Part shown: positions 1 to 64,000 of the stretch, piece after piece
Position numbering within the stretch: position 1 is the first letter of the stretch
How the letters are laid out: each line of letters opens with the position of its first letter
Source: an uncultured Bifidobacteriaceae bacterium
GTDB taxonomy: Bacteria; Acidobacteriota; Vicinamibacteria; Vicinamibacterales; UBA2999
NCBI GenBank assembly: GCA_964505975.1
Contig: CAZDLW010000001.1
Coordinates: forward strand, 25,576 to 89,575
DNA length: 64,000 bases
Direction: 5' to 3'
Notes under the pieces: generated by a model
Told to the model about the DNA's origin: nothing
The model's input: the letters and a program-made list of their open reading frames with translations, nothing else
Databases searched by the model: none
Position numbers and translations under genes: made by a program

Positions 1-1
1 T

Positions 2-346
2 GCGCGGCACGACCGGGTCATTGGCCCCGATCCAGCGCCAGGACGCGGGTACTTCTTTCGATCCGATCACTTCCCGCTGGCGAAGATCGGGATTCCCGCA
101 CTGTCCATCAGCGATTCCATCGAGTTCATCGGCCCCACGGCTGCCGACGCCGCGAAGCGCCAGGACGCGTACAACGACACGGACTACCACCAGCCGAGCG
201 ATCGCATGCAGCCATGGTGGGATTTTGCCGGTGCGGTGCGGGATATGCGGCTGCTGGCCGAACTTGGATGGGACATCGCGAACGATCCGCAGATGCCGGC
301 GTATCATGCGGGCGAGCAGTTTGCGAGGGCCAGGGCAGAGCAGTAA
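2..346 (+). CDS. M28-family peptidase, C-terminal part (5' end outside window)
   Basis: The frame is open from the window edge to TAA 344-346. Hand translation ...GYFFRSDHFPLAKIGIPALSISDS...DYHQPSDRM... shows SDHxxF and GIP motifs typical of M28 aminopeptidase C-termini. It is absent from the ORF track because it has no start codon in the window. Confidence 0.6.
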   Translation, partial: ARHDRVIGPDPAPGRGYFFRSDHFPLAKIGIPALSISDSIEFIGPTAADAAKRQDAYNDTDYHQPSDRMQPWWDFAGAVRDMRLLAELGWDIANDPQMPAYHAGEQFARARAEQ

Positions 347-356
347 GACGCCTCGT

Positions 357-622
357 GCTTCTCCGGTTGTCTCAGCAAGACCCAGATTGTGTCCGCGTGG
401 TCGTGCCGACGTGCTCCTGCGCCTCGCTCCCGACGACATCGCGCGGTAAAACGCATCCTCCACCTGCTGTCAGCGACCCGAGCTGGGTCCCGCAACCCAG
501 CTCGGGTCTCACGTTCCGTATGCGTTTTGCGCGACTCCCATCGCGCGAGTCGTCGCCGCAGGGCACGTCAGCACGACCGCGCCACCAGCTGATTCGCGTT
601 GAGCTGAGACAACCGGAGAAGC
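357..622 (+). repeat. Family-1 long imperfect-palindrome element, copy A
   Basis: 357-376 is the exact reverse complement of 603-622 (20 bp). Inner helices are 399-414/563-578 (15/16) and apex 475-488/495-508 (14/14). The core 426-558 recurs at 13099-13296, 26757-26948 and 32637-32825. Confidence 0.85.
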
Positions 623-789
623 AGACGTCTGGCGAGGAGACCCGATGGTCAGTTCTTGCAATGCTCCCCGTGTTCCCCCGACCAGGGAACAACTCTCGCC
701 GCCACGCGCTGATGGTCCGCAGGCGCTCCGGCTCAGTTTGTCCTGGGTAGTGCAACCGGCCAGTTTCGCGTCTCCCCAGAATGTGTGGG

Positions 790-818
790 TTGACGTCGCG
801 ACTCCACAGGTATAAATA
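790..818 (+). promoter_or_regulatory. sigma70-like promoter candidate for the TonB-receptor gene
   Basis: TTGACG (790-795) followed 15-17 nt later by TATAAAT (811-817). By-eye match only. Confidence 0.3.
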
Positions 819-1003
819 GGCGGCCCACAGGTGAACTCCAGTTCTCGTGCGTGCGCTACGTGTGTCCAGTCATCGCACGCAAGATTTCAAACGGGGCCAG
901 GCACGCTCCTGCTCAGCTCGAACGACGCTCGGTGGGCGTAATTCAAGATCTCCCAACCGACGCTCCAATTATGGTGACGGCTCATCGCCCGAAGGGGGAC
1001 AAC

Positions 1004-3985
1004 ATGCACAACCGGATCCTCGCGCTCGTGTGCGGCATGGTGCTCGCGGCTGTTCCTGCGTTCGCCCAGGTATCAGCGCAGGCCTCGATCACGGGAAACG
1101 TCCGCGACACGTCCGGTGCGGTGCTGCCAGGCGTGACAGTCGAGGCGAGCAGCCCGTCTCTCATCGAGCGGGTTCGGATCGTGACGACCGACAGCTCGGG
1201 ACAGTACCGCATCATCGACCTCCCGGGAGGCGTGTACGCCGTGACGTTCACCCTCCCCGGTTTCTCGACCATTCGGCGTGAAGGCGTCGAGCTCGCCGGT
1301 GCGTTTACCGCCACCGTGAACGTGGAGCTTCGTGTCGGGGCCCTGGAAGAGACAGTCACGGTGACCGGCGAGTCGCCGATCGTCGACGTCCAGAGCGCTC
1401 GACGGCAGCAGGTGCTGGACAGCTCCGTGGTCAATGCCATTCCGACCGGGCGCACGTACCACAGTCTTCTGACGGTGGTTCCCGGCATCGCCTCGACCTC
1501 GAACGATGTGGGGGGCATCTCGACCACATCGGTCGCGACGTTCACGATTCATGGCGGCCGCCCGAACGAAGGTCGGCTTCAACTGGATGGGATCGGCATC
1601 GGTGGGACGCTGAACGGCGGAGGCACGTCGATGTACAACGTCGACGTTGGGAGTGCCGCCGAGATCGTGTTCACGACCTCGGGCGGACTGGGCGAGGCGG
1701 AAGTCGGCGGACCCGTCATGAGCATCGTGCCCCGCACCGGCGGCAACACGCTCCGCGGCGCCATGTACGCCAATGGGTCGTCGGGTGCGCTGCAGGGCAG
1801 CAATCTCACCGAGGAGCTTCGCACGGCCGGACTGACCGTGCCGAGCTCGTTGCAGAAGCTATGGGACCTCAACGGCTCGTTCGGAGGGCCGATTGTGCGG
1901 GACCGGGCCTGGTACTACCTCACCTCGCGGTACCAGGGCAATCGGACCTACGTGACGAACATGTTCTACAACAGCAATGCCGGCGATCCATTGGCGTGGA
2001 CCTACGAACCCGACACGAAACGTGCAACCAACGATGGCACCTGGAAGAACGGCACCCTGCGGTTGACGCTCCAGCTCAACCGCAGGAACACACTCAACCT
2101 GATGTGGGACGAGCAGCGAATCTGGATCAATCACCTTGGTGGGGGGACGGCGACCATTTCACCCGAGGCTTCCGCAACCGGCGATGCCGCTCCGTTGAAA
2201 ACACGGCAGATTACCTGGCGTTCGCCAGCGTCGGGTCGTGTGCTGCTCGAGGGTGGCTATTCGATCAACGGCAGCCGCTGGGGCGGCCGCGAGCGCCGGC
2301 AGACCTACATGAACGGTCAGTTCATCGACGGCAACGCCACCCGCAGTCTGATCCGTGTGGTGGAGCAGGCCGGGCTCATCCCGAATCTCACGTACCGCTC
2401 GATGAACTGGAGCAGCAACGCGGCCTGGTCGAATCGATGGAGAGGCAGTGTGTCGTACGTGACCGGTGCGCACAGCCTCAAGGTGGGATACGAAGGGAAC
2501 TACCTCATCAACAACATCAAACCGTTCACGAATGACGAGCGGCTCACCTACCGTTTCAACAACGGTGTGCCGAATCAGTTGACGATGACGCTTCAGCCGT
2601 TCGAGACGCGAACGCGTACGGGTTCCCATTCCGCTTACATCCAAGACCAATCAACCTTCGGCCGCCTGACACTGCAGGGGGCCCTCCGGTTCGACTACGC
2701 CTACAGTCGATTCAAGGAGCAGCAGGTCGGACCGGATCGCTTCATTCCCGGGGGGATCGTGCTCCCGGCTCAGAACGGCGTGGAAGGCTTCAAAGATCTG
2801 AGTCCTCGTATCGGCGTTGCCTACGATCTGACTGGAGACGGCAGGACCTCGGTGAAGATGAACTGGGGTCGATATCTCGAGGCGGCCGCCAATCACGGCC
2901 GCTACACGGCCACCAATCCGCTCTCTCGAATCGTGACGACGACCACCAGGAGCTGGACCGACGCCAATGGCAATCGCGTGGCCGACTGCGACCTGCTGGC
3001 ACCAGGTACGCAGGACCTCCGCGCGTCTGGTGGTGATTTCTGCGGGGCCTGGGCGAATCTGAACTTCGGAAGCTCGGTGACGAGCACCCGGTACGATCCG
3101 GCCCTGCTCGAGGGCTGGGGCGTGCGGCCCAATGATGGGCAGATTGGCATCTCCGTCCAGCGTCAGATTCTCAGTCGGACATCGATCGAGGTCGGATACC
3201 ATCGCCGGTGGTTTGGCAACTTCGAAGTCACCGACAACCTGCTCGTTGGTCCGGCAGACTACGATGTGTATTTCCTGAATGTGCCCCTGGATCCTCGCCT
3301 GCCGGGCGGAGGAGGGTACGTCGTCCAGGACCTCACCAATATCAGGCCGGAGAGATTCGGCCAGAGCGACAACCTGGTGGTGAGCGCCAAGACGTTCGGC
3401 AACCAGATTCAGTACTGGCACGGGTTCGACGTGAATCTGAGCATGCGGATGGCGAATGGGCTCGTGTTCCAGGGAGGCACGAGCACGGGGCGTCAGGTGA
3501 CGGACAACTGCGAGGTCCAGCCGGATGATCCGAGCCGCCGGAACTGCCGGGTCACGCAGCCCGTACGCGTGCAGGCCAATGGCCTGGCGTCGTACACGAT
3601 TCCCAGAGTGGACGTGCAGGTCAGCGGTACCTTCCAGAGCCGTCCCGGCGGGTCGCTGGCGGCCAACTGGGTGGTCCCAACGGCAACGGTCGCGCAGACG
3701 CTTGGCCGCCCGCTCAGCGGAAACGCGGCCAACGTCACGATCAACGTGCTCGACCCGTGGCAGATGGTGCACGACCGGGTCAACCAGGTTGATTTCAAGG
3801 TGGCGAAGATCGTGCGAGTGGGCCGGACGAGGGCCACGCTTGGTGTCGACATCTTCAACGCCTTGAATTCGTCTGCCGTCCTCTCACGGCAGCAGGCCTA
3901 CAGCCCGACGAGCGCCGCATGGCTCACCCCGACGAGCGTCATCGACGCCCGCTTTGCCAAGTTCAGCGCGCAGTTCGACTTCTGA
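1004..3985 (+). CDS. TonB-dependent outer-membrane receptor with N-terminal carboxypeptidase-regulatory-like domain
   Basis: ORF 851..3985. ATG 1004 is preceded by GAAGGGGGA and gives signal peptide MHNRILALVCGMVLAAVPAFAQ. It has an ITGNVRDTSGAVLPGVTVEA CarboxypepD_reg-like start. The C-terminus ...FSAQFDF ends in an aromatic residue, as in beta-barrel OMPs. Confidence 0.85.
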   Translation: MHNRILALVCGMVLAAVPAFAQVSAQASITGNVRDTSGAVLPGVTVEASSPSLIERVRIVTTDSSGQYRIIDLPGGVYAVTFTLPGFSTIRREGVELAGAFTATVNVELRVGALEETVTVTGESPIVDVQSARRQQVLDSSVVNAIPTGRTYHSLLTVVPGIASTSNDVGGISTTSVATFTIHGGRPNEGRLQLDGIGIGGTLNGGGTSMYNVDVGSAAEIVFTTSGGLGEAEVGGPVMSIVPRTGGNTLRGAMYANGSSGALQGSNLTEELRTAGLTVPSSLQKLWDLNGSFGGPIVRDRAWYYLTSRYQGNRTYVTNMFYNSNAGDPLAWTYEPDTKRATNDGTWKNGTLRLTLQLNRRNTLNLMWDEQRIWINHLGGGTATISPEASATGDAAPLKTRQITWRSPASGRVLLEGGYSINGSRWGGRERRQTYMNGQFIDGNATRSLIRVVEQAGLIPNLTYRSMNWSSNAAWSNRWRGSVSYVTGAHSLKVGYEGNYLINNIKPFTNDERLTYRFNNGVPNQLTMTLQPFETRTRTGSHSAYIQDQSTFGRLTLQGALRFDYAYSRFKEQQVGPDRFIPGGIVLPAQNGVEGFKDLSPRIGVAYDLTGDGRTSVKMNWGRYLEAAANHGRYTATNPLSRIVTTTTRSWTDANGNRVADCDLLAPGTQDLRASGGDFCGAWANLNFGSSVTSTRYDPALLEGWGVRPNDGQIGISVQRQILSRTSIEVGYHRRWFGNFEVTDNLLVGPADYDVYFLNVPLDPRLPGGGGYVVQDLTNIRPERFGQSDNLVVSAKTFGNQIQYWHGFDVNLSMRMANGLVFQGGTSTGRQVTDNCEVQPDDPSRRNCRVTQPVRVQANGLASYTIPRVDVQVSGTFQSRPGGSLAANWVVPTATVAQTLGRPLSGNAANVTINVLDPWQMVHDRVNQVDFKVAKIVRVGRTRATLGVDIFNALNSSAVLSRQQAYSPTSAAWLTPTSVIDARFAKFSAQFDF

Positions 3986-4130
3986 GTCTTCGGGCGGGCT
4001 CCCTGAGTGGTTCATCACGAAGGGAGCCCAGCCAGCCAAGATCGGTCGCCCGATATCCGGTTGGCGACAGCCCTTGGCTTGCATTCCGCATTCAGGTGGC
4101 TGGCTTTGTCAGCCACCTGCTGGGGTGAGG

Positions 4131-7049
4131 ATGAAGACCATGCGGCGGATCCTGCTCTTCGTGCTCGTGGCGGCCATGCTGGACGCGCCGGCGCACGCCG
4201 ACGACATCGGGTCCGGGTCCCTGGTATTGACGGCGTGGACCGAGCACACGGGTCTGCCGCCAGGCGAGATTCTGGCCATGACGCAGGACGTGCAGGGATT
4301 CCTGTGGCTTGGCACGAGCGCCGGGCTGGTTCGCTTCGATGGCGCCAGGTTTGTCGCGTGGGGTTCGCGAGGTGAACCTCCGCTCCGGGCTCGGACGGTT
4401 CCTGCGCTGGTGGCGGCGCGGGACGGAAGTCTCTGGGTTGGCTTCGGAGCAGGAGGAATCAGCCAGATTCGCGGGACCGACGTGATCGACCATACGGGTC
4501 ACACCGGTGTCCCTCAAGGTGCCGTCGCCGCGTTGCTGCAGGATCGTCAGGGTGCCATCTGGGTCGGTGCGCGGCAGGGCTTTTCGAGATTCCGCGACGG
4601 TGGCTGGGAGGCATTCGATCACGCGGGCGAGGTATTCAGTCTCTTCGAGGATCGCGCCGGGCGCATCTGGATTGGGACCTCGGTCGGCGTGCTCGTGTAC
4701 GCAGACGATGCCCTGGAGCTCCGGGATCCAAATGCCCTCTACGTCCAGAACTTCGCCGAAGATGCCTCGGGCGTGATCTGGGTGACCGACGTCAAGGACA
4801 TCGTCAAGACGCTGGACGGCGGCTGGACGCCTGCTCACGCGCCCGACGTGCGTGCTCCGCAGAGCGGCTGGCGGCTCGTGCCCGATCGGCACGGAGCCAT
4901 CTGGGTGGCTGCTCTGGGTGGAGGGCTCCTTCGTCTGACCGGACACGATGGCGCGGTGATCGGGCGTGTGGCCTACGAAGACATGATCAACGGTGCCCCG
5001 AGGTCGCTCTTCTACGATCGCGACGACAACGTGTGGGTGGGCTTGAGGCCCGCCGGACTCCTCCGCCTGTCGCAGAGCTTCGTGAAGAGCGACGTCGCGC
5101 TCGAAGGGGTCACCAACGACGGCGTGCGTGCGATTGCGTCGAGCCCGGATGGCAGCGTGTGGGTCGGTACGGGTCACAGTCTGCACCGTTTCAAGGATCG
5201 AACGCGCGAGGTGTACGACATTGCCCAGACGCGTGCGCTCTACACCGACGCCCAGGGGGTCGCATGGGCGTTCACGTCTCATGGCGTTCGTTTCATCGAC
5301 GAGCGACGTCCTCCGGATGCCGGGCTCCCTTCGACAATCCGCTGGGATCGCATGATGTCGGTCGTGAGCGATCCCTCGGGGGCGCTCTGGCTCTGCAACG
5401 CCGATCAGGGCGTGATGATCTGGCGTCAGGGAGTCCTGTCACGTCTTCGCGACATTCCGGCGGCCTGGGCGGGCAGCTGCAGTTATGCCCATGTGGACCG
5501 CCGGGGGCGCGTCTGGCTGGGCCTCGGCGGCGCGCTCGTTGTCTACGACGGGGAGTCCTTCGAGACGTACCGCACCGAGCACGGGCTCGCGTCCGGATTG
5601 GTACTGGCGATGCTCGAAGACCGAACGGGGGCATTCTGGATCACGACGCGAAACGGTGTGAGTCGATACCGGAACGGTCGATTCACAACGCTCACCGAGG
5701 TCAACGGTCCCTTTGACGACCTCGCGGCGGCCCTCGTCGAAGATCAACAGGGCTTCATCTGGGTGAGTGTGGATGCCGGGTCCGCGATCGTTCGTCTTGA
5801 CCCTGCGGAGCTGGACAAGGTGGCAGCCGATCCCGCACGCCAGATCGAGTACCGGCTCTTCGATATGTCCGACGGGATACGGGGAGAACTTCGTTCGCTC
5901 ATCAGGGCTGCGGGCGTCAGGGATGCCCAGGGACAGTTGTGGTTTGCAACGGGATTTGGTGTCGTCATCCTGGATCCGTCGAAAATCCCGCCCAATCAGC
6001 GATCTGCGCCGCCGCAGATCGAGTCCGTCTCGCTGGACGGGAGGATGATCGGCCTGCCCGAAGCGGGCGTGACATTGCCCGGACGTGCCTCCACGCTCAC
6101 GATCGAATACACAGCCGTGAGCGTGAGCGCGGCCTCGAAGCTGCGTTTCCGGTACCGGCTGGAAGGCGTCGAGCCGACCTGGGTGCTGGCCGGGCCCCGT
6201 CGGACGGTGTCCTACGCCGATCTGGCACCGGGACGTTATCAGTTCAGGGTGAGCGCCACGAACGACGGGGTATGGTCGGAAGCCGCCACGTGGGCGTTCG
6301 TCGTCTCGCCACCGTTCTACCGGTCCAGCTGGTTCCTTGTGTTGTCCATGGGCGCACTCGGGTTGATGGTCGGAGCGGCATGGTGGCTGCGGCTGAGTGC
6401 TGTTCGAAGGCAGTATCACCTCGTCTTCGAAGAGCGGGCGCGTATGAGTCGCGAAATCCACGACACCTTGCTGCAGAGCCTTGCTGCCATCGGAGTGGAG
6501 CTGGAGAACATTGCCACCCAGTTGAATCCGGCAGAGGCGCGGGGTCGCGAATCGCTGCGGCGGCTACGGCGCCAGGTCGTACACTCTTTGCGGGAGGCGC
6601 GCGAGTCGATCCTCGGGCTGCGACAGAACTCGATGGAGAGCCGGAGCCTGGTGAGCGCGTTGCAGGCACTCGCCGACAACACGACGGCCGCGCAGCCTGC
6701 CCATGTCGATCTGACGGTCGATGGGCGGCCGCGTCGCTGCAATCCGGACGTGGAGCTGCAGTTGCTCCGGATCAGCCAGGAGGCCGTGACCAACGCCATC
6801 CGACACGGCGCGGCCACTCACATCAGTCTCGTCATCGACTTCCGTCCCGAGGCCGTGGCCCTCAGTGTCTCCGACAACGGACGCGGTTTCGTGGTTGGAG
6901 AGCACCTCACGGATACGGAGACGGGGACGCATCTCGGGCTGCTCGGTATGAGGGAACGGGCCGAGCGTGTCCGGGGCACGTTCGCGATCACCAGTACGGT
7001 CGGGAAGGGTGCCCTCGTAGAAGTGAGCGTGCCGACGCCGCCCGAGTAA
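4131..7049 (+). CDS. Sensor histidine kinase with periplasmic beta-propeller/Y_Y_Y-type repeats, HisKA_3 + HATPase
   Basis: ATG 4131 is in frame within ORF 3954..7049 and gives signal peptide MKTMRRILLFVLVAAML. It has repeated GxLWxGT propeller-like motifs, one TM segment, H-box SREIHDTLLQSL and ATPase motifs VSDNGRGF / GLLGMRERA. Confidence 0.85.
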   Translation: MKTMRRILLFVLVAAMLDAPAHADDIGSGSLVLTAWTEHTGLPPGEILAMTQDVQGFLWLGTSAGLVRFDGARFVAWGSRGEPPLRARTVPALVAARDGSLWVGFGAGGISQIRGTDVIDHTGHTGVPQGAVAALLQDRQGAIWVGARQGFSRFRDGGWEAFDHAGEVFSLFEDRAGRIWIGTSVGVLVYADDALELRDPNALYVQNFAEDASGVIWVTDVKDIVKTLDGGWTPAHAPDVRAPQSGWRLVPDRHGAIWVAALGGGLLRLTGHDGAVIGRVAYEDMINGAPRSLFYDRDDNVWVGLRPAGLLRLSQSFVKSDVALEGVTNDGVRAIASSPDGSVWVGTGHSLHRFKDRTREVYDIAQTRALYTDAQGVAWAFTSHGVRFIDERRPPDAGLPSTIRWDRMMSVVSDPSGALWLCNADQGVMIWRQGVLSRLRDIPAAWAGSCSYAHVDRRGRVWLGLGGALVVYDGESFETYRTEHGLASGLVLAMLEDRTGAFWITTRNGVSRYRNGRFTTLTEVNGPFDDLAAALVEDQQGFIWVSVDAGSAIVRLDPAELDKVAADPARQIEYRLFDMSDGIRGELRSLIRAAGVRDAQGQLWFATGFGVVILDPSKIPPNQRSAPPQIESVSLDGRMIGLPEAGVTLPGRASTLTIEYTAVSVSAASKLRFRYRLEGVEPTWVLAGPRRTVSYADLAPGRYQFRVSATNDGVWSEAATWAFVVSPPFYRSSWFLVLSMGALGLMVGAAWWLRLSAVRRQYHLVFEERARMSREIHDTLLQSLAAIGVELENIATQLNPAEARGRESLRRLRRQVVHSLREARESILGLRQNSMESRSLVSALQALADNTTAAQPAHVDLTVDGRPRRCNPDVELQLLRISQEAVTNAIRHGAATHISLVIDFRPEAVALSVSDNGRGFVVGEHLTDTETGTHLGLLGMRERAERVRGTFAITSTVGKGALVEVSVPTPPE

Positions 7050-7056
7050 GTCTCGT

Positions 7057-7686
7057 ATGTCAGATGCCCTGATTCGAATTCTCTGCGTCGACGACCATCG
7101 CCTGATGCGCGAGGGGATTGTGCGCAGCGTCGGGCTGCAGCCAGACATGGCCGTGATTGCGCAGGCCAGCAACGGCGAGGAAGCCGTGGAACAGTTCCGG
7201 CGGCACTCACCCGACGTGACGCTCATGGACCTGCAGCTGCCGCGGCTCAGTGGACTGGAGGCCATCCGCATGATCCGCGCGGAACAGCCCCAGGCGCGCA
7301 TCGTCGTCTTGACGATGTATCACGGAGATGAGGACATCTATCGGGCAATCCAGAGCGGCGCGTCCGGCTACCTCCTCAAGGACACCGTGCCCGATGACCT
7401 CGCCGACGTGATCCGCGAGGTCCACCAGGGGCGACGAGTGCTCCCGCCGGCAGTCGCTGCGGCGTTCGAGTCGAGGGCGAGCCAGCCCGGGCTGACACTG
7501 CGGGAGATTCAGGTTCTCGAGCTTCTGGCCTGCGGAAAACGTAATAAGGAGATTGCTGCCGAGCTTGGCATCAGCATCGACACGACGAGCTCGCACATTC
7601 GGAGCATCTTTTCGAAGTTCAAAGTCCACGATCGAACTGCTGCGCTGGCAGAAGGGCTCCGGCGTGGGATTCTTCACATCCCGTGA
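7057..7686 (+). CDS. NarL/LuxR-family response regulator
   Basis: Receiver motifs are ILCVDDH and TLMDLQLP. The C-terminal LuxR HTH is LTLREIQVLELLACGKRNKEIAAELGIS. It starts 8 nt after the kinase stop. Confidence 0.9.
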   Translation: MSDALIRILCVDDHRLMREGIVRSVGLQPDMAVIAQASNGEEAVEQFRRHSPDVTLMDLQLPRLSGLEAIRMIRAEQPQARIVVLTMYHGDEDIYRAIQSGASGYLLKDTVPDDLADVIREVHQGRRVLPPAVAAAFESRASQPGLTLREIQVLELLACGKRNKEIAAELGISIDTTSSHIRSIFSKFKVHDRTAALAEGLRRGILHIP

Positions 7687-7701
7687 AAAGGTACATCGTG
7701 C

Positions 7702-7726
7702 CGTCCGGCCCGTTGGACGATTTTTT
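7702..7726 (+). terminator. Weak intrinsic terminator after the response regulator
   Basis: CGTCC-ggcccgtt-GGACG hairpin followed by A-TTTTTT (7721-7726), 16 nt after the stop codon. Confidence 0.4.
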
Positions 7727-8078
7727 GACGTAACCTTCGCTCGTGGGTGCCGATTCCGGGCTGACGGGACCGGGCTGCAGTACGTCACACATTTCTGTGA
7801 GTTGACCCGCTGTCGGGTTTGCCGCTACAAACGATTGTCTGTGAGCGACTTCACGGGAAGAGCGTGCGACATTCCCGAGCGCTTCGTCAGGAGAAACGCA
7901 GTGACGCTCGAATCGCCGAGACCCAGAAGGTCGGAGTGGGTCCGCTTCACCGGTGCCAGTATCGATCTTGCCTCGTGTGCGGGGCTGGACATCTCCTAAC
8001 GCCGTCGCAAATACTTGCATCATTCGTGACGATCTCGGCGTTGCGAGATGTCTAGTGGCCGTGGGGAGGAGAGAGAGT

Positions 8079-9146
8079 ATGCAACGGATGTGTCCGCAGC
8101 GTGCGTGGATGGCAGTGCTGGTTGCACTCCTGGCGGTAGCGGGTGTGGTTGCCCTGCCGTCTGCCCAGCAGACAGGACGCGGTAGCTTCTCCGACAACTT
8201 CACCGGGCAGATCGCGGTTGCCGACGGGTCGGACCTTCGAACGTCCCGCATCCGATTCGAGGCGGGAGCCCGAACGAACTGGCACGTCCACTCGGTCGGC
8301 CAGGTCATCCTCGTGGAGGAGGGGCGCGGGCTCGCCCAGGAACAAGGCGGAGAGATTCGCGAGATGCTGCCGGGGCAGCCGGTCTACCTGCGACCGAACG
8401 TGCCGCACTGGCACGGGGCCGCGCCGGACGAGGCGATGGTGCAGCTGACGATGTATTCGGGCCGACTCGATTGGATGCATCCTGTCACGGACGAGGAGTA
8501 TCGAGGGCGGGCGCAGGCCGCCGACCCGTCCGCGCTCGAGCAGCTGCAGCGCGCCGTGGCAAATCTGGAGGGTGGTCGAATTCAGCGGCCATCCTACGAG
8601 GCTCTGACCGCGGACCAGAAGGCGTACGTGGGCAGCATTCTCAGCGGGCCACGCAGCAACATTCCGCCGCCGCTCGCGGTGATGCTGGTGAGCCCGGGTC
8701 TGGGCGACCTTGTGCAGAAGGCCATTGCGTACGCACGTTTTGCCGGCACCGAAGGCTTCTCGAGTGTCCCGCCCAAGCTGAACGAGCTCGCGATTCTGAT
8801 GGCGGCTCGGATGTGGTCCGGCGAGTACGTCTGGCACGCTCATCACGGCTATGCCGTGCGGGTGGGCCTGAGCCCCGACGTCGTCGAGGCCGTGCAGGTT
8901 GGCAGACGACCGGCCAACATGGAGTCCGACGTGGAAGCGGTGTACAACCTCTTCGACGAGATGATCAGCCGCCGGAGCGTCAGCGATGCCACCCTCGACG
9001 CGGCACGTCGAGTCCTGGGCGGAGACAGGGGCGTCATCGATATCATCGGCTCGTTCGCGCTCTATTCGATCTCGTCCATGATGGTGATGGTGGACCAGAT
9101 GCCCCTTCCCGATGGAGTGGCACCCTACGTCCCACCGGCCCGGTAG
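8079..9146 (+). CDS. Secreted cupin-domain + carboxymuconolactone-decarboxylase(AhpD)-like fusion protein
   Basis: ATG 8079 is preceded by GGGGAGGAGAGAGAG and gives signal peptide MQRMCPQRAWMAVLVALLAVAG. The cupin-like segment is RTNWHVHSVGQVILVEEG...PNVPHWHGA. The C-terminal half resembles CMD/AhpD-like proteins (from memory). Confidence 0.65.
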   Translation: MQRMCPQRAWMAVLVALLAVAGVVALPSAQQTGRGSFSDNFTGQIAVADGSDLRTSRIRFEAGARTNWHVHSVGQVILVEEGRGLAQEQGGEIREMLPGQPVYLRPNVPHWHGAAPDEAMVQLTMYSGRLDWMHPVTDEEYRGRAQAADPSALEQLQRAVANLEGGRIQRPSYEALTADQKAYVGSILSGPRSNIPPPLAVMLVSPGLGDLVQKAIAYARFAGTEGFSSVPPKLNELAILMAARMWSGEYVWHAHHGYAVRVGLSPDVVEAVQVGRRPANMESDVEAVYNLFDEMISRRSVSDATLDAARRVLGGDRGVIDIIGSFALYSISSMMVMVDQMPLPDGVAPYVPPAR

Positions 9147-9183
9147 GCAGGAGATTGCAGGCGACAGAAACGCGGAGTTCGGG

Positions 9184-11715
9184 ATGACGCACGGCAGGCG
9201 ATCCCGGTGGACGCACATGATGGCTGGTGCGCTCGTCATGCTTCCCGTGATGACGGCACATGACTGGTCCGGGTCGGCGTCGGCTATCCACCCGCACGTC
9301 GAGCCGGAATCCGTATTGGCGTCTGCCTCGTCCGCGCATGTCCCGGCCCGGGTGGTTGCGGCTCAGGCGGGTCCGTCACAACAGAGCGGTCCCGTCTCGT
9401 CGCGCGCGTCGCAGGAGGCGCTCTTCGCCCGCTACTGCGTTGCCTGTCACACGGCGCAGCAGCGACAGCGCGGTGTGGTGCCGATTGCACTGGATTCGCT
9501 CGAGTTGTCCGACGTCGCGGCCGACGGCGACGCATGGGAGCGGGTCGTGCGGAAGATGCGGGCGGGTCTCATGCCGCCTCCCGGGATGCCGCGTCCCGAT
9601 CGTGCCAGCCACGACGCCTTCGTCGCATGGCTGGAAGACGAGCTCGATCGCGCCAGCCGTGCGAACCCGAATCCGGGACGGACGGAGCCGCTGCACAGAC
9701 TCAATCGGACCGAGTACCGGAATGCGATCCGCGACCTGCTCGACCTGGACATCGACGTGGCGTCACTGCTCCCGGCCGACGATGCCAGCTACGGCTTCGA
9801 CAACATCGCAGGCGTGTCGAAGATCTCGCCGACACTGCTGGAACGATATCTGGCGGCCGCCCAGCGGATCAGCCGTGCGGCCGTTGGTACCGTACCACCG
9901 GCGCCGACCATCGACTACTTCCGCGTGGCTGACGACCTCGCGCAGGATCGCCGCCTGCCGGGGCTGTCGTTCGGCACTCGAGGCGGCACGCTGATTCGGT
10001 ACCTGTTTCCGGTGGACGCGGAGTACGAAATCCGTGTCGATCTCGCGCGCGACCTGAATGAGCAGGTCCCCATCTACGCCGAGCCACAGCACCTGGAAGT
10101 CAGTATCGACGGTGAACGCGTACAGGTCTTCACGTTACCTGGCGTGCAGCAGACGGGGCGGGGCGGCGGACGAGGGGCGCAGCAGGAGCGAAACCGTGCG
10201 GATCAGGACTGGGTGGTCCGGGTGCCCGTCGAGGCGGGTACCCGTGACGTGCAGGTCGCCTTCATCCAATTGACGGCGGCAATTGCCGAGACCGCCCGAC
10301 TTCCGTTTGTCCGTCCGTACCCGGCGGGGGTGAACATCGGTGAAACACGCACAGGCGCCTATCTGCGCAGCGTGGAGATCAGTGGCCCATACGATGCGTC
10401 CGGACCGGGAGACTCGCCCAGCCGGCGGCGCATCTTCGCCTGCCAGCCGGCTTCGCACGCGGATGAGTCCTCGTGCGCGCAAGCCATTGTGACCGATCTG
10501 GCGCGGAGCGCATTCCGGAGGCCTGTGACGGAGGAGGACGTGGAGCCCCTGCTCGCGTTCTACGATGAGGGGCATCGCGCAGGTGGATTCGAGGCCGGGA
10601 TTGAACGTGCGCTCCGGCGGCTGCTGGTCAGCCCCGAGTTCCTGATGCGCGTCGAAAGCGAGCCACCGGACGCGGCACCGGGTACGACGTATCGCATCAG
10701 CGAGTTGGAACTGGCGTCGCGACTGTCTTTCTTCCTGTGGAGCAGCATTCCCGACGACGAGCTGTTGAGGCTGGCCCAAGAGAAACAGCTCCGCGACCCC
10801 GAGGTCCTGGACCAGCAGATCCGCCGGATGCTGAACGATCGACGGTTCAGCGCGTTCGTCGAGAACTTTGCCGGTCAGTGGCTGTTCCTCAGGAACCTGC
10901 CGGCCGCGGTTCCGGTCCAGGCCAATTTTCCGGATTTCGACGACAGCCTGCGACAGGCCTTCCGCCGCGAGACGGAGCTCTTCTTCGAGAGTGTGGTGCA
11001 GGAGGACCGCAGCGCCCTGGATCTGTTGCGCGCGGACTATACATTTCTCAACGAACGGCTGGCGCGGCACTACGGAGTCCCGAACGTGAAGGGGAGCCAC
11101 TTCCGGCGGGTCCAGCTGGAGCCGCAGGTGAGGCGGAGAGGGCTGTTCGGTCACGGGAGCATCCTTACCGTGACGTCGTATCCTGATCGGACCTCGCCGG
11201 TCGTCCGTGGGAAGTGGATACTCGAGAACCTCCTGGGCACACCTCCACCGGAGCCACCACCGGATGTCCCGGAGCTGGAAGCACCGAGTTTCGCTGGAGA
11301 GGTGCTCTCCATGCGCGAGCGGATTGCACAGCACCGCCAGAATCCGGTGTGTGCGAGCTGTCATTCCATGATGGATCCGCTTGGCCTGGCGCTCGAGAAC
11401 TATGACGCCGTGGGCAAGTGGCGGACGATCGATGAATCGGGTGCACGGATCGACGCCTCCGGGGCGTTGCCGGACGGAACGCCGTTTGAAGGAGCGGATG
11501 GGCTCATAGACGCGCTGTTGGGCACGGACACGTTCATCACGACGTTGACGGAGAAGATGCTCATCTATGCACTGGGTCGCGGCCTCGAGTACTATGATGC
11601 GCCAACGATCCGGGCCATCGTCCGCGATGCCGCTCGCGACGACTATCGCCTGTCATCGCTCATCCGGAGCATCGTCCGGAGTACGCCCTTCCAGATGAGG
11701 AGATCGGAATCATGA
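9184..11715 (+). CDS. DUF1592/DUF1588-family heme-motif protein
   Basis: ATG 9184 within ORF 9112..11715. It has CVACH (CxxCH) near the N-terminus and the characteristic C-terminal HRQNPVCASCHSMMDPLGLALENYDAVGKWR motif. Confidence 0.8.
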   Translation: MTHGRRSRWTHMMAGALVMLPVMTAHDWSGSASAIHPHVEPESVLASASSAHVPARVVAAQAGPSQQSGPVSSRASQEALFARYCVACHTAQQRQRGVVPIALDSLELSDVAADGDAWERVVRKMRAGLMPPPGMPRPDRASHDAFVAWLEDELDRASRANPNPGRTEPLHRLNRTEYRNAIRDLLDLDIDVASLLPADDASYGFDNIAGVSKISPTLLERYLAAAQRISRAAVGTVPPAPTIDYFRVADDLAQDRRLPGLSFGTRGGTLIRYLFPVDAEYEIRVDLARDLNEQVPIYAEPQHLEVSIDGERVQVFTLPGVQQTGRGGGRGAQQERNRADQDWVVRVPVEAGTRDVQVAFIQLTAAIAETARLPFVRPYPAGVNIGETRTGAYLRSVEISGPYDASGPGDSPSRRRIFACQPASHADESSCAQAIVTDLARSAFRRPVTEEDVEPLLAFYDEGHRAGGFEAGIERALRRLLVSPEFLMRVESEPPDAAPGTTYRISELELASRLSFFLWSSIPDDELLRLAQEKQLRDPEVLDQQIRRMLNDRRFSAFVENFAGQWLFLRNLPAAVPVQANFPDFDDSLRQAFRRETELFFESVVQEDRSALDLLRADYTFLNERLARHYGVPNVKGSHFRRVQLEPQVRRRGLFGHGSILTVTSYPDRTSPVVRGKWILENLLGTPPPEPPPDVPELEAPSFAGEVLSMRERIAQHRQNPVCASCHSMMDPLGLALENYDAVGKWRTIDESGARIDASGALPDGTPFEGADGLIDALLGTDTFITTLTEKMLIYALGRGLEYYDAPTIRAIVRDAARDDYRLSSLIRSIVRSTPFQMRRSES

Positions 11716-13079
11716 TCGTGACCAAGATGGCCCTGCCCAGGCGGACCTTCCTGCGCGGGGTGGGCGCCACGCTGGCACTCCCGCTGCTGGACGCCATGGT
11801 GCCCGCCCTGACCGCGGTGGCGAGGACTCCCGCCAACGCGGCGCGCCGGATCGGGTTCATCTACATGCCGAATGGGGTGGCGATGAACTTCTCGGGCATC
11901 GATTACTGGACGCCGACCGGAGAGGGCACGACGTTCGAGTTTTCTCCCATCCTGGCCCCGCTCGCGCCCGTTCGTGAACGGCTGCTCGTCATCAGCGGCC
12001 TCTATCAGGAGCAGGCGGAGGCCGGCGACGACGGCGCCAGTGGGGATCACACACGGGGCACGAGCACCTGGCTGACGGGCGTATACCCGAAGCGTACCGA
12101 AGGTGCCGACGTACGAAACGGCATCTCCGCGGATCAGATTGCCGCATCAGCGTTGGGAAAGGAGACGGCGCTCCCGTCGCTGGAGCTCGGCATCGATCTC
12201 AACTTCCTGGCGGGCCAGTGTGAGAACAGCTACAGCTGCGTGTACCTGAACACACTGGCGTGGAGCTCCCCGACGACGCCGCTGCCGACGGAGAACAACC
12301 CGCGAATCGTGTTCGAGCGGCTCTTTGGCGACGGGGGCACCCCTGAAGAGCGAGCGGCTCAGGCCCGAGAGAACCAGAGCATCCTGGATTCCGTGCTCGA
12401 CGATCTGGCGAGGCTACAACGCAGGCTGGGGCCGGGAGACCGGAACAGGGTGAGCGAGTACGTCGAGGCCGTACGCGAGGTCGAGCGGCGGATTCAGCGG
12501 GTCGAACGCCACGCCGACACCGAACTGCCAGCACTGGACCGGCCGAGAGGCATTCCCGAACGCTTCGACGAGCACGTCAAGCTCATGTACGAACTGCAGT
12601 GGCTGGCCTTTCGCGCGGACATCACACGCGTCGTGACCTTCATGCTCGGACGCGAGCTCAACTTCCGCACCTATCCTGAGATCGGCATCACGCAGGGGCA
12701 TCACGGCCTTTCGCATCATGCGAATCGTCCGGATCAAATTGCGCTGTATTCGAAGCTCGGGGTCTATCAGGCGGAGCTGTTCGCCTGGTTTCTCGACAAA
12801 CTGAAGGACACGCCCGAAGGCGACGGCACGCTGCTGGATCATTCGCTGTTCCTCTACGGCGCGGGTCTGAGCGATCCGAACACGCACTCGCACAACGACC
12901 TGCCGTTGACGGTGGTCGGTGGCAAGGGCCAGCTGGAGGGTGGGCGTCATCTGGTGTTTCGCGACCGGCCTCCGATGACGAACCTGTTGTTGAGCCTGCT
13001 CGACAAGGTCGGGGTCCATGCCGACCGCCTGGGGGATAGCACCGGCCGGTTTGCCGGCGAACCGCTCACGGGGGTGTAG
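11712..13079 (+). CDS. DUF1552-family protein (Tat-type signal)
   Basis: It overlaps the upstream gene by ATGA. It has an RRTFLRGVGATLALPLL twin-arginine signal and a GHHGLSHH motif typical of the DUF1552 partners of DUF1592 proteins. Confidence 0.8.
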   Translation: MIVTKMALPRRTFLRGVGATLALPLLDAMVPALTAVARTPANAARRIGFIYMPNGVAMNFSGIDYWTPTGEGTTFEFSPILAPLAPVRERLLVISGLYQEQAEAGDDGASGDHTRGTSTWLTGVYPKRTEGADVRNGISADQIAASALGKETALPSLELGIDLNFLAGQCENSYSCVYLNTLAWSSPTTPLPTENNPRIVFERLFGDGGTPEERAAQARENQSILDSVLDDLARLQRRLGPGDRNRVSEYVEAVREVERRIQRVERHADTELPALDRPRGIPERFDEHVKLMYELQWLAFRADITRVVTFMLGRELNFRTYPEIGITQGHHGLSHHANRPDQIALYSKLGVYQAELFAWFLDKLKDTPEGDGTLLDHSLFLYGAGLSDPNTHSHNDLPLTVVGGKGQLEGGRHLVFRDRPPMTNLLLSLLDKVGVHADRLGDSTGRFAGEPLTGV

Positions 13080-13098
13080 GACTGTTCGGTTTCCTTAA

Positions 13099-13296
13099 TC
13101 CCGGAGCTCAGTGGGGTTGCGACGGAGCGGCGACCTCCGACTCGCGCGACACCAGTCGGGCAAAACGCATCTGGAGCGTGAGGACCGAGCTGGGTTGCGG
13201 GACCCAGCTCTGGTCGCTGGTCGCCGGTGAAGGATGCGTTTTACCGCGCGGAGTCGTCGGGAGCCCGCCCCGTTGCAACTCCACTGAGCTCCGGGA
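13099..13296 (-). repeat. Family-1 element, copy B (inverted orientation)
   Basis: Terminal arms CCGGAGCTCAGTGG (13101-13114) and CCACTGAGCTCCGG (13281-13294). The reverse complement aligns along its full length with copy C. Confidence 0.85.
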
Positions 13297-13450
13297 CCTA
13301 ACCCCCCGGACTCGTCCTGGACGCGAGCACACGTCGGAGCAGGCCGACTGGTGAGGCGCGTAACACGCCTCGGTGCAGCGAGTCTTCCGAGGCGGGTCTG
13401 CTGAGGCAGACCGAGGCGCGCCAGGGTCGACGCAGAATGCAGGATTCAGA

Positions 13451-15289
13451 ATGCAGAAGCGCCTTCGGTATCTGTTGGGAGCATCGTTGGCGCTGGCGCT
13501 CGGTCTCAGCGCCGCCGGAAACGAGGCGTCGCTCGTGGAGGCCGTCAAGGCGCGGAACACCCAGGCGGCACTCGCGCTCCTGTCGAAACCGGGAGAGATC
13601 AACACGCCAGAGGCGGACGGTACCACCGCCCTCCACTGGGCCGTTCACCATGACGACCTCGCGCTGGCCGATGCGCTCCTGCGGGCCGGCGCCGATGCGG
13701 GCCTGGCCAACCGCTATGGTGTCACGCCCATCTATCTGGCCGCAGAAAATGGCAGTCGAGCACTGATTGAGCGGCTGACCGACGCAGGCGTCGATCCCGA
13801 GACAGCCCTCCCAGGGGGGGAGACCGCGCTGATGACGGCTGCACGGGCGGGTAATCCGGATGCCGTCCGCGTCCTCCTGGTACGGGGCGCGAACCCAAAC
13901 GCGCGAGAGGGGTGGAGAGGCCAGACCGCACTCATGTGGGCGGCAGCCGAGAACAACGCGGACGTGATCCGGGAGCTCGTACGCGCCGGGGCCGACGTGA
14001 CGGCCACGTCCACCAGCGGCAGCCTGACGCCCTTGCTGTTTGCCGTGCGGGGCGGGCATCTGGACGCGACCCGGGCGCTCCTCGAGGCCGGCGCCGAGGT
14101 CAACGAGCGTCTGTCGGATGGCATGAGCGCCCTGGTGCTGGCTGTGTTCAATGCCCATTACGAGCTTGCGGCCATCCTCCTCGAGCATGGAGCCGATCCA
14201 AACGCCGCTGAGCAGGGGTGGACCGCGCTGCACCAGGTGGCATGGTCGCGCAGGCCCAATAGGGGTTTCAACCTGCCGGGCGCGGTCGCGACTGGCGACG
14301 TGGACAGCCTGGAGCTCGTGCGCACACTCGTCGCCCGCGGCGCCGACGTGAACGCGCGTATGACACGGGAGCCGCGCGACGGAAACCGCAACATGCTCAA
14401 CCGCATCGGATCAACCGCCTTCCTGATGGCGGCCAAGTCGGCCGACGTGCCCCTCATGCGCCAGCTCCTCGATCTTGGTGCCGATCCGTCGCTGACGAAC
14501 GAAGACGGCAGCAGCGCGCTGATGGTGGCGGCGGGAGTCGGCGTGTTCGGTCCGGGAGAAAGTCCAGGGACGCATGAAGAAGCGCTCGCAGCCGTGAGAC
14601 TGGCTCTGCAGGTGGGTGGTGGCACGGTCAACGACATCGACAAGAACGGGGAGACCGCCGTCCACGGGGCGGTCTACCGAGGCGGCGCCGTTCCGGTGAT
14701 CGAGTTCCTGGCGGAGAACGGTGCGAGGCTCGATGTGGAGAACGACAAGGGCTGGACGCCGCTCGTCGCCGCTGATGGAGTGGTCTATGGCAGCAGCGGC
14801 ATCAGGCGGTACCCGGAGACGGCAGCGCTGCTGCGAGAACTGCTGCGCGAGCGGGGAGCGCTCACGCCCGACTCCGAACCTGCGCCCGACGGGATTGTGC
14901 CTGCACGGGAGGCGCGAAGGCCGGAGACGAAGTACACGATCTGGGACGGAGTGTTCAGCGATCGACAGGCGGAGCGTGGACGGCAGGCGTACCAACGTGA
15001 ATGTGCGTTCTGCCATCGCGAGGACCTTCGAGGGGATGCGACGGCCACGTCGCTCGTGGGGCCGGCCTTCTCCACCCGATGGGGTGGCATGACCATTCAC
15101 GACATGGTGGAGGAGCTGAGGTCGTCCATGCCGCAGAATGCACCAGACAGCCTGGGCGATCAGGTCTACGTCGATCTCGTCAGTTACCTGCTGAAGGAGA
15201 ACGGCAGCCCGTCTGGTGCCGGGGATCTCCCCATTACCGCTGCGGACCTCAGACAGATACTCATGACCGGTCCCCCGGAGACGCGCTAG
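13451..15289 (+). CDS. Secreted ankyrin-repeat protein with C-terminal cytochrome c domain
   Basis: ATG 13451 gives signal peptide MQKRLRYLLGASLALALGLSAAG. It has many TALHWA..../TPLxxA....LLxxGAD ankyrin repeats. The C-terminus carries CAFCH (CxxCH). Confidence 0.8.
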   Translation: MQKRLRYLLGASLALALGLSAAGNEASLVEAVKARNTQAALALLSKPGEINTPEADGTTALHWAVHHDDLALADALLRAGADAGLANRYGVTPIYLAAENGSRALIERLTDAGVDPETALPGGETALMTAARAGNPDAVRVLLVRGANPNAREGWRGQTALMWAAAENNADVIRELVRAGADVTATSTSGSLTPLLFAVRGGHLDATRALLEAGAEVNERLSDGMSALVLAVFNAHYELAAILLEHGADPNAAEQGWTALHQVAWSRRPNRGFNLPGAVATGDVDSLELVRTLVARGADVNARMTREPRDGNRNMLNRIGSTAFLMAAKSADVPLMRQLLDLGADPSLTNEDGSSALMVAAGVGVFGPGESPGTHEEALAAVRLALQVGGGTVNDIDKNGETAVHGAVYRGGAVPVIEFLAENGARLDVENDKGWTPLVAADGVVYGSSGIRRYPETAALLRELLRERGALTPDSEPAPDGIVPAREARRPETKYTIWDGVFSDRQAERGRQAYQRECAFCHREDLRGDATATSLVGPAFSTRWGGMTIHDMVEELRSSMPQNAPDSLGDQVYVDLVSYLLKENGSPSGAGDLPITAADLRQILMTGPPETR

Positions 15290-15392
15290 CCTCCCGGGAC
15301 ACCTCGATATAATCCTTCCCCATTCGGATCCGTTCCCTTCTGCCTTGTCCGGCCGTGGCCGGATCAGGGCCGTGGGGTCCCTCGACTGAAGG

Positions 15393-17057
15393 ATGCTGCA
15401 CATGCACTTTCGCCAGATACGTCTTGCTGCGTTCCTGAGTGCGTTCGTCCTGGCCGGGGATGCCGCGGCGCAGACCATCGATCCCTGCGACGGCGCCCGC
15501 GATCTCCGCCTCGTCAACGGGCGACTTCATACGATGGATTCCCAGGGCACCATCGTGTCCGAGGTGACCATCCAGGGCGGCCGGCTCGTGGCGGTTGGGG
15601 CACCGCTGGGGCGTCCGCTGAGTCCGTGCACCAGGGAGATCGACCTCGGCGGACGCACGGCGGTCCCGGGGCTCATCGACAACCACAACCACATCGTGCT
15701 CCTGGGGATCCGCCCGGGATACGACACGCGTCTCGAGACCGCCGCGTCCATGGCGGACGTGCAGGCCGCGCTGGCCGCGCGTGCGACAACGGTTCCCGCC
15801 GGGGGCTTCATCACCGCCATGGGCGGCTGGAACCCGGCGCAGTTTTCGGAGAAGCGGCTGCCGACGCTGGCCGAGCTCGATGCGGCGGTTCCCGAACACC
15901 CGGTGCTCGTCTTCCAGGCCTTCACGGGTCCCGCTGCCACCAACAGCCGCGGCCGGGCGTTCTTCACTGCGAGGAACATAGCGGTGAGCGCGACCGGCGA
16001 GATCGCGGCCAACGCTCCCTCGCTCGCCGCGCTGAATGCCCTGCGGGCGGTGCAGACTCTCGAGGACCGGAAACGCGGCACGCGAGATGCGATGGCGTAC
16101 TCGGCGCGCGTGGGCGTCACGACCAACGTCGACATGGGGGCCTTCGTGCCGCCGGGCTCACCGGATGTGCACGCCTCGTTCGCCGCCGACACACTCGCGA
16201 CGGCGGACCCCTTCCGCATGTACGACGCGTTTGCGGCACTCCACCAGGAGCGCCAGCTCTCCGTGCGGATCCGGTTGTTCTTCCTGACCATGGATACGCG
16301 TCCGGATTTCCCGAATCTGCGGCAGCGCCTGCTCAACACGTTCCTGGGGTTCGGCGACGACATGATGCGGCTGTCCGGCGTTGGCGAGTTCGCCACGAGC
16401 TGGCCGCTGTTCGGTCAGCCGACGCCGGCGAACTACCTCGATGCGCTGCAGTTCATTGCGCAGCAGGGATGGCCCTTCCAGCAGCACAGCCTGTCGCCAG
16501 CGGAAGATGCGTTGACGATTGACACGTTCGAACGCGTGAACGCGCGTACGCCCATTGCGCCGCTGCGGTGGTCGCTTGCGCACGCAGCTCGCATCGACTC
16601 GGAGACGATGAACCGCCTCAAAGCCATTGGCGCCGGCGTTGCCGTGCACCCGTTCGGCTACCTGGCGGGCGCGCCAGGGGCCGGACCGCCGCTCCGGACG
16701 CTCATCGACAGCGGGGTCCATGTCGGTGCCGGTTCCGATTCGGCCCAGATTTCGACACTGAATCCGTGGCCGCTCATCTACTACATGGTCACCGGACGGA
16801 ACGCCGCGGGCCAGTTGATCAACGATGGCCAGCAGATCACGCGCATGGAGGCGCTGCACCTCTACACGTCGGCGAACGGCTGGTTTCTGCGCGAGGACGA
16901 CCTGCTCGGCACGCTCGAACCTGGAAAGCTCGGCGACATCGTGGTGTTGAGCGACGATTATTTCGACCCGAACAGCGTTCCCGACGAGGCTATCAAGCGA
17001 ATCCAGTCGGTACTGACCATCGTGGATGGGAGGGTCGTGCACGACGAGATGCGATGA
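15393..17057 (+). CDS. Secreted amidohydrolase-family metal-dependent hydrolase
   Basis: It has a signal peptide, a GLIDNHNHIV metal-binding HxH motif, and the C-terminal GTLEPGKLGDIVVLSDD motif typical of amidohydrolase_3 proteins. Confidence 0.8.
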   Translation: MLHMHFRQIRLAAFLSAFVLAGDAAAQTIDPCDGARDLRLVNGRLHTMDSQGTIVSEVTIQGGRLVAVGAPLGRPLSPCTREIDLGGRTAVPGLIDNHNHIVLLGIRPGYDTRLETAASMADVQAALAARATTVPAGGFITAMGGWNPAQFSEKRLPTLAELDAAVPEHPVLVFQAFTGPAATNSRGRAFFTARNIAVSATGEIAANAPSLAALNALRAVQTLEDRKRGTRDAMAYSARVGVTTNVDMGAFVPPGSPDVHASFAADTLATADPFRMYDAFAALHQERQLSVRIRLFFLTMDTRPDFPNLRQRLLNTFLGFGDDMMRLSGVGEFATSWPLFGQPTPANYLDALQFIAQQGWPFQQHSLSPAEDALTIDTFERVNARTPIAPLRWSLAHAARIDSETMNRLKAIGAGVAVHPFGYLAGAPGAGPPLRTLIDSGVHVGAGSDSAQISTLNPWPLIYYMVTGRNAAGQLINDGQQITRMEALHLYTSANGWFLREDDLLGTLEPGKLGDIVVLSDDYFDPNSVPDEAIKRIQSVLTIVDGRVVHDEMR

Positions 17058-17122
17058 GTGAACGGCTCGGGATGCGGGCTGACGTCGTGGTCCTGGAAGG
17101 CCGCGTGCCCGAGAGCGATGTC

Positions 17123-18055
17123 TCACGTGTTTCGCGGGCTCTCCAGGGCAGCGCGGTCCCAGTCTGCCAGCGTCGCCGCGGCGTCATACGTCGTCTGCAG
17201 GAAGTCCAGCAGTGCGTCATCCGGCGACGCCGCCTGCCGGACGGCGTCGTACGGGAGTACGAACTCGCGGAGGTCCTGGCTGTAGAACGCCTGGTCGGGC
17301 CGGACGGGGGCGCTCGCGAATCCGGTGGGCTCGGGATACGCGTAGGCGTAGAACGCCGGAGACGGAATGGGGCCGCCGCCAGGCCAGAATCCGCAGCTGC
17401 TGACCTCGTGCGAGTACGCGTCTCGCGTGATCCGGTCCGGCAGATGTGGAATGCCTCCCGGATGTTCCGGAGCGCGCCGACCGGAGAATCGCGTAACCGC
17501 CAGATCAGGAGCGCCCCAGAAATAATGCACGGGGCTGCACTTTCCAACGAACCTGCCGCGAAACTGTTTGAAGACGCGATCCGCCTGCACCAGGACGCGC
17601 CAGAACCGGTTTGCGAACACGGAATCGTAGGTCCGATGTATCTCGTCTTCGTCGAACAGGATGGGACTTGCCACCTCGTTGGGTGTTCTCGAGATCGTCA
17701 CGGGCAGGTCCAGTTCGATCATCTGGTTCATCAAGCGGGTGTAGAACGTGGCCACGGACTGTGGCTCGAGGGCGAATCCGCCGGTGCTCCCGTCGCTGCA
17801 GGCCACGGTGAGCCGATGATCGACGAAGTCGAACCCGATCTCGAATACGCGCGGCCCCTGGGCCATCGGAGATGTCGTCAGCCCCCTGGCGGTCACGTAC
17901 AGCGTCACGTGCCAGGTGTGATTCACCCAGGGACTGTGCACGAGGCGGATCTTCCCCACGATCTGGGTCCACAAGTGCAGCGTGGCGCAGGTCTCGCTCC
18001 ACGCCTCCAACGGCAGAGCAGGCCACGCCTCATTCGAACGCGATCGATCGGACAT
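17123..18055 (-). CDS. DUF5996-like hypothetical protein
   Basis: 310-aa ORF. The N-terminus WPALPLEAWSETCATLHLWTQIVGKIRL matches my memory of the DUF5996 family. The opposite-strand ORFs are low-complexity artefacts. Confidence 0.6.
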   Translation of the reverse strand: MSDRSRSNEAWPALPLEAWSETCATLHLWTQIVGKIRLVHSPWVNHTWHVTLYVTARGLTTSPMAQGPRVFEIGFDFVDHRLTVACSDGSTGGFALEPQSVATFYTRLMNQMIELDLPVTISRTPNEVASPILFDEDEIHRTYDSVFANRFWRVLVQADRVFKQFRGRFVGKCSPVHYFWGAPDLAVTRFSGRRAPEHPGGIPHLPDRITRDAYSHEVSSCGFWPGGGPIPSPAFYAYAYPEPTGFASAPVRPDQAFYSQDLREFVLPYDAVRQAASPDDALLDFLQTTYDAAATLADWDRAALESPRNT

Positions 18056-18292
18056 GATGTCTCCATCAGGGTAGCCGCATTTTCGCGCCTTACGGGAAAT
18101 AATTCCCAGCGCGCCTGGACGTCGAGTGCGTGATGGCCTCGTGATGCCGGAAATCTGAGAGTACAGGCGCTGTCAACGACACTGTTCGGCACGCGACGGG
18201 GGCATCGCGTTTGAATTGCCACTGAAACCCGCCGGGTACGAGTCGAGAGGTCGGGATGCCAGCCGCGCCAGGTCGCAGAAAGGGACGGTGCT

Positions 18293-20224
18293 GTGGGGGC
18301 TCAAGACGTAGACCGTGAGGCGGATGCCGCACAACTGCGGGTGTTCATCGGCCGGTTGCTGCGCGACCTCCGGGCGCTCGAGCAGATGCTGGGAGATGGA
18401 CTCATCGAGTCGGGTGTGCGCCGGATCGGGGCCGAGCAGGAGTTGTGTCTCGTCGATCGGTCGTGGCGACCGGCCCTGCTGGCCATGGAGATTCTGGCGG
18501 CTTGTGACGACCCCCGATATACGACCGAGCTGGGCCGCTTCAACCTCGAGATCAACCTCGATCCCCTGGACTTCGCTGGAGATTGTCTTGGCCGGATGGA
18601 GCGGGAGCTCGAGACGTTGCTCGCGCACCTGCGGACCGTTGCCAGCCGTCACGGTGCCGAAGTCGTGCTGACCGGCATTCTCCCGACCATTCGCAAATCG
18701 GATCTGGCGCTGGCCAACATGACACCACGGCCGCGGTACATCGCCCTGAGCCGTGCGTTGGACCTGTTGCGCGGTGGGCCCTATGAATTTCAACTGAAAG
18801 GCCCGGACGAGCTCATCGTCAAACATGAGTCGATGATGCTGGAGGCCTGCTGCACGAGCTTCCAGGTGCATTACCAGGTGGATCCGGACCGATTTGCGCT
18901 GCTGTACAACCTTGCCCAGGCCGTGACGGCTCCGCTGCTGGCGGCGGCCACCAACTCCCCGCTCCTGTTCGGCCGGCGGCTGTGGAGGGAAACCCGCATC
19001 CCGCTCTTCCAACAGGCGGTCGATACGCGGAGCGCCAGCCATCACATGCGTGAGCGGTCGCCCAGGGTGAGCTTCGGCCGCCAATGGGTACAGGATTCGG
19101 TGTTGGGGTTGTTCCAGGAGGACCTGGCGCGATTCAGAGTCCTGCTTGGGGCGCCGCTTCACGAGGATTCGGTCTCCCTGCTGAAACGTGGCATCTTGCC
19201 CAGGTTGGAGGCGTTGCGACTGCACAATGGCACGGTGTATCGCTGGAATCGTGCCTGTATCGGGATCGATGGGGACAGGGCGCACCTGAGAATCGAGAAC
19301 CGTGTACTCCCCTCTGGTCCGACCGTACTCGACGAGGTGGCGAACGCGGCGTTCTTTCTCGGCCTGATGAGCGGAGGCCTCGGTGTCTATGGTGACGTCA
19401 CCAGGCGCATGGCCTTTCACGACGCCGAGCACAACTTTCTCGCTGCCGCGCAGGTTGGCCTCGATGCGCAGTTCACGTGGATGGACGCTCGCGTGATTCC
19501 TGCGCGAGAGCTCATTTGCTCGGAGCTCCTGCCCGTGGCCCGTCAAGGACTGCAGGAGGCAGGGATTCTGGCAAGCGATATCGAGCGGTACCTGGGCGTC
19601 GTTTCCGAACGTGTGGCATCCGGGCGTACGGGGTCGCAGTGGCTGTTGCAGTCGCTCGCGGCGATGGAGGGCGAGGACACGAGGGATGCGCTGCTCAGCG
19701 CGCTGACTGCGGCGACGGCCACCAGACAGTGGGAGGGAATGCCGGTGCACGAATGGCCCATGGCGCGACTTGGAGAGGGAAGTAACGCAGCAGGCCGACA
19801 CGACCTGCGAATCGAAGAGTTCATGACGACAGATTTGTGTACCGTCCATCCCGATGAGCCGGTGGAACTGGCGGCCAACCTGATGGACTGGAAACACATC
19901 CGCCACATTCCGGTGGAGAACGAGCAAGACGTGCTGGTCGGCGTCGTCTCCTGCTTCGAGATGTTCCGTTACTTTGCCCGCGATCACGGCGACGCGACTG
20001 AACCGGCGGCCGTCGGTTCCATCATGACCAGGAATCCAAAGACGGTGGTCCCAGAGACCCTGGTGCTCGACGCGGTTGCGCTGATGCGTCGGGAAGGGAT
20101 GGATTGCCTGCTCGTCGTCAAGGAAGATCGCCTGGTGGGTATTGTGACGGAGCGTGACATTCTCAACATCACCACCCGGTTGCTTACGAACGAGGTGCGG
20201 CAATCGCCTCCTGAGGCAGGTTGA
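18293..20224 (+). CDS. Glutamate-cysteine-ligase family-2-like carboxylate-amine ligase fused to a CBS-domain pair
   Basis: The N-terminal segment IGAEQELCLVD is GCS2-like. The C-terminal ~130 aa contain two CBS-like repeats (FMTTDLCTVHPDEPV..., IMTRNPKTVVPETLV...LVGIVTERDIL). Confidence 0.65.
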   Translation: MGAQDVDREADAAQLRVFIGRLLRDLRALEQMLGDGLIESGVRRIGAEQELCLVDRSWRPALLAMEILAACDDPRYTTELGRFNLEINLDPLDFAGDCLGRMERELETLLAHLRTVASRHGAEVVLTGILPTIRKSDLALANMTPRPRYIALSRALDLLRGGPYEFQLKGPDELIVKHESMMLEACCTSFQVHYQVDPDRFALLYNLAQAVTAPLLAAATNSPLLFGRRLWRETRIPLFQQAVDTRSASHHMRERSPRVSFGRQWVQDSVLGLFQEDLARFRVLLGAPLHEDSVSLLKRGILPRLEALRLHNGTVYRWNRACIGIDGDRAHLRIENRVLPSGPTVLDEVANAAFFLGLMSGGLGVYGDVTRRMAFHDAEHNFLAAAQVGLDAQFTWMDARVIPARELICSELLPVARQGLQEAGILASDIERYLGVVSERVASGRTGSQWLLQSLAAMEGEDTRDALLSALTAATATRQWEGMPVHEWPMARLGEGSNAAGRHDLRIEEFMTTDLCTVHPDEPVELAANLMDWKHIRHIPVENEQDVLVGVVSCFEMFRYFARDHGDATEPAAVGSIMTRNPKTVVPETLVLDAVALMRREGMDCLLVVKEDRLVGIVTERDILNITTRLLTNEVRQSPPEAG

Positions 20225-20265
20225 GGCGTTGCTGGTGGCAGAGGAACAGCCAGCCCGCTGGCCCG

Positions 20266-20916
20266 ATGATGAACGGCACGATTCACAGACAACAGGGATT
20301 CGACGCCATGGGCACGCCCATACATGACCGTATCGCCACGCTGGACACGGATCGCCCCATCTGGGAGCGGTTTTTCACGGTAGCGCCGTTGGTGCTGATC
20401 GGGACGCGCGACGGCGACGGGACGTACGACCTCGCACCCAAGCACATGGCGACTCCCCTGGGATGGCAGAACTACTTCGGGTTCGTCTGTACCGCGCGGC
20501 ATCGGACCTATCAGAACATCCAGCGCGAAGGCGCGTTCACGGTGAGCTACCCGAGGCCCACGCAACTGGTCGCGACGAGCCTGGCGGCTGCTCCGCGCTG
20601 TGACAACGACGCCAAGCCCAGCCTGTCGGCTCTCCAGACGTTTCGTGCCAGCCATGTGGACGGTGTGTTCGTTATCGACGCCTATGTGTTCCTCGAGTGC
20701 ACGCTGCACGGCATTGTCGATGGATTTGGCGAGAACAGTCTGATCACCGGGCGAATCGCTGCCGCGCACGTCCACGAGGATGCCTTGCGGGCATCGGACC
20801 GAGATGATCACGATGTCATCCACCAGTCGCCGTTGCTGGCGTACCTCTCGCCCGGTCGGGTGGCGCGTGTGGGACAGAGTTATTCCTTCCCGTTCCCCGT
20901 TGACTTCACACGCTGA
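20266..20916 (+). CDS. Flavin-reductase-like domain protein
   Basis: First ATG within ORF 20221..20916. FFTVAPLVLIGTRDGDGTYDLAPKH resembles FMN-binding split-barrel flavin reductases. The start is uncertain. Confidence 0.55.
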   Translation: MMNGTIHRQQGFDAMGTPIHDRIATLDTDRPIWERFFTVAPLVLIGTRDGDGTYDLAPKHMATPLGWQNYFGFVCTARHRTYQNIQREGAFTVSYPRPTQLVATSLAAAPRCDNDAKPSLSALQTFRASHVDGVFVIDAYVFLECTLHGIVDGFGENSLITGRIAAAHVHEDALRASDRDDHDVIHQSPLLAYLSPGRVARVGQSYSFPFPVDFTR

Positions 20917-21051
20917 ACCAGCCAAGGGGCTCTGCCCCGTGATATCTCCGCAGAGCCCCTCGGCTGGTTGCCAGTATCTCTTTGCCGCTAGGACCGCTAT
21001 GGGGACCGACAAACGAGTACAAAATTCGCGTTCCGGGCCGCATAGCGGTCC
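20916..21051 (+). repeat. Family-2 conserved intergenic element, copy A (possible cis-regulatory leader)
   Basis: Hairpin 20916-20934/20951-20969 (18/19), shared block CGGCTGGTTGCCAGTATCTC (20961-20980), and an 11-bp helix GGACCGCTATG/CATAGCGGTCC (20991-21001/21041-21051) enclosing ACAAACGAGTACAAAATTCGCGTTCC. A second copy lies at 36002-36210. Confidence 0.7.
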
Positions 21052-21061
21052 AACGCTCGCG

Positions 21062-22228
21062 ATGGATGCCGGACCGGCGCACGCTATTCTGGCCAGTCTC
21101 CGCGAACAGCTGCCGGAGATGGTGGCGCTCCTGCAGCGGCTCGCCCTGGCCGAATCGCCATCGATGGTGCCGCAGGCGCAGCAGGCCGTCTTTGCGCCAC
21201 TTGCCGAAGCCCTCGAGCGGATCGACTACTTCGTGCGACACGTCCCGGGTCGCCAGAGCGGCGGCCATCTGTACGCGAGGCCGCGCCGGCACGTGCGCCA
21301 GAGGTCGACACAACTGCTCCTGGGGCATAGCGACACCGTGTGGCCACTGGGAACGTTGAACGAGATGCCGATCGAGATTGATGCCGGCGTGATGAAGGGG
21401 CCCGGTGTGTACGACATGAAAGGCGGGCTCGTGCAGATGATCTTCGCCCTCCGGGCCTTGAATGCCCTCCGTCTGGAGCCCGACGTGACGCCCGTCGTCT
21501 TCATCAACTCCGACGAAGAGATCGGCAGCCGGGAGTCGACACCGTACATCCGCCGGCTGGCACGGTGTGCCAATCGTGCCCTGGTGCTGGAGCCATCCCT
21601 GGGGACGAGCGGCAAGCTCAAGACGGCGCGCAAAGGGGTCGGACGGTTCACCGTCCTGGTTCGAGGCAAAGCGGCCCATGCTGGCCTCGATCCGCAGAGT
21701 GGAGCAAGTGCCATTCTCGAGCTCTCGCACGTCATTCAGAAGCTGTTTGCCCTGAACGATGCGCACAGGGGGACTACCGTGAACGTTGGCGTCATCGATG
21801 GTGGATTGCGCCCCAATGTTGTCGCTCCGGAAAGTCGTGCGACCGTAGACGTTCGAGTCCTCACCATCGAGGATGCCCGGCGCGTGGAGGAAGAGATTCT
21901 GGGCCTCGCACCGGTGACTCCCGGTGTGACGCTGACCGTCGACGGATGCATCGGTCGTCCACCCATGGAACGCACGCCGCGCAACCGCATCCTCTGGGAG
22001 ACGGCCAGAGGCCTGGCTCGAACCCTCGGTCTGGAACTGGACGACGGTGTGGCCGGAGGGGCGTCCGACGGAAACACGACGAGCCTGTTCACGGCCACCC
22101 TGGATGGCCTTGGCGCCGTTGGCGACGGCGCGCATGCCCAGCACGAGTTCGTGTACTGCGAGAGGATGGTGGAGCGAAGTGCGCTGCTGGCACTGCTCAT
22201 CATGGCACCACCGGTGGCGTCTGCGTAG
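21062..22228 (+). CDS. M20-family metallopeptidase
   Basis: ATG 21062 within ORF 20780..22228, because the upstream part overlaps the previous gene and the repeat. Motifs: LLGHSDTVWP, GVYDMKGG, NSDEEIGS. Confidence 0.8.
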   Translation: MDAGPAHAILASLREQLPEMVALLQRLALAESPSMVPQAQQAVFAPLAEALERIDYFVRHVPGRQSGGHLYARPRRHVRQRSTQLLLGHSDTVWPLGTLNEMPIEIDAGVMKGPGVYDMKGGLVQMIFALRALNALRLEPDVTPVVFINSDEEIGSRESTPYIRRLARCANRALVLEPSLGTSGKLKTARKGVGRFTVLVRGKAAHAGLDPQSGASAILELSHVIQKLFALNDAHRGTTVNVGVIDGGLRPNVVAPESRATVDVRVLTIEDARRVEEEILGLAPVTPGVTLTVDGCIGRPPMERTPRNRILWETARGLARTLGLELDDGVAGGASDGNTTSLFTATLDGLGAVGDGAHAQHEFVYCERMVERSALLALLIMAPPVASA

Positions 22229-22276
22229 GGGCATGAGGCGAAATGCAGAATGCAGAGTGCTTCATAGGGAGCAGGA

Positions 22277-23290
22277 ATGAACGTGCGTTACTTTTTCGCG
22301 TCGCTGACCAGGATCTCCAACCTGCCGGATGTGTCGTTCGACGTGGCGCCGTTGCCGCGAGACGCATGGCGCACCGGGGACTACGTCGTTGGTGAAGTGA
22401 GCACTCGTCCGCGGGGGCTGTCGTCGATTGAACTGGCCACCGGTCGGATGATCGAGGTGACCGACGGTGATCTGATCGTCGGTGCCTTCGGTCGGCGGTG
22501 CGCGACCCTCGAGGCCGTGGGCGACTGGCAGGAAATCGGGCCCGAGCTGGAGATGGAGGCGCTCACTTCGGCCGGTTTGTTCGGCAAGGTCACGTCGAAG
22601 TCCGCTTTTCTCCCGGCGTTGATGTCCTTGACCTACACAGGGCACGTGCTCGTCGGCGGCAAGAAGGTCGGCATGCGTGATTTCGTACCGGTGCTGCCAG
22701 AACGGCCATTCACGCTGCCCATGGTTCTCATCGTGGGGACGTCCATGTCGGCCGGCAAGACCAGCGCGGCAAAGGTCATCGTGCGCCTGCTGAAGGAGGC
22801 GGGACTCGAGGTCATTGGCGCGAAGTTGACCGGTGCTGGACGGTACCGGGACATCCTGAGCGTGAAAGACGCGGGGGCCGATTGGGCCTTCGATTTCGTG
22901 GACGTCGGTTTGCCTTCCACCGTGTGCCCCGAAGACGAGTACCGGACGGCCTTGCGCCAACTCCTCACGCGCATGGCAGGTCTGGACGCCGACGTCGTCG
23001 TGGCAGAAGCCGGAGCGTCACCGCTCGAACCGTACAACGGTGCCGTCGCTATTGCCGAGATCGAGAAGAACGTGCGGTGCATGGTGTTGTGCGCCTCGGA
23101 TCCGTATGGCGTCGTCGGCGTCGCCGCGGCGTTCGAGAGGCAGCCGGACGTGGTCGCCGGAGCGGCCGCGAACACGCAGGCGGGTATTCAGCTCGTCGAG
23201 AAGCTGTCCGGCATGACCGCACTGGATCTGCTCGACAAGAAGTCGCTTCCCAGGTTGCAGGCCATCCTGAAAGGCGCGCTCGGATTCTGA
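22277..23290 (+). CDS. Hypothetical P-loop-like protein (BioD/DUF1611-like ATP-binding fold?)
   Basis: RBS GGGAGCAGGA before the ATG. VLIVGTSMSAGKTSAAKVIVRLL resembles a GxxxxGKT/S P-loop. The family is not confidently recognised. Confidence 0.55.
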   Translation: MNVRYFFASLTRISNLPDVSFDVAPLPRDAWRTGDYVVGEVSTRPRGLSSIELATGRMIEVTDGDLIVGAFGRRCATLEAVGDWQEIGPELEMEALTSAGLFGKVTSKSAFLPALMSLTYTGHVLVGGKKVGMRDFVPVLPERPFTLPMVLIVGTSMSAGKTSAAKVIVRLLKEAGLEVIGAKLTGAGRYRDILSVKDAGADWAFDFVDVGLPSTVCPEDEYRTALRQLLTRMAGLDADVVVAEAGASPLEPYNGAVAIAEIEKNVRCMVLCASDPYGVVGVAAAFERQPDVVAGAAANTQAGIQLVEKLSGMTALDLLDKKSLPRLQAILKGALGF

Positions 23291-23363
23291 GAACTGTGGC
23301 CCGGACCGCCTTGCGGACGGAGCAAGGAGTACGAGATTCTCGTCTTGGGACCTCCCTGAAGAC

Positions 23364-24533
23364 ATGCCACCTCTCGACGATCCTGTCATCGTTCTGCTGC
23401 ACGATCTCGTGGCGATTGACTCGGTCAATCCGCTGCTGGTCGCGGGTGCGCACGGAGAAGCACGGATTGCGAAGCGGATTGCCGCGGAGTTGATTGATAT
23501 CGGACTGGAGGTACACGTCTCGGAAGTCGTCCCGGGCAGGCCCAACGTCGTCGGCGTGCTGCACGGCCGCCACGAAGGCCGCTCTTTGATGTACTGCGGG
23601 CACATGGACACGGTTGGTGTTGCGGGCATGTCCCACCCCTTCGAGCCCGAGGTTCGCAGTGGACGGTTGTACGGGCGCGGTGCGCACGACATGAAGGCCG
23701 GCCTGGCCGCGATGATTGGCGCAGCGCGGCAAGTCGTCGAGCGCGGTGGACTCGATCGCGGCAGGCTGATTGTGGCGGCCGTCATCGACGAGGAGTACGC
23801 GAGTGCCGGCGCGGATGCCCTGGTCACCGAGTGGCGCGCCGACGCTGCCGTGGTGACGGAACCGACCGGTCTCGACATCGCTATCGCGCACAAAGGTTTT
23901 CAGTGGGTGGCCATCGAGACTCGCGGACGGGCCGCGCACGGCAGCCGCCCGCTCGAAGGCCGGGATGCGATCCTGCGCATGGGTCGGATTCTGGCACGGC
24001 TGGAGGCCCTTGACGGCCGTCTCCAACGCGGCCCGGCGCATCCACTGCTCGGCACCGCCTCGCTGCATGCGTCGATCATCGAAGGCGGTGCCGAGCTCAG
24101 CAGCTATCCGGCGCATTGTGTCCTGCAGATGGAACGGCGGACGTTGCCGGGAGAAGCGTCAGACGTGGCAGTTCGGGAGGTACGAGAAGTTCTGGATGCC
24201 CTGCGAGAAGAGGACGCGGAGCTTGAAACCGATGCGCGACTGGTCTTCGGCCGGAACCCGTACGAACTGGACGGGTCGAATCCGCTCCCGGACCTGCTCG
24301 GGGCCGCCGCCGCTGAGGTAAGCTGGCATCCCCGCCACGTTGGAATGACGTTCTGGACGGATGCAGCAATCCTTGGCGGTGCCGGGATTCCGTCGCTCGT
24401 GTTCGGCCCGGGCGGTGGCGGCCTTCACACGCCGGACGAATACGTGCTCATCGATGATGTTCGCCGATGCCGGGACGCCCTGGCCGTGTTCGCCGCGACG
24501 TACTGCGGACACTCGGACTCCCGGGATGTCTAG
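23364..24533 (+). CDS. M20-family peptidase (ArgE/DapE-like deacylase)
   Basis: Motifs YCGHMDTVGV, GRGAHDMKAGLAAM, VIDEEYASAG. Confidence 0.8.
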   Translation: MPPLDDPVIVLLHDLVAIDSVNPLLVAGAHGEARIAKRIAAELIDIGLEVHVSEVVPGRPNVVGVLHGRHEGRSLMYCGHMDTVGVAGMSHPFEPEVRSGRLYGRGAHDMKAGLAAMIGAARQVVERGGLDRGRLIVAAVIDEEYASAGADALVTEWRADAAVVTEPTGLDIAIAHKGFQWVAIETRGRAAHGSRPLEGRDAILRMGRILARLEALDGRLQRGPAHPLLGTASLHASIIEGGAELSSYPAHCVLQMERRTLPGEASDVAVREVREVLDALREEDAELETDARLVFGRNPYELDGSNPLPDLLGAAAAEVSWHPRHVGMTFWTDAAILGGAGIPSLVFGPGGGGLHTPDEYVLIDDVRRCRDALAVFAATYCGHSDSRDV

Positions 24534-24592
24534 AGGCTGCGCCTCGGACCCGCAAGCATGTCGGCGGCGGCTCCGTCTCGCCAAGGCTACGG
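24529..24592 (+). repeat. Family-3 ~60-nt hairpin repeat (REP-like), copy 1
   Basis: CTAGAGGCTGCGCCTCGGACCCGCAAGCATGTCGGCGGCGGCTCCGTCTCGCCAAGG. It closely resembles the reverse complement of 49507-49567 and the split copy at 26738-26756 + 26949-26993. Confidence 0.7.
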
Positions 24593-24711
24593 CGGTCCCC
24601 CGAAGCTTTATGCGGAGGGGAAGGTGGCCCCCACGTACGAACGGTGGCTGGACCATGCCGTCGCCGTCCCGTGACGGTCGAATCGATGTCCCATTTCGTG
24701 GACGCCATGTT

Positions 24712-25668
24712 TCAAATGGCGTCGCGACTGCGCGCACGCGAGCGTGCAGAGCTTTCGCTGAGAAGCGCGCGGAGCACGAAGAGGAGATTGGCGGGGCGTT
24801 CCCCGAGACGGCGCATGACGTAGGGGAACCATTGATGGCCGAAGGGGACGTACACGCGGACGCGGTATCCCTGATCGACGAGCGCGGCCTGGAGATCGCG
24901 GCGGACGCCGTAGAGCATCTGGAACTCGTACCGGTCGCTCGGAATGCGCCGCTCGGCGGCGTACGCCTGCGTCTCGCGAATCAAGTCCTCGTCGTGGGTG
25001 GCAATGGCGGGATACGTTCCCGAGTCGAGCAGCAGTCGCATGAGTCGTCCGAAGGCCGCGCCGACCTCGGCGGGGCGCTGATAGGCCACGGAGGCGGGCT
25101 CGTTGTACGCGCCCTTCACGAGCCGCACCCGGGCGCCGAGCTGATTCATGCGCCGCACGTCCTGTTCGGTCCTGTGCAGCGCCGCCTGCAGTGCAATGCC
25201 GATGTTGCGATACTGCTGCTGCCACAGCGTCTCGAACATGTCGAGCGTGACCTGCGTATACGGGGAGTTCTCCATGTCGATGCGGAGGAAGAAGCCGTGC
25301 CGCTGTGCCTGATCGAGGATGCGCCGCAGGTTGTCCACACATGTTGCGCGGTCGATGTCGACGCCGAGCTGCGTGAGCTTCAATGAGATATTGCGTTCGA
25401 CGCCCGAGGCAACGAGTACGTCGATGAGACGCACGTACTCGCGCGTGGCGGCCACGGCTTCCTCCACCGTGCGGACGCTCTCGCCAAGATAATCGAGCGC
25501 AAGCAGCATCCCGCGCGCGTGAATCTCCCTGGCGGCGTGAATGGCCTCCTCTTCCGTCTCTCCCGCGATGAATCGGCGCGCAAAGCTCTGCCGGGAGGCA
25601 GTCCCATAGCGCGACGCAAGACGCCTCAGCAGAGAGCTTCGCGACAGGGCCAGGAACAGAGACTTCAC
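24712..25668 (-). CDS. Proline dehydrogenase (monofunctional)
   Basis: 318 aa. ...LKLTQLGVDI..., RIDMENSPYT and LVKGAYNEP motifs are characteristic of PutA-type proline dehydrogenase domains. Confidence 0.8.
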   Translation of the reverse strand: MKSLFLALSRSSLLRRLASRYGTASRQSFARRFIAGETEEEAIHAAREIHARGMLLALDYLGESVRTVEEAVAATREYVRLIDVLVASGVERNISLKLTQLGVDIDRATCVDNLRRILDQAQRHGFFLRIDMENSPYTQVTLDMFETLWQQQYRNIGIALQAALHRTEQDVRRMNQLGARVRLVKGAYNEPASVAYQRPAEVGAAFGRLMRLLLDSGTYPAIATHDEDLIRETQAYAAERRIPSDRYEFQMLYGVRRDLQAALVDQGYRVRVYVPFGHQWFPYVMRRLGERPANLLFVLRALLSESSARSRARSRDAI

Positions 25669-26711
25669 TCGACGACGTGAGGGGGAGTGTGGACGTGAGC
25701 TCCGGAATGGGACTCCAGCCGCCGGCAGATGGCTTCCGTGAACTCGATGGTGCCGGCGGTACCGCCCAGATCGCGGGTCCGGACCGTGCCGTCGGCCAGC
25801 ACGTCACCGAGTGCCTTCATCACGCGATCCGCGATCTCCGATTCGTCGATATGGCGCAGCATGAGGACGGCGGACAAGAGCAGTGCCGTGGGATTGGCGA
25901 CACTCTTGCCGGCGATGTCGGGGGCACTCCCGTGCACGGCCTCGAACACGCCGATGGTCGTCCCGAGATTGGCGGCCGGGACGACGCCCAGACCACCGAC
26001 CAGACCCGCACACAGGTCGGAGACGATATCGCCGTACAGATTCGGCAGCAACAGGATGTCGAACTGCGTCGGGTTCATGACCAGATGCATGCAGGCCGCA
26101 TCCACGATGCGGTCGTCACAGGCAATGTCGGGATACCGGGCTGCGACCTCGCGTACGCAGCGGAGGAAGAGCCCATCGCCCATCTTCATGATGTTGGCTT
26201 TGTGTATGGCCGTGACCCGCGAGCGCCGATGCTTACGCGCGTATTCGAAGGCGAACGTGGCGATTCTCGTGGAGGCCACCTCGGTGATGACCTTCAGACT
26301 GGTCACGACCCCCGGGACCACTTCGTGCTCGAGCCCGGCGTACAGGTCTTCGGTGTTCTCCCGGACGATCACGATGTCGATGCCGGTGTAGTGGGACGGG
26401 ACGGAGGGGAGGTTCCACACCGGCCGCAGATTGGCGAAGAGGTCGAGGGCCTTGCGCAGCCCGACGTTGACGCTCGTGAACCCGCCTCCGATCGGTGTCG
26501 TGACGGGGCCCTTGAGAGCCACCTTGTTGCGGACGATTGAATCGAGCAGCGCGGCCGGCAGCGCCGCGCCGTGCCGCTCGAGCGCCAGAACGCCGGCGAG
26601 ATGCGACTCCCATTCGACCCGCAGCCCGGCAGTCTCGAGAATCTCGACCACCGCGCCCGTGACTTCCGGACCAATCCCGTCGCCCGGGATGAGTGTGATG
26701 GTGTGCGTCAC
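25665..26711 (-). CDS. Isocitrate/isopropylmalate dehydrogenase family enzyme (NAD-IDH-like)
   Basis: ITLIPGDGIGPEV N-terminus and the NLYGDIVSDL motif. 348 aa. It overlaps the downstream proline dehydrogenase gene by 4 nt. Confidence 0.85.
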   Translation of the reverse strand: MTHTITLIPGDGIGPEVTGAVVEILETAGLRVEWESHLAGVLALERHGAALPAALLDSIVRNKVALKGPVTTPIGGGFTSVNVGLRKALDLFANLRPVWNLPSVPSHYTGIDIVIVRENTEDLYAGLEHEVVPGVVTSLKVITEVASTRIATFAFEYARKHRRSRVTAIHKANIMKMGDGLFLRCVREVAARYPDIACDDRIVDAACMHLVMNPTQFDILLLPNLYGDIVSDLCAGLVGGLGVVPAANLGTTIGVFEAVHGSAPDIAGKSVANPTALLLSAVLMLRHIDESEIADRVMKALGDVLADGTVRTRDLGGTAGTIEFTEAICRRLESHSGAHVHTPPHVVE

Positions 26712-26737
26712 CGTTCAGGCTTCTCACTTGGATGTCC

Positions 26738-26993
26738 AGCGAGGCTCCGCCTACACCGGACCTCACTCGAGTTGCGACGGGGCGGGCTCCCGACGACGTC
26801 GCGCGGTAAAACGCATCCTCCACCCGCGGCCGGCGACCCGAGCTGGGTCCCGCAACCCAGCTCGGTCTTCACGTTCCGGATGCGTTTCGCCCCACTGCTG
26901 TCGCGCGAGTCGTAGGTCGCCGTCCCGTCGCAACTCAACTGAGCTCCGTGATTGGGACCCGCGGGCATGTCGGCGGCGGCTCCCTCTCGCTGG
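26738..26993 (+). repeat. Family-3 hairpin repeat interrupted by a Family-1 element (composite)
   Basis: The left half CAGCGAGGCTCCGCCT (26738-) and right half GGGACCCGCGGGCATGTCGGCGGCGGCTCCCTCTCGCTGG (-26993) match the two halves of the 24529-24592 repeat. They are separated by the Family-1 copy. Confidence 0.7.
26757..26948 (+). repeat. Family-1 element, copy C
   Basis: Arms CGGACCTCACTCGAGTTGCGACGG / CCGTCGCAACTCAACTGAGCTCCG. The core is nearly identical to copy A, and the apex GACCCGAGCTGGGT-cccgca-ACCCAGCTCGGTC is retained. Confidence 0.85.
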
Positions 26994-27015
26994 ATGGGCA
27001 CTGCCGATGGATTCG

Positions 27016-27537
27016 TCATCGGTCCGGATCCTGCGCTTCCCAGTAGACCAGGGCAAGGGCCCCGGCGACGGTGAGCAGCATCAACCGGGTCGAGAGCGCG
27101 TGCAGTTCGTCGAACCGAATGCGCCGCGCGTCGTCCTCGGGGAGGCGCGATGGCAGCAGGCCGACCTCGCGTTGAATGCCCTCGATGTCGTTCATCACGA
27201 CGAGACCCGAGTACATCGAGACGGCGAGCATGCCCGCCACGACGGACATGCGCACGGCCAGGTTGCGCGGCCGGGGTCCCAGCACGGCCATCGCCGCCAA
27301 TGTCGTCAGGAGCAGTCCGCCGGCTCCGTAGGCCACATAGTGAAACCGCGCCAGCAGCGTGCGGAACAGTTCTCCCGCCAGCTCGCGTCCCATCTCCCGG
27401 CTGCCTGTCTGGAGCACCTCGAAGGTGGTGGGCGCGACCAGCGCGCCGAGGACGACCATGCCGCCCAGCCAGATGGCCAGCGCAAGCACATACACGTACC
27501 TCAGCCCGAGCATCAGGTCATTATAATGACCAGCCAT
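27016..27537 (-). CDS. Small polytopic membrane protein (DUF4149-like)
   Basis: ATG 27537 within ORF 27016..27711 gives MAGHYNDLMLGLRYVYVLALAIWLGGMVVLG and four hydrophobic segments. The family name is from memory. Confidence 0.55.
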   Translation of the reverse strand: MAGHYNDLMLGLRYVYVLALAIWLGGMVVLGALVAPTTFEVLQTGSREMGRELAGELFRTLLARFHYVAYGAGGLLLTTLAAMAVLGPRPRNLAVRMSVVAGMLAVSMYSGLVVMNDIEGIQREVGLLPSRLPEDDARRIRFDELHALSTRLMLLTVAGALALVYWEAQDPDR

Positions 27538-27728
27538 ACGCTCCGCCCTCGACAACCCGATGGATTCCCGTGGCTGATGATGCGGGACCCGTGGCTGCAC
27601 CGGGTCCTCCAGACGAGTTCCCGCGCGCTGTGGACCGTTCGTCGACACGAATCCCGTCGGAAGCCGACGCGGCTCAACCCGGAGGTTTCCTCGTGCCCGC
27701 CTATACGTCATCGCGAGTACCAGCGCTC

Positions 27729-29567
27729 ATGAACATCGCCACGCGCCTGCGCATCGAGTCGGTCCGTTCGACGAGTGAAGCAGGCAGCGGTCATCCCAGT
27801 ACCTGCTGTTCAGCCGCGGAGATCCTCGCCGCGCTGTTCTTCGCGGAGATGCGTTACAACCCGGCCGACGCGTCCAATCCCGACAACGACCGGTTCGTGC
27901 TGTCCAAGGGGCATGCGGCGCCCATCCTCTACGCCGCATGGGCCGAAGCAGGCATCGTGCGCCGCGAGGACCTGTTGACCCTGCGCCGCATCGATTCGGA
28001 CCTGGAAGGCCATCCCACGCCACGCCTGCCGTGGGTGGATGTCGCCACGGGATCCCTCGGACAGGGGCTGTGCGCCGGCGTCGGTATTGCGCTGAACGCA
28101 CGACGAATCGACTCCGACTACCGGACCTATGTGCTGCTGGGCGATGGCGAGACGGCCGAGGGATCCGTGTGGGAAGCCGCGAACGTGGCCGCGTACTACT
28201 CGCTCGGCTCGCTGTGCGGGATTGCAGACGTGAACGGGCTCGGACAGAGCCGGCCCACGATGTGGCAGCACGACATGGAGGCTGTTGCCCGCCGGTGGCG
28301 AGCGTTTGGCTGGAACGCGATCGTCGTGGACGGCCACGACGTGACGGCAATTCTGGAAGCGTTCGACGAGGCGCGCCGGGTCACCGACATCCCGACGATG
28401 ATCCTGGCCAGGACCATCAAAGGAAAGGGCCTGGCCGCGCTTGAAGGCAAGGATGGCTGGCACGGCAAGCCCTTGAAGAAAGGGGAGGAGCTCGACGGGG
28501 CTCTGGCCGAGCTGGCAGCCCAGATCGTGCCGGAGGAGGAACCGGCCTCACCTCCCTCCGCGCCGCGGCGGGTCTCCAGCCGGCCGGCTGTTCAACGAAC
28601 GCCCTCGTCACCGTCGTACGAGACCGGCAGCAGCATCGCGACTCGTGAAGCCTACGGGTCGGCAGTCGCCCGATTGGGCACCGCCGATGATCGCGTCGTG
28701 GCGCTCGATGCCGACGTGAAGAACTCCACGTACAGCGAGAAGTTCGAAGCACTGCATCCTGAACGGTTCTATCAGACCTTCATCGCCGAGCAGGCCATGA
28801 TTGGAGCGGCGATGGGACTGGCGGCACGTGGCGCGATTCCATTTCCCTCCACGTTTGCGGCGTTCCTGACACGCGCATACGACTTCATCCGCATGGCCGC
28901 CATCAGCAACTCGAACATCAAGATGGCCGGATCGCATGCCGGCGTGTCGATCGGCGAAGACGGTCCCTCCCAGATGGCGCTCGAGGATCTGGCCATGATG
29001 CGTGCCCAGCCGAACATGGTCGTGCTGTATCCGTGCGACGCCGTGAGTACTGAGAGACTGGTCGAATGCGCAGCCGCCCATCGAGGGCCGGTGTACATCC
29101 GGACCTCGCGGCCGAAGACGCCGGTCGTCTATGGGCTCGAGGATGTCTTCGAGATCGGCGGCCTGAAAGTGCTGCGAGCGAGCGCAACAGATGCGGCGAC
29201 GGTCGTCGCCGCCGGTGTCACCGTATTCGAGGCGTTGAAGGCGCATGACGAACTGCAGAAGGAGGGCGTTGCCATTCGCGTGATCGACCTGTACAGCCTG
29301 CAGCCGATTGACGCACCCACGCTGGTGCGCTGCGCTCGTGAAACCGGCGGTCGTGTCCTGACCGTGGAAGATCACTATCCCGCCGGGGGGCTTGGCGATG
29401 CCGTCGCATCGGCCATCGCAGCGGAGGGATTCACCGTCCGCCGCCTGGCGGTTGGGGAGATACCACGCAGCGGAACGCCGGAGCAGCTCCTCGATCGCTA
29501 CGGCATTGCTGCCCGCCACATCGTGGCCCGCGTCAAGGCAGAGCTGCCCGCACGCCGCTCGTCCTGA
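27729..29567 (+). CDS. tkt: Transketolase (single-chain ~610-aa type)
   Basis: ATG 27729 within ORF 27150..29567. Motifs: SGHPSTCCSAAEILAALF, SKGHAAPILYA, and the LLGDGETAEGSVWEA thiamine-diphosphate motif. Confidence 0.85.
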   Translation: MNIATRLRIESVRSTSEAGSGHPSTCCSAAEILAALFFAEMRYNPADASNPDNDRFVLSKGHAAPILYAAWAEAGIVRREDLLTLRRIDSDLEGHPTPRLPWVDVATGSLGQGLCAGVGIALNARRIDSDYRTYVLLGDGETAEGSVWEAANVAAYYSLGSLCGIADVNGLGQSRPTMWQHDMEAVARRWRAFGWNAIVVDGHDVTAILEAFDEARRVTDIPTMILARTIKGKGLAALEGKDGWHGKPLKKGEELDGALAELAAQIVPEEEPASPPSAPRRVSSRPAVQRTPSSPSYETGSSIATREAYGSAVARLGTADDRVVALDADVKNSTYSEKFEALHPERFYQTFIAEQAMIGAAMGLAARGAIPFPSTFAAFLTRAYDFIRMAAISNSNIKMAGSHAGVSIGEDGPSQMALEDLAMMRAQPNMVVLYPCDAVSTERLVECAAAHRGPVYIRTSRPKTPVVYGLEDVFEIGGLKVLRASATDAATVVAAGVTVFEALKAHDELQKEGVAIRVIDLYSLQPIDAPTLVRCARETGGRVLTVEDHYPAGGLGDAVASAIAAEGFTVRRLAVGEIPRSGTPEQLLDRYGIAARHIVARVKAELPARRSS

Positions 29568-29825
29568 ACGGTGTATCGAACCGGCGAAACCCTCTGCGAT
29601 GGCGTCTGTATGGTCGAGTCTTACAACTCCCATCTCACCATCTGTTTACAGGTGATGCTCGGGCCGATAGAATGAACATCGCGTCGCTGTTGGGCGACGT
29701 ACTCCTCAACAATTGGGCCGTATTGCACTCGGTGGATTCCCGGGCTGCGGTCGGCTCCTCTTTGCCGATTCGATGTATTCCGGCGGCCCGGGCACGTCGA
29801 AGGGTACCGCGTAGGGGAAACAACC

Positions 29826-31682
29826 GTGCTCGGAGGTAAGCTGCCACGCAGTCGTCTCGCCTGGATGGGCGCCGGTGCGCTTCTCGTCGTGCTGGTCGTT
29901 GCCGTGTTCCTGGGGGTCCGACGCGGTACGCCGGGAACGGAGATGGTGGCGTTCTCGGAGTTGCTGGCTGACCTGGAGGCACACCAGGTGGCAGCGGTCA
30001 TCGTCGATGCCGATACGTTGAGATACGAACGGCTCGACGGGACCAGCCTCGAAACGGTGGCACCTCAGGGTTACGTGGCGGCCAATCCCACCTTCGTTGC
30101 CGGGATGGCCGAACGCGGTGTCCGACTCGAAGTGAATCGCGTCCGGTCGTCTCGCTCCGGCACCTATGGCACGCTTGCGGTGGCGTTGCTCTTCTTCGGC
30201 TGTGCGGGGCTCATCCTGTATCGTCTCGTCACCGGACGTGTTCCGACGCTCGAGAAGGCCCGCACGATCGACCCCCAGCAGGTCACCGTCACCTTTGCGG
30301 ACGTCGCCGGGGTGGACGAGGCCAAGGACGAGGTCGTCGAGATCGTCGAGTTTCTCAGGGAACCGGAGCGCTTTTCCTCCGTGGGCGGACGCATTCCTCG
30401 GGGGGTCCTGCTCGTGGGTCCGCCCGGGACCGGCAAGACACTGCTCGCGCGCTCGATGGCCGGAGAAGCCGGCGTCCCATTCATCTCGGCGAGCGGGTCC
30501 GACTTCGTCGAGATGTACGCCGGTGTGGGTGCATCGCGCGTCCGGAAGCTGTTCAAGGAAGCCCGCCGCCACAAGCGTTGCATCATCTTCATCGACGAGC
30601 TCGATGCCGTCGGCCGCAACCGTGGCGGCAACTCTCTGAGTCACGAGGAGCGCGAACAAACCCTCAATCAGTTGCTCGTGGAGATGGACGGGTTCTCGCA
30701 GTCCGACAGCATCATCGTGGTGGCGGCCACGAACAGAGCCGACATCCTGGATTCGGCACTACTGCGTCCCGGACGGTTCGATCGTCAGGTCACGGTGGGG
30801 AACCCGGATCTGAAGGGGCGCGAGCAGATCCTGCGGGTGCACGTACGCAAGGTGGCACTCGAGCCGGATGTGGATCTCCGGGCCATTGCACGGGGTACGC
30901 CCGGGTTCTCGGGCGCCGATCTGTCCAATCTCGTCAACGAAGCGGCGCTCATCGCGGCGCGCAAGGGGCGCAGCACCGTCGGCAACGCCGAACTGGACCG
31001 GGCGCGCGACAAGGTCCTCATGGGCGCCGAACGGAAGTCGGTGGCCATGAGCGAGGCAGAACGCGTCACGTGTGCCTATCACGAAGCCGGACACGCCGTG
31101 GTGGCTGCGTTGCTGCCCGATGCCGACCCGCTCCACAAGGTCACCATCATCCCACGCGGCCGTGCGCTCGGCGTGACGATGCAGCTGCCCGAAGCGGATC
31201 GGTACACACACTCGAAGGCGTTCATCGAGGCGCAGATTGCCATCCTGATGGGGGGGCGGGTCGCCGAGGAGCTGTTCTTACGCCAGATGACCAGCGGGGC
31301 GTCGAACGATATCGAGCGGGCTACCGATCTGGCGCGGAGGATGGTCTGCGAGCTCGGTATGTCACCGCTCGGCCCCGTGCATTTCCGCCGACCGACGGGC
31401 GCGTGGGAGAACGACGGTCGAACTGCCGGGTTCAGCGAGGACACGGCACGCAGGGTGGACGACGAGATTCGTGCGCTCGTCATGCGCGGGTACGAACGTG
31501 CCCGGCAGATCGTCGAGCAACAGCGGGCAGCCGTGAAGGCACTGGCCGGGGAACTGTTGGACGTGGAGTCGGTGGATGCGGATCGCCTCCGGCACATCCT
31601 GGCCGCACACGTCGTGCCGGCCGCCATCGTACGCGAGGCGGAGGCCGACGCTGCTGTCACGGACTCGGGCATGCTGGGGTAG
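29826..31682 (+). CDS. ftsH: ATP-dependent zinc metalloprotease FtsH
   Basis: GTG start after AGGGGAAAC. Walker [23 protein letters not shown] region, and zinc site HEAGHAVV. Confidence 0.95.
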
Positions 31683-31722
31683 CCAGGGGTAGCGTGTCTC
31701 TTGCCGCGTCGGGCGGCCGCGG

Positions 31723-32565
31723 TTAGCGCCTCACCGGCTTTCCGAACACTTCGATGCGGCCCACGTTCACGAACCCGCCCCAGCCGTGGCCGCTTCCTGG
31801 CATCAGAGTCGCGAAGCCCACTTCGTCGACCCGGCTGAGGTCCGGCTTCTCCACCCAGATCCCCCTGGTCACGACTCTTCCAATGTCCAGCGCGAGCCAG
31901 CGAACCGGCGCAATGGCGAACTCGGTCTCGAGAAAGACGGTGGAGTTCGACGAGGGCGCTCCCTCTGCGTAGTCGCCCACCAGCCAGGTACCATCGGCGA
32001 GCTTGATCACGGGGCGAACGACGTGGAAGCCGGAGACGCGCGTCACCCATCGAATCTTCGCGAGGCCGGTGAGGTCGACGTAGTTGCTCTTGTCTCTCAG
32101 GGTCACGGCAATCGGCGTCGAGCAGACACCGGTCCACAGATTGGGAGGGTCCGTTGGCTCACCTGCCGGGACGCGCTCCGGGCGCGGGTTCTGGTTGTAT
32201 CCCGACATCAGCACGCAGGTGGGTCCACGCCAGTCGTTTGGAATGGAGTTTGGCGGGGGGGTCTTGGCGAACTCCGGAATCCGGGAGGCTCCGGGGTCGT
32301 AGACCTGCAGCTCGAGGGTCGGATTGGTGACCGCGGCAGCGGTGACGGGATGCTGAGGACGAAAGCCGGAGGCGGCGTCGAAGGGCCCCGTCTGCCGCCA
32401 TCCTTCACGAAAGAACAACGGCACCGGCGGCGTCGGCGCTGGAAGCTGCACCTGGCTTGCCTGCGACAGCTCACCGTGAATGGTCGAGAGTGGCACAAGG
32501 GCCCCGCACGTCACGGCCACGGCGGCCCACATCTGCTTCGACGCATACGCAAAGCGTCCTGCCAT
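31723..32565 (-). CDS. Secreted hypothetical protein
   Basis: 280-aa ORF with signal-like N-terminus MWAAVAVTCGALVPLS. No recognised family. Confidence 0.5.
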   Translation of the reverse strand: MAGRFAYASKQMWAAVAVTCGALVPLSTIHGELSQASQVQLPAPTPPVPLFFREGWRQTGPFDAASGFRPQHPVTAAAVTNPTLELQVYDPGASRIPEFAKTPPPNSIPNDWRGPTCVLMSGYNQNPRPERVPAGEPTDPPNLWTGVCSTPIAVTLRDKSNYVDLTGLAKIRWVTRVSGFHVVRPVIKLADGTWLVGDYAEGAPSSNSTVFLETEFAIAPVRWLALDIGRVVTRGIWVEKPDLSRVDEVGFATLMPGSGHGWGGFVNVGRIEVFGKPVRR

Positions 32566-32636
32566 AGATTCCTCCCTGTCACGAACCAGCGGATTATACG
32601 CGGCCGTTCCCCGGGCGACGAGGAATCGCGAAGCCG

Positions 32637-32825
32637 GGTGCCGGCGGCCGGCATGCTGGGCTGGCTCCCGATGACCTCACGCGGAAAAACGCGCCCTCCG
32701 CTCGAGGGGCGACGACCCGCGCTGGTCCGTGACCAGCGCGGCTCTCACGCTGCGGGCGCGTTTTACCCGGTCCGGATCGCGCGAGTCGTAGGTCGCGGCG
32801 TCCAGCATGCCCGGCCGCCGGCACC
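32637..32825 (+). repeat. Family-1 element, copy D (divergent, compensatory variant)
   Basis: Outer helix 32638-32659 / 32802-32824 (~22 bp). The conserved blocks GGCTCCCGATGAC...CGCGGAAAAACGC and GCGTTTTACC...ATCGCGCGAGTCGTAGGTCGC are present. The apex is 32714-32727/32731-32744. Confidence 0.8.
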
Positions 32826-32892
32826 GGCGTCGCTGCACCAACACAAGTGAGCACCGTGGACAGTGCAGAGCGCGTCTCGAGGCGGAGCTTCC

Positions 32893-33975
32893 TCACGACG
32901 GTGCCCGGATGGTTTCGGCCGCGGGCGATTCCGGCCAGACCAGCTCTGGAGCAGCCGTATAGCGCGCGTGCGCGAGGCACGCCTGGAACAGGGCTGTCTG
33001 CGACGCGAGGAAGTGGAGCTTGAGCATCAGTCGTGCGAGCAGGTAGATCTGCCCTGTCGCCAGAGCGAACAAGAGCGACGGTCCGGCGCCGCCGGCACCG
33101 GGTGCACCAATGGCCCAGATCGCGATGACGACGAGAAACATTGCGCTGTTCAGTGCATAGAGTCCGGCCACCTGACCGGGGCGTCGCGCGACGAAGCGCA
33201 GCGCCGCTGCCAGCGCACCGATTATGCTGCGGCGGTCCTCTACGACCGTTCGAATCTTCGCGTAGTCGAACAGGACATTCACGGAGACGAGCACGACAGA
33301 GAAGATGGCGTAGAAGGCAAGCCGCCAGAGAAACGCGGTGCGCTCGACGCTGACGCTCCGCGTCACCGCGGCGAAGAGATCGTCGAACAACCAGGGATGG
33401 ACGTACGCAAACAGCCACCAGTACACGACGCCGGCTGCCAGAGCCAGTCGCAGGAAACGGACGACGTAGACGCCGCAGGCACCGAAAAACCCGTGTGCGC
33501 GCGTCGGTCGTTGCCGTGCGTACCGATCGAGGATCCCACCAACCAGAAACGTCCAACCGGCGAGATACAGCGCAACCACCGCGGCGACAGGGACAATCCG
33601 CGAGCGGCCGTCCATGACGCCGCTCATCGCGTCCAACGTGCTGGCAAAGCCGATGATCGTGGGCGAGAAAGTCGTTCCAATCCCGGTGGCCTGCGCGGTG
33701 AATTCCTGCCACCAGTCGTAGTTCACGGCATCGGCAGCTGCATGCGCCATGAGGCTCCCGCCAAGGTGCTCCTGCAGCAGGCTGCGCAGCGTCAACGCGA
33801 GCGGCAGCGCCAGGAGCAGCGTCATCGCCAGGACGCCCGCGATGATCGCCGGCGACGCCGCCACTCGTATCCAGCCGTCGCGCCACGCGGCATGGACGCC
33901 TCCAGATCGATGACCGATCCGTCGTGCTTCGTGATCGTGCCGCCAGCCGTGCGACCAGGAACGTCGAATCACCAC
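32893..33975 (-). CDS. Polytopic integral membrane protein, unknown function
   Basis: 360-aa ORF with ~8 hydrophobic segments. The overlapping + strand 1031-aa ORF is Arg-rich and is rejected. The start is uncertain. Confidence 0.5.
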   Translation of the reverse strand: MVIRRSWSHGWRHDHEARRIGHRSGGVHAAWRDGWIRVAASPAIIAGVLAMTLLLALPLALTLRSLLQEHLGGSLMAHAAADAVNYDWWQEFTAQATGIGTTFSPTIIGFASTLDAMSGVMDGRSRIVPVAAVVALYLAGWTFLVGGILDRYARQRPTRAHGFFGACGVYVVRFLRLALAAGVVYWWLFAYVHPWLFDDLFAAVTRSVSVERTAFLWRLAFYAIFSVVLVSVNVLFDYAKIRTVVEDRRSIIGALAAALRFVARRPGQVAGLYALNSAMFLVVIAIWAIGAPGAGGAGPSLLFALATGQIYLLARLMLKLHFLASQTALFQACLAHARYTAAPELVWPESPAAETIRAPS

Positions 33976-34023
33976 GAGGTCCCGGTTCCAACGGAGCGCG
34001 CAGCCACCAGCACCGTCATCCGC

Positions 34024-36024
34024 CTACAGGAAGAATCCGTACGTCAGCATCAACTCCTGCAGCCACATCATCCACGTGAGGCTCCACTTGAGGCTGGCCT
34101 CGCGGGCGCGAGGCTGGAGGGTCTGGCTGTTGTTCGTGTAGTTCACGTCGAGCAGCAGTACGCGCTCGGGATCGATCCGCACCGTCGATGCCGGCGTCGG
34201 TCGTTCGTACTCGTAGACGACGCGCCGATCCACGCCGTCCCAGCGCTCCCGCACCTCTGCGCCGTCGGCGAACGTCGTGACGACATCGACGGGGAAGACC
34301 GCGTCGCCGACGCGCTGCACGACCACGGTCGTGCGGTGATTCCCGTTGGCCATGCGCTCGGTTGCGAGCTCCTGCACGCCGTAGTCGAAGACACCCGATC
34401 CGCGATGCACCTGGTCGAAGAACCACGTCAGATCCTGTCCGCTCACTTCGTTGGCGATGTCGAAGAAGTCGTCCGGCTGGGGGTGTCTGAACTTCCAGCG
34501 GTCGAAGTACGTGGCCAGGATCTGCTGCATGACCGGCCAGCCGACATGACGCTCGAGTGTGTGCAGCCAGAGCGCCGTCTTGCTGTACGTGATTGCGGTG
34601 GCGGTCGTCGGCCAGTACTGCCAGGTCGGCGTTGCAGGCGTGTCGGCGCTCGGTGCTTCGCGATACCGCGCCAGGCCGTTGCCGTCCGTGGCACGTTGCA
34701 GGCGGATGTCGTGAAGGACCCAGGGAACGAACCCACCGAAATACCGCAGCGCCAGGCGGTTCGGGAGTGCGATCTCGTCGATCAGTCGCGCGCCCGCGTA
34801 CGCCGTCAGCCCCTCGTCCATCCACGCGTGTTCCACCTCGTTGGTGCCGACGATCCCGTGCCAGAACTGGTGTCCGACTTCGTGAATCGTGACGCTCTCC
34901 GGTACGCTGACGCGTCGCGGCGCCAGCCAGCGGGAACCGGCGGTCAAGAGCGTCGGATACTCCATCCCCTGGCTCCCGCTCTGATACGCCGGATCGACGA
35001 TGGTCAGGTGCCCATATGGATAGGGACCGAACCACTCGCCGAAGTGCTGCAGCGTGGCCGCCGCTGCGGAGAAGTGGCGGTCTGCCTGTCCACGGTGCTC
35101 GGGCTGGAGCATGAGACGCATCTCCACGCGCGGCAACGCCGGATGCTCGAACGGTCGGCGCAGGTCGATGAACCGCGGGCTCGCCGTCCACGCGAAGTCG
35201 GCGATGTCCTCCCCGCGATACCGATGGGTTACGGTGCCGTCGGCGTTGTCGGTGCGCCCCGTTTCGCGGCCGGACGCGGCAACGACAAAGGGGCGAGGGA
35301 GAGTGATGCGAACGTCGAACTCCGCGTAGTCGGCGTAGAACTCCGTGTGCGAGTGGAACTGGTGGGCCTTCCACCCTCCGTCCTCCAGCACCCCCATTCT
35401 CGGGAACCAATGTGCGATGAAGTAGTAGTCGCCAATCCATCCCACCCGGATGCGTGTGAACGGCGCGGGAATCCGTGCGGCCCACTCGATATCGAGCTCG
35501 ACCGTGTCGTGCGGTCTCACCACGAAGGGCAGCGGGACCGCCAGCACCGTCCGGTCCGCGTCGTTGCCATCGTCGGGTGCGATGTAGCGCGCACTCGGTG
35601 TCAGGTTCAACGGCGGTCCGTCCGGCGTACGCAGGCGAATCGCCGAGAGGTCGATGGCGCCGACGTGTTCCGGACGCGATGGCAACGTGCCTCCGGCGCG
35701 CCGGTGTCCGCGGAACCATGTCGAGTCGAGATCGCGCCAGGCGTTCCAGTACAGCTGCAACCGCACCTCATCCGTCTCGTAGGCGCTGATGTTCCTCCAG
35801 CGGATCGTCTGTCGTCCGTCCAGCCTCCGTTGCCCGTGGTCGAGACGGACGTCGATCTCGTAGCGGGCGTTGCGCGGCGACAGCCCCTCCGGCCCCGGAT
35901 GGTCGAAGCTCTGTACGGACGGCGGACGCCCCTGCTCGCCTCGTACACTGGTCCCTGACACGATGGCGAGCGCGCAGACGCACGCAATGGCTACGCACCA
36001 GCCAGCCACGGGGCCCCTCCCCAT
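34024..36024 (-). CDS. Secreted M1-family zinc aminopeptidase
   Basis: ATG 36024 within ORF 34024..36084 gives signal peptide MGRGPVAGWCVAIACVCALAIV. It has the HEVGHQFWHG...WMDEGL gluzincin motif. Confidence 0.8.
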   Translation of the reverse strand: MGRGPVAGWCVAIACVCALAIVSGTSVRGEQGRPPSVQSFDHPGPEGLSPRNARYEIDVRLDHGQRRLDGRQTIRWRNISAYETDEVRLQLYWNAWRDLDSTWFRGHRRAGGTLPSRPEHVGAIDLSAIRLRTPDGPPLNLTPSARYIAPDDGNDADRTVLAVPLPFVVRPHDTVELDIEWAARIPAPFTRIRVGWIGDYYFIAHWFPRMGVLEDGGWKAHQFHSHTEFYADYAEFDVRITLPRPFVVAASGRETGRTDNADGTVTHRYRGEDIADFAWTASPRFIDLRRPFEHPALPRVEMRLMLQPEHRGQADRHFSAAAATLQHFGEWFGPYPYGHLTIVDPAYQSGSQGMEYPTLLTAGSRWLAPRRVSVPESVTIHEVGHQFWHGIVGTNEVEHAWMDEGLTAYAGARLIDEIALPNRLALRYFGGFVPWVLHDIRLQRATDGNGLARYREAPSADTPATPTWQYWPTTATAITYSKTALWLHTLERHVGWPVMQQILATYFDRWKFRHPQPDDFFDIANEVSGQDLTWFFDQVHRGSGVFDYGVQELATERMANGNHRTTVVVQRVGDAVFPVDVVTTFADGAEVRERWDGVDRRVVYEYERPTPASTVRIDPERVLLLDVNYTNNSQTLQPRAREASLKWSLTWMMWLQELMLTYGFFL

Positions 36025-36210
36025 GCTATCCCCGCCGATCCCCGCGGCTGGTTGCCAGTATCTCCTCCCCCCACCGCGACGCACGCGTGCGCCGTGGGGA
36101 CCCCGGCTTGCCGCGCTTCGCGCGGCTAGGACCGGCTGGGACCGCTATGCCGCCGGAAGTCACGACACACAACGAGAACGAAATTCGCGTTCCTGGCCGC
36201 ATAGCGGTCC
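36002..36210 (+). repeat. Family-2 conserved intergenic element, copy B
   Basis: Same order of blocks as copy A: hairpin 36002-36013/36040-36051, CGGCTGGTTGCCAGTATCTC (36045-36064), GCTAGGACCG, and helix 36139-36149/36200-36210 around ACAACGAGAACGAAATTCGCGTTCC. It carries extra inserted hairpins (e.g. GCCGCGC-ttc-GCGCGGC). Confidence 0.7.
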
Positions 36211-36357
36211 GAAGCTGCACACTGTACTCCGCGGAGATGGTACACCCTCAGCACAGGCATGGCCCGCTCGTGGATGCCGAGGCCTCTGTCCCTCGTCGTC
36301 GAGACCGTGATGCCCCCATATAATGCGCGAGCGTGATCGGCCGGCCGGAGTGAAACG

Positions 36358-37404
36358 ATGACGATCCGTGTGATGCAGGTGGGACTGGGCCCGATTGGCA
36401 TGGCCATTGTGGAACAACTCGTGGCGCGCGCGGGGTTTCGGCTGGTGGGGGCCGTGGACCTCGATCCGGCCAAGACAGGCAAGGATGTCGGTCGTCTCAT
36501 CGGTCGCGAGCGTGCGCTCGGCGTGATCGTCACGGATCGCATCGACACAGTGGTCGAGCGTGCAAGACCCGATATCGCCGTCCTGTGTACGAGTTCCTCG
36601 CTCGAGCTGACACTGCCGGTGTTCGAGGCGGTCTTGAGGCGGTGCACGCCAATCGTCACCACCACTGAGGAGGCGGCCTATCCGGCTCCCGCCAACCGTG
36701 CTCTCGCCAGGCGGCTCGACGAAATGGCACGGAAGTCGGGCGTGGCGGTTCTCGGAACCGGAGTGAATCCGGGATTCATGATGGACGCACTGCCCATCGC
36801 CCTGACTGCCGTGTGCGAGCGCGTGGATTCGATAGAGGTGCATCGTGTCCAGGACGCACGTGTCCGGCGTCGTCCCTTCCAGCAGAAGATTGGCGCCGGG
36901 TTGACGCTCGACGAGTTTCGGCAGAAGGTCGCGAGCGGCGAAATCCGCCATGTTGGTTTCGCCGAGTCCATTCAGATGAGTGCCGACGCCCTCGGATGGA
37001 CGCTGGAGCAGGTAACGGACCAGGTGTCACCCAGGATTGCGGAACGCGCGGTCACGAGCGAGTGGTTTTCTGTTCCGGCCGGTGCGGTTTGCGGGATCGT
37101 GCAGAACGGCGTCGGGTATGTCGCGGGTGAGCCACGGATCAGATTGCGGCTGGAGGCGTATCTGGGTGCCGAGGCACCCTACGAATCCGTGATCATCGAG
37201 GGCGTGCCGCGAATTCATTCGCGAATCGACGGCGGTGTGCATGGCGATATCGCCACCGCCGCGATAGTGGTGAACTCGATCCCGGCGGTCATTGCCGCCG
37301 CCCCGGGCCTGCACACGATGCGTGACATGCGGCTGCCGTCCTTCTACCCCGGTGTGTCGTCTTCCACGCGGGCCAGGCAGCGACAGCCCCGCCAGTCGCG
37401 TTGA
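36358..37404 (+). CDS. Dihydrodipicolinate-reductase-like NAD(P)-dependent amine dehydrogenase family protein
   Basis: The N-terminal Rossmann segment is IRVMQVGLGPIGMAIV. Overall it resembles DapB-like or 2,4-diaminopentanoate-dehydrogenase-type proteins (from memory). Confidence 0.65.
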   Translation: MTIRVMQVGLGPIGMAIVEQLVARAGFRLVGAVDLDPAKTGKDVGRLIGRERALGVIVTDRIDTVVERARPDIAVLCTSSSLELTLPVFEAVLRRCTPIVTTTEEAAYPAPANRALARRLDEMARKSGVAVLGTGVNPGFMMDALPIALTAVCERVDSIEVHRVQDARVRRRPFQQKIGAGLTLDEFRQKVASGEIRHVGFAESIQMSADALGWTLEQVTDQVSPRIAERAVTSEWFSVPAGAVCGIVQNGVGYVAGEPRIRLRLEAYLGAEAPYESVIIEGVPRIHSRIDGGVHGDIATAAIVVNSIPAVIAAAPGLHTMRDMRLPSFYPGVSSSTRARQRQPRQSR

Positions 37405-37480
37405 AGGCCAGCGCCCGGGCTGCCGACCTGCTCGGCCATCTGAGGCGCAGCACCTTGCCAGCAGGAGGAGACGAAGACCC

Positions 37481-38623
37481 ATGCGAAGCCGCATCGCACT
37501 TGCCGTGCTCATCGTCGTGCTGGCGCTCGCGGGTTGGCTGATCGTCGGCCAGTACATTCGAGCTGCCAGCGTGCTCGTGCTGGCCGCGGAGATCGATGGA
37601 TGGCCGGAGGCCCTGTCTCGCCTCCACACGCGACCGGTAGAGCATCGAATGCTGGAGATTCCCACGAGGGATGGGGTGCTCCGCGCCCGCGAGTTCCATC
37701 CCGAGGGCCGCGTGCGGCGGACCGCCGTCCTGATTGCCGGTGTGCATCCGGCAGGCATCGACGATCCCCGGCTGGTGCACTTTGCCGAGAGCATCGCGGC
37801 AACGGGGATGGGCGTCGTCACTCCACAGCTGCCTGGTCTCGTGGAGTTCCAGATCGCCCCGTCGGCGACCGACATCATCGAAGACGTGACTGCCTGGGTC
37901 GCCAGTCAGCGACGTCTGGCCGCAGATGGCCGGGTGGGCCTCATCGGCATCAGCTTCAGCGGCGGTCTCTCGATCGTGGCCGCTGGACGAGCCGCGCTGC
38001 GTGAGCGGGTTGCGTTCGTGCTTTCCATAGGTGGACATGGGGACCTGGTGCGCACGCTCGATGTGATTGGCGGCGGCATCCTCTCCAACGAGGACGCAGG
38101 AGCCGTCGATCCATTCGGCCTCGCCATGGTCGTTGCGAGTGTCGCCGAACGCGCGGTGCCGCCCGATCAGGCGGGAGCGCTGCGTGAGTGGACACGCACC
38201 TATCTCGAAGCCGCACACCTGCCAACCCACGATGCCGCACGCGCGCAACTCTTCGCGCGCGCGGATCGGCTGCGCAACGACTTGCCCGAGCCGGCCGCCA
38301 CGCTCGTGTCACGGGTGCTGGCGAGCGACGTGGCTGCCCTGCGGCGGCAATTGTTGTCCGACGTCCGACGGCTCGCTGCCGATCCTGCGCTCTCTCCCGA
38401 GCGCGCTCCGGCGCCTGCCGCGCCGGTCTTTCTCCTGCACGGAACAGATGATCCCATCATCCCGCCGTCCGAGTCGCTGCTCCTCGCAGAGCACCTGCGG
38501 CTCCACGTCACCGTGCGCGTGCTTCTGACGCCGATCCTGAGCCATGCGGATGTCGAGTCGCATCTCACGATGCGCGATGCCGGCGCGCTCGTCGTGTTCC
38601 TGGCCGGCGTATGGCGGCAGTGA
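37481..38623 (+). CDS. Membrane-anchored alpha/beta hydrolase
   Basis: ATG 37481 within ORF 37292..38623 gives TM anchor MRSRIALAVLIVVLALAGWLIV. It has the nucleophile elbow GISFSGG and FLLHGTDDPIIP. Confidence 0.6.
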   Translation: MRSRIALAVLIVVLALAGWLIVGQYIRAASVLVLAAEIDGWPEALSRLHTRPVEHRMLEIPTRDGVLRAREFHPEGRVRRTAVLIAGVHPAGIDDPRLVHFAESIAATGMGVVTPQLPGLVEFQIAPSATDIIEDVTAWVASQRRLAADGRVGLIGISFSGGLSIVAAGRAALRERVAFVLSIGGHGDLVRTLDVIGGGILSNEDAGAVDPFGLAMVVASVAERAVPPDQAGALREWTRTYLEAAHLPTHDAARAQLFARADRLRNDLPEPAATLVSRVLASDVAALRRQLLSDVRRLAADPALSPERAPAPAAPVFLLHGTDDPIIPPSESLLLAEHLRLHVTVRVLLTPILSHADVESHLTMRDAGALVVFLAGVWRQ

Positions 38624-38756
38624 GACGTGAGACGGACGCGTCGGGCGAATCACAGTCTGTCTTCTGGAATTCTCGGAACAGCGTCGCCGCGGCCGTGCAC
38701 CTGCGCGCCGCAGTAGGCGAGTGTGTGTGGCATTGCCCTTGCTCTGACGGGGGGCC

Positions 38757-39035
38757 ATGAAACTTAGGGTCTCCAATCGACACGACGATCGCCGCACGAC
38801 CGTGTGCATGGTGCGGTGGGTACTCCGGCGCGGCATGGACGTGCTCACATGTCGTGTCGATGCGCACCTGGACCGCGCCAGGTTCGATGTCAGCCTCGTG
38901 CCGCACTGCAACATCGCTGCAGCGGCCATCGAGCTCGCTGATACTCCAACACGCGCCCTGCAACGGCACGCTGAAATCGCCATGCGTCTGCGTGACGCCG
39001 GATGGCTGATGATCGCACGCTCCGGCTCGCGGTAA
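38757..39035 (+). CDS. Small hypothetical protein (92 aa)
   Basis: ATG preceded by GACGGGGGG. Third-codon positions are G/C-rich like the neighbouring genes. No family recognised. Confidence 0.35.
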   Translation: MKLRVSNRHDDRRTTVCMVRWVLRRGMDVLTCRVDAHLDRARFDVSLVPHCNIAAAAIELADTPTRALQRHAEIAMRLRDAGWLMIARSGSR

Positions 39036-39138
39036 GGGGGCAGAGCCCCGTGCTCATTCGCTGCTGAGCCTCGGGTTCGGCCCATGCGTTCAACCTGCCC
39101 CCCGGTATCTGGCGCGTGCTTTGGGTACCCTCGGGCTG

Positions 39139-39945
39139 ATGCCACTGGCTGCCCGCACGCACGTCCGTATTGCTGCGCTGGGGGACCTCCACGTCTCCAG
39201 GACGTCACAGGGGTCGGTCCAGCAGATCTTCTCGCAGATGAGCGGCAGCGCCGACGTGCTGCTGCTGTGCGGCGACCTCACCGATTACGGCCTGCCAGAC
39301 GAGGCGCGCATTCTGGCGCGCGAGCTGACCGCGTCGGTGAAGATCCCCACGATTGCCGTCCTGGGGAACCACGAGTACGAGACGGGCAATCAGGACGAGG
39401 TGCGCCAGATCCTGCTGGACGCCGGTGTGACGGTACTCGATGGCGAGGCCACCGAAATCCACGGTGTCGGATTCGCAGGCGCGAAGGGATTTGCCGGAGG
39501 GTTCGGGCGCGGGGCGCTCGGACCGTGGGGCGAACCGGCCATCAAGCAGTTCGTCCAGACCGCGGTCGACGAAGCCTTGAAGCTGGAAGCCGCGCTCGCC
39601 AGGCTGCGTACGCATCGGCGTGTCGCGGTGCTGCACTACTCGCCGGTGAGGACCACGGTGGAAGGAGAGCCCGCCGAGATTTTCGCCTACCTCGGCTCCA
39701 GTCGTCTCGAAGAGCCCATCAACCGCTATCGGGTCAGTGCCGTCTTTCACGGGCACGCACACCGAGGCACGGCGGAGGGCCGAACGGCAACCGGCATTCC
39801 GGTCTACAACGTTGCCATGCCGCTGCTGGCTCGCCTCAATCCGCACCGGCCGCCGTATCTCGTCCTCGATCTCCCGCTCGATGGTGAGCCGCTGCCCCGC
39901 GGCGATCAGTCAACGGTGCCGCCCTCGTCGCATCGCCTTCCGTGA
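39139..39945 (+). CDS. Calcineurin-like metallophosphoesterase
   Basis: Motifs ALGDLH, CGDLTDYG, LGNHEYE, FHGHAHRG. ATG 39139 is chosen over the TTG at 39121. Confidence 0.8.
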   Translation: MPLAARTHVRIAALGDLHVSRTSQGSVQQIFSQMSGSADVLLLCGDLTDYGLPDEARILARELTASVKIPTIAVLGNHEYETGNQDEVRQILLDAGVTVLDGEATEIHGVGFAGAKGFAGGFGRGALGPWGEPAIKQFVQTAVDEALKLEAALARLRTHRRVAVLHYSPVRTTVEGEPAEIFAYLGSSRLEEPINRYRVSAVFHGHAHRGTAEGRTATGIPVYNVAMPLLARLNPHRPPYLVLDLPLDGEPLPRGDQSTVPPSSHRLP

Positions 39946-40006
39946 GGTCCGACGCCTGAAACCGGCGCGAATCGTGCACATGTCGTCTCAGCGACACAGG
40001 TGACAT

Positions 40007-40813
40007 GTGCCCGACACTGAGACGCCGCTGTTGACGACGCCACATAATGCCGAGCTGTACCGCACGGCGCTCGAGATGCTCAATCGCAGCGGCGTGCCGT
40101 ACTTGGTGGGTGGCGCCTATGCGTTCCAGTACTACGCGGGCATCTCCCGGGCGACGAAGGACTTCGACATCTTCGTGCGCCCCCGGGACGTGCAGCGCGC
40201 GCTCGACGTGCTCACGCGCGCGGGGTTCAGGACTGAAATCGCGTTCACCCACTGGCTCGCCAAAGCCCGCTATGGCGACAAGTTCATCGACGTCATCTAC
40301 AACTCTGGCAACGGCGTCGCCGAAGTGGACGACGAGTGGTTCGCGCACGCCGTCGACGAGCACGTGCTCGGCGTTCCCGTGAAGCTCTGTCCTGCCGAGG
40401 AGACCATCTGGTCGAAAGCCCTTATCATGGAGCGGGAACGCTACGACGGAGCCGACGTGGCGCACCTCGTTCGGCATTGCAGCGGGCTGCTGAACTGGGC
40501 CCGACTCATCAGACGTTTCGGACCGCACTGGCGCGTCCTCTTCAGCCATCTCGTGTTGTTCGGATTCATCTACCCGGGTGAGCGCTCGCTCATCCCGTCG
40601 ACCGTCATCAAGGATCTGGTCAACAGGCTGCTCGCGGAGCTCGAGGTGCCGACCCGCAACAGCAAGGTGTGCCAGGGAACGTTGCTGTCCCGGGCGCAGT
40701 ACCTCGTGGACGTGGACGAGTGGGGGTATGAGGATGCGCGCCTGCAACCGCGCGGGCGTCTCACGGAGCAGCAGATCGCAGAATGGAGCGCGGCAATCGA
40801 CACGTCGCAGTAG
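40007..40813 (+). CDS. Pol-beta-fold nucleotidyltransferase family protein
   Basis: GTG start. VGGAYAFQYY...KDFDIFV fits the hG[GS]...[DE]x[DE] nucleotidyltransferase signature. Confidence 0.65.
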   Translation: MPDTETPLLTTPHNAELYRTALEMLNRSGVPYLVGGAYAFQYYAGISRATKDFDIFVRPRDVQRALDVLTRAGFRTEIAFTHWLAKARYGDKFIDVIYNSGNGVAEVDDEWFAHAVDEHVLGVPVKLCPAEETIWSKALIMERERYDGADVAHLVRHCSGLLNWARLIRRFGPHWRVLFSHLVLFGFIYPGERSLIPSTVIKDLVNRLLAELEVPTRNSKVCQGTLLSRAQYLVDVDEWGYEDARLQPRGRLTEQQIAEWSAAIDTSQ

Positions 40814-40963
40814 AGCGGTAGAGATTCTCCCCTGGCGCACAGCGCCCGGACGGCAGGGGCCGGGGGCAGACTCACGCCGTCGCGATCGCAAGAGGAGACC
40901 GCCCGCCTTCGGGGAATGGGGAGAAGATGAACGACGAAGTGCCTACGTGACCCGGTGGTCGGC

Positions 40964-41341
40964 TCAGTGACTGGCACCCGTCACGAGCAGGTGGTCCGTG
41001 GCAACGCCGCGCACTCGGCTACCGCTGGAAAGCACCTCCGCGCGCAGCGTGTAGCGCCCGGCTGGCAGATTCCTGAACTCGATGGTGTGGAAGCGTCGGT
41101 CGGTGTCGCCTTCGAGCAGCACTTCCGTCGAGCGAAAGAGGCGTTCGCTGTCGGCCTCGACGCGCAACACTCTGTTCTCGGCATCCGGTTCGACGGTCAC
41201 CGCGATTTGCACGGTGGCCGGTTCGGTGAAGTAATGTCCACGGATCCGGAGTTCCACCGGCTGGCTCGCCGCGGCCATGCAGGTGGCGGCAATCATCAAC
41301 GCCGCGGTGAGGACGCTGGCGCGAGTCAGTCGATCATTCAT
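40964..41341 (-). CDS. Small secreted hypothetical protein
   Basis: ATG 41341 gives signal peptide MNDRLTRASVLTAALMIAATCMAAA. The rest is beta-rich (Ig-like?). Confidence 0.5.
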   Translation of the reverse strand: MNDRLTRASVLTAALMIAATCMAAASQPVELRIRGHYFTEPATVQIAVTVEPDAENRVLRVEADSERLFRSTEVLLEGDTDRRFHTIEFRNLPAGRYTLRAEVLSSGSRVRGVATDHLLVTGASH

Positions 41342-41417
41342 GGCAATCAACTTAGCAAACGGAATGCCAGAGGTGTGCAGTCTACCACGCCCCGTCCTTC
41401 TGGTGCCCGCCACTACA

Positions 41418-41785
41418 CTAAGTCACTGTTGTCGCTCGAGGATCCAGCACCTCCACGCCGGCGGCGGCACGCTCGACCATGGCGTCGATGAACAGATTGG
41501 CAGCCTTGCCTGGCTCGAAGATGTAGGCCTCGATTGACGGACAGCTGGGCACGTTGGATGGCGATCCCGCATGGCCGGGTAGAACTGGGCACCGTTTGCG
41601 AAGATGTGCACCGCGTTGTCGTAATGGAAGGCTGCGTCACAGGTTGCCTGGATGACGTGGAGGAAGTCCTGGCTGTCGGGGCGGAACGGCGTGGTGACGT
41701 GGTAGTCGATCCGCGGCGTGAACAGCGTGACGAGTACCAGCCAGACGACGAACACCAGGCCGATGGCCGCCCAGATCCAGTCCAC
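41418..41785 (-). pseudogene. Cardiolipin-synthase/PLD-family gene remnant (N-terminal ~120 codons, two frameshifts, truncated)
   Basis: A TM N-terminus VDWIWAAIGLVFVVWLVLV is followed by ...IFANGAQFYPAMRD. The homologous text continues as AIQRAQLSVN in a second frame (shift near 41560-41563). It then continues as EAYIFEPGKAANLFIDAMVERAAAGVEV in a third frame (shift at ~41532) and stops at TAG 41418-41420. Confidence 0.65.
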
Positions 41786-41786
41786 G

Positions 41787-44663
41787 TCACCGTGCCTCGA
41801 GCAGTGCGATCGGGAACAGCTCGAACACGTCCCCGGCTCGAATCGTCGCGCGGCCGTCCTCGTGGTGGATGGCGACGCACTGATCGGTGAACACGTTCCG
41901 GTACTCGGCCCGACCCGTCGAGGGAACGACCAGTTGCGTTTCGCCCCAGATGGATTCCCCGAGCGGCGGCACGCCGGAGTCCGGCAGCAGCGTCGCCACC
42001 AGTCGGGGTACGGCCACGATCAGGTGCTCGTCACCAAGGATCCTGGCGAATGCGAAGAGGTGATCCTTGCGCGCGCCGTCTCCGAGGACCGGCTCGTATC
42101 CACCGCGCTCGAAGAGGTCCCGTCGCGCCCGCCTGAACCGGAGCAGCGCCGTCGTCGCGTAGAGTTTCAGTCGATCGTCGGAGGCGTCCAGCACGCGCGA
42201 CGCCAGGCTGGCGGCGCCCTCCTCCCGCAGCGCTGCGTCGAGGTCCGCCAGCAGCGCCCGTCGCCGCTCGTAATCCACCGGCCGCCGGTTGTCCGGATCG
42301 ACGAGACTGAAGTCCCACAGCTCCGTCCCCTGGTAGAAGTCCGGCACGCCAGGAGCGCCAACTTTGACGGCGACCTGCGCAAGCGAGTTGAGTCGTCCGT
42401 ACCTGCTGACGCGGTCCTGAAACTCGATGAAGTCGTTCCGAAAGACTGTATGGTCCGGAGCGAGGACGGCGTGCACGAAGCGGGTCATTGCCTCCTCGTG
42501 CGGCTGGCTTGGATTGATCCAGCTCGTATAGACCTTGGCTTCGCGCATGGCCTTCGTCATGTAGGCCGCAAGGCGGTCACGGTACTCCCGCTCCTGTTCG
42601 ATGGTCATCGGGTCGAGCGGCCAGGACCCCACGAGCGTCTGGTAGAGCAGGTATTCCTCGTTCCGGCTGGGATAGGGCTGTCCGTCGACGACGGACCGGG
42701 CGCGCCGGTTGGCGCGCGCCCAGCGTGAAAGGGCTTGTTTCCAGGCCGCTGGAATCTCGGACAGGACGTTCAGCCGCGCCCTGACGTCCTCGCTGCGCTT
42801 GGTGTCGTGGGTGGAGGTCGCCGACAGACCGTGCGGCCAGCGCTCGCTCCGGATCGAGAGCCACTCGTGCAGGCTGCCCGGAGTGTTCCCGAAATGGTCC
42901 GGCTCGCCTCCCACTTCGTTGAGCGAGACGAGCCGGTTGTAGATGTAGAGCGCCGTGTCCTCGATGCCTTTCGCGGTGACGGGACTGGTCACCTGCTGGA
43001 ACCTGCCCACGAAGCGCATGTGCTCGTCGCGCTCCGCATCCGGAATGTAGTCTGCCTTCTTCAGGAGCAGATCGCGCACGAACTCGTACACCGTCGGCGG
43101 CCGGTTCGGGTTCCGCCGCTCGGCCTCCCGCATCGCGCGCGCGACGTACGACCGGTCGCGCTCGCTCATGTCGGGCTCGCGATCGTTCACATAGGTGCGG
43201 TAGACGGGAAAGCACGCGATAATCTCGCGCATCGCTTGGTTCAGGCTGTTCAGCGTGAAGTCGCGGTAGTGCCGATTGCGCTCGGAAAAGCGGTCCAGCC
43301 GGTAGGCCAGCACGTTGAGCTCGCTGGCCATGCTGACCCGCAGCATGAGCTGCTTGCCTCGATACACGATCTCGCGATACGGGACACGGAGCCGCGTGAA
43401 TCGCTCGTACACCTCGTTGATGGCACGTTCGTGACGGGTCTCGACGAACAACCCGTTCAGTCGGACGAGAAAGTCGTAGCCGGTCGTGCCCTCCACGGGC
43501 CAGTCCGGCAGCGTCTCGTCCAGACCAAGGATCTTCTCCACGATGACGTACGGCCGGCCGGCCGCATAGGCGTCCGGCCGGAGCTCGCGCGCTCGGGTCT
43601 GCAGCCGCACGAGGTAGTCGCCCGGATCGTAGAGACCGTCGACGTGATCGACGCGGAACCCGTCGATGCAGCCCTGCTGGAACAGCTCGAACACGAACTG
43701 GTGCGCGAGCTCGAAGATCGCCGGATCCTCCATACGGATGGCGGCGAGCTCGTTGATGTCGAAGAACCGCCGGTAGTTGATTTCTTCGGCGGCCACGCGC
43801 CAGTACGCCAGGCGGTACGGCTGGGCGTCGAGCAGAGCGTCCAAGGCGTCGAAGCTGCGCGGCTGCCCCGGGGTGCCGTTGAGCTCCGTCACGATACGGT
43901 TGACGTGGGCGAGCACCTGCGGCGCGCGCTGGGTCAGTGCGGCGAGGCGGCGCTTGATGACCTCCTTTTCGCGATCGCGCTCGGCCAGCAGCTCCGGTTC
44001 CTGTGTGTGCCGCGGAGGCAGATGCCGAATCGCCGTGAGAATGCTGAGGAACTCGATGCCGTCCGGGCTGTTGCGCTCGATGGCGTCGAGCAGGCCGTCC
44101 TGACCAAGGCGCAGGATGATGTCGTACGTCCCTGGCGCGACCGGGAACACCTGCTCGAAGTACCGCACGTAGAAGGCGCCGTTTCGATGTTCGAGCGTGA
44201 GCTCCTGCCGCTCCAGCACTGCGCCGTACGCATCGCCCAGCACCGGCAGCAGCACCTTCTGCTCCAGTTCCGGCTTGATCGGGCTCCAGTCGATGTCGAA
44301 GACGGAGGCGTATCGGGAGCTGGGGCCGTTCTCCAGAACGTCCTGCCACCAGGGGTTTGCCGAGTAAGCAATGCCCATGTGATTGGGCACGAGGTCGATG
44401 ATGTGGCCCATGTCACGCTCGCGTAGCGCAGCGATCCATGCCCTGTACGTGGTGAGGTCGCCGATCTCCGGATTGAGTCGGGTGGGATCGACGACGTCGT
44501 ACCCATGTGTGCTTCCCGGCACGGCCTTCAGGTAGCTCGACGCGTAGCAGTGAGAGATGCCAAGTGCATCGAGATAGTCCACGAGGCGTGTTGCGGCGTC
44601 GAAGGTGAAGCTGGCGTTGAACTGCAGCCGATACGTCGCGAGCGGAATCGTGGGTCCGGACAC
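41787..44663 (-). CDS. treY: Maltooligosyl-trehalose synthase
   Basis: 958 aa. The N-terminus is PLATYRLQFNASFTFDAATRLVDYLDALGISHCYASSYLKA, with GH13-like blocks throughout. Confidence 0.9.
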   Translation of the reverse strand: MSGPTIPLATYRLQFNASFTFDAATRLVDYLDALGISHCYASSYLKAVPGSTHGYDVVDPTRLNPEIGDLTTYRAWIAALRERDMGHIIDLVPNHMGIAYSANPWWQDVLENGPSSRYASVFDIDWSPIKPELEQKVLLPVLGDAYGAVLERQELTLEHRNGAFYVRYFEQVFPVAPGTYDIILRLGQDGLLDAIERNSPDGIEFLSILTAIRHLPPRHTQEPELLAERDREKEVIKRRLAALTQRAPQVLAHVNRIVTELNGTPGQPRSFDALDALLDAQPYRLAYWRVAAEEINYRRFFDINELAAIRMEDPAIFELAHQFVFELFQQGCIDGFRVDHVDGLYDPGDYLVRLQTRARELRPDAYAAGRPYVIVEKILGLDETLPDWPVEGTTGYDFLVRLNGLFVETRHERAINEVYERFTRLRVPYREIVYRGKQLMLRVSMASELNVLAYRLDRFSERNRHYRDFTLNSLNQAMREIIACFPVYRTYVNDREPDMSERDRSYVARAMREAERRNPNRPPTVYEFVRDLLLKKADYIPDAERDEHMRFVGRFQQVTSPVTAKGIEDTALYIYNRLVSLNEVGGEPDHFGNTPGSLHEWLSIRSERWPHGLSATSTHDTKRSEDVRARLNVLSEIPAAWKQALSRWARANRRARSVVDGQPYPSRNEEYLLYQTLVGSWPLDPMTIEQEREYRDRLAAYMTKAMREAKVYTSWINPSQPHEEAMTRFVHAVLAPDHTVFRNDFIEFQDRVSRYGRLNSLAQVAVKVGAPGVPDFYQGTELWDFSLVDPDNRRPVDYERRRALLADLDAALREEGAASLASRVLDASDDRLKLYATTALLRFRRARRDLFERGGYEPVLGDGARKDHLFAFARILGDEHLIVAVPRLVATLLPDSGVPPLGESIWGETQLVVPSTGRAEYRNVFTDQCVAIHHEDGRATIRAGDVFELFPIALLEAR

Positions 44664-44755
44664 AGGTCAGCCCAGCCGGATTCGAGGTTCAACAGTCGAG
44701 CCGAGTGCCCACATCATCGGGTCATCTTACGGGAACTCGACGGGAAAGCAGCCAC

Positions 44756-44810
44756 GGGGCTCCGCCTCACGTCCTTCGACCGTTGCTCAGGGTCGCGGGT
44801 CGAGGGGGTG
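44756..44810 (+). repeat. Solitary unit related to the 48856-49030 tandem repeat
   Basis: GGGGCTCCGCCTCAC-GTCCTTCGACCGTTGCTCAGGGTCGCGGGTCGAGGG shares the GTCCTTCGAC..GCTC.GG...GGTCGA core. Confidence 0.5.
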
Positions 44811-44883
44811 GCCACTGACGAACGCGCCCTCGGGTGCTTCGGGCGGCGAGCGACAAGGCACGCGTGGATCGGTCTCGGCAGGC

Positions 44884-45228
44884 TCAGGGCCGCCGCCGTC
44901 GGCGGGGACCCGTTTCGGGCGGAGCAGCCCACTCGACCAGGGTCTCGAGCGAGGCCAGCGCGTCACGAACCTGCGACGCCTGTCGCGAACTGAGGTGGGG
45001 ACGGTCGGTCTGGAGGCCGAGCAGATCGGCGAGGCTGACGCCGAGCGCGTCACTGAGCGCCCCGAGCGTGGTCAGCGTCGGATTGCCGCGTCCACGTTCC
45101 ACCTGGCCGATGATCTTGTGGCTGAGACCGGCCCGTTCGGCCAACTGCTCCTGCGTCAGGCGCTGTGCCTGGCGCAGCTGCTTCAGGCGGGCACCAACCT
45201 GGCCGCGAAGGTCTGTCACCCGCGACAC
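44884..45228 (-). CDS. XRE-family helix-turn-helix transcriptional regulator
   Basis: LKQLRQAQRLTQEQLAERAGLSHKIIGQVERGRGNPTLTTL is a classic HTH_3 motif. Confidence 0.8.
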   Translation of the reverse strand: MSRVTDLRGQVGARLKQLRQAQRLTQEQLAERAGLSHKIIGQVERGRGNPTLTTLGALSDALGVSLADLLGLQTDRPHLSSRQASQVRDALASLETLVEWAAPPETGPRRRRRP

Positions 45229-45319
45229 CTCCGGCAGGCAGTATGGCCAGCGGCCTCCTGACGGTGAACCCCTTACAAATCTGTTGACCAGGAACTATAG
45301 TGCCTGTCATCGTCGTCCC

Positions 45320-45673
45320 GTGGGGACCCCGCGACGCCGCGTGCTGGTGGTGGATGAAGACCCGATCATACGTGTGGCCATCGATCGCCAGCTCGAGATG
45401 CTCGGGTGGCAGGCGATCTGTGTGAACAACGGCATGGAGGCCGTTCACGCTGCGGAGCTGGGCGTGACGGTCGACGTCCTGCTGACGGACCTGCAGCCAG
45501 GGGGTCTCCATGGGACGACGGTCGCCTCCGCGGTGGCCCGCTATGTGCCGGATCTACGGGTGGTGTTCATGGGACAGGCTGCCTCCCCGGCGCCGGACGT
45601 TCACGTCCTCGTGAAGCCATTCTCCACGAGACGCCTGGCTGAGGCGTTGGCCGCGGCGGTCCGCCTCCGGTAA
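45320..45673 (+). CDS. Stand-alone CheY-like receiver protein
   Basis: In-frame GTG 45320 within ORF 44834..45673. Motifs VLVVDEDP, LLTDLQ, VKPF. The start is uncertain. Confidence 0.6.
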   Translation: MGTPRRRVLVVDEDPIIRVAIDRQLEMLGWQAICVNNGMEAVHAAELGVTVDVLLTDLQPGGLHGTTVASAVARYVPDLRVVFMGQAASPAPDVHVLVKPFSTRRLAEALAAAVRLR

Positions 45674-45774
45674 CGTGTCCTGCGCGATACCACGAACGGC
45701 AGGTCGAGGAGCCTGGCTCATTGTGCACGAATTCCGACCGGTCAAGCCGGCCGGGTGCGGATCCTCGTGGCTGC

Positions 45775-46281
45775 TCAGAATTCGCGATAGTTGCCGAACT
45801 GGAGCGCCACACCGAAATCCCGCTCTCGCAGGAGGCGCATGACGTCCTGAAGGTCGTCCTTGGAGGGCGACGTGATCCGGAGCTGGTCGCCCTGAATGGC
45901 GGCCTGGACCTTCTTCAGTCTGGCGTCCTTGATGAACTTCACGACTTCGCGCGCCCGATCCGAGGGGATGCCCTGCTGCAGCGCGATGTCCTGTCGTACG
46001 GTGCTGTTGGCGGCGGGCACGACGGCACCCCGCGTGAGGTTCTTGACCGGCACGTTCCGGCGGACGAGGCGTGTCTGAACGATCTCCCAGAGGGCGTTCA
46101 ACCGGAAGTCGTCGTCGGCGACGAGGACCAGCTTCGAGTTCTTCGCATCGAAATCGATCGACGCTTTCGCGCCCTTGAAGTCATAGCGCTGTGCCACTTC
46201 CTTCCGCGCCTGATTCAAGGCGTTGTCGACTTCCTGCAGATCGACATGAGAGGTGATGTCGAACGAACACTGCGTCGCCAT
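45775..46281 (-). CDS. yajQ: YajQ-family nucleotide (c-di-GMP)-binding protein
   Basis: MATQCSFDITSHVDLQEVDNALNQARKEVAQRYDFKG is a near-consensus YajQ N-terminus. ~168 aa. Confidence 0.9.
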   Translation of the reverse strand: MATQCSFDITSHVDLQEVDNALNQARKEVAQRYDFKGAKASIDFDAKNSKLVLVADDDFRLNALWEIVQTRLVRRNVPVKNLTRGAVVPAANSTVRQDIALQQGIPSDRAREVVKFIKDARLKKVQAAIQGDQLRITSPSKDDLQDVMRLLRERDFGVALQFGNYREF

Positions 46282-46354
46282 GTGTTGCACATGTTAGCAC
46301 TGCCGATCGACGCGCTCGTCGCGATCGTGGAGAGCCATGCGAAGGCATCCGATC

Positions 46355-48306
<1,952 letters not shown>

Positions 48307-48310
<4 letters not shown>

Positions 48311-48825
48311 TCCTCGTTCCCCTCCTGCACGATGTACGCAATCTGGAGCAGTCTCGAGCTGATCCGTACTCCCACTCGTGCCGCCGCCGCCGGACTGATC
48401 TGAAACCTGACGTTGTTGTCCTCGATGACGAAGTTGACGATGCCTCCGGATGCGATGAAATCAGGCGTTTCGCCGACGGTGAGCGTCGGTGTCCCCGCCG
48501 CGGCGCGGAGATAGGCCCCCATCGCAGCGCCTCGGGGCACGAAGACGACCTCGCACCCTGGCTCCGGCGAGAGAATGACACGCGTACGGATAGGTCGGTC
48601 GCGGACCGTCTCCCCGCTGACGGTTTCCTCGAGCACGGAGCCGAAGGGGTTGCGTCCGGCGACGCAGATGGTGATCGGGCCAGTCGAGGCGCCGTCGGGC
48701 CAGTCGACGAAGTTGAGGAACTGATACAGAAACGCCGCCTTGACGCGATACTCGGTGGATACCTCCTGCCCTCCGGCGAAGGCGCTACACAAGCCCACGA
48801 GCAGGAAGGGCAGGATGCGTGCCAC
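48307..48825 (-). CDS. YfiR-family (DUF4154) periplasmic protein
   Basis: It has a signal peptide and YRVKAAFLYQFLNFVDWP, which is characteristic of YfiR/DUF4154. Confidence 0.75.
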
Positions 48826-48855
48826 GTCAGCACCAGCCCGGCGTTGCCGCCCCTC

Positions 48856-49030
48856 GTCCTTCGACTGTCGCTCGGGACAACCCCGAGTGGGGTCGAGCTG
48901 TCCTTCGACTAACGCTCAGGACTACCCTGATCGGAGTTGAGCGGTGTCCTTCGACTCGCACTCCGGATAACCTCAGTCGGGGTCGACGCGTGTCCTTCGA
49001 CTCTCGTCGAGGACACCCGCGGGCGACGTC
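48856..49030. repeat. Four-unit degenerate tandem repeat (~44-46 bp units)
   Basis: GTCCTTCGACT begins at 48856, 48900, 48946 and 48992. The units share GTCCTTCGACTnnCGCTCnGGAC....GGGGTCGA. Confidence 0.8.
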
Positions 49031-49406
49031 CAGGAGTGGCATCCCTGCCGGTCCCCGTGGCCGGTTTGCCGTAGCTCGTGGCCGCGCATCGCGGGAGGGA
49101 GGAGGAGGGGGCGGCATCGATGAACGGGGCAGTGTAGCGTGTCTCATTCGTACGGGCAAAACACTGGCGCACCCGAGCCCATGCAGAGTGCGGACCGGAC
49201 AGGTCACCTGTGCATCCCTCTTCGATGAGCTTTGCCCCGACCCGTTGACCATGCGGCGGTGCTGCCCCGCCAGCGAGCGTGACGACCGGACCTGTGCGAG
49301 ACGGACGGAACGTTCCGACGAGTGTCGCCACCGACTGGTCCGTTGCAGGCCGCGTGCCTTGCCCCTCAGCTGGACGCGCGCCGGCACCAACGCTGCTGTC
49401 CCGCTA

Positions 49407-49492
49407 GACGGCTTGAACGGCCAGAATCCTTACGAATGAGTCAAGTTTTCGGACCGGCCGTTCAAGACGTCTCGCCCGCACGGAGTGCGGGC
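49407..49492. other. Two adjacent strong hairpins in a non-coding region
   Basis: 49407-49422 pairs with 49456-49471 (15/16, 33-nt loop). 49474-49481 pairs with 49485-49492 (8/8, GGA loop). Confidence 0.7.
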
Positions 49493-49506
49493 AGGAGATA
49501 CGGCCA

Positions 49507-49567
49507 ACCTAGCGAGGCGGAGCCGTCCCCGACATGCTCGCTGGTCTGAGGCGGAGCCTCGCTAGGT
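49507..49567 (-). repeat. Family-3 hairpin repeat, copy 3 (inverted)
   Basis: 12-bp helix 49507-49518/49556-49567. The reverse complement aligns with 24529-24592. Confidence 0.7.
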
Positions 49568-49591
49568 CCTGGCTCTACCGGGTTGCGAGCG

Positions 49592-49620
49592 TTGGAAGGC
49601 AGCTGGTTGCGCGTTATACT
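49592..49620 (+). promoter_or_regulatory. sigma70-like promoter candidate for the gvp-like locus
   Basis: TTGGAA (49592-49597), a 17-nt spacer, then TATACT (49615-49620), 84 nt upstream of ATG 49704. Confidence 0.4.
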
Positions 49621-49703
49621 TCGCCATTCGCGCGAGCCTCACGCCGCTCGGAGCGGCAGGAGTCGCATCGCGGGCCCCGCTGGACTGAGCGCATTTCTCC
49701 TGC

Positions 49704-50052
49704 ATGTCGATCGACCTGAGAACGACTCCGAGCCGTGGCAACGCCGGACTGGTCGACGTCCTCGATCGCGTGCTCGACAAGAGACTGGTGGTTGCTGGCG
49801 ACATCAAGGTGTCGTTGGCCGATGTCGAGCTGCCGCCTTCTGATCTGCTCGATGAACAAGGCCGAAGAGGTTGGTCTCGACTGGTGGAAGTACGACCGGC
49901 ATCTCTCGCCGGGCCGCGAGCAGATCGCACGGGAGAACGAGGCGCTTCGTGCGCAGGTGCGATCGCTCGAGCGTCGCCTGGCCAACGTGGCGGGGCCCCG
50001 CGTTGCGGAGGCTCTGGGCCACGACTCCAGAAAGGCACGACGACGACGATGA
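49704..50052 (+). pseudogene. GvpA/GvpJ-family gene disrupted by a frameshift/deletion
   Basis: Frame 0 encodes ...[28 protein letters not shown]. The homologous continuation RLLICSMNKAEEVGLDWWKYDRHLS... is in frame +1 from 49834 to stop 50052. Confidence 0.65.
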
Positions 50053-50126
50053 CGCTGCTTGGGGCGCGCGGAGCGCACCCGATTGATCGCAGCACGTGCG
50101 AGTGATCGCCCGAAGGAGCTTCAGGA

Positions 50127-50456
50127 ATGGCCGTGGAACGGGCAGCCGGAGGGACGAGTCTCATCGACGTCCTCGACCGAGTACTCGACAAGGGCATCGT
50201 CATCGATGCCTGGGTACGGGTGTCACTCGTGGGGATCGACCTCATCACCGTCGAAGCGCGTGTGGTCGTCGCGTCGATCGACACCTATTTGAAGTACTCC
50301 GAAGCCGTGGGCGCGGTGGGGTCAGCCGCCCGACCCACGCTGGAGCCGCTTCGACCGTATGACGAGCTCGCCGCGGAGAATGTCGTCTTGCGCGCCAAGC
50401 TCGCGAACGCCGCAACGGCGCGACGGTCCGTCCCGATTCGGCGTCGTCGATCGTAG
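50127..50456 (+). CDS. gvpA: Gas vesicle structural protein GvpA-family, with extended C-terminal tail
   Basis: [61 protein letters not shown] is a near-consensus GvpA core. A ~45-aa extra tail ends in RRRRS. Confidence 0.85.
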
Positions 50457-50618
50457 GCGGCCACGCCGGGACGCGACGGCGCAGCGCGAGCCTGCGCCGG
50501 CGCCGACTTTCGACCAGGCGTTGACGATGCTGTTGGAACGACGAGGCACCTGTGCGCAGTTGGTCACGGCTCCGCGTCGCGCCGGCTCGCCAGAGACCAC
50601 GAAGCGTTGCGCGATCAC

Positions 50619-52808
50619 ATGAACAATCCAACACGCTCGCTTCGCGTGCGCACGTCCGCGCGTCCGCCGCTCCGGACGGTCGACGATGCGGCCCGACTGG
50701 ACCTGCTCGAGCGCTGTCTCGAGCTTCGCGACGACCTCGTCCGCTGCGCGCAGGTTGGTCTGCAATGGCTCTCCGACAACCTGGGCATCACACGGGCGGT
50801 GTGTCTCGGCGTGAACGAGGAATCGAGCGCGCTCGTTGGTCTTGCCGGGCTCGGGGTGCCGTTTGGCGAAGTGGAGCGCTTTGCGTGGCCGTTGACCGAC
50901 GTCCACGATCCGCTCGTGGCTGCCATGGTGCGTCGGGAGCCGACGGTGCTTCGCGCCGGGCGGGGCAACGGTCATGCGTCGCGCGCCCTCCCGCGAACAT
51001 TGGTGGGGACTGGGGCGGTCGTGGCTGTACCGCTCCGCGGTGCGCACAACGCCGCCATGCGCGGAGACGCGGTGGGCCTCCTGCTGTTCCGTGGCACCGT
51101 GGCCGCTTCAGGCGATGTGGAGTGGTTCGCGTCGGTTCTCGGTCGGAAGATGGACCAGGTCCGCGACCGCGCTGGCCTCGCGAAGGAGTCGCAGCGGCTC
51201 CGGCGCGAGCGGGCCTTGTTCCTGACCATCATCAACGCCGTGCCCGACCCCGTACTGCTCACCGATACCGACGGCCGGCTCATTGTCGCCAACGCGCGTG
51301 CCGAGAAGCTGTTCGCCGCAACCGACGAGGAGAGTGACGGGCGTCGTCGTGCCGTGGAGCTCAACAATATGCTGCTCTCGGCAGCGCTCTCGCGGTCGAC
51401 GCTCGAAGCCTCCTTGGACGCACGGGAGTTGCTGCTCGTCGATCCCGGCGATGGATCGGACCTGCTGTTCGAATTGTTGAGCACGATCGTGCAGGATCCA
51501 CGCGAGGGCACGGGCGTCGTGTCCGTGCTGCGAAACGTCACGGATCTCCGCCGTGCGACCGAGCAGATCGAGGAGAACTACCAGAAGCTGCGTGTCGCCG
51601 AGGCCGCCGCACGGGCCGAGCGCGATCGCCTCAACCTGATCATCGACTCGGTTGCCGATCCCATCCTCGTCACGGACCAGAGCGGCGCCACGGTCCTGAT
51701 GAACGCACCCGCGGAAGAGCTGTTTGCGACACTGCCAGAGGCGGAGCGTCACTCACAGCAAGTCGTCCAGGCCAACGACGCGCACTTCTCCTCGTTCATC
51801 TCGGGTCTGCTGCTCGGCCAGACCGGTCCTGGAGAGACGCGACGCGGCGAGGTCAACCTGACGAATCCTCGAACGGGTGAACAGGTCCCCGTGGAAGCCA
51901 TCTGCGGCAAGGTCCTCACGGAAGCGGGCGAGCTCACCGCGGTCGTCACGATTCTGCACGATCGGAGGGAGGCAACCGAACGCGTGCGACTGTACGAGCA
52001 GTTGAAGACCGTCTCCGACGAGCTGCAGATGCGCGTGGAGGCCGCAACGGCCGAGTTATCCACCCAGAACGAGCTCCTGCGACGCCAGGCCCTGGAGCTC
52101 GAGCAGGCGTCGCGGCTCAAGTCGCAGTTTCTCGCCAACATGTCTCACGAGTTCCGTACACCGCTGAACGCCATCCTGGGATACACGCAGATGTTGCTGC
52201 AGGGGGTCAGCGGAGGTGTGGCACCGCCGGTCCGCCGTCAGCTCCAGCGGATCGACTCCAACGGGCGTCACCTCTTGACCATCATCAACGAGATCCTGGA
52301 CATTACCCGGATCGAGGCGGGCCGCATGCCGATGCAGGTCAGTGAATTCGACCTGAACGCACTCGTTCCCGAGGTCATGGCGGAGCTGGATCCGGTGATC
52401 GCCCGTTCGAGTCTCACGGTGACCACGCTGTTGGGGCCGCACCCGATGATCGTGCGGAGCGACCGGCAGAAGGTGAAGCAGATCGTCGTCAATCTCTTCA
52501 GCAATGCGCTGAAGTTCACTCCGGATGGCGAAGTCGACATTGCGATCAGCCTCGATCCCGTCGGCCGCACCGCCTCGGTGGCGGTGGCCGACACCGGGAT
52601 CGGCATCGCGCCCGAGCATCACGACAAGATCTTCGAGGACTTCCGGCAGGTCGATGACTCCCCGTCGCGTCCGTATGGCGGCGCGGGCCTCGGTCTTGCG
52701 ATCTGTCGCCGGTTGGCTCTGGCCCTGGGCGGGCGGATTTCCCTGCGCAGCGCGCCAGGCGAGGGATCGACGTTCACGCTCATGATTCCCACGGACCTCT
52801 CACCATGA
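50619..52808 (+). CDS. Cytoplasmic GAF/PAS sensor histidine kinase
   Basis: ATG 50619 within ORF 50607..52808. There are no TM segments. PAS-like segments are IINAVPDPVLLTDTDGRLIVANARAEKLF and IIDSVADPILVTDQSGATVLMNAPAEELF. It has H-box MSHEFRTPLNAILGY and HATPase motifs DTGIGI...GGAGLGLAICR. Confidence 0.85.
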   Translation: MNNPTRSLRVRTSARPPLRTVDDAARLDLLERCLELRDDLVRCAQVGLQWLSDNLGITRAVCLGVNEESSALVGLAGLGVPFGEVERFAWPLTDVHDPLVAAMVRREPTVLRAGRGNGHASRALPRTLVGTGAVVAVPLRGAHNAAMRGDAVGLLLFRGTVAASGDVEWFASVLGRKMDQVRDRAGLAKESQRLRRERALFLTIINAVPDPVLLTDTDGRLIVANARAEKLFAATDEESDGRRRAVELNNMLLSAALSRSTLEASLDARELLLVDPGDGSDLLFELLSTIVQDPREGTGVVSVLRNVTDLRRATEQIEENYQKLRVAEAAARAERDRLNLIIDSVADPILVTDQSGATVLMNAPAEELFATLPEAERHSQQVVQANDAHFSSFISGLLLGQTGPGETRRGEVNLTNPRTGEQVPVEAICGKVLTEAGELTAVVTILHDRREATERVRLYEQLKTVSDELQMRVEAATAELSTQNELLRRQALELEQASRLKSQFLANMSHEFRTPLNAILGYTQMLLQGVSGGVAPPVRRQLQRIDSNGRHLLTIINEILDITRIEAGRMPMQVSEFDLNALVPEVMAELDPVIARSSLTVTTLLGPHPMIVRSDRQKVKQIVVNLFSNALKFTPDGEVDIAISLDPVGRTASVAVADTGIGIAPEHHDKIFEDFRQVDDSPSRPYGGAGLGLAICRRLALALGGRISLRSAPGEGSTFTLMIPTDLSP

Positions 52809-53197
52809 CGGATCAGACTGCGCCGTTGATTCTCGTTGTCGACGATTACCAGGACGCCCGCGAGATGTACGCCGAGTACCTGCAGTTCTCCGGGTTCCGC
52901 GTCGCCGAGGCTCGCAACGGCAACGAAGCACTCGAGCAGGCCTTCGCGCTGCAGCCGGATCTCATCCTGATGGATTTGTCGCTGCCCGGCATGGACGGCT
53001 GGGAGGCCACACGACAGTTGAAGCGCGACGATCGCACCAGGCACACTCCGATCGTGGCCTTGACCGGTCATGCTCTGGCGGGCGCGTCGGAAGGCGCCCG
53101 AAGGGCGGGCTGCGATTCCTTCGTCACGAAGCCCTGCCTGCCGGACGATCTCGTGGTGGAGATTCGCCGGATGCTGGATGCCGTGAAGCACAGGTAG
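52805..53197 (+). CDS. Stand-alone CheY-like response regulator
   Basis: ATGA overlap with the kinase. Motifs ILVVDDYQDARE, LILMDLSLPGMDG, and a conserved Lys in FVTKP. Confidence 0.9.
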   Translation: MTDQTAPLILVVDDYQDAREMYAEYLQFSGFRVAEARNGNEALEQAFALQPDLILMDLSLPGMDGWEATRQLKRDDRTRHTPIVALTGHALAGASEGARRAGCDSFVTKPCLPDDLVVEIRRMLDAVKHR

Positions 53198-53243
53198 GAG
53201 CGGCGGCCCCGACCCGAACGACGCCCAACGACACGACGCGCAC

Positions 53244-54377
53244 ATGGCCAAGGCAAAGAATCGAGCCCCGGCACGTTCTTCCAGTCGCTCACCCCAGGGC
53301 AGGCCCGCGGGTGGCTCCGGGAGGAGCGGGCGAGTTCTCCGGAATGCGTCCAAGGAACGGACGGGCTCCGCGAGCGTGAATCCACGCACCGGCGTGCGCG
53401 CGTCGGTCCCACGGCGGACCTCCGCGGCCACGGATCCCGGGCGTGTGAATCGGGGGCGCGGCACTCGCGAGGTGCGCCCGGACGGCGGTGGCACTCTCGC
53501 CCGAGAGGCCACAGCACGAGCGAGCCGCGCGCGCGAATCGTTCGTCGCGGCGAACGAGACGAGCCCGGCTGTGTCACCGGCACCGCATGGGCAGAAAGCC
53601 GAGGCCGGCGACCATGGACGCTACGTCTACTGCATCATCCGCTCGACCAGCCCGCTGAGGTTCGGCCCAATCGGCATCGATGGACAGTCGCCGGAGGTGT
53701 ACACCGTCACCTACAAGGACATGGCCGCGGTCGTCTCCGACGTGCCCATCGCTCCACTGGACAGCACCAGGGAGCACGTGCTCGCGCACGAACGCGTGAA
53801 CGAGACCGTGATGCGCGGTCATACGGTCATCCCGATGTCCTTCGGCACGATCTTCAAGACGTCGGACGACATCGTCGAGCTCCTCCGGTCTGCCTACGAG
53901 GCGTTTGCGGACGTGCTCGACAAGATGCGCGACAAGCTGGAGTACGGCCTCAAAGTCCTGTGGGATCGCGACGAGATCGTGCGCGCCATCGAGCAGGAGG
54001 ACGAGGACATCCATCGGCTCAAGCGCGAGATCGCCTCGCAGAAGGGCTCGACGTATTTCGCGCGCATGCAGTACGGGCGGCTCATCGACACCGCGTTGCA
54101 GCATCGGTCGGAGCGGTACGTGGCCGAGTTCCTTCACCGACTGCGGAGCGTGTCCGTGGCTTCGCGGGTGAATCGCGCCATTGGCGACAAGATGATCATG
54201 AACGCCGCGTTTCTCGTGCAGCGCGATCAGGAGCGGGCGTTCGATCGGCGAATCAAGGAAATCGCGTCGGCGTTCGAGAGCCTGACGTTCAGGTATACGG
54301 GACCGTGGCCACCGTACAACTTCGTCAATATTCGGCTCAAGCTCGAGCGGGCGGGCCCGCCCGGAAAGACGGAGTGA
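53244..54377 (+). CDS. gvpF: GvpL/GvpF-family gas vesicle protein with Arg/Ser/Gly-rich N-terminal extension
   Basis: The core from YVYCIIRS (about nt 53619) to YTGPWPPYNFVNI matches GvpL_GvpF family motifs (AAVVSDV, VIPMSFGTIF). The first ~125 codons are low-complexity. An alternative GTG start is at 53571. Confidence 0.75.
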   Translation: MAKAKNRAPARSSSRSPQGRPAGGSGRSGRVLRNASKERTGSASVNPRTGVRASVPRRTSAATDPGRVNRGRGTREVRPDGGGTLAREATARASRARESFVAANETSPAVSPAPHGQKAEAGDHGRYVYCIIRSTSPLRFGPIGIDGQSPEVYTVTYKDMAAVVSDVPIAPLDSTREHVLAHERVNETVMRGHTVIPMSFGTIFKTSDDIVELLRSAYEAFADVLDKMRDKLEYGLKVLWDRDEIVRAIEQEDEDIHRLKREIASQKGSTYFARMQYGRLIDTALQHRSERYVAEFLHRLRSVSVASRVNRAIGDKMIMNAAFLVQRDQERAFDRRIKEIASAFESLTFRYTGPWPPYNFVNIRLKLERAGPPGKTE

Positions 54378-54378
54378 C

Positions 54379-54582
54379 GTGTTCGGTCTCGACTCCTTTC
54401 TCGGCTGGGTGCTACGCACCGTGACCGCTGCGGCACAGGCCGAGCTGAACGACGACTCGGAGCTGCGCGAACGGTTGCTGGAAGCCGAGCTCCGGCGTCA
54501 CGCGGGGGGGATCTCCGACAGCGACTTCACGGTCATCCCGATGTCCTTCGGCACGATCTTCAAGACGGCGGACGAGTTGTAA
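54379..54582 (+). CDS. gvpG: GvpG-like protein with a C-terminus replaced by a duplicated GvpF segment
   Basis: GTG start 1 nt after the gvpF stop. MFGLDSFLGWVLRTVTAAAQAELNDDSELRERLLEAELRRHAGGISDSDF resembles GvpG. The last 16 codons duplicate 53823-53869. Confidence 0.55.
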   Translation: MFGLDSFLGWVLRTVTAAAQAELNDDSELRERLLEAELRRHAGGISDSDFTVIPMSFGTIFKTADEL

Positions 54583-54611
54583 CGTGCGGGCGGGGGTCGC
54601 ATGCTCGAGGG

Positions 54612-54646
54612 ACGCGGGGCCTCGGGAGTGTCCCGAGGCCCCGCGT
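54612..54646. terminator. Bidirectional terminator-like hairpin between convergent genes
   Basis: Perfect 15-bp GC-rich stem ACGCGGGGCCTCGGG / CCCGAGGCCCCGCGT with a 5-nt loop. There is no U-tract. Confidence 0.55.
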
Positions 54647-54676
54647 GTGATCTGGACCGACGCGCGAGCGTCGTCC

Positions 54677-55924
54677 TTACCGTGCGACGCCGGAGTCCCT
54701 CAGTGACTCCAGTCTGCCGAGATCGAGGCCGGCCACGGCAGATCGCAGATCGTCCAGCTCAATCCCGTGGCCCTTGGCGCTCACCAGGAAGCGTTCACCC
54801 AGCACGATGGCGAATTCGTGTTCGCCGCCGGCCTTCGAGATCTTCTCGTGCACCAGGCGGTCGCCTACTTTCCGTGTGCGCTCGGAACTGTACTCGTCTT
54901 CCCGTTCGCCCTGGATGCCCGCCCAGCTCGCCAACCCGACGAGGCCACTGACGCCGCCGCTGTCCACGACTTCCAACGTCACGGTCCGGTTCGCCCCGTC
55001 ACCGTACGTGGCCCCCGCTCGGGCGATCATCAATCCCGTAATTCCCGTCCTCTCTGCGTTCTGACTCGTTCTCGGCAATCGTGCGAACGTCTCCGGCACG
55101 AATGCGCGAATCTCGTCCAGCTGGAGTGGTTCGACTCGCCGGCCGCCGCCGAACAGCGCTCCAAGGCCTTCCATGGCTGCAGCGACCTGGCCGCCTGTAT
55201 CGCCGCTTCTCTCGGCAGCCTCCATCTTCGCCGCGCTCTCCTCGATGCTGCGCGACAGTTGTCCCAGCAGCCCCACTGGACCGGTCTGGCTGGTCGCGGT
55301 CGTCGAATCGCTCCCCTCGGCGACGGTGCGCAGTGCGGCCGCGCCGATGGCTCCGGTCCCGACGATGAGTCCTCCCATGACCGTTACGATGAACGATACG
55401 ACGATGGCGCAAATCACGACGACGGCCGCGTAGAGAGGCGCTTTCTCTTCAGGACATCGCATCAGTCTCGGAAGACCGAGGTACAGGAGATACACGCCGT
55501 ACAGCGCACCGAGCAGGGCGAGGACGCTCAGAGGTGGCAGGATCTGAAGGACTCCCGCGACCCAGGCCGGGGTGTACGAGTACACGGCCAGCTTCAGTGC
55601 CCGGGTGGGGTCCTTCTGGGCGTCGAAACTCGGCGCGAGGGCGTTGATGATGAGCGACAGGACGAACACGCCGACAATCGCCATGCAGACGGCAAAAATA
55701 GCGGCGGCAAGTCCAGCGACGATCGGCACGCGGTAAGTGCCGACGAACGGCAGCGTGTAGCCGACCAGGGAACCGCCGATGAGGCCTGCGACCGCCCCCA
55801 CGGCCGCAAGCGGCAGCGCGTAGCCTGTCAGCAGTCCGCCGGTGGAGGCGGGCTCGTCGGCGATGACGCCCCACTCGGTCTTCGGAGACAGGCAGATCCT
55901 CTTGACGCGTTCGATGATGTCCAT
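54677..55924 (-). CDS. Yip1-domain membrane protein fused to a C-terminal soluble domain of unknown function
   Basis: ATG 55924 is preceded by GGAGG. MDIIERVKRICLSPKTEWGVIADEP plus five TM segments fits the Yip1 family. The C-terminal ~200 aa are unrecognised. Confidence 0.7.
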   Translation of the reverse strand: MDIIERVKRICLSPKTEWGVIADEPASTGGLLTGYALPLAAVGAVAGLIGGSLVGYTLPFVGTYRVPIVAGLAAAIFAVCMAIVGVFVLSLIINALAPSFDAQKDPTRALKLAVYSYTPAWVAGVLQILPPLSVLALLGALYGVYLLYLGLPRLMRCPEEKAPLYAAVVVICAIVVSFIVTVMGGLIVGTGAIGAAALRTVAEGSDSTTATSQTGPVGLLGQLSRSIEESAAKMEAAERSGDTGGQVAAAMEGLGALFGGGRRVEPLQLDEIRAFVPETFARLPRTSQNAERTGITGLMIARAGATYGDGANRTVTLEVVDSGGVSGLVGLASWAGIQGEREDEYSSERTRKVGDRLVHEKISKAGGEHEFAIVLGERFLVSAKGHGIELDDLRSAVAGLDLGRLESLRDSGVAR

Positions 55925-56028
55925 GGCTCGACCTCCACGACCTAGAGATTCTCGGCCGCTCGCCGCTGGCAGGACGAGGCGCGCATGGTAGCACAGCAGA
56001 GCTCGGCGCACGTATCGTCAGACGTTGC

Positions 56029-59000
56029 TCAGTCCCCGTCGAGCGTATCGTCCCGGTCCACCTCCGATGCCGCGCTATCGGGGTCCACATCGCGACTCGT
56101 GGCCCCATCGGATCCCGCGGCATCGTCTCGTCGGACCCGTTCTGGGGTCTCCTCCGGGTGTTCAGAGCTCCGATTGGCAGCCGTGGGTTCGACTCCCGGC
56201 GTGTCCTCGGGCCCTGCCATGTCGTCACCCGCGCGCGTCGGTGTCCGATTCGCCCCTGTCTGTTTCGTGTCCATTGACGTGCCTCCATGGCCTGGCGGCA
56301 ACGGGTCGACACTCGTGCCCGTGGCCGCTTCGATCTCCTGTACTCCCCGGTAACCAGTAGGGCGTATCCGTTCGGTCCGAAGCTGCAGGCCCATCGCGGT
56401 TCTTGCGAATCCGGCTTCGACGAAGACCGGCGCCGCGGGATGTTGCGTGGCCGGATGCGCGTTGATCGCGCTGATGAGCAGGCCCCGGCGCCCTTCCTCA
56501 CGCGTTGACGCGAACCGGATGAGACAGCGCGCGAGCGCGTCGATCATGCGGGACCAGAGCGGGTTGTCGCGGGACACGAAGAGCAGCAGGTCGCGCTCGT
56601 TGCGCCGGAGATAGCCGGCTGCGAATCCGCTCACCAGGATCGCCACCGCACCCGCGATCCGTGTCGGCCCGCGCCCGGGCGTCTCCGGGCGGGCCCCCGC
56701 CGACTCACCTCGATCGTCGGTGCGGCCCCCCGACTCGGACAGGAGTTCGGGCCACGGCACAATCGAACCATAGGGGTTTGCCGGATCCGTGGCTGCAAGG
56801 GCCACGGCCGTCAGCGTGTCTGGCGCATCGCGCAGCGACCGGATCGACTCCAGGGCCCCACCCATTGCGAATTGAGCAGCGCCCAGGCCCGCGACGAAAT
56901 AGCCCCGCTGGATGCGTCCAGCGTGTTCCATGGCTGTGAGCACAGGGTAGATGGCCGCGAAGCCGCCGGGGATGGCCTCGGCCAACGCCGCTTCCCGGGT
57001 CACGATGCCATATCGTCTCAGAAGCTGTCGCGCCACTGCCGCGCCCCATTCCGTGACACTTCGCCGATGGGTGATTGCGGAGTCGAGCAGGGACCAGCGT
57101 CCCGTGGCTGTCGGCGGAACGGCCGGGCGGGCGTGCTGCGATATCCCCCGGCGGCGGCGATCGTGAGCCCGGTCGACATCCACATAGGCGCGCAGGGGGT
57201 GCAGGGTGTCGTTGGTGACCACCCCCTGCCAGACGAGATCCCATAGGGCATCGACGGTGTCCTGGGGGAACCCGCCCCCGGTTCCGTGATGAATGGGGGC
57301 GAAGAACGACGCCCCGTGGCGCTGCAAGTAGGCGCGGACGTGGGCCGCCCGGTCTGTCATGACGGCCTCCGACTCTGGCGGGGAACCCGCCGGCCTGCCC
57401 ATCGTGACTGGCGCCCTCAGTTGATCCAGGTGTTCGGCCCGGTAGAGCACAATCCGGCCATCCTTGTCGCCGAGGCGCTCGACGCCGGCCCACACCACGA
57501 CTCCAGTGCCCATCAGCCCATCGAGCATCTCGCGGCGATAGCCGTGCACGCGCGCGGGGAGGATGTCGTCCTCGAGCATCGAGGCCGGGAGTGGTGCCCC
57601 CTGGAGCTGATCGATGGCGTCGAGCAGCGCATCGATGCCCTGTCTCGCAGCGCCGATCGCGTGCCAGCTCACCAGGAACCGGCCGAGTGCGTCCGCGTCT
57701 ACGGGCTCGATCTCCTCGCGCAATCGAGCCAGCGAGCGTCGTCGCAGCGTGTGGAGCACTCCTGGATCGACCCATTCCCGTTCGACGCCACGCGGGCGGA
57801 ACTCACCTTCCACCAGGCGGCCTTGTTCGACGAGCCGCCGAAGAAGGGCAATCGTGGCAGCACGCTCGAACCCGTATCGAGCCGCGAGATCCCCGGCGGC
57901 GAACGGCCCATGCGATCGGGCATAGCGGAGCACGATGTCTGCCGTCGCCTCGGGAACCGGGGCGAGAAACGCCTTCGGAAGTCCCGCTGGAAGGCGCACT
58001 GCGATCGCGTCGCGGTACCTGGCCGCGTCCTCCGCGGCGAGGTACCGCTCTCCGCCGCCAATGGTCAGCCGCAGGATGCGCTGTGCGCGCTCGAGATCCG
58101 CCGCCGCGGCGCGCGTGTCGGGCAAGGCGCTGCGCGCCTCGAGCTCGGCCGGCGACAGGTCCCCAATGCGCATTAGCAGATCGTGGAGGCCGTCGGCGGA
58201 TCGAACGCGGTAGCGCTCGTCGAGGTGTTGCAGCTGACGTTCGAGTGTGGCGAGGGCCTCGGGATTCAGCAGTTCCCGCAACTCGGCATCGCCAATGAGC
58301 TCACGAAGCTGGGCCTGATCGACCGACAGCGCCTGCGCACGCCGCTCGGCCAGCGGGGCATCGCCGTCATAGATGTAATTGGCGACGTAGCTGAAGAGCA
58401 GTGATGCGGCGAACGGTGACGGCCGTTGCGCGTCGGTAGCCGCAACGTGCACGGCGCCGTCCACCACGCGTCGCAGGATGTCGACGAGTCCTCGCATGTC
58501 GAAGTGATCGTGCAGGATCTCGCGATATGTTTCGAGCAGCACCGGAAACGAACCAAAGCGAGACGCCGCGGCGAGCAGGTCGGTTGCCCGCTTGCGCTGC
58601 TGCCACAGCGGGGTGCGGAGGCCGATGCGGCGGCGTGGCAGAAGCAAGGCGCGCGCCGCGGCTTCACGGAACCGCGCCGCGAAGAGTGCCGTGGCATGGA
58701 GCTGCCGCAGGACAAGCGCTTCGACGTTGTCCGGGTCGAGAAGCAGCCAGCCGGGATCCGGTGCCGTGTCCGTGCTTGGCACGCGCACGACGAACCCATC
58801 GTCGCCCCACAGGGCTTCCACGTCCAGGCCCGTGCGCTCCCGGATCTGTGCCGTGACCGCCATGGCCCATGGTGCGTGTACGCGGCTACCCAAGGGGGAG
58901 AGCAGACAGACGCGCCAGTCGCCGAGCTCGTCCCGGCATCGCTCGATCGCAACGGTGCGATCGTCGGGCACGGTGCCCGCGGCTGCCTGTTCGTCGAGGT

Positions 59001-61194
59001 AGCGCACCAGCATCTCGGCGGCGGCGGCAGTCAGATCGTGCCGGCGCCCGAGGCGATCGAGTGCTGCCGGGTAGGGCAACTCCCGCAGCTCGCGCACGAG
59101 CGCTCCAATCGCGAGACCCAGCTCGACGGACCGACCCGCCTGATCTCCGTGCCAGAAGGGCATCTTCCCTGGCTCTCCGGGTGCCGGCGAGACGAGCACC
59201 CGGTCGTGCGTGATCTTCTCGACGCGCCACGTCGAGGCTCCCAGAACGAAGGTCTCTCCGCGCCTGGTCTCGAAGACCATTTCTTCGTCGAGTTCACCCA
59301 CACGAACGGGACGCGTGGCGCCCGCGAGGAAGACACCATACAGTCCTCGGTCCGGAATGGTGCCCGCATTCGCGATGGCGACGTGTCTGGCTCCCGTTCG
59401 CGCGGCGATCGTGTGACGCAGACGGTCCCACGTGAGGCGTGGACGTAGCTCCGCGAACGCGTCCGAAGGGTAGCGGCCCGACAACATGTCCAGCACTCCC
59501 TCGAACATGCGCCGGCTCAGACTCGCGAACGGCGCTGCGCACCGGACCAGTGCAAAGAGGGTATCGACATGCCACGTGTCCATGGCGGCGATGGCGACAA
59601 GCTGCTGTGCGAGCACATCGAGCGGATTTCGTGGGTAACGCGTGGCTTCGACGGCACCGTCGTGCATCGCGCGCGCCAGGGCTGCGCAGGCAACCAGGTC
59701 CCCTCGGAATTTCGGAAACATGATTCCCGCACTCGTCTCGCCGACACGGTGACCCGCGCGGCCGATGCGTTGGAGTCCGCTCGCCACCGACGGCGGCGCT
59801 TCGACTTGCACCACCAGATCCACCGCACCCATGTCGATCCCGAGCTCCAGGGAAGATGTTGCGACGAGCGCCTTGAGCTGGCCCGTCTTCAACAGCTCTT
59901 CCACCTCCGCGCGCGTGTCCGGCGCCAGGGAGCCATGATGCGAGCGCACGAGCGTCTCACCCGCGAGCTCGTTGAGCGAGCCGGCCAGCCGCTCGGCCAG
60001 GCGACGGTTGTTCACGAAGAGCAGTGTGGAGCGATGCGAGCGGATCAGATCGAGCAGCCTGGGATGAAGCGAGGACCAGATCGACCGGGGCGCATCGGGC
60101 GCGCGACGGCCTCGCCGTGGACGGGCGGGGGGTGACGATCGAGGAATGGCGCCTGGGTCTCGTGCGAGGACCTCTGCGGGCACGTCGACGCACAGCGACA
60201 GCGGCTTGTCGTCTGATGCGTCGACGATCGTGACCGGCCGAAACCTCGCCCCGATGCCCTCGTCGCCGAACTCGGCGTGAATCCGGGCCGCCACGTGATC
60301 GAGCGGTTCCTTACCGCGTGGTGAATTCGCGCGTGAAGCCGCAGAGCGGTCCAGGGCGCCGCCGCCGGACGATCGTTGGCGGGGCGGCTGGATCTCGAGT
60401 CCGCCGAGGAAGCGTGCGACTTCCTCGAGGGGCCGCTGTGTGGCCGACAGTCCAATGCGCTGCAGGGGCCGGCGGGTGGAAGGCGCTGCAACATCGTCGG
60501 ATCTCGATCGTCCGTCCGGACGTTTCGGTCGACGCTGTCCGTCAGGGATGGAAGAAGACCTCCATGACGAGCGTAACCATCGTGGCGCGGGCGCCGGGCG
60601 ATCGAGGGAGGGAGGCGCCCCGGTTCGCAGCGCCTCGAGTCGTTCCAGCGACAGTGCCAGATGGGTGCCCCGCTTGCTCGCCGCCATCGCGTGGATCTCG
60701 TCGACGATGACCGTGTCCACCGCCGCGAGCCGTTGGCGTGCGTTCGACGTGAGCAACAGGTACAGCGACTCGGGAGTCGTAATCAGGATGTCGCCGGGCT
60801 CCCGCAGAAAGCGCGCACGATCGCGAGCCGGCGTATCGCCCGTTCTCATCGCAATGTCCGGTATCGTCACGGGGACGTTCCGGGTGTGCGCGAGGTCGGC
60901 AATGGCGGCCAGCGGACTTCGCAGGCTGCGTTCCACGTCCGCCGCCAGCGCCTTGAGTGGGGAGATGTACAGGACCCGGCAGCGCTCTCCCCGTGCCGGT
61001 GTCGGCTCGAAGAGCAGCCGATTGAGACACCAGAGAAAGGCTGCAAGCGTCTTTCCGGCACCCGTTGGTGCCAGGATCAGCGTCGATTCGCCACGCGCGA
61101 TTGCCGGCCAGCCCCGTAGCTGTGCCGTCGTGGGCCCGGGAAAGACGCCGGAGAACCACTCGCGCACGACTGGATGAAAGAGGGCGAGGCTCAC
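56029..61194 (-). CDS. lhr: Lhr-family large ATP-dependent DEAD/DEAH-box helicase
   Basis: GTG 61194 gives MSLALFHPVVREWF, a typical Lhr start. Motifs: Walker A APTGAGKT, VIVDEIHAM, SHHGSLA, TSSLELGID, QRIGRAGH. The long C-terminal domain is followed by an acidic disordered tail. Confidence 0.85.
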   Translation of the reverse strand: MSLALFHPVVREWFSGVFPGPTTAQLRGWPAIARGESTLILAPTGAGKTLAAFLWCLNRLLFEPTPARGERCRVLYISPLKALAADVERSLRSPLAAIADLAHTRNVPVTIPDIAMRTGDTPARDRARFLREPGDILITTPESLYLLLTSNARQRLAAVDTVIVDEIHAMAASKRGTHLALSLERLEALRTGAPPSLDRPAPAPRWLRSSWRSSSIPDGQRRPKRPDGRSRSDDVAAPSTRRPLQRIGLSATQRPLEEVARFLGGLEIQPPRQRSSGGGALDRSAASRANSPRGKEPLDHVAARIHAEFGDEGIGARFRPVTIVDASDDKPLSLCVDVPAEVLARDPGAIPRSSPPARPRRGRRAPDAPRSIWSSLHPRLLDLIRSHRSTLLFVNNRRLAERLAGSLNELAGETLVRSHHGSLAPDTRAEVEELLKTGQLKALVATSSLELGIDMGAVDLVVQVEAPPSVASGLQRIGRAGHRVGETSAGIMFPKFRGDLVACAALARAMHDGAVEATRYPRNPLDVLAQQLVAIAAMDTWHVDTLFALVRCAAPFASLSRRMFEGVLDMLSGRYPSDAFAELRPRLTWDRLRHTIAARTGARHVAIANAGTIPDRGLYGVFLAGATRPVRVGELDEEMVFETRRGETFVLGASTWRVEKITHDRVLVSPAPGEPGKMPFWHGDQAGRSVELGLAIGALVRELRELPYPAALDRLGRRHDLTAAAAEMLVRYLDEQAAAGTVPDDRTVAIERCRDELGDWRVCLLSPLGSRVHAPWAMAVTAQIRERTGLDVEALWGDDGFVVRVPSTDTAPDPGWLLLDPDNVEALVLRQLHATALFAARFREAAARALLLPRRRIGLRTPLWQQRKRATDLLAAASRFGSFPVLLETYREILHDHFDMRGLVDILRRVVDGAVHVAATDAQRPSPFAASLLFSYVANYIYDGDAPLAERRAQALSVDQAQLRELIGDAELRELLNPEALATLERQLQHLDERYRVRSADGLHDLLMRIGDLSPAELEARSALPDTRAAAADLERAQRILRLTIGGGERYLAAEDAARYRDAIAVRLPAGLPKAFLAPVPEATADIVLRYARSHGPFAAGDLAARYGFERAATIALLRRLVEQGRLVEGEFRPRGVEREWVDPGVLHTLRRRSLARLREEIEPVDADALGRFLVSWHAIGAARQGIDALLDAIDQLQGAPLPASMLEDDILPARVHGYRREMLDGLMGTGVVVWAGVERLGDKDGRIVLYRAEHLDQLRAPVTMGRPAGSPPESEAVMTDRAAHVRAYLQRHGASFFAPIHHGTGGGFPQDTVDALWDLVWQGVVTNDTLHPLRAYVDVDRAHDRRRRGISQHARPAVPPTATGRWSLLDSAITHRRSVTEWGAAVARQLLRRYGIVTREAALAEAIPGGFAAIYPVLTAMEHAGRIQRGYFVAGLGAAQFAMGGALESIRSLRDAPDTLTAVALAATDPANPYGSIVPWPELLSESGGRTDDRGESAGARPETPGRGPTRIAGAVAILVSGFAAGYLRRNERDLLLFVSRDNPLWSRMIDALARCLIRFASTREEGRRGLLISAINAHPATQHPAAPVFVEAGFARTAMGLQLRTERIRPTGYRGVQEIEAATGTSVDPLPPGHGGTSMDTKQTGANRTPTRAGDDMAGPEDTPGVEPTAANRSSEHPEETPERVRRDDAAGSDGATSRDVDPDSAASEVDRDDTLDGD

Positions 61195-61257
61195 TAACAG
61201 AAGTCTAACGAGGCTCCGCCTCGGACCGCCTTGCAAAGAACCATGCTGCCTTTGTCG

Positions 61258-61285
61258 TTGAGCAAGGGCTGTCGACTCGTATAAT
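61258..61285 (+). promoter_or_regulatory. sigma70-like promoter candidate
   Basis: TTGAGC (61258-61263), a 16-nt spacer, then TATAAT (61280-61285). The ATG at 61295 is only 9 nt downstream, so the mRNA would be near-leaderless. Confidence 0.4.
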
Positions 61286-61294
61286 CGAAGGAAC

Positions 61295-61555
61295 ATGGGT
61301 GACGCTGGAGAAGGCCTCGTCGACGCGGAATCCCGCCTCGCCGAGCGCATGGAAGAACGCGAACAAGAACGACGCGCTGCGCGCTTGAAAGGGAAGAGCA
61401 CCGATCCCGAGCGCGCGCGGCAGCTCGAATCGCTGCGACTCGCGAGGACCGAGATGGAGCGCCAGCTCGGGCTGGCGACGCAAGAAGCCCGGAAGCAGCA
61501 GCTGGGCCAGGCGATTGCGGAGATCGATCGCCGCATCGTCGAGTTGTCGAACTGA
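61295..61555 (+). CDS. Small charged coiled-coil hypothetical protein (86 aa)
   Basis: The ATG ORF has Glu/Arg-rich heptad-like sequence (AESRLAERMEEREQERRAARL...). It has a promoter-like motif upstream. No family recognised. Confidence 0.45.
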   Translation: MGDAGEGLVDAESRLAERMEEREQERRAARLKGKSTDPERARQLESLRLARTEMERQLGLATQEARKQQLGQAIAEIDRRIVELSN

Positions 61556-61666
61556 AACTGGCGGAGGGGTTCCGCCCGCCAGGCGCCACAGCCGAATCGA
61601 GTCGTCCACGCACCGGGTCACGACGGTGCTCGTGTCTCTGCACACACGCGAGGTGCCCGAGTCGTC

Positions 61667-63352
61667 GTGTTCGCCATCGACTATCACGAGGCCACCAAAC
61701 ACCACTTCAACCGGTTTGCCCGCTCGCTCGGCTACCTCGATTGGGCGACCCAGCCGGATCCGTTCAGGCGCTATGCCGGAGCGCCGCAGATCGAGCTGCC
61801 GCGGGCGCCGCTGGCCGCCACCGTGCCGTACGACGCCCTCTTCGAGGGTGCCGTGCCGCCAGCCCCCATCGATGAGAGAAGCGTCGGCGAATTCCTGCGC
61901 TGCTCGATGGGCTTGTCGGCCTGGAAGGAGTTCCGCGGCAGCCGCTGGGCGCTGCGCGTGAATCCCTCGAGCGGCAACCTCCACCCGACGGAGGCATACA
62001 TCATCTGGGACGGGCGCGTCTGTCACTACGCTCCTCGAGAGCATGCACTCGAGGAGCGGGCCGTTCTCGACTCCGCTGCGTGGTGCGCGTTCGCCGGCGA
62101 CGCCCCCGGATTCCTGGTCGCGCTCACGTCCGTGCACTGGCGTGAGGCGTGGAAGTACGGTGAGCGCGCGTTCCGGTATTGCCAGCACGACGTGGGTCAC
62201 GCGATCGGCGCTGTGCGCCTGGCCGCGGCGCTTCTCGGCTGGAAGCTGGCGCTCCTGACTCGCTGGTCCGATGTGCAGGTGACTGCGGTGCTCGGCCTCG
62301 ATCGCGCGGCCGACTTCGCGGGTGCCGAGCTCGAAGAAGCCGAATGCATTGCCGTCGTGACTCCCGGGGAGTGCGAAGCTTGGCGTGTCGCCGATCCAAT
62401 CGTGATGTCACGAGCTGCCGCCAGTGCGACGTGGTTCGGCAAGGCCAACGCCCTCAGTCCCAATCACGTCGAGTGGCCGATCATCGATCGTGTCGCGGCC
62501 GCGACACGATGCCCAGGGTCCGATCATCCCCAATCCCAGCGGGTTGCGGGCGTTCGTGCGCATCAGAGCGTCACTGTGCCCAGTAGCCCGGTGGACGCGT
62601 CCATGGCTCACGGACCGCTCGCGACCGGTCCTTCGTTTTCGACCCACGCTGTCCCATTGGGCGATGTGCGTCGCGGCGTCGGCGCGCGCGCGGTGATGCT
62701 CCAGCGTCGCAGTGCCGTTGCGTTCGATGCGCGTTCGACGTTGCGCAAGGAGTCGGTGCTGGCCATGCTCCAGCGGCTTCGGCCGGGTGGTCCTCCGTGG
62801 GACGCGATCGACTGGCCGCCGCACGTGCATCTCGTGCTCTTCGTCCATCGTGTGGACGGTCTCGCGCCGGGCATGTACGCGTTTCTACGAGATCCTGCCG
62901 TTCGCGGCGCGTGGGGTGAGGCGATGCGACCCGAGCTCCTGTGGGAACCGGTGGATGCGTCCGACGACCTGTTCCTGCTCGTTCCGGCGGACGTCACCTG
63001 GACGGCAAACCGTCTCTCCTGCGACCAGGACATTGCGTCCGACGGGTTCCTGAGTCTCGGGATGCTCGCGCGGTTCGAGGCGTCGCTCCGAGAGCGCGGC
63101 GAGTGGTTCTATCGCCAGCTCTTCTGGGAGTGCGGGCTCATCGGGCAGGTCCTGTATCTCGAGGCCGAGGCTGCTGGTGCGCGCAGCACCGGTATCGGGT
63201 GCTTCTACGACGATGCCGTGCACGAGGTCCTTGGCCTGACCGGACATGCGTGGCAGAGCTTGTATCACTTCTCGATGGGTGCTCCGGTCGAGGACACGCG
63301 GCTCTCGACCAGGCCGGGCTACGACTGGGAAGAGCCCGCTGTCCGCGCGTGA
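61667..63352 (+). CDS. SagB/ThcOx-type nitroreductase-family protein (two nitroreductase-like halves)
   Basis: GTG start. The N-terminus IDYHEATKHHFNRFARSLGYLDWATQPDPFRRY and the C-terminal GIGCFYDD motif match my memory of SagB-type dehydrogenase domain proteins. Confidence 0.7.
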   Translation: MFAIDYHEATKHHFNRFARSLGYLDWATQPDPFRRYAGAPQIELPRAPLAATVPYDALFEGAVPPAPIDERSVGEFLRCSMGLSAWKEFRGSRWALRVNPSSGNLHPTEAYIIWDGRVCHYAPREHALEERAVLDSAAWCAFAGDAPGFLVALTSVHWREAWKYGERAFRYCQHDVGHAIGAVRLAAALLGWKLALLTRWSDVQVTAVLGLDRAADFAGAELEEAECIAVVTPGECEAWRVADPIVMSRAAASATWFGKANALSPNHVEWPIIDRVAAATRCPGSDHPQSQRVAGVRAHQSVTVPSSPVDASMAHGPLATGPSFSTHAVPLGDVRRGVGARAVMLQRRSAVAFDARSTLRKESVLAMLQRLRPGGPPWDAIDWPPHVHLVLFVHRVDGLAPGMYAFLRDPAVRGAWGEAMRPELLWEPVDASDDLFLLVPADVTWTANRLSCDQDIASDGFLSLGMLARFEASLRERGEWFYRQLFWECGLIGQVLYLEAEAAGARSTGIGCFYDDAVHEVLGLTGHAWQSLYHFSMGAPVEDTRLSTRPGYDWEEPAVRA

Positions 63353-63674
63353 TGAACGCGTGAACGACTCCCGCCTGGAAGGCGGGGGGCTCAAACGTGG
63401 CACGTGGGACTGAAGCGGCCTGTGAAGAGATCGATCTTGGGCAGTGGCAGGTGCACGGCCCGGCATCGCCGAAGCAAACGTACCGGACGTCGCGTTGTAA
63501 CGCAGCGGATGGGGCGGTTGCGTTCATTGACGTTTCGGCGACGCTTCTATAGCATGAGCAGGTTTGGGAAACTCTTCACAAGCGTCTCGACAGGCGCTGG
63601 AGTTTCGAGCGGGCCTGGGGCCCGCATCGTCCGTCCCGGGTGAGTGATGTCACCGGGATCCAAGGCAGGACCGG

Positions 63675-64000
63675 ATGGATGGCTGGATTGGCATTCTGAT
63701 ATTGATGGGGTTAAGCGTCGGGCTGGCCAGTGTGATGGTCCTGGCCTCCAGCCTGCTGGGCCCACGCAACCCCACCCCGGAGAAACTGGCCCCCTATGAA
63801 TGCGGCATGCCCGCGGTTGGGGATGCCCGTGAGCGCCAGTCGGTCAAGTTCTATCTCGTGGCGATGATCTTCCTGCTCTTCGATATCGAGATCGCGTTCC
63901 TCTTCCCGTGGGCGCTCGCGCTGCGAAGCCTGGGTTGGTTTGGATTCGTGCAGGTAATCACGTTCTTCCTGATTCTCAGCGTCGGCTACATCTACGTCTG
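63675..64000 (+). CDS. nuoA: NADH-quinone oxidoreductase subunit A (3' end outside window)
   Basis: Hand translation from ATG 63675 gives MDGWIGILILMGLSVGLASVMVLASSLLGPRNPTPEKLAPYECGMP...KFYLVAMIFLLFDIEIAFLFPWA. This is a classic NuoA/ND3 sequence. The frame is open to the window end. Confidence 0.85.
   Translation, partial: MDGWIGILILMGLSVGLASVMVLASSLLGPRNPTPEKLAPYECGMPAVGDARERQSVKFYLVAMIFLLFDIEIAFLFPWALALRSLGWFGFVQVITFFLILSVGYIYV

Follow-up and report, generated by a model that had tools for sequence, protein, structure and literature searches.

The locus described here raises the question of how the same 47 nucleotides came to be present both inside gvpF and at the end of the neighboring GvpG-like open reading frame (ORF) in a bacterial gas-vesicle cluster. 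A preliminary description of the window (the whole 64-kb stretch of DNA that we analyzed) explained the second copy as an in-frame duplication that had placed the core motif of GvpF on the C-terminus of the GvpG-like ORF. The copy is real and in frame, but it occupies the junction of a deletion of ~3 kb as filler and so is not a simple addition. We favor the reading, with a probability of about 0.7, that the second copy is filler DNA from one recent deletion-insertion, produced by template switching or illegitimate recombination, in a decaying gas-vesicle cluster.

A repeat finder detects the two copies as a direct repeat on the + strand (53823–53869 and 54529–54575; 47 nt, two copies, 98% identity, spacing 706). 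The copies are identical at 39 of 39 positions in the core and at 46 of 47 over the full extent, as the preliminary description had stated (39 identical nucleotides followed by eight more with one mismatch). The 39-mer core, ACGGTCATCCCGATGTCCTTCGGCACGATCTTCAAGACG, occurs exactly twice in the 64-kb window when as many as three mismatches are allowed; it is not found in 100 dinucleotide-preserving shuffles of the window, with 0 occurrences expected by chance. The claim that both copies share a reading frame also holds, because each begins a whole number of codons from its ORF start, that is, 193 codons for copy 1 (53823−53244) and 50 codons for copy 2 (54529−54379). Copy 1 encodes ...RGH-TVIPMSFGTIFKTSDD... 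inside the 377-aa GvpF ORF, and copy 2 encodes ...SDSDF-TVIPMSFGTIFKTADEL-stop, closing a 67-aa ORF; the translations of the repeat itself are ...RGHTVIPMSFGTIFKTSDDIV... (gvpF copy) and ...SDSDFTVIPMSFGTIFKTADEL-stop (GvpG-like copy). The single mismatch is a T at 53862 and a G at 54568. The closest syntenic relative of the window, L001, has TCG at this site in its gvpF, as does the window's own gvpF; therefore, the derived base (54568 G) sits in copy 2, where it is either a later substitution or a copying error. One difference in 47 nt, as compared with a nucleotide divergence of ~17% from the nearest relative, agrees with the earlier proposal that the duplication is recent.

We compared the window with 82 related loci from species-representative genomes. 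Thousands of close relatives of the GvpF core are known at 84–90% identity, and those that have a name are labeled Vicinamibacterales/Acidobacteria; the best reading is that the genome with the disrupted cluster is Vicinamibacterales-like. L001 is the locus that encodes P0002 on a 97-kb JGI contig, and its DNA is ~83% identical to the window. The flanks of L001 match those of the window, with histidine kinase (HK), response regulator (RR), and gvpF genes on the left and Yip1 and Lhr genes on the right. Between gvpF and Yip1, L001 contains gvpG (153 aa), a gvpL/F gene, a gvpJ-type gene, a second gvpL/F gene, and gvpK; the same five genes follow gvpF in L002, which has a different right flank. 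Using blastn, the window is collinear with L001 from 49589 to 54530 (L001 1937–6906, 83% identity), and collinearity resumes at 54678 (L001 9952) and continues through Yip1 and Lhr, with the flanks 81–83% identical. The intervening 2,969 nt of L001 (6905–9873), which span codon 51 of gvpG to the final codons of gvpK, are without a counterpart in the window. The lost DNA includes the 3′ half to two-thirds of gvpG, gvpL/F, gvpJ, the second gvpL/F, and nearly all of gvpK; a tblastn search with the L001 proteins identifies no GvpJ, GvpK, or further GvpL/F in the 64-kb window. In contrast to the cluster type of the relatives (gvpA, gvpA, HK, RR, gvpF, gvpG, gvpL/F, gvpJ, gvpL/F, gvpK), the cluster in the window is incomplete; matches to GvpL, GvpJ, and GvpK are located downstream of gvpF in ~60 of these 82 loci, among them almost every locus that reaches several kb past gvpF. 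Thus, the comparison with related loci that had been suggested at the outset exposes a deletion of ~3 kb relative to L001, and the GvpG-like ORF, which had been taken as the natural end of the cluster, is followed in L001 by four further genes that are missing here. Reduced clusters are also found among the relatives: L018, on a contig that starts at the second gvpA, has gvpA-HK-RR-gvpF and then an FtsH gene and lacks gvpG, gvpL, gvpJ, and gvpK beyond gvpF, and in L033 gvpF is followed directly by gvpK. Some or all of gvpG, gvpL, gvpJ, and gvpK are absent from these loci as well, so such loss may be biologically ordinary in the clade.

The 67-aa ORF (54379–54582, + strand) has the composition expected if it spans this deletion. 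As judged from Pfam and the comparison with L001, it is a chimeric, truncated ORF that consists of gvpG codons 1–50, 47 nt from gvpF, and the last 7 nt of gvpK including the stop; in terms of residues, it reads GvpG 1–50, then GvpF 194–209, then the gvpK stop. The ORF passes the gathering threshold for GvpG (PF05120; 38.7 bits vs the cut-off of 30.6, E 1e-9), with a match that is limited to residues 8–51 (profile positions 12–55 of 67) and does not cover the full-length domain. The match stops at residue 51, so in the alignment to the GvpG profile that had been recommended, the similarity to GvpG ends where the repeat starts. The tail scores 19.0 bits against GvpL/GvpF (PF06386), below the cut-off of 23.6 and over profile positions 48–89 of 245 only. 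Residues 1–50 are orthologous to the N-terminus of GvpG, but the conserved xxIExDLLxRIRxIK segment and the remainder of the protein are missing; the tail is a piece copied from GvpF, but its 16 residues fall below the threshold for that family. The GvpG of L001 has 153 aa, of which the counterpart in the window keeps 50: L001 reads ...GEISDDEF-TAIESRLLSRIRDL... and the window reads ...GGISDSDF-TVIPMSFGTIFKTADEL-stop. The 28 other GvpG orthologues in the alignment read ...EISDxEF-xxIExDLLxRIRxIK..., so that all 29 shown continue with the IExDLL..RIR..IK segment that the ORF in the window lacks; thus, the normal C-terminus of GvpG has been replaced, as had been proposed. No orthologue from ~75 related loci ends with TVIPMSFG or a similar sequence, so we found no GvpG that naturally ends with the motif. 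The start of the ORF (GGAG-N5-GTG) overlaps the gvpF stop, and the GTG and the upstream GGAG are shared with L001; with this start retained, the chimeric ORF may still be translated.

The sequences at the two joints define the ends of the deletion. At the left joint, gvpG in L001 reads GAATTC ACC GCG ATC GAG, the window reads GACTTC ACG GTC ATC CCG, and the gvpF donor reads GGTCAT ACG GTC ATC CCG. Alignment of TTC ACC GCG ATC in the gvpG of L001 with CAT ACG GTC ATC in gvpF (TTCACCGCGATC vs CATACGGTCATC) suggests 2–4 nt of microhomology at this joint. Because L001, as the nearest outgroup, is no more than ~83% identical to the window, the ancestral bases at both joints, and with them the microhomology, are inferred, not observed; on this comparison, a few bases shared by gvpG and gvpF (ACSG, ATC) were likely present at the switch point. 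No microhomology is demonstrable at the right joint in the comparison with the relatives. There, the relevant sequences are AAGTTGTTGTAG CGTGCGGGCC in L002, AAGCTGATGTGA CGTGGTGGGCGG in L001, and GAGTTGTAA CGTGCGGGCGG in the window. In almost all of 29 relatives, GvpK ends with ...LNLDLGPxGKL, a final M, L, or I, and the stop; the codons at the stop are AAG TTG TTG TAG CGTGCGGGCC (L002), AAG CTG ATG TGA CGTGGTGGGCGG (L001), and GAC GAG TTG TAA CGTGCGGGCGG (window). The sequence of the window from 54576 to 54600 matches the DNA of the relatives at and after the gvpK stop. Because the stop region matches L001 and L002, the last 7 nt of the chimeric ORF (GTTGTAA, 54576–54582, + strand) are the remainder of gvpK, that is, its last codon and stop, followed by the native sequence 3′ of gvpK. 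The gvpF-derived stretch extends to 54575, in agreement with the 47-nt extent of the repeat. Both joints are in frame, which has a probability of ~1/9 by chance.

The copied bases between these joints (54529–54575, + strand) are located exactly where collinearity with L001 breaks. They match the window's own gvpF at 46 of 47 positions, and the best match among the 82 relatives is 44 of 47. The deleted gvpL/F paralogues match at only 22–23 of 47 positions, which is chance level and no better than gvpJ or gvpK, and their products read AVLPMQLFTLF and ALLPARFGTCL at the corresponding site. Given 46/47 for gvpF as compared with 22–23/47 for the paralogues, the donor is, as judged from the bases, the window's own gvpF (53823–53869, + strand). 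The donor copy encodes TVIPMSFGTIFKTSDD of GvpF, and each of the 82 related loci has a single match to the motif T[VLI][ILV]PM.FG, at this position in gvpF. We therefore reject the possibility that the filler is the remnant of a deleted gvpL/F paralogue, and the preliminary description was correct in arguing against an old paralogue. It had also proposed gene conversion, which we likewise reject: no orthologous GvpG tail resembles the motif, so there would have been no similar tail in gvpG to convert.

The remainder of the cluster contains a second lesion and several genes that appear intact. The first gvpA/J-like gene (49704–50105, + strand) is a pseudogene, with a 14-nt deletion between 49832 and 49833 that causes a frameshift inside the Gas_vesicle domain: the 14 nt lost relative to L001 are CTGACGATTCGAAT, the conserved continuation (LLICSMNKAEEVGLDWWKYD) is read in another frame, and the match to the Pfam Gas_vesicle profile covers only positions 2–29 of 39. 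This frameshift had been noted from the sequence; together with the junction, it agrees with the statement that the locus has been actively rearranged. The second gvpA (50127–50456, + strand; Gas_vesicle 1–39/39, E 8e-17; 90% identical to L001) is intact, as are the PAS histidine kinase within the cluster (50607–52808, + strand; Pfam PAS, HisKA, and HATPase_c), which occupies the same place in the majority of related loci that are sequenced across this region, the response-regulator receiver protein (52805–53197, + strand; Response_reg; 95% identical to L001), and gvpF, which holds the donor copy (53244–54377, + strand; GvpL/GvpF family, PF06386, E 2e-76 over residues 125–362; 90% identical to P0002 of L001). 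On the right flank, the gene for a Yip1-domain membrane protein (54677–56011, − strand; Pfam Yip1) is 85% identical to the gene directly after gvpK in L001 and fixes the far side of the deletion; a gene for a large Lhr-type helicase is located beyond it, also on the − strand. When 12–15 outgroups are used to assign amino-acid changes to the window or to L001, the counts are 1 vs 2 for the second GvpA, 13 vs 14 for the kinase, 2 vs 0 for the regulator, and 3 vs 8 for GvpF; in this relative-rate test, none of these four genes has an excess of window-specific change as compared with L001. This result implies either that the lesions are recent or that selection still acts on these genes.

A perfect 16-bp GC-rich hairpin with a 3-nt loop (54612–54646) is located between the gvp operon and the convergent Yip1 gene. 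This hairpin dominates the predicted RNA and DNA folds (z = −3.8) and has no second copy in the window; it probably acts as a bidirectional terminator that lacks a T-tract. A scan of 53000–55000 for sigma-70 promoters and T-tract terminators identified nothing, and the hairpin was not called. We also considered a mobile or REP-like element at the junction and rejected it: the nearby hairpin occurs once in the window, and nothing IS-like is present at the junction.

Two of the observations expected for a templated insertion are present, namely lost sequence with collinear flanks and inserted bases that match at 46 of 47 positions a template located 706 nt upstream. In the proposed sequence of events, the ancestral cluster would have been gvpA-gvpA-HK-RR-gvpF-gvpG-gvpL/F-gvpJ-gvpL/F-gvpK, from which a rearrangement would have removed ~2.97 kb, from codon 51 of gvpG to the final one or two codons of gvpK. 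The ends would have been joined through 47 nt (possibly 43–47) of directly oriented sequence that had been copied from gvpF, 706 nt upstream. As the most economical mechanism, we infer microhomology-primed template switching, either in replication restart or in the repair of a break: a 3′ end located in gvpG (...GACTTCAC(G)G) would have re-primed on the short match ACGG..ATC in gvpF, ~45 nt of gvpF would have been copied, and a second switch would have led to the end of gvpK, with the reading frame kept at both joints by chance. In this sequence, one double template switch and two separate events look the same.

The junction could also have been formed in two steps, with a 706-bp tandem duplication of 53823–54528 followed later by a ~3.6 kb deletion from 47 nt inside the duplicate to the end of gvpK. 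Tandem duplications are frequent and unstable in bacteria. A head-to-tail duplication of this interval would have precisely the left joint seen in the window (GACTTC|ACGGTCATC; gvpG codon 50 | gvpF codon 194); the duplication would have been harmless, because a complete second gvpG would have remained downstream; and the single mismatch in copy 2 suggests that some time elapsed since the copying. However, this route needs two independent rare events in place of one complex event, no trace remains of the rest of the duplicated unit, and the intermediate is found in no relative (one motif per locus in the 82 loci); we consider it unlikely, although with an appreciable chance of being correct. 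Far less credible is an adaptive origin in which the fusion is a new protein, that is, the N-terminal helix of GvpG joined to the conserved β-strand motif of GvpF (e.g., a regulator or decoy in a reduced gvpA-HK-RR-gvpF module). The preserved frame at both joints, the retained GGAG-N5-GTG start, the absence of visible decay in the retained genes, and the reduced gene set of L018 (gvpA, HK, RR, and gvpF, with the later genes absent) would all suit such a module. However, preservation of the frame at two joints is expected about once in nine cases by chance, the architecture is found in none of the 82 loci, 16 residues from the core of a β-sheet would be unlikely to fold alone, and such a module would include a first gvpA-like gene that carries a frameshift. 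The chimeric protein (P0001) is also unique, with one cluster, one member, and one NCBI contig (95 kb) among 5.8 billion protein clusters. We thus regard the chimeric ORF as a mutational by-product, presumably one that lacks a function, and the probability of an adaptive fusion as very small.

The remaining alternative is that the junction is an artefact of the library or the assembly, that is, a metagenome-assembled chimera from a real genome with an intact cluster. All of the relatives are MAGs, and P0001 is known from the single 95-kb NCBI contig only; the junction is found in no second assembly, and the retained genes appear to be fully constrained. Exact look-ups of the chimeric protein in assemblies gave no match, and a degenerate protein-level search of JGI metagenome contigs for the junction (DxDF|TVIPMS) gave 0 matches. 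A scan of metagenomes for the lineage-specific N-terminus of GvpG identified one contig (L083/L084), which is no closer than L001 and ends inside gvpG. The lack of excess change in the retained genes provides no independent sign of long-term decay and fits a recent event and an artefact equally. The structure of the junction and its surroundings argues against an artefact. Directly beyond the 47 nt, the sequences around the two copies diverge, leaving no long shared k-mers for a de Bruijn mis-join; a chimeric read would need two switches on 0–4 nt of homology and would also have to prevail over the true path. Past the deletion, the Yip1/Lhr flank is in the correct synteny, as in L001, and one base distinguishes the copy from its donor. 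The first gvpA-like gene has an unrelated 14-nt deletion, and the presence of a second, independent inactivating lesion in the cluster favors real decay over assembly error; the clusters of L018 and L033 are also truncated or rearranged. An artefact is therefore improbable, and a single recent deletion-insertion remains our preferred explanation of the junction.

With gvpJ, gvpK, and gvpL gone and the first gvpA-like gene frameshifted, this locus would no longer be able to make gas vesicles, unless the missing genes are located elsewhere in the genome. For annotation, the 67-aa 'GvpG' (PF05120) should be treated as a chimeric remnant and the locus scored as a disrupted gas-vesicle cluster; gas vesicles should not be predicted for the organism from this locus. 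For mutation biology, the preferred reading would make the junction a clean natural bacterial example of a deletion sealed with copied filler DNA. Such scars are well catalogued in eukaryotes and are rarely noted in prokaryotic genomes; a systematic search of pseudogenised operons could establish how frequently template switching occurs in bacteria. The weight of this scar is limited to that of a single case from an uncultured genome, known from an assembly only. Two stronger interpretations, separately or together, are distinctly doubtful: that the junction, as a natural bacterial example of a long (47-nt) templated insertion from 0.7 kb away, reflects a repair or replication-restart route of Acidobacteriota with the same scar as eukaryotic polymerase-theta end joining, and/or that the reduced gvpA-HK-RR-gvpF set, which recurs in L018, is a functional module that survives the loss of the other gvp genes.

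To our knowledge, polymerase theta is absent from bacteria. Templated insertions at the joints of deletions are an accepted product of repair that has been reported mainly from eukaryotes to date (PMC12426944). There they are a hallmark of polymerase-theta end joining, on which they depend; they are usually <25 bp and are copied from the immediately flanking DNA (PMC12426944). The junction resembles the products of this pathway and of SD-MMEJ (PMC12426944) in carrying a directly oriented nearby copy, in priming that would require minimal pairing, and in an occasional misincorporated base; in contrast to insertions of <25 bp from within tens of bp of the break, the insertion in this bacterial window is 47 nt from a template 706 nt away. 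Flanking microhomology is the usual signature of deletions in the pseudogenes of bacteria, where 43% of the small deletions occur between microhomologies of 2–11 nt and have been ascribed to RecBCD-dependent alternative end joining (A-EJ) (PMC6054270, which cites Chayot et al., 2010, for A-EJ in E. coli). In the literature that we searched we found no description of long templated fillers in bacteria, which is not proof of their absence.

Replicative template switching of the FoSTeS/MMBIR type gives complex rearrangements. The proposed event shares with FoSTeS/MMBIR and with bacterial illegitimate recombination/A-EJ a backward jump (a joint of the duplication type) followed by a forward jump (the deletion), with little or no homology; it differs in that the window provides one natural example, with microhomology suggested at the left joint only, by an outgroup that is 83% identical. 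In the gvp clusters of Halobacterium and Microcystis, insertion and deletion mutants lose function, and the classic cases mostly involve insertion sequences. Those mutants and the window are alike in that spontaneous structural mutations disrupt essential gvp genes and leave partial clusters; they differ in that the mutants are mostly IS-caused, whereas the junction in the window has no visible mobile element. Both the mutation (a deletion-insertion with templated filler) and the locus in which it occurred (a gas-vesicle cluster) are of types that are already known.

Compared with the nearest syntenic relative (L001), the first gvpA/J-like gene (49704-50105) has an out-of-frame 14-nt deletion within its Gas_vesicle domain, with the break between 49832 and 49833; the conserved C-terminal part of the gene is read on in a different frame, that is, in the ORF at 49735-50052.

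At the other end of the cluster, a perfect, GC-rich 16-bp inverted repeat with a 3-nt loop (54612-54646) lies between the convergent operons, 36 nt downstream of the junction where the ~3-kb deletion is filled by the 47-nt copy from gvpF, and it occurs nowhere else in the window. The sequence at the same place in L001 is only partly similar. This inverted repeat is probably a terminator that lacks a T-tract; we also speculate that it may have favored fork stalling at the end of the deletion. Within gvpF, a small direct repeat, CGGTCAT-A-CGGTCAT (53813-53831), sits right where the donor copy begins on its left side.

Ahead of its Pfam domain, the GvpF protein carries a basic N-terminal extension of ~120 residues with a high content of Arg, Ser, and Pro (53244-53615 in the window; 5620-6000 in L001). 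Because the starting residues, MAKAKNR, are common to the window and L001 and the GvpFs of the relatives are 320-377 aa long, the extension seems, from these sequences, to be conserved in its presence, not in its sequence.

Downstream gvp genes are also missing in other relatives. In one (L018, 3285-6400), gvpF is followed by a 98-aa ORF without an assignment and by an oppositely oriented FtsH gene; in a second (L033, 800-2300), the gene immediately downstream of gvpF is gvpK (Pfam GvpK, E 6e-32), beyond which lie unrelated genes. Erosion or rearrangement of the gvp cluster seems to be recurrent in this clade. A different arrangement is found in a subgroup of loci with GvpFs that are ~75% identical (L035, L037, L038, L041, L042, L046-L048, L051, L058, and L062): gvpF-gvpG-gvpL-gvpJ comes first, and the gvpA-like gene(s), the histidine kinase, and, where the locus reaches far enough for it to be seen, RR (response regulator)-gvpK lie 6-9 kb downstream of it; several of these loci have a gvpA2-like match just upstream of gvpF.

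Eight relatives with GvpFs 70-85% identical to that in the window (L070, L017, L043, L049, L052, L054, L059, and L065) are from bins labeled Candidatus Nitrosocosmicus (an archaeon), Gemmatimonadaceae, Myxococcales, and Planctomycetota. The occurrence of such similar GvpFs, in mostly the same cluster layout, under such diverse labels suggests binning contamination or mislabeled MAGs more than transfer.

Between gvpA and gvpF, the window encodes a PAS histidine kinase together with a response regulator that has a single domain (50607-53197), as do most of the related loci (L001-L082) that cover this stretch; the bins of the loci with this pair are labeled Acidobacteriota, Methylomirabilota/Rokubacteria, and Myxococcales. 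These loci appear to represent a conserved type of gas-vesicle cluster with its own two-component system.
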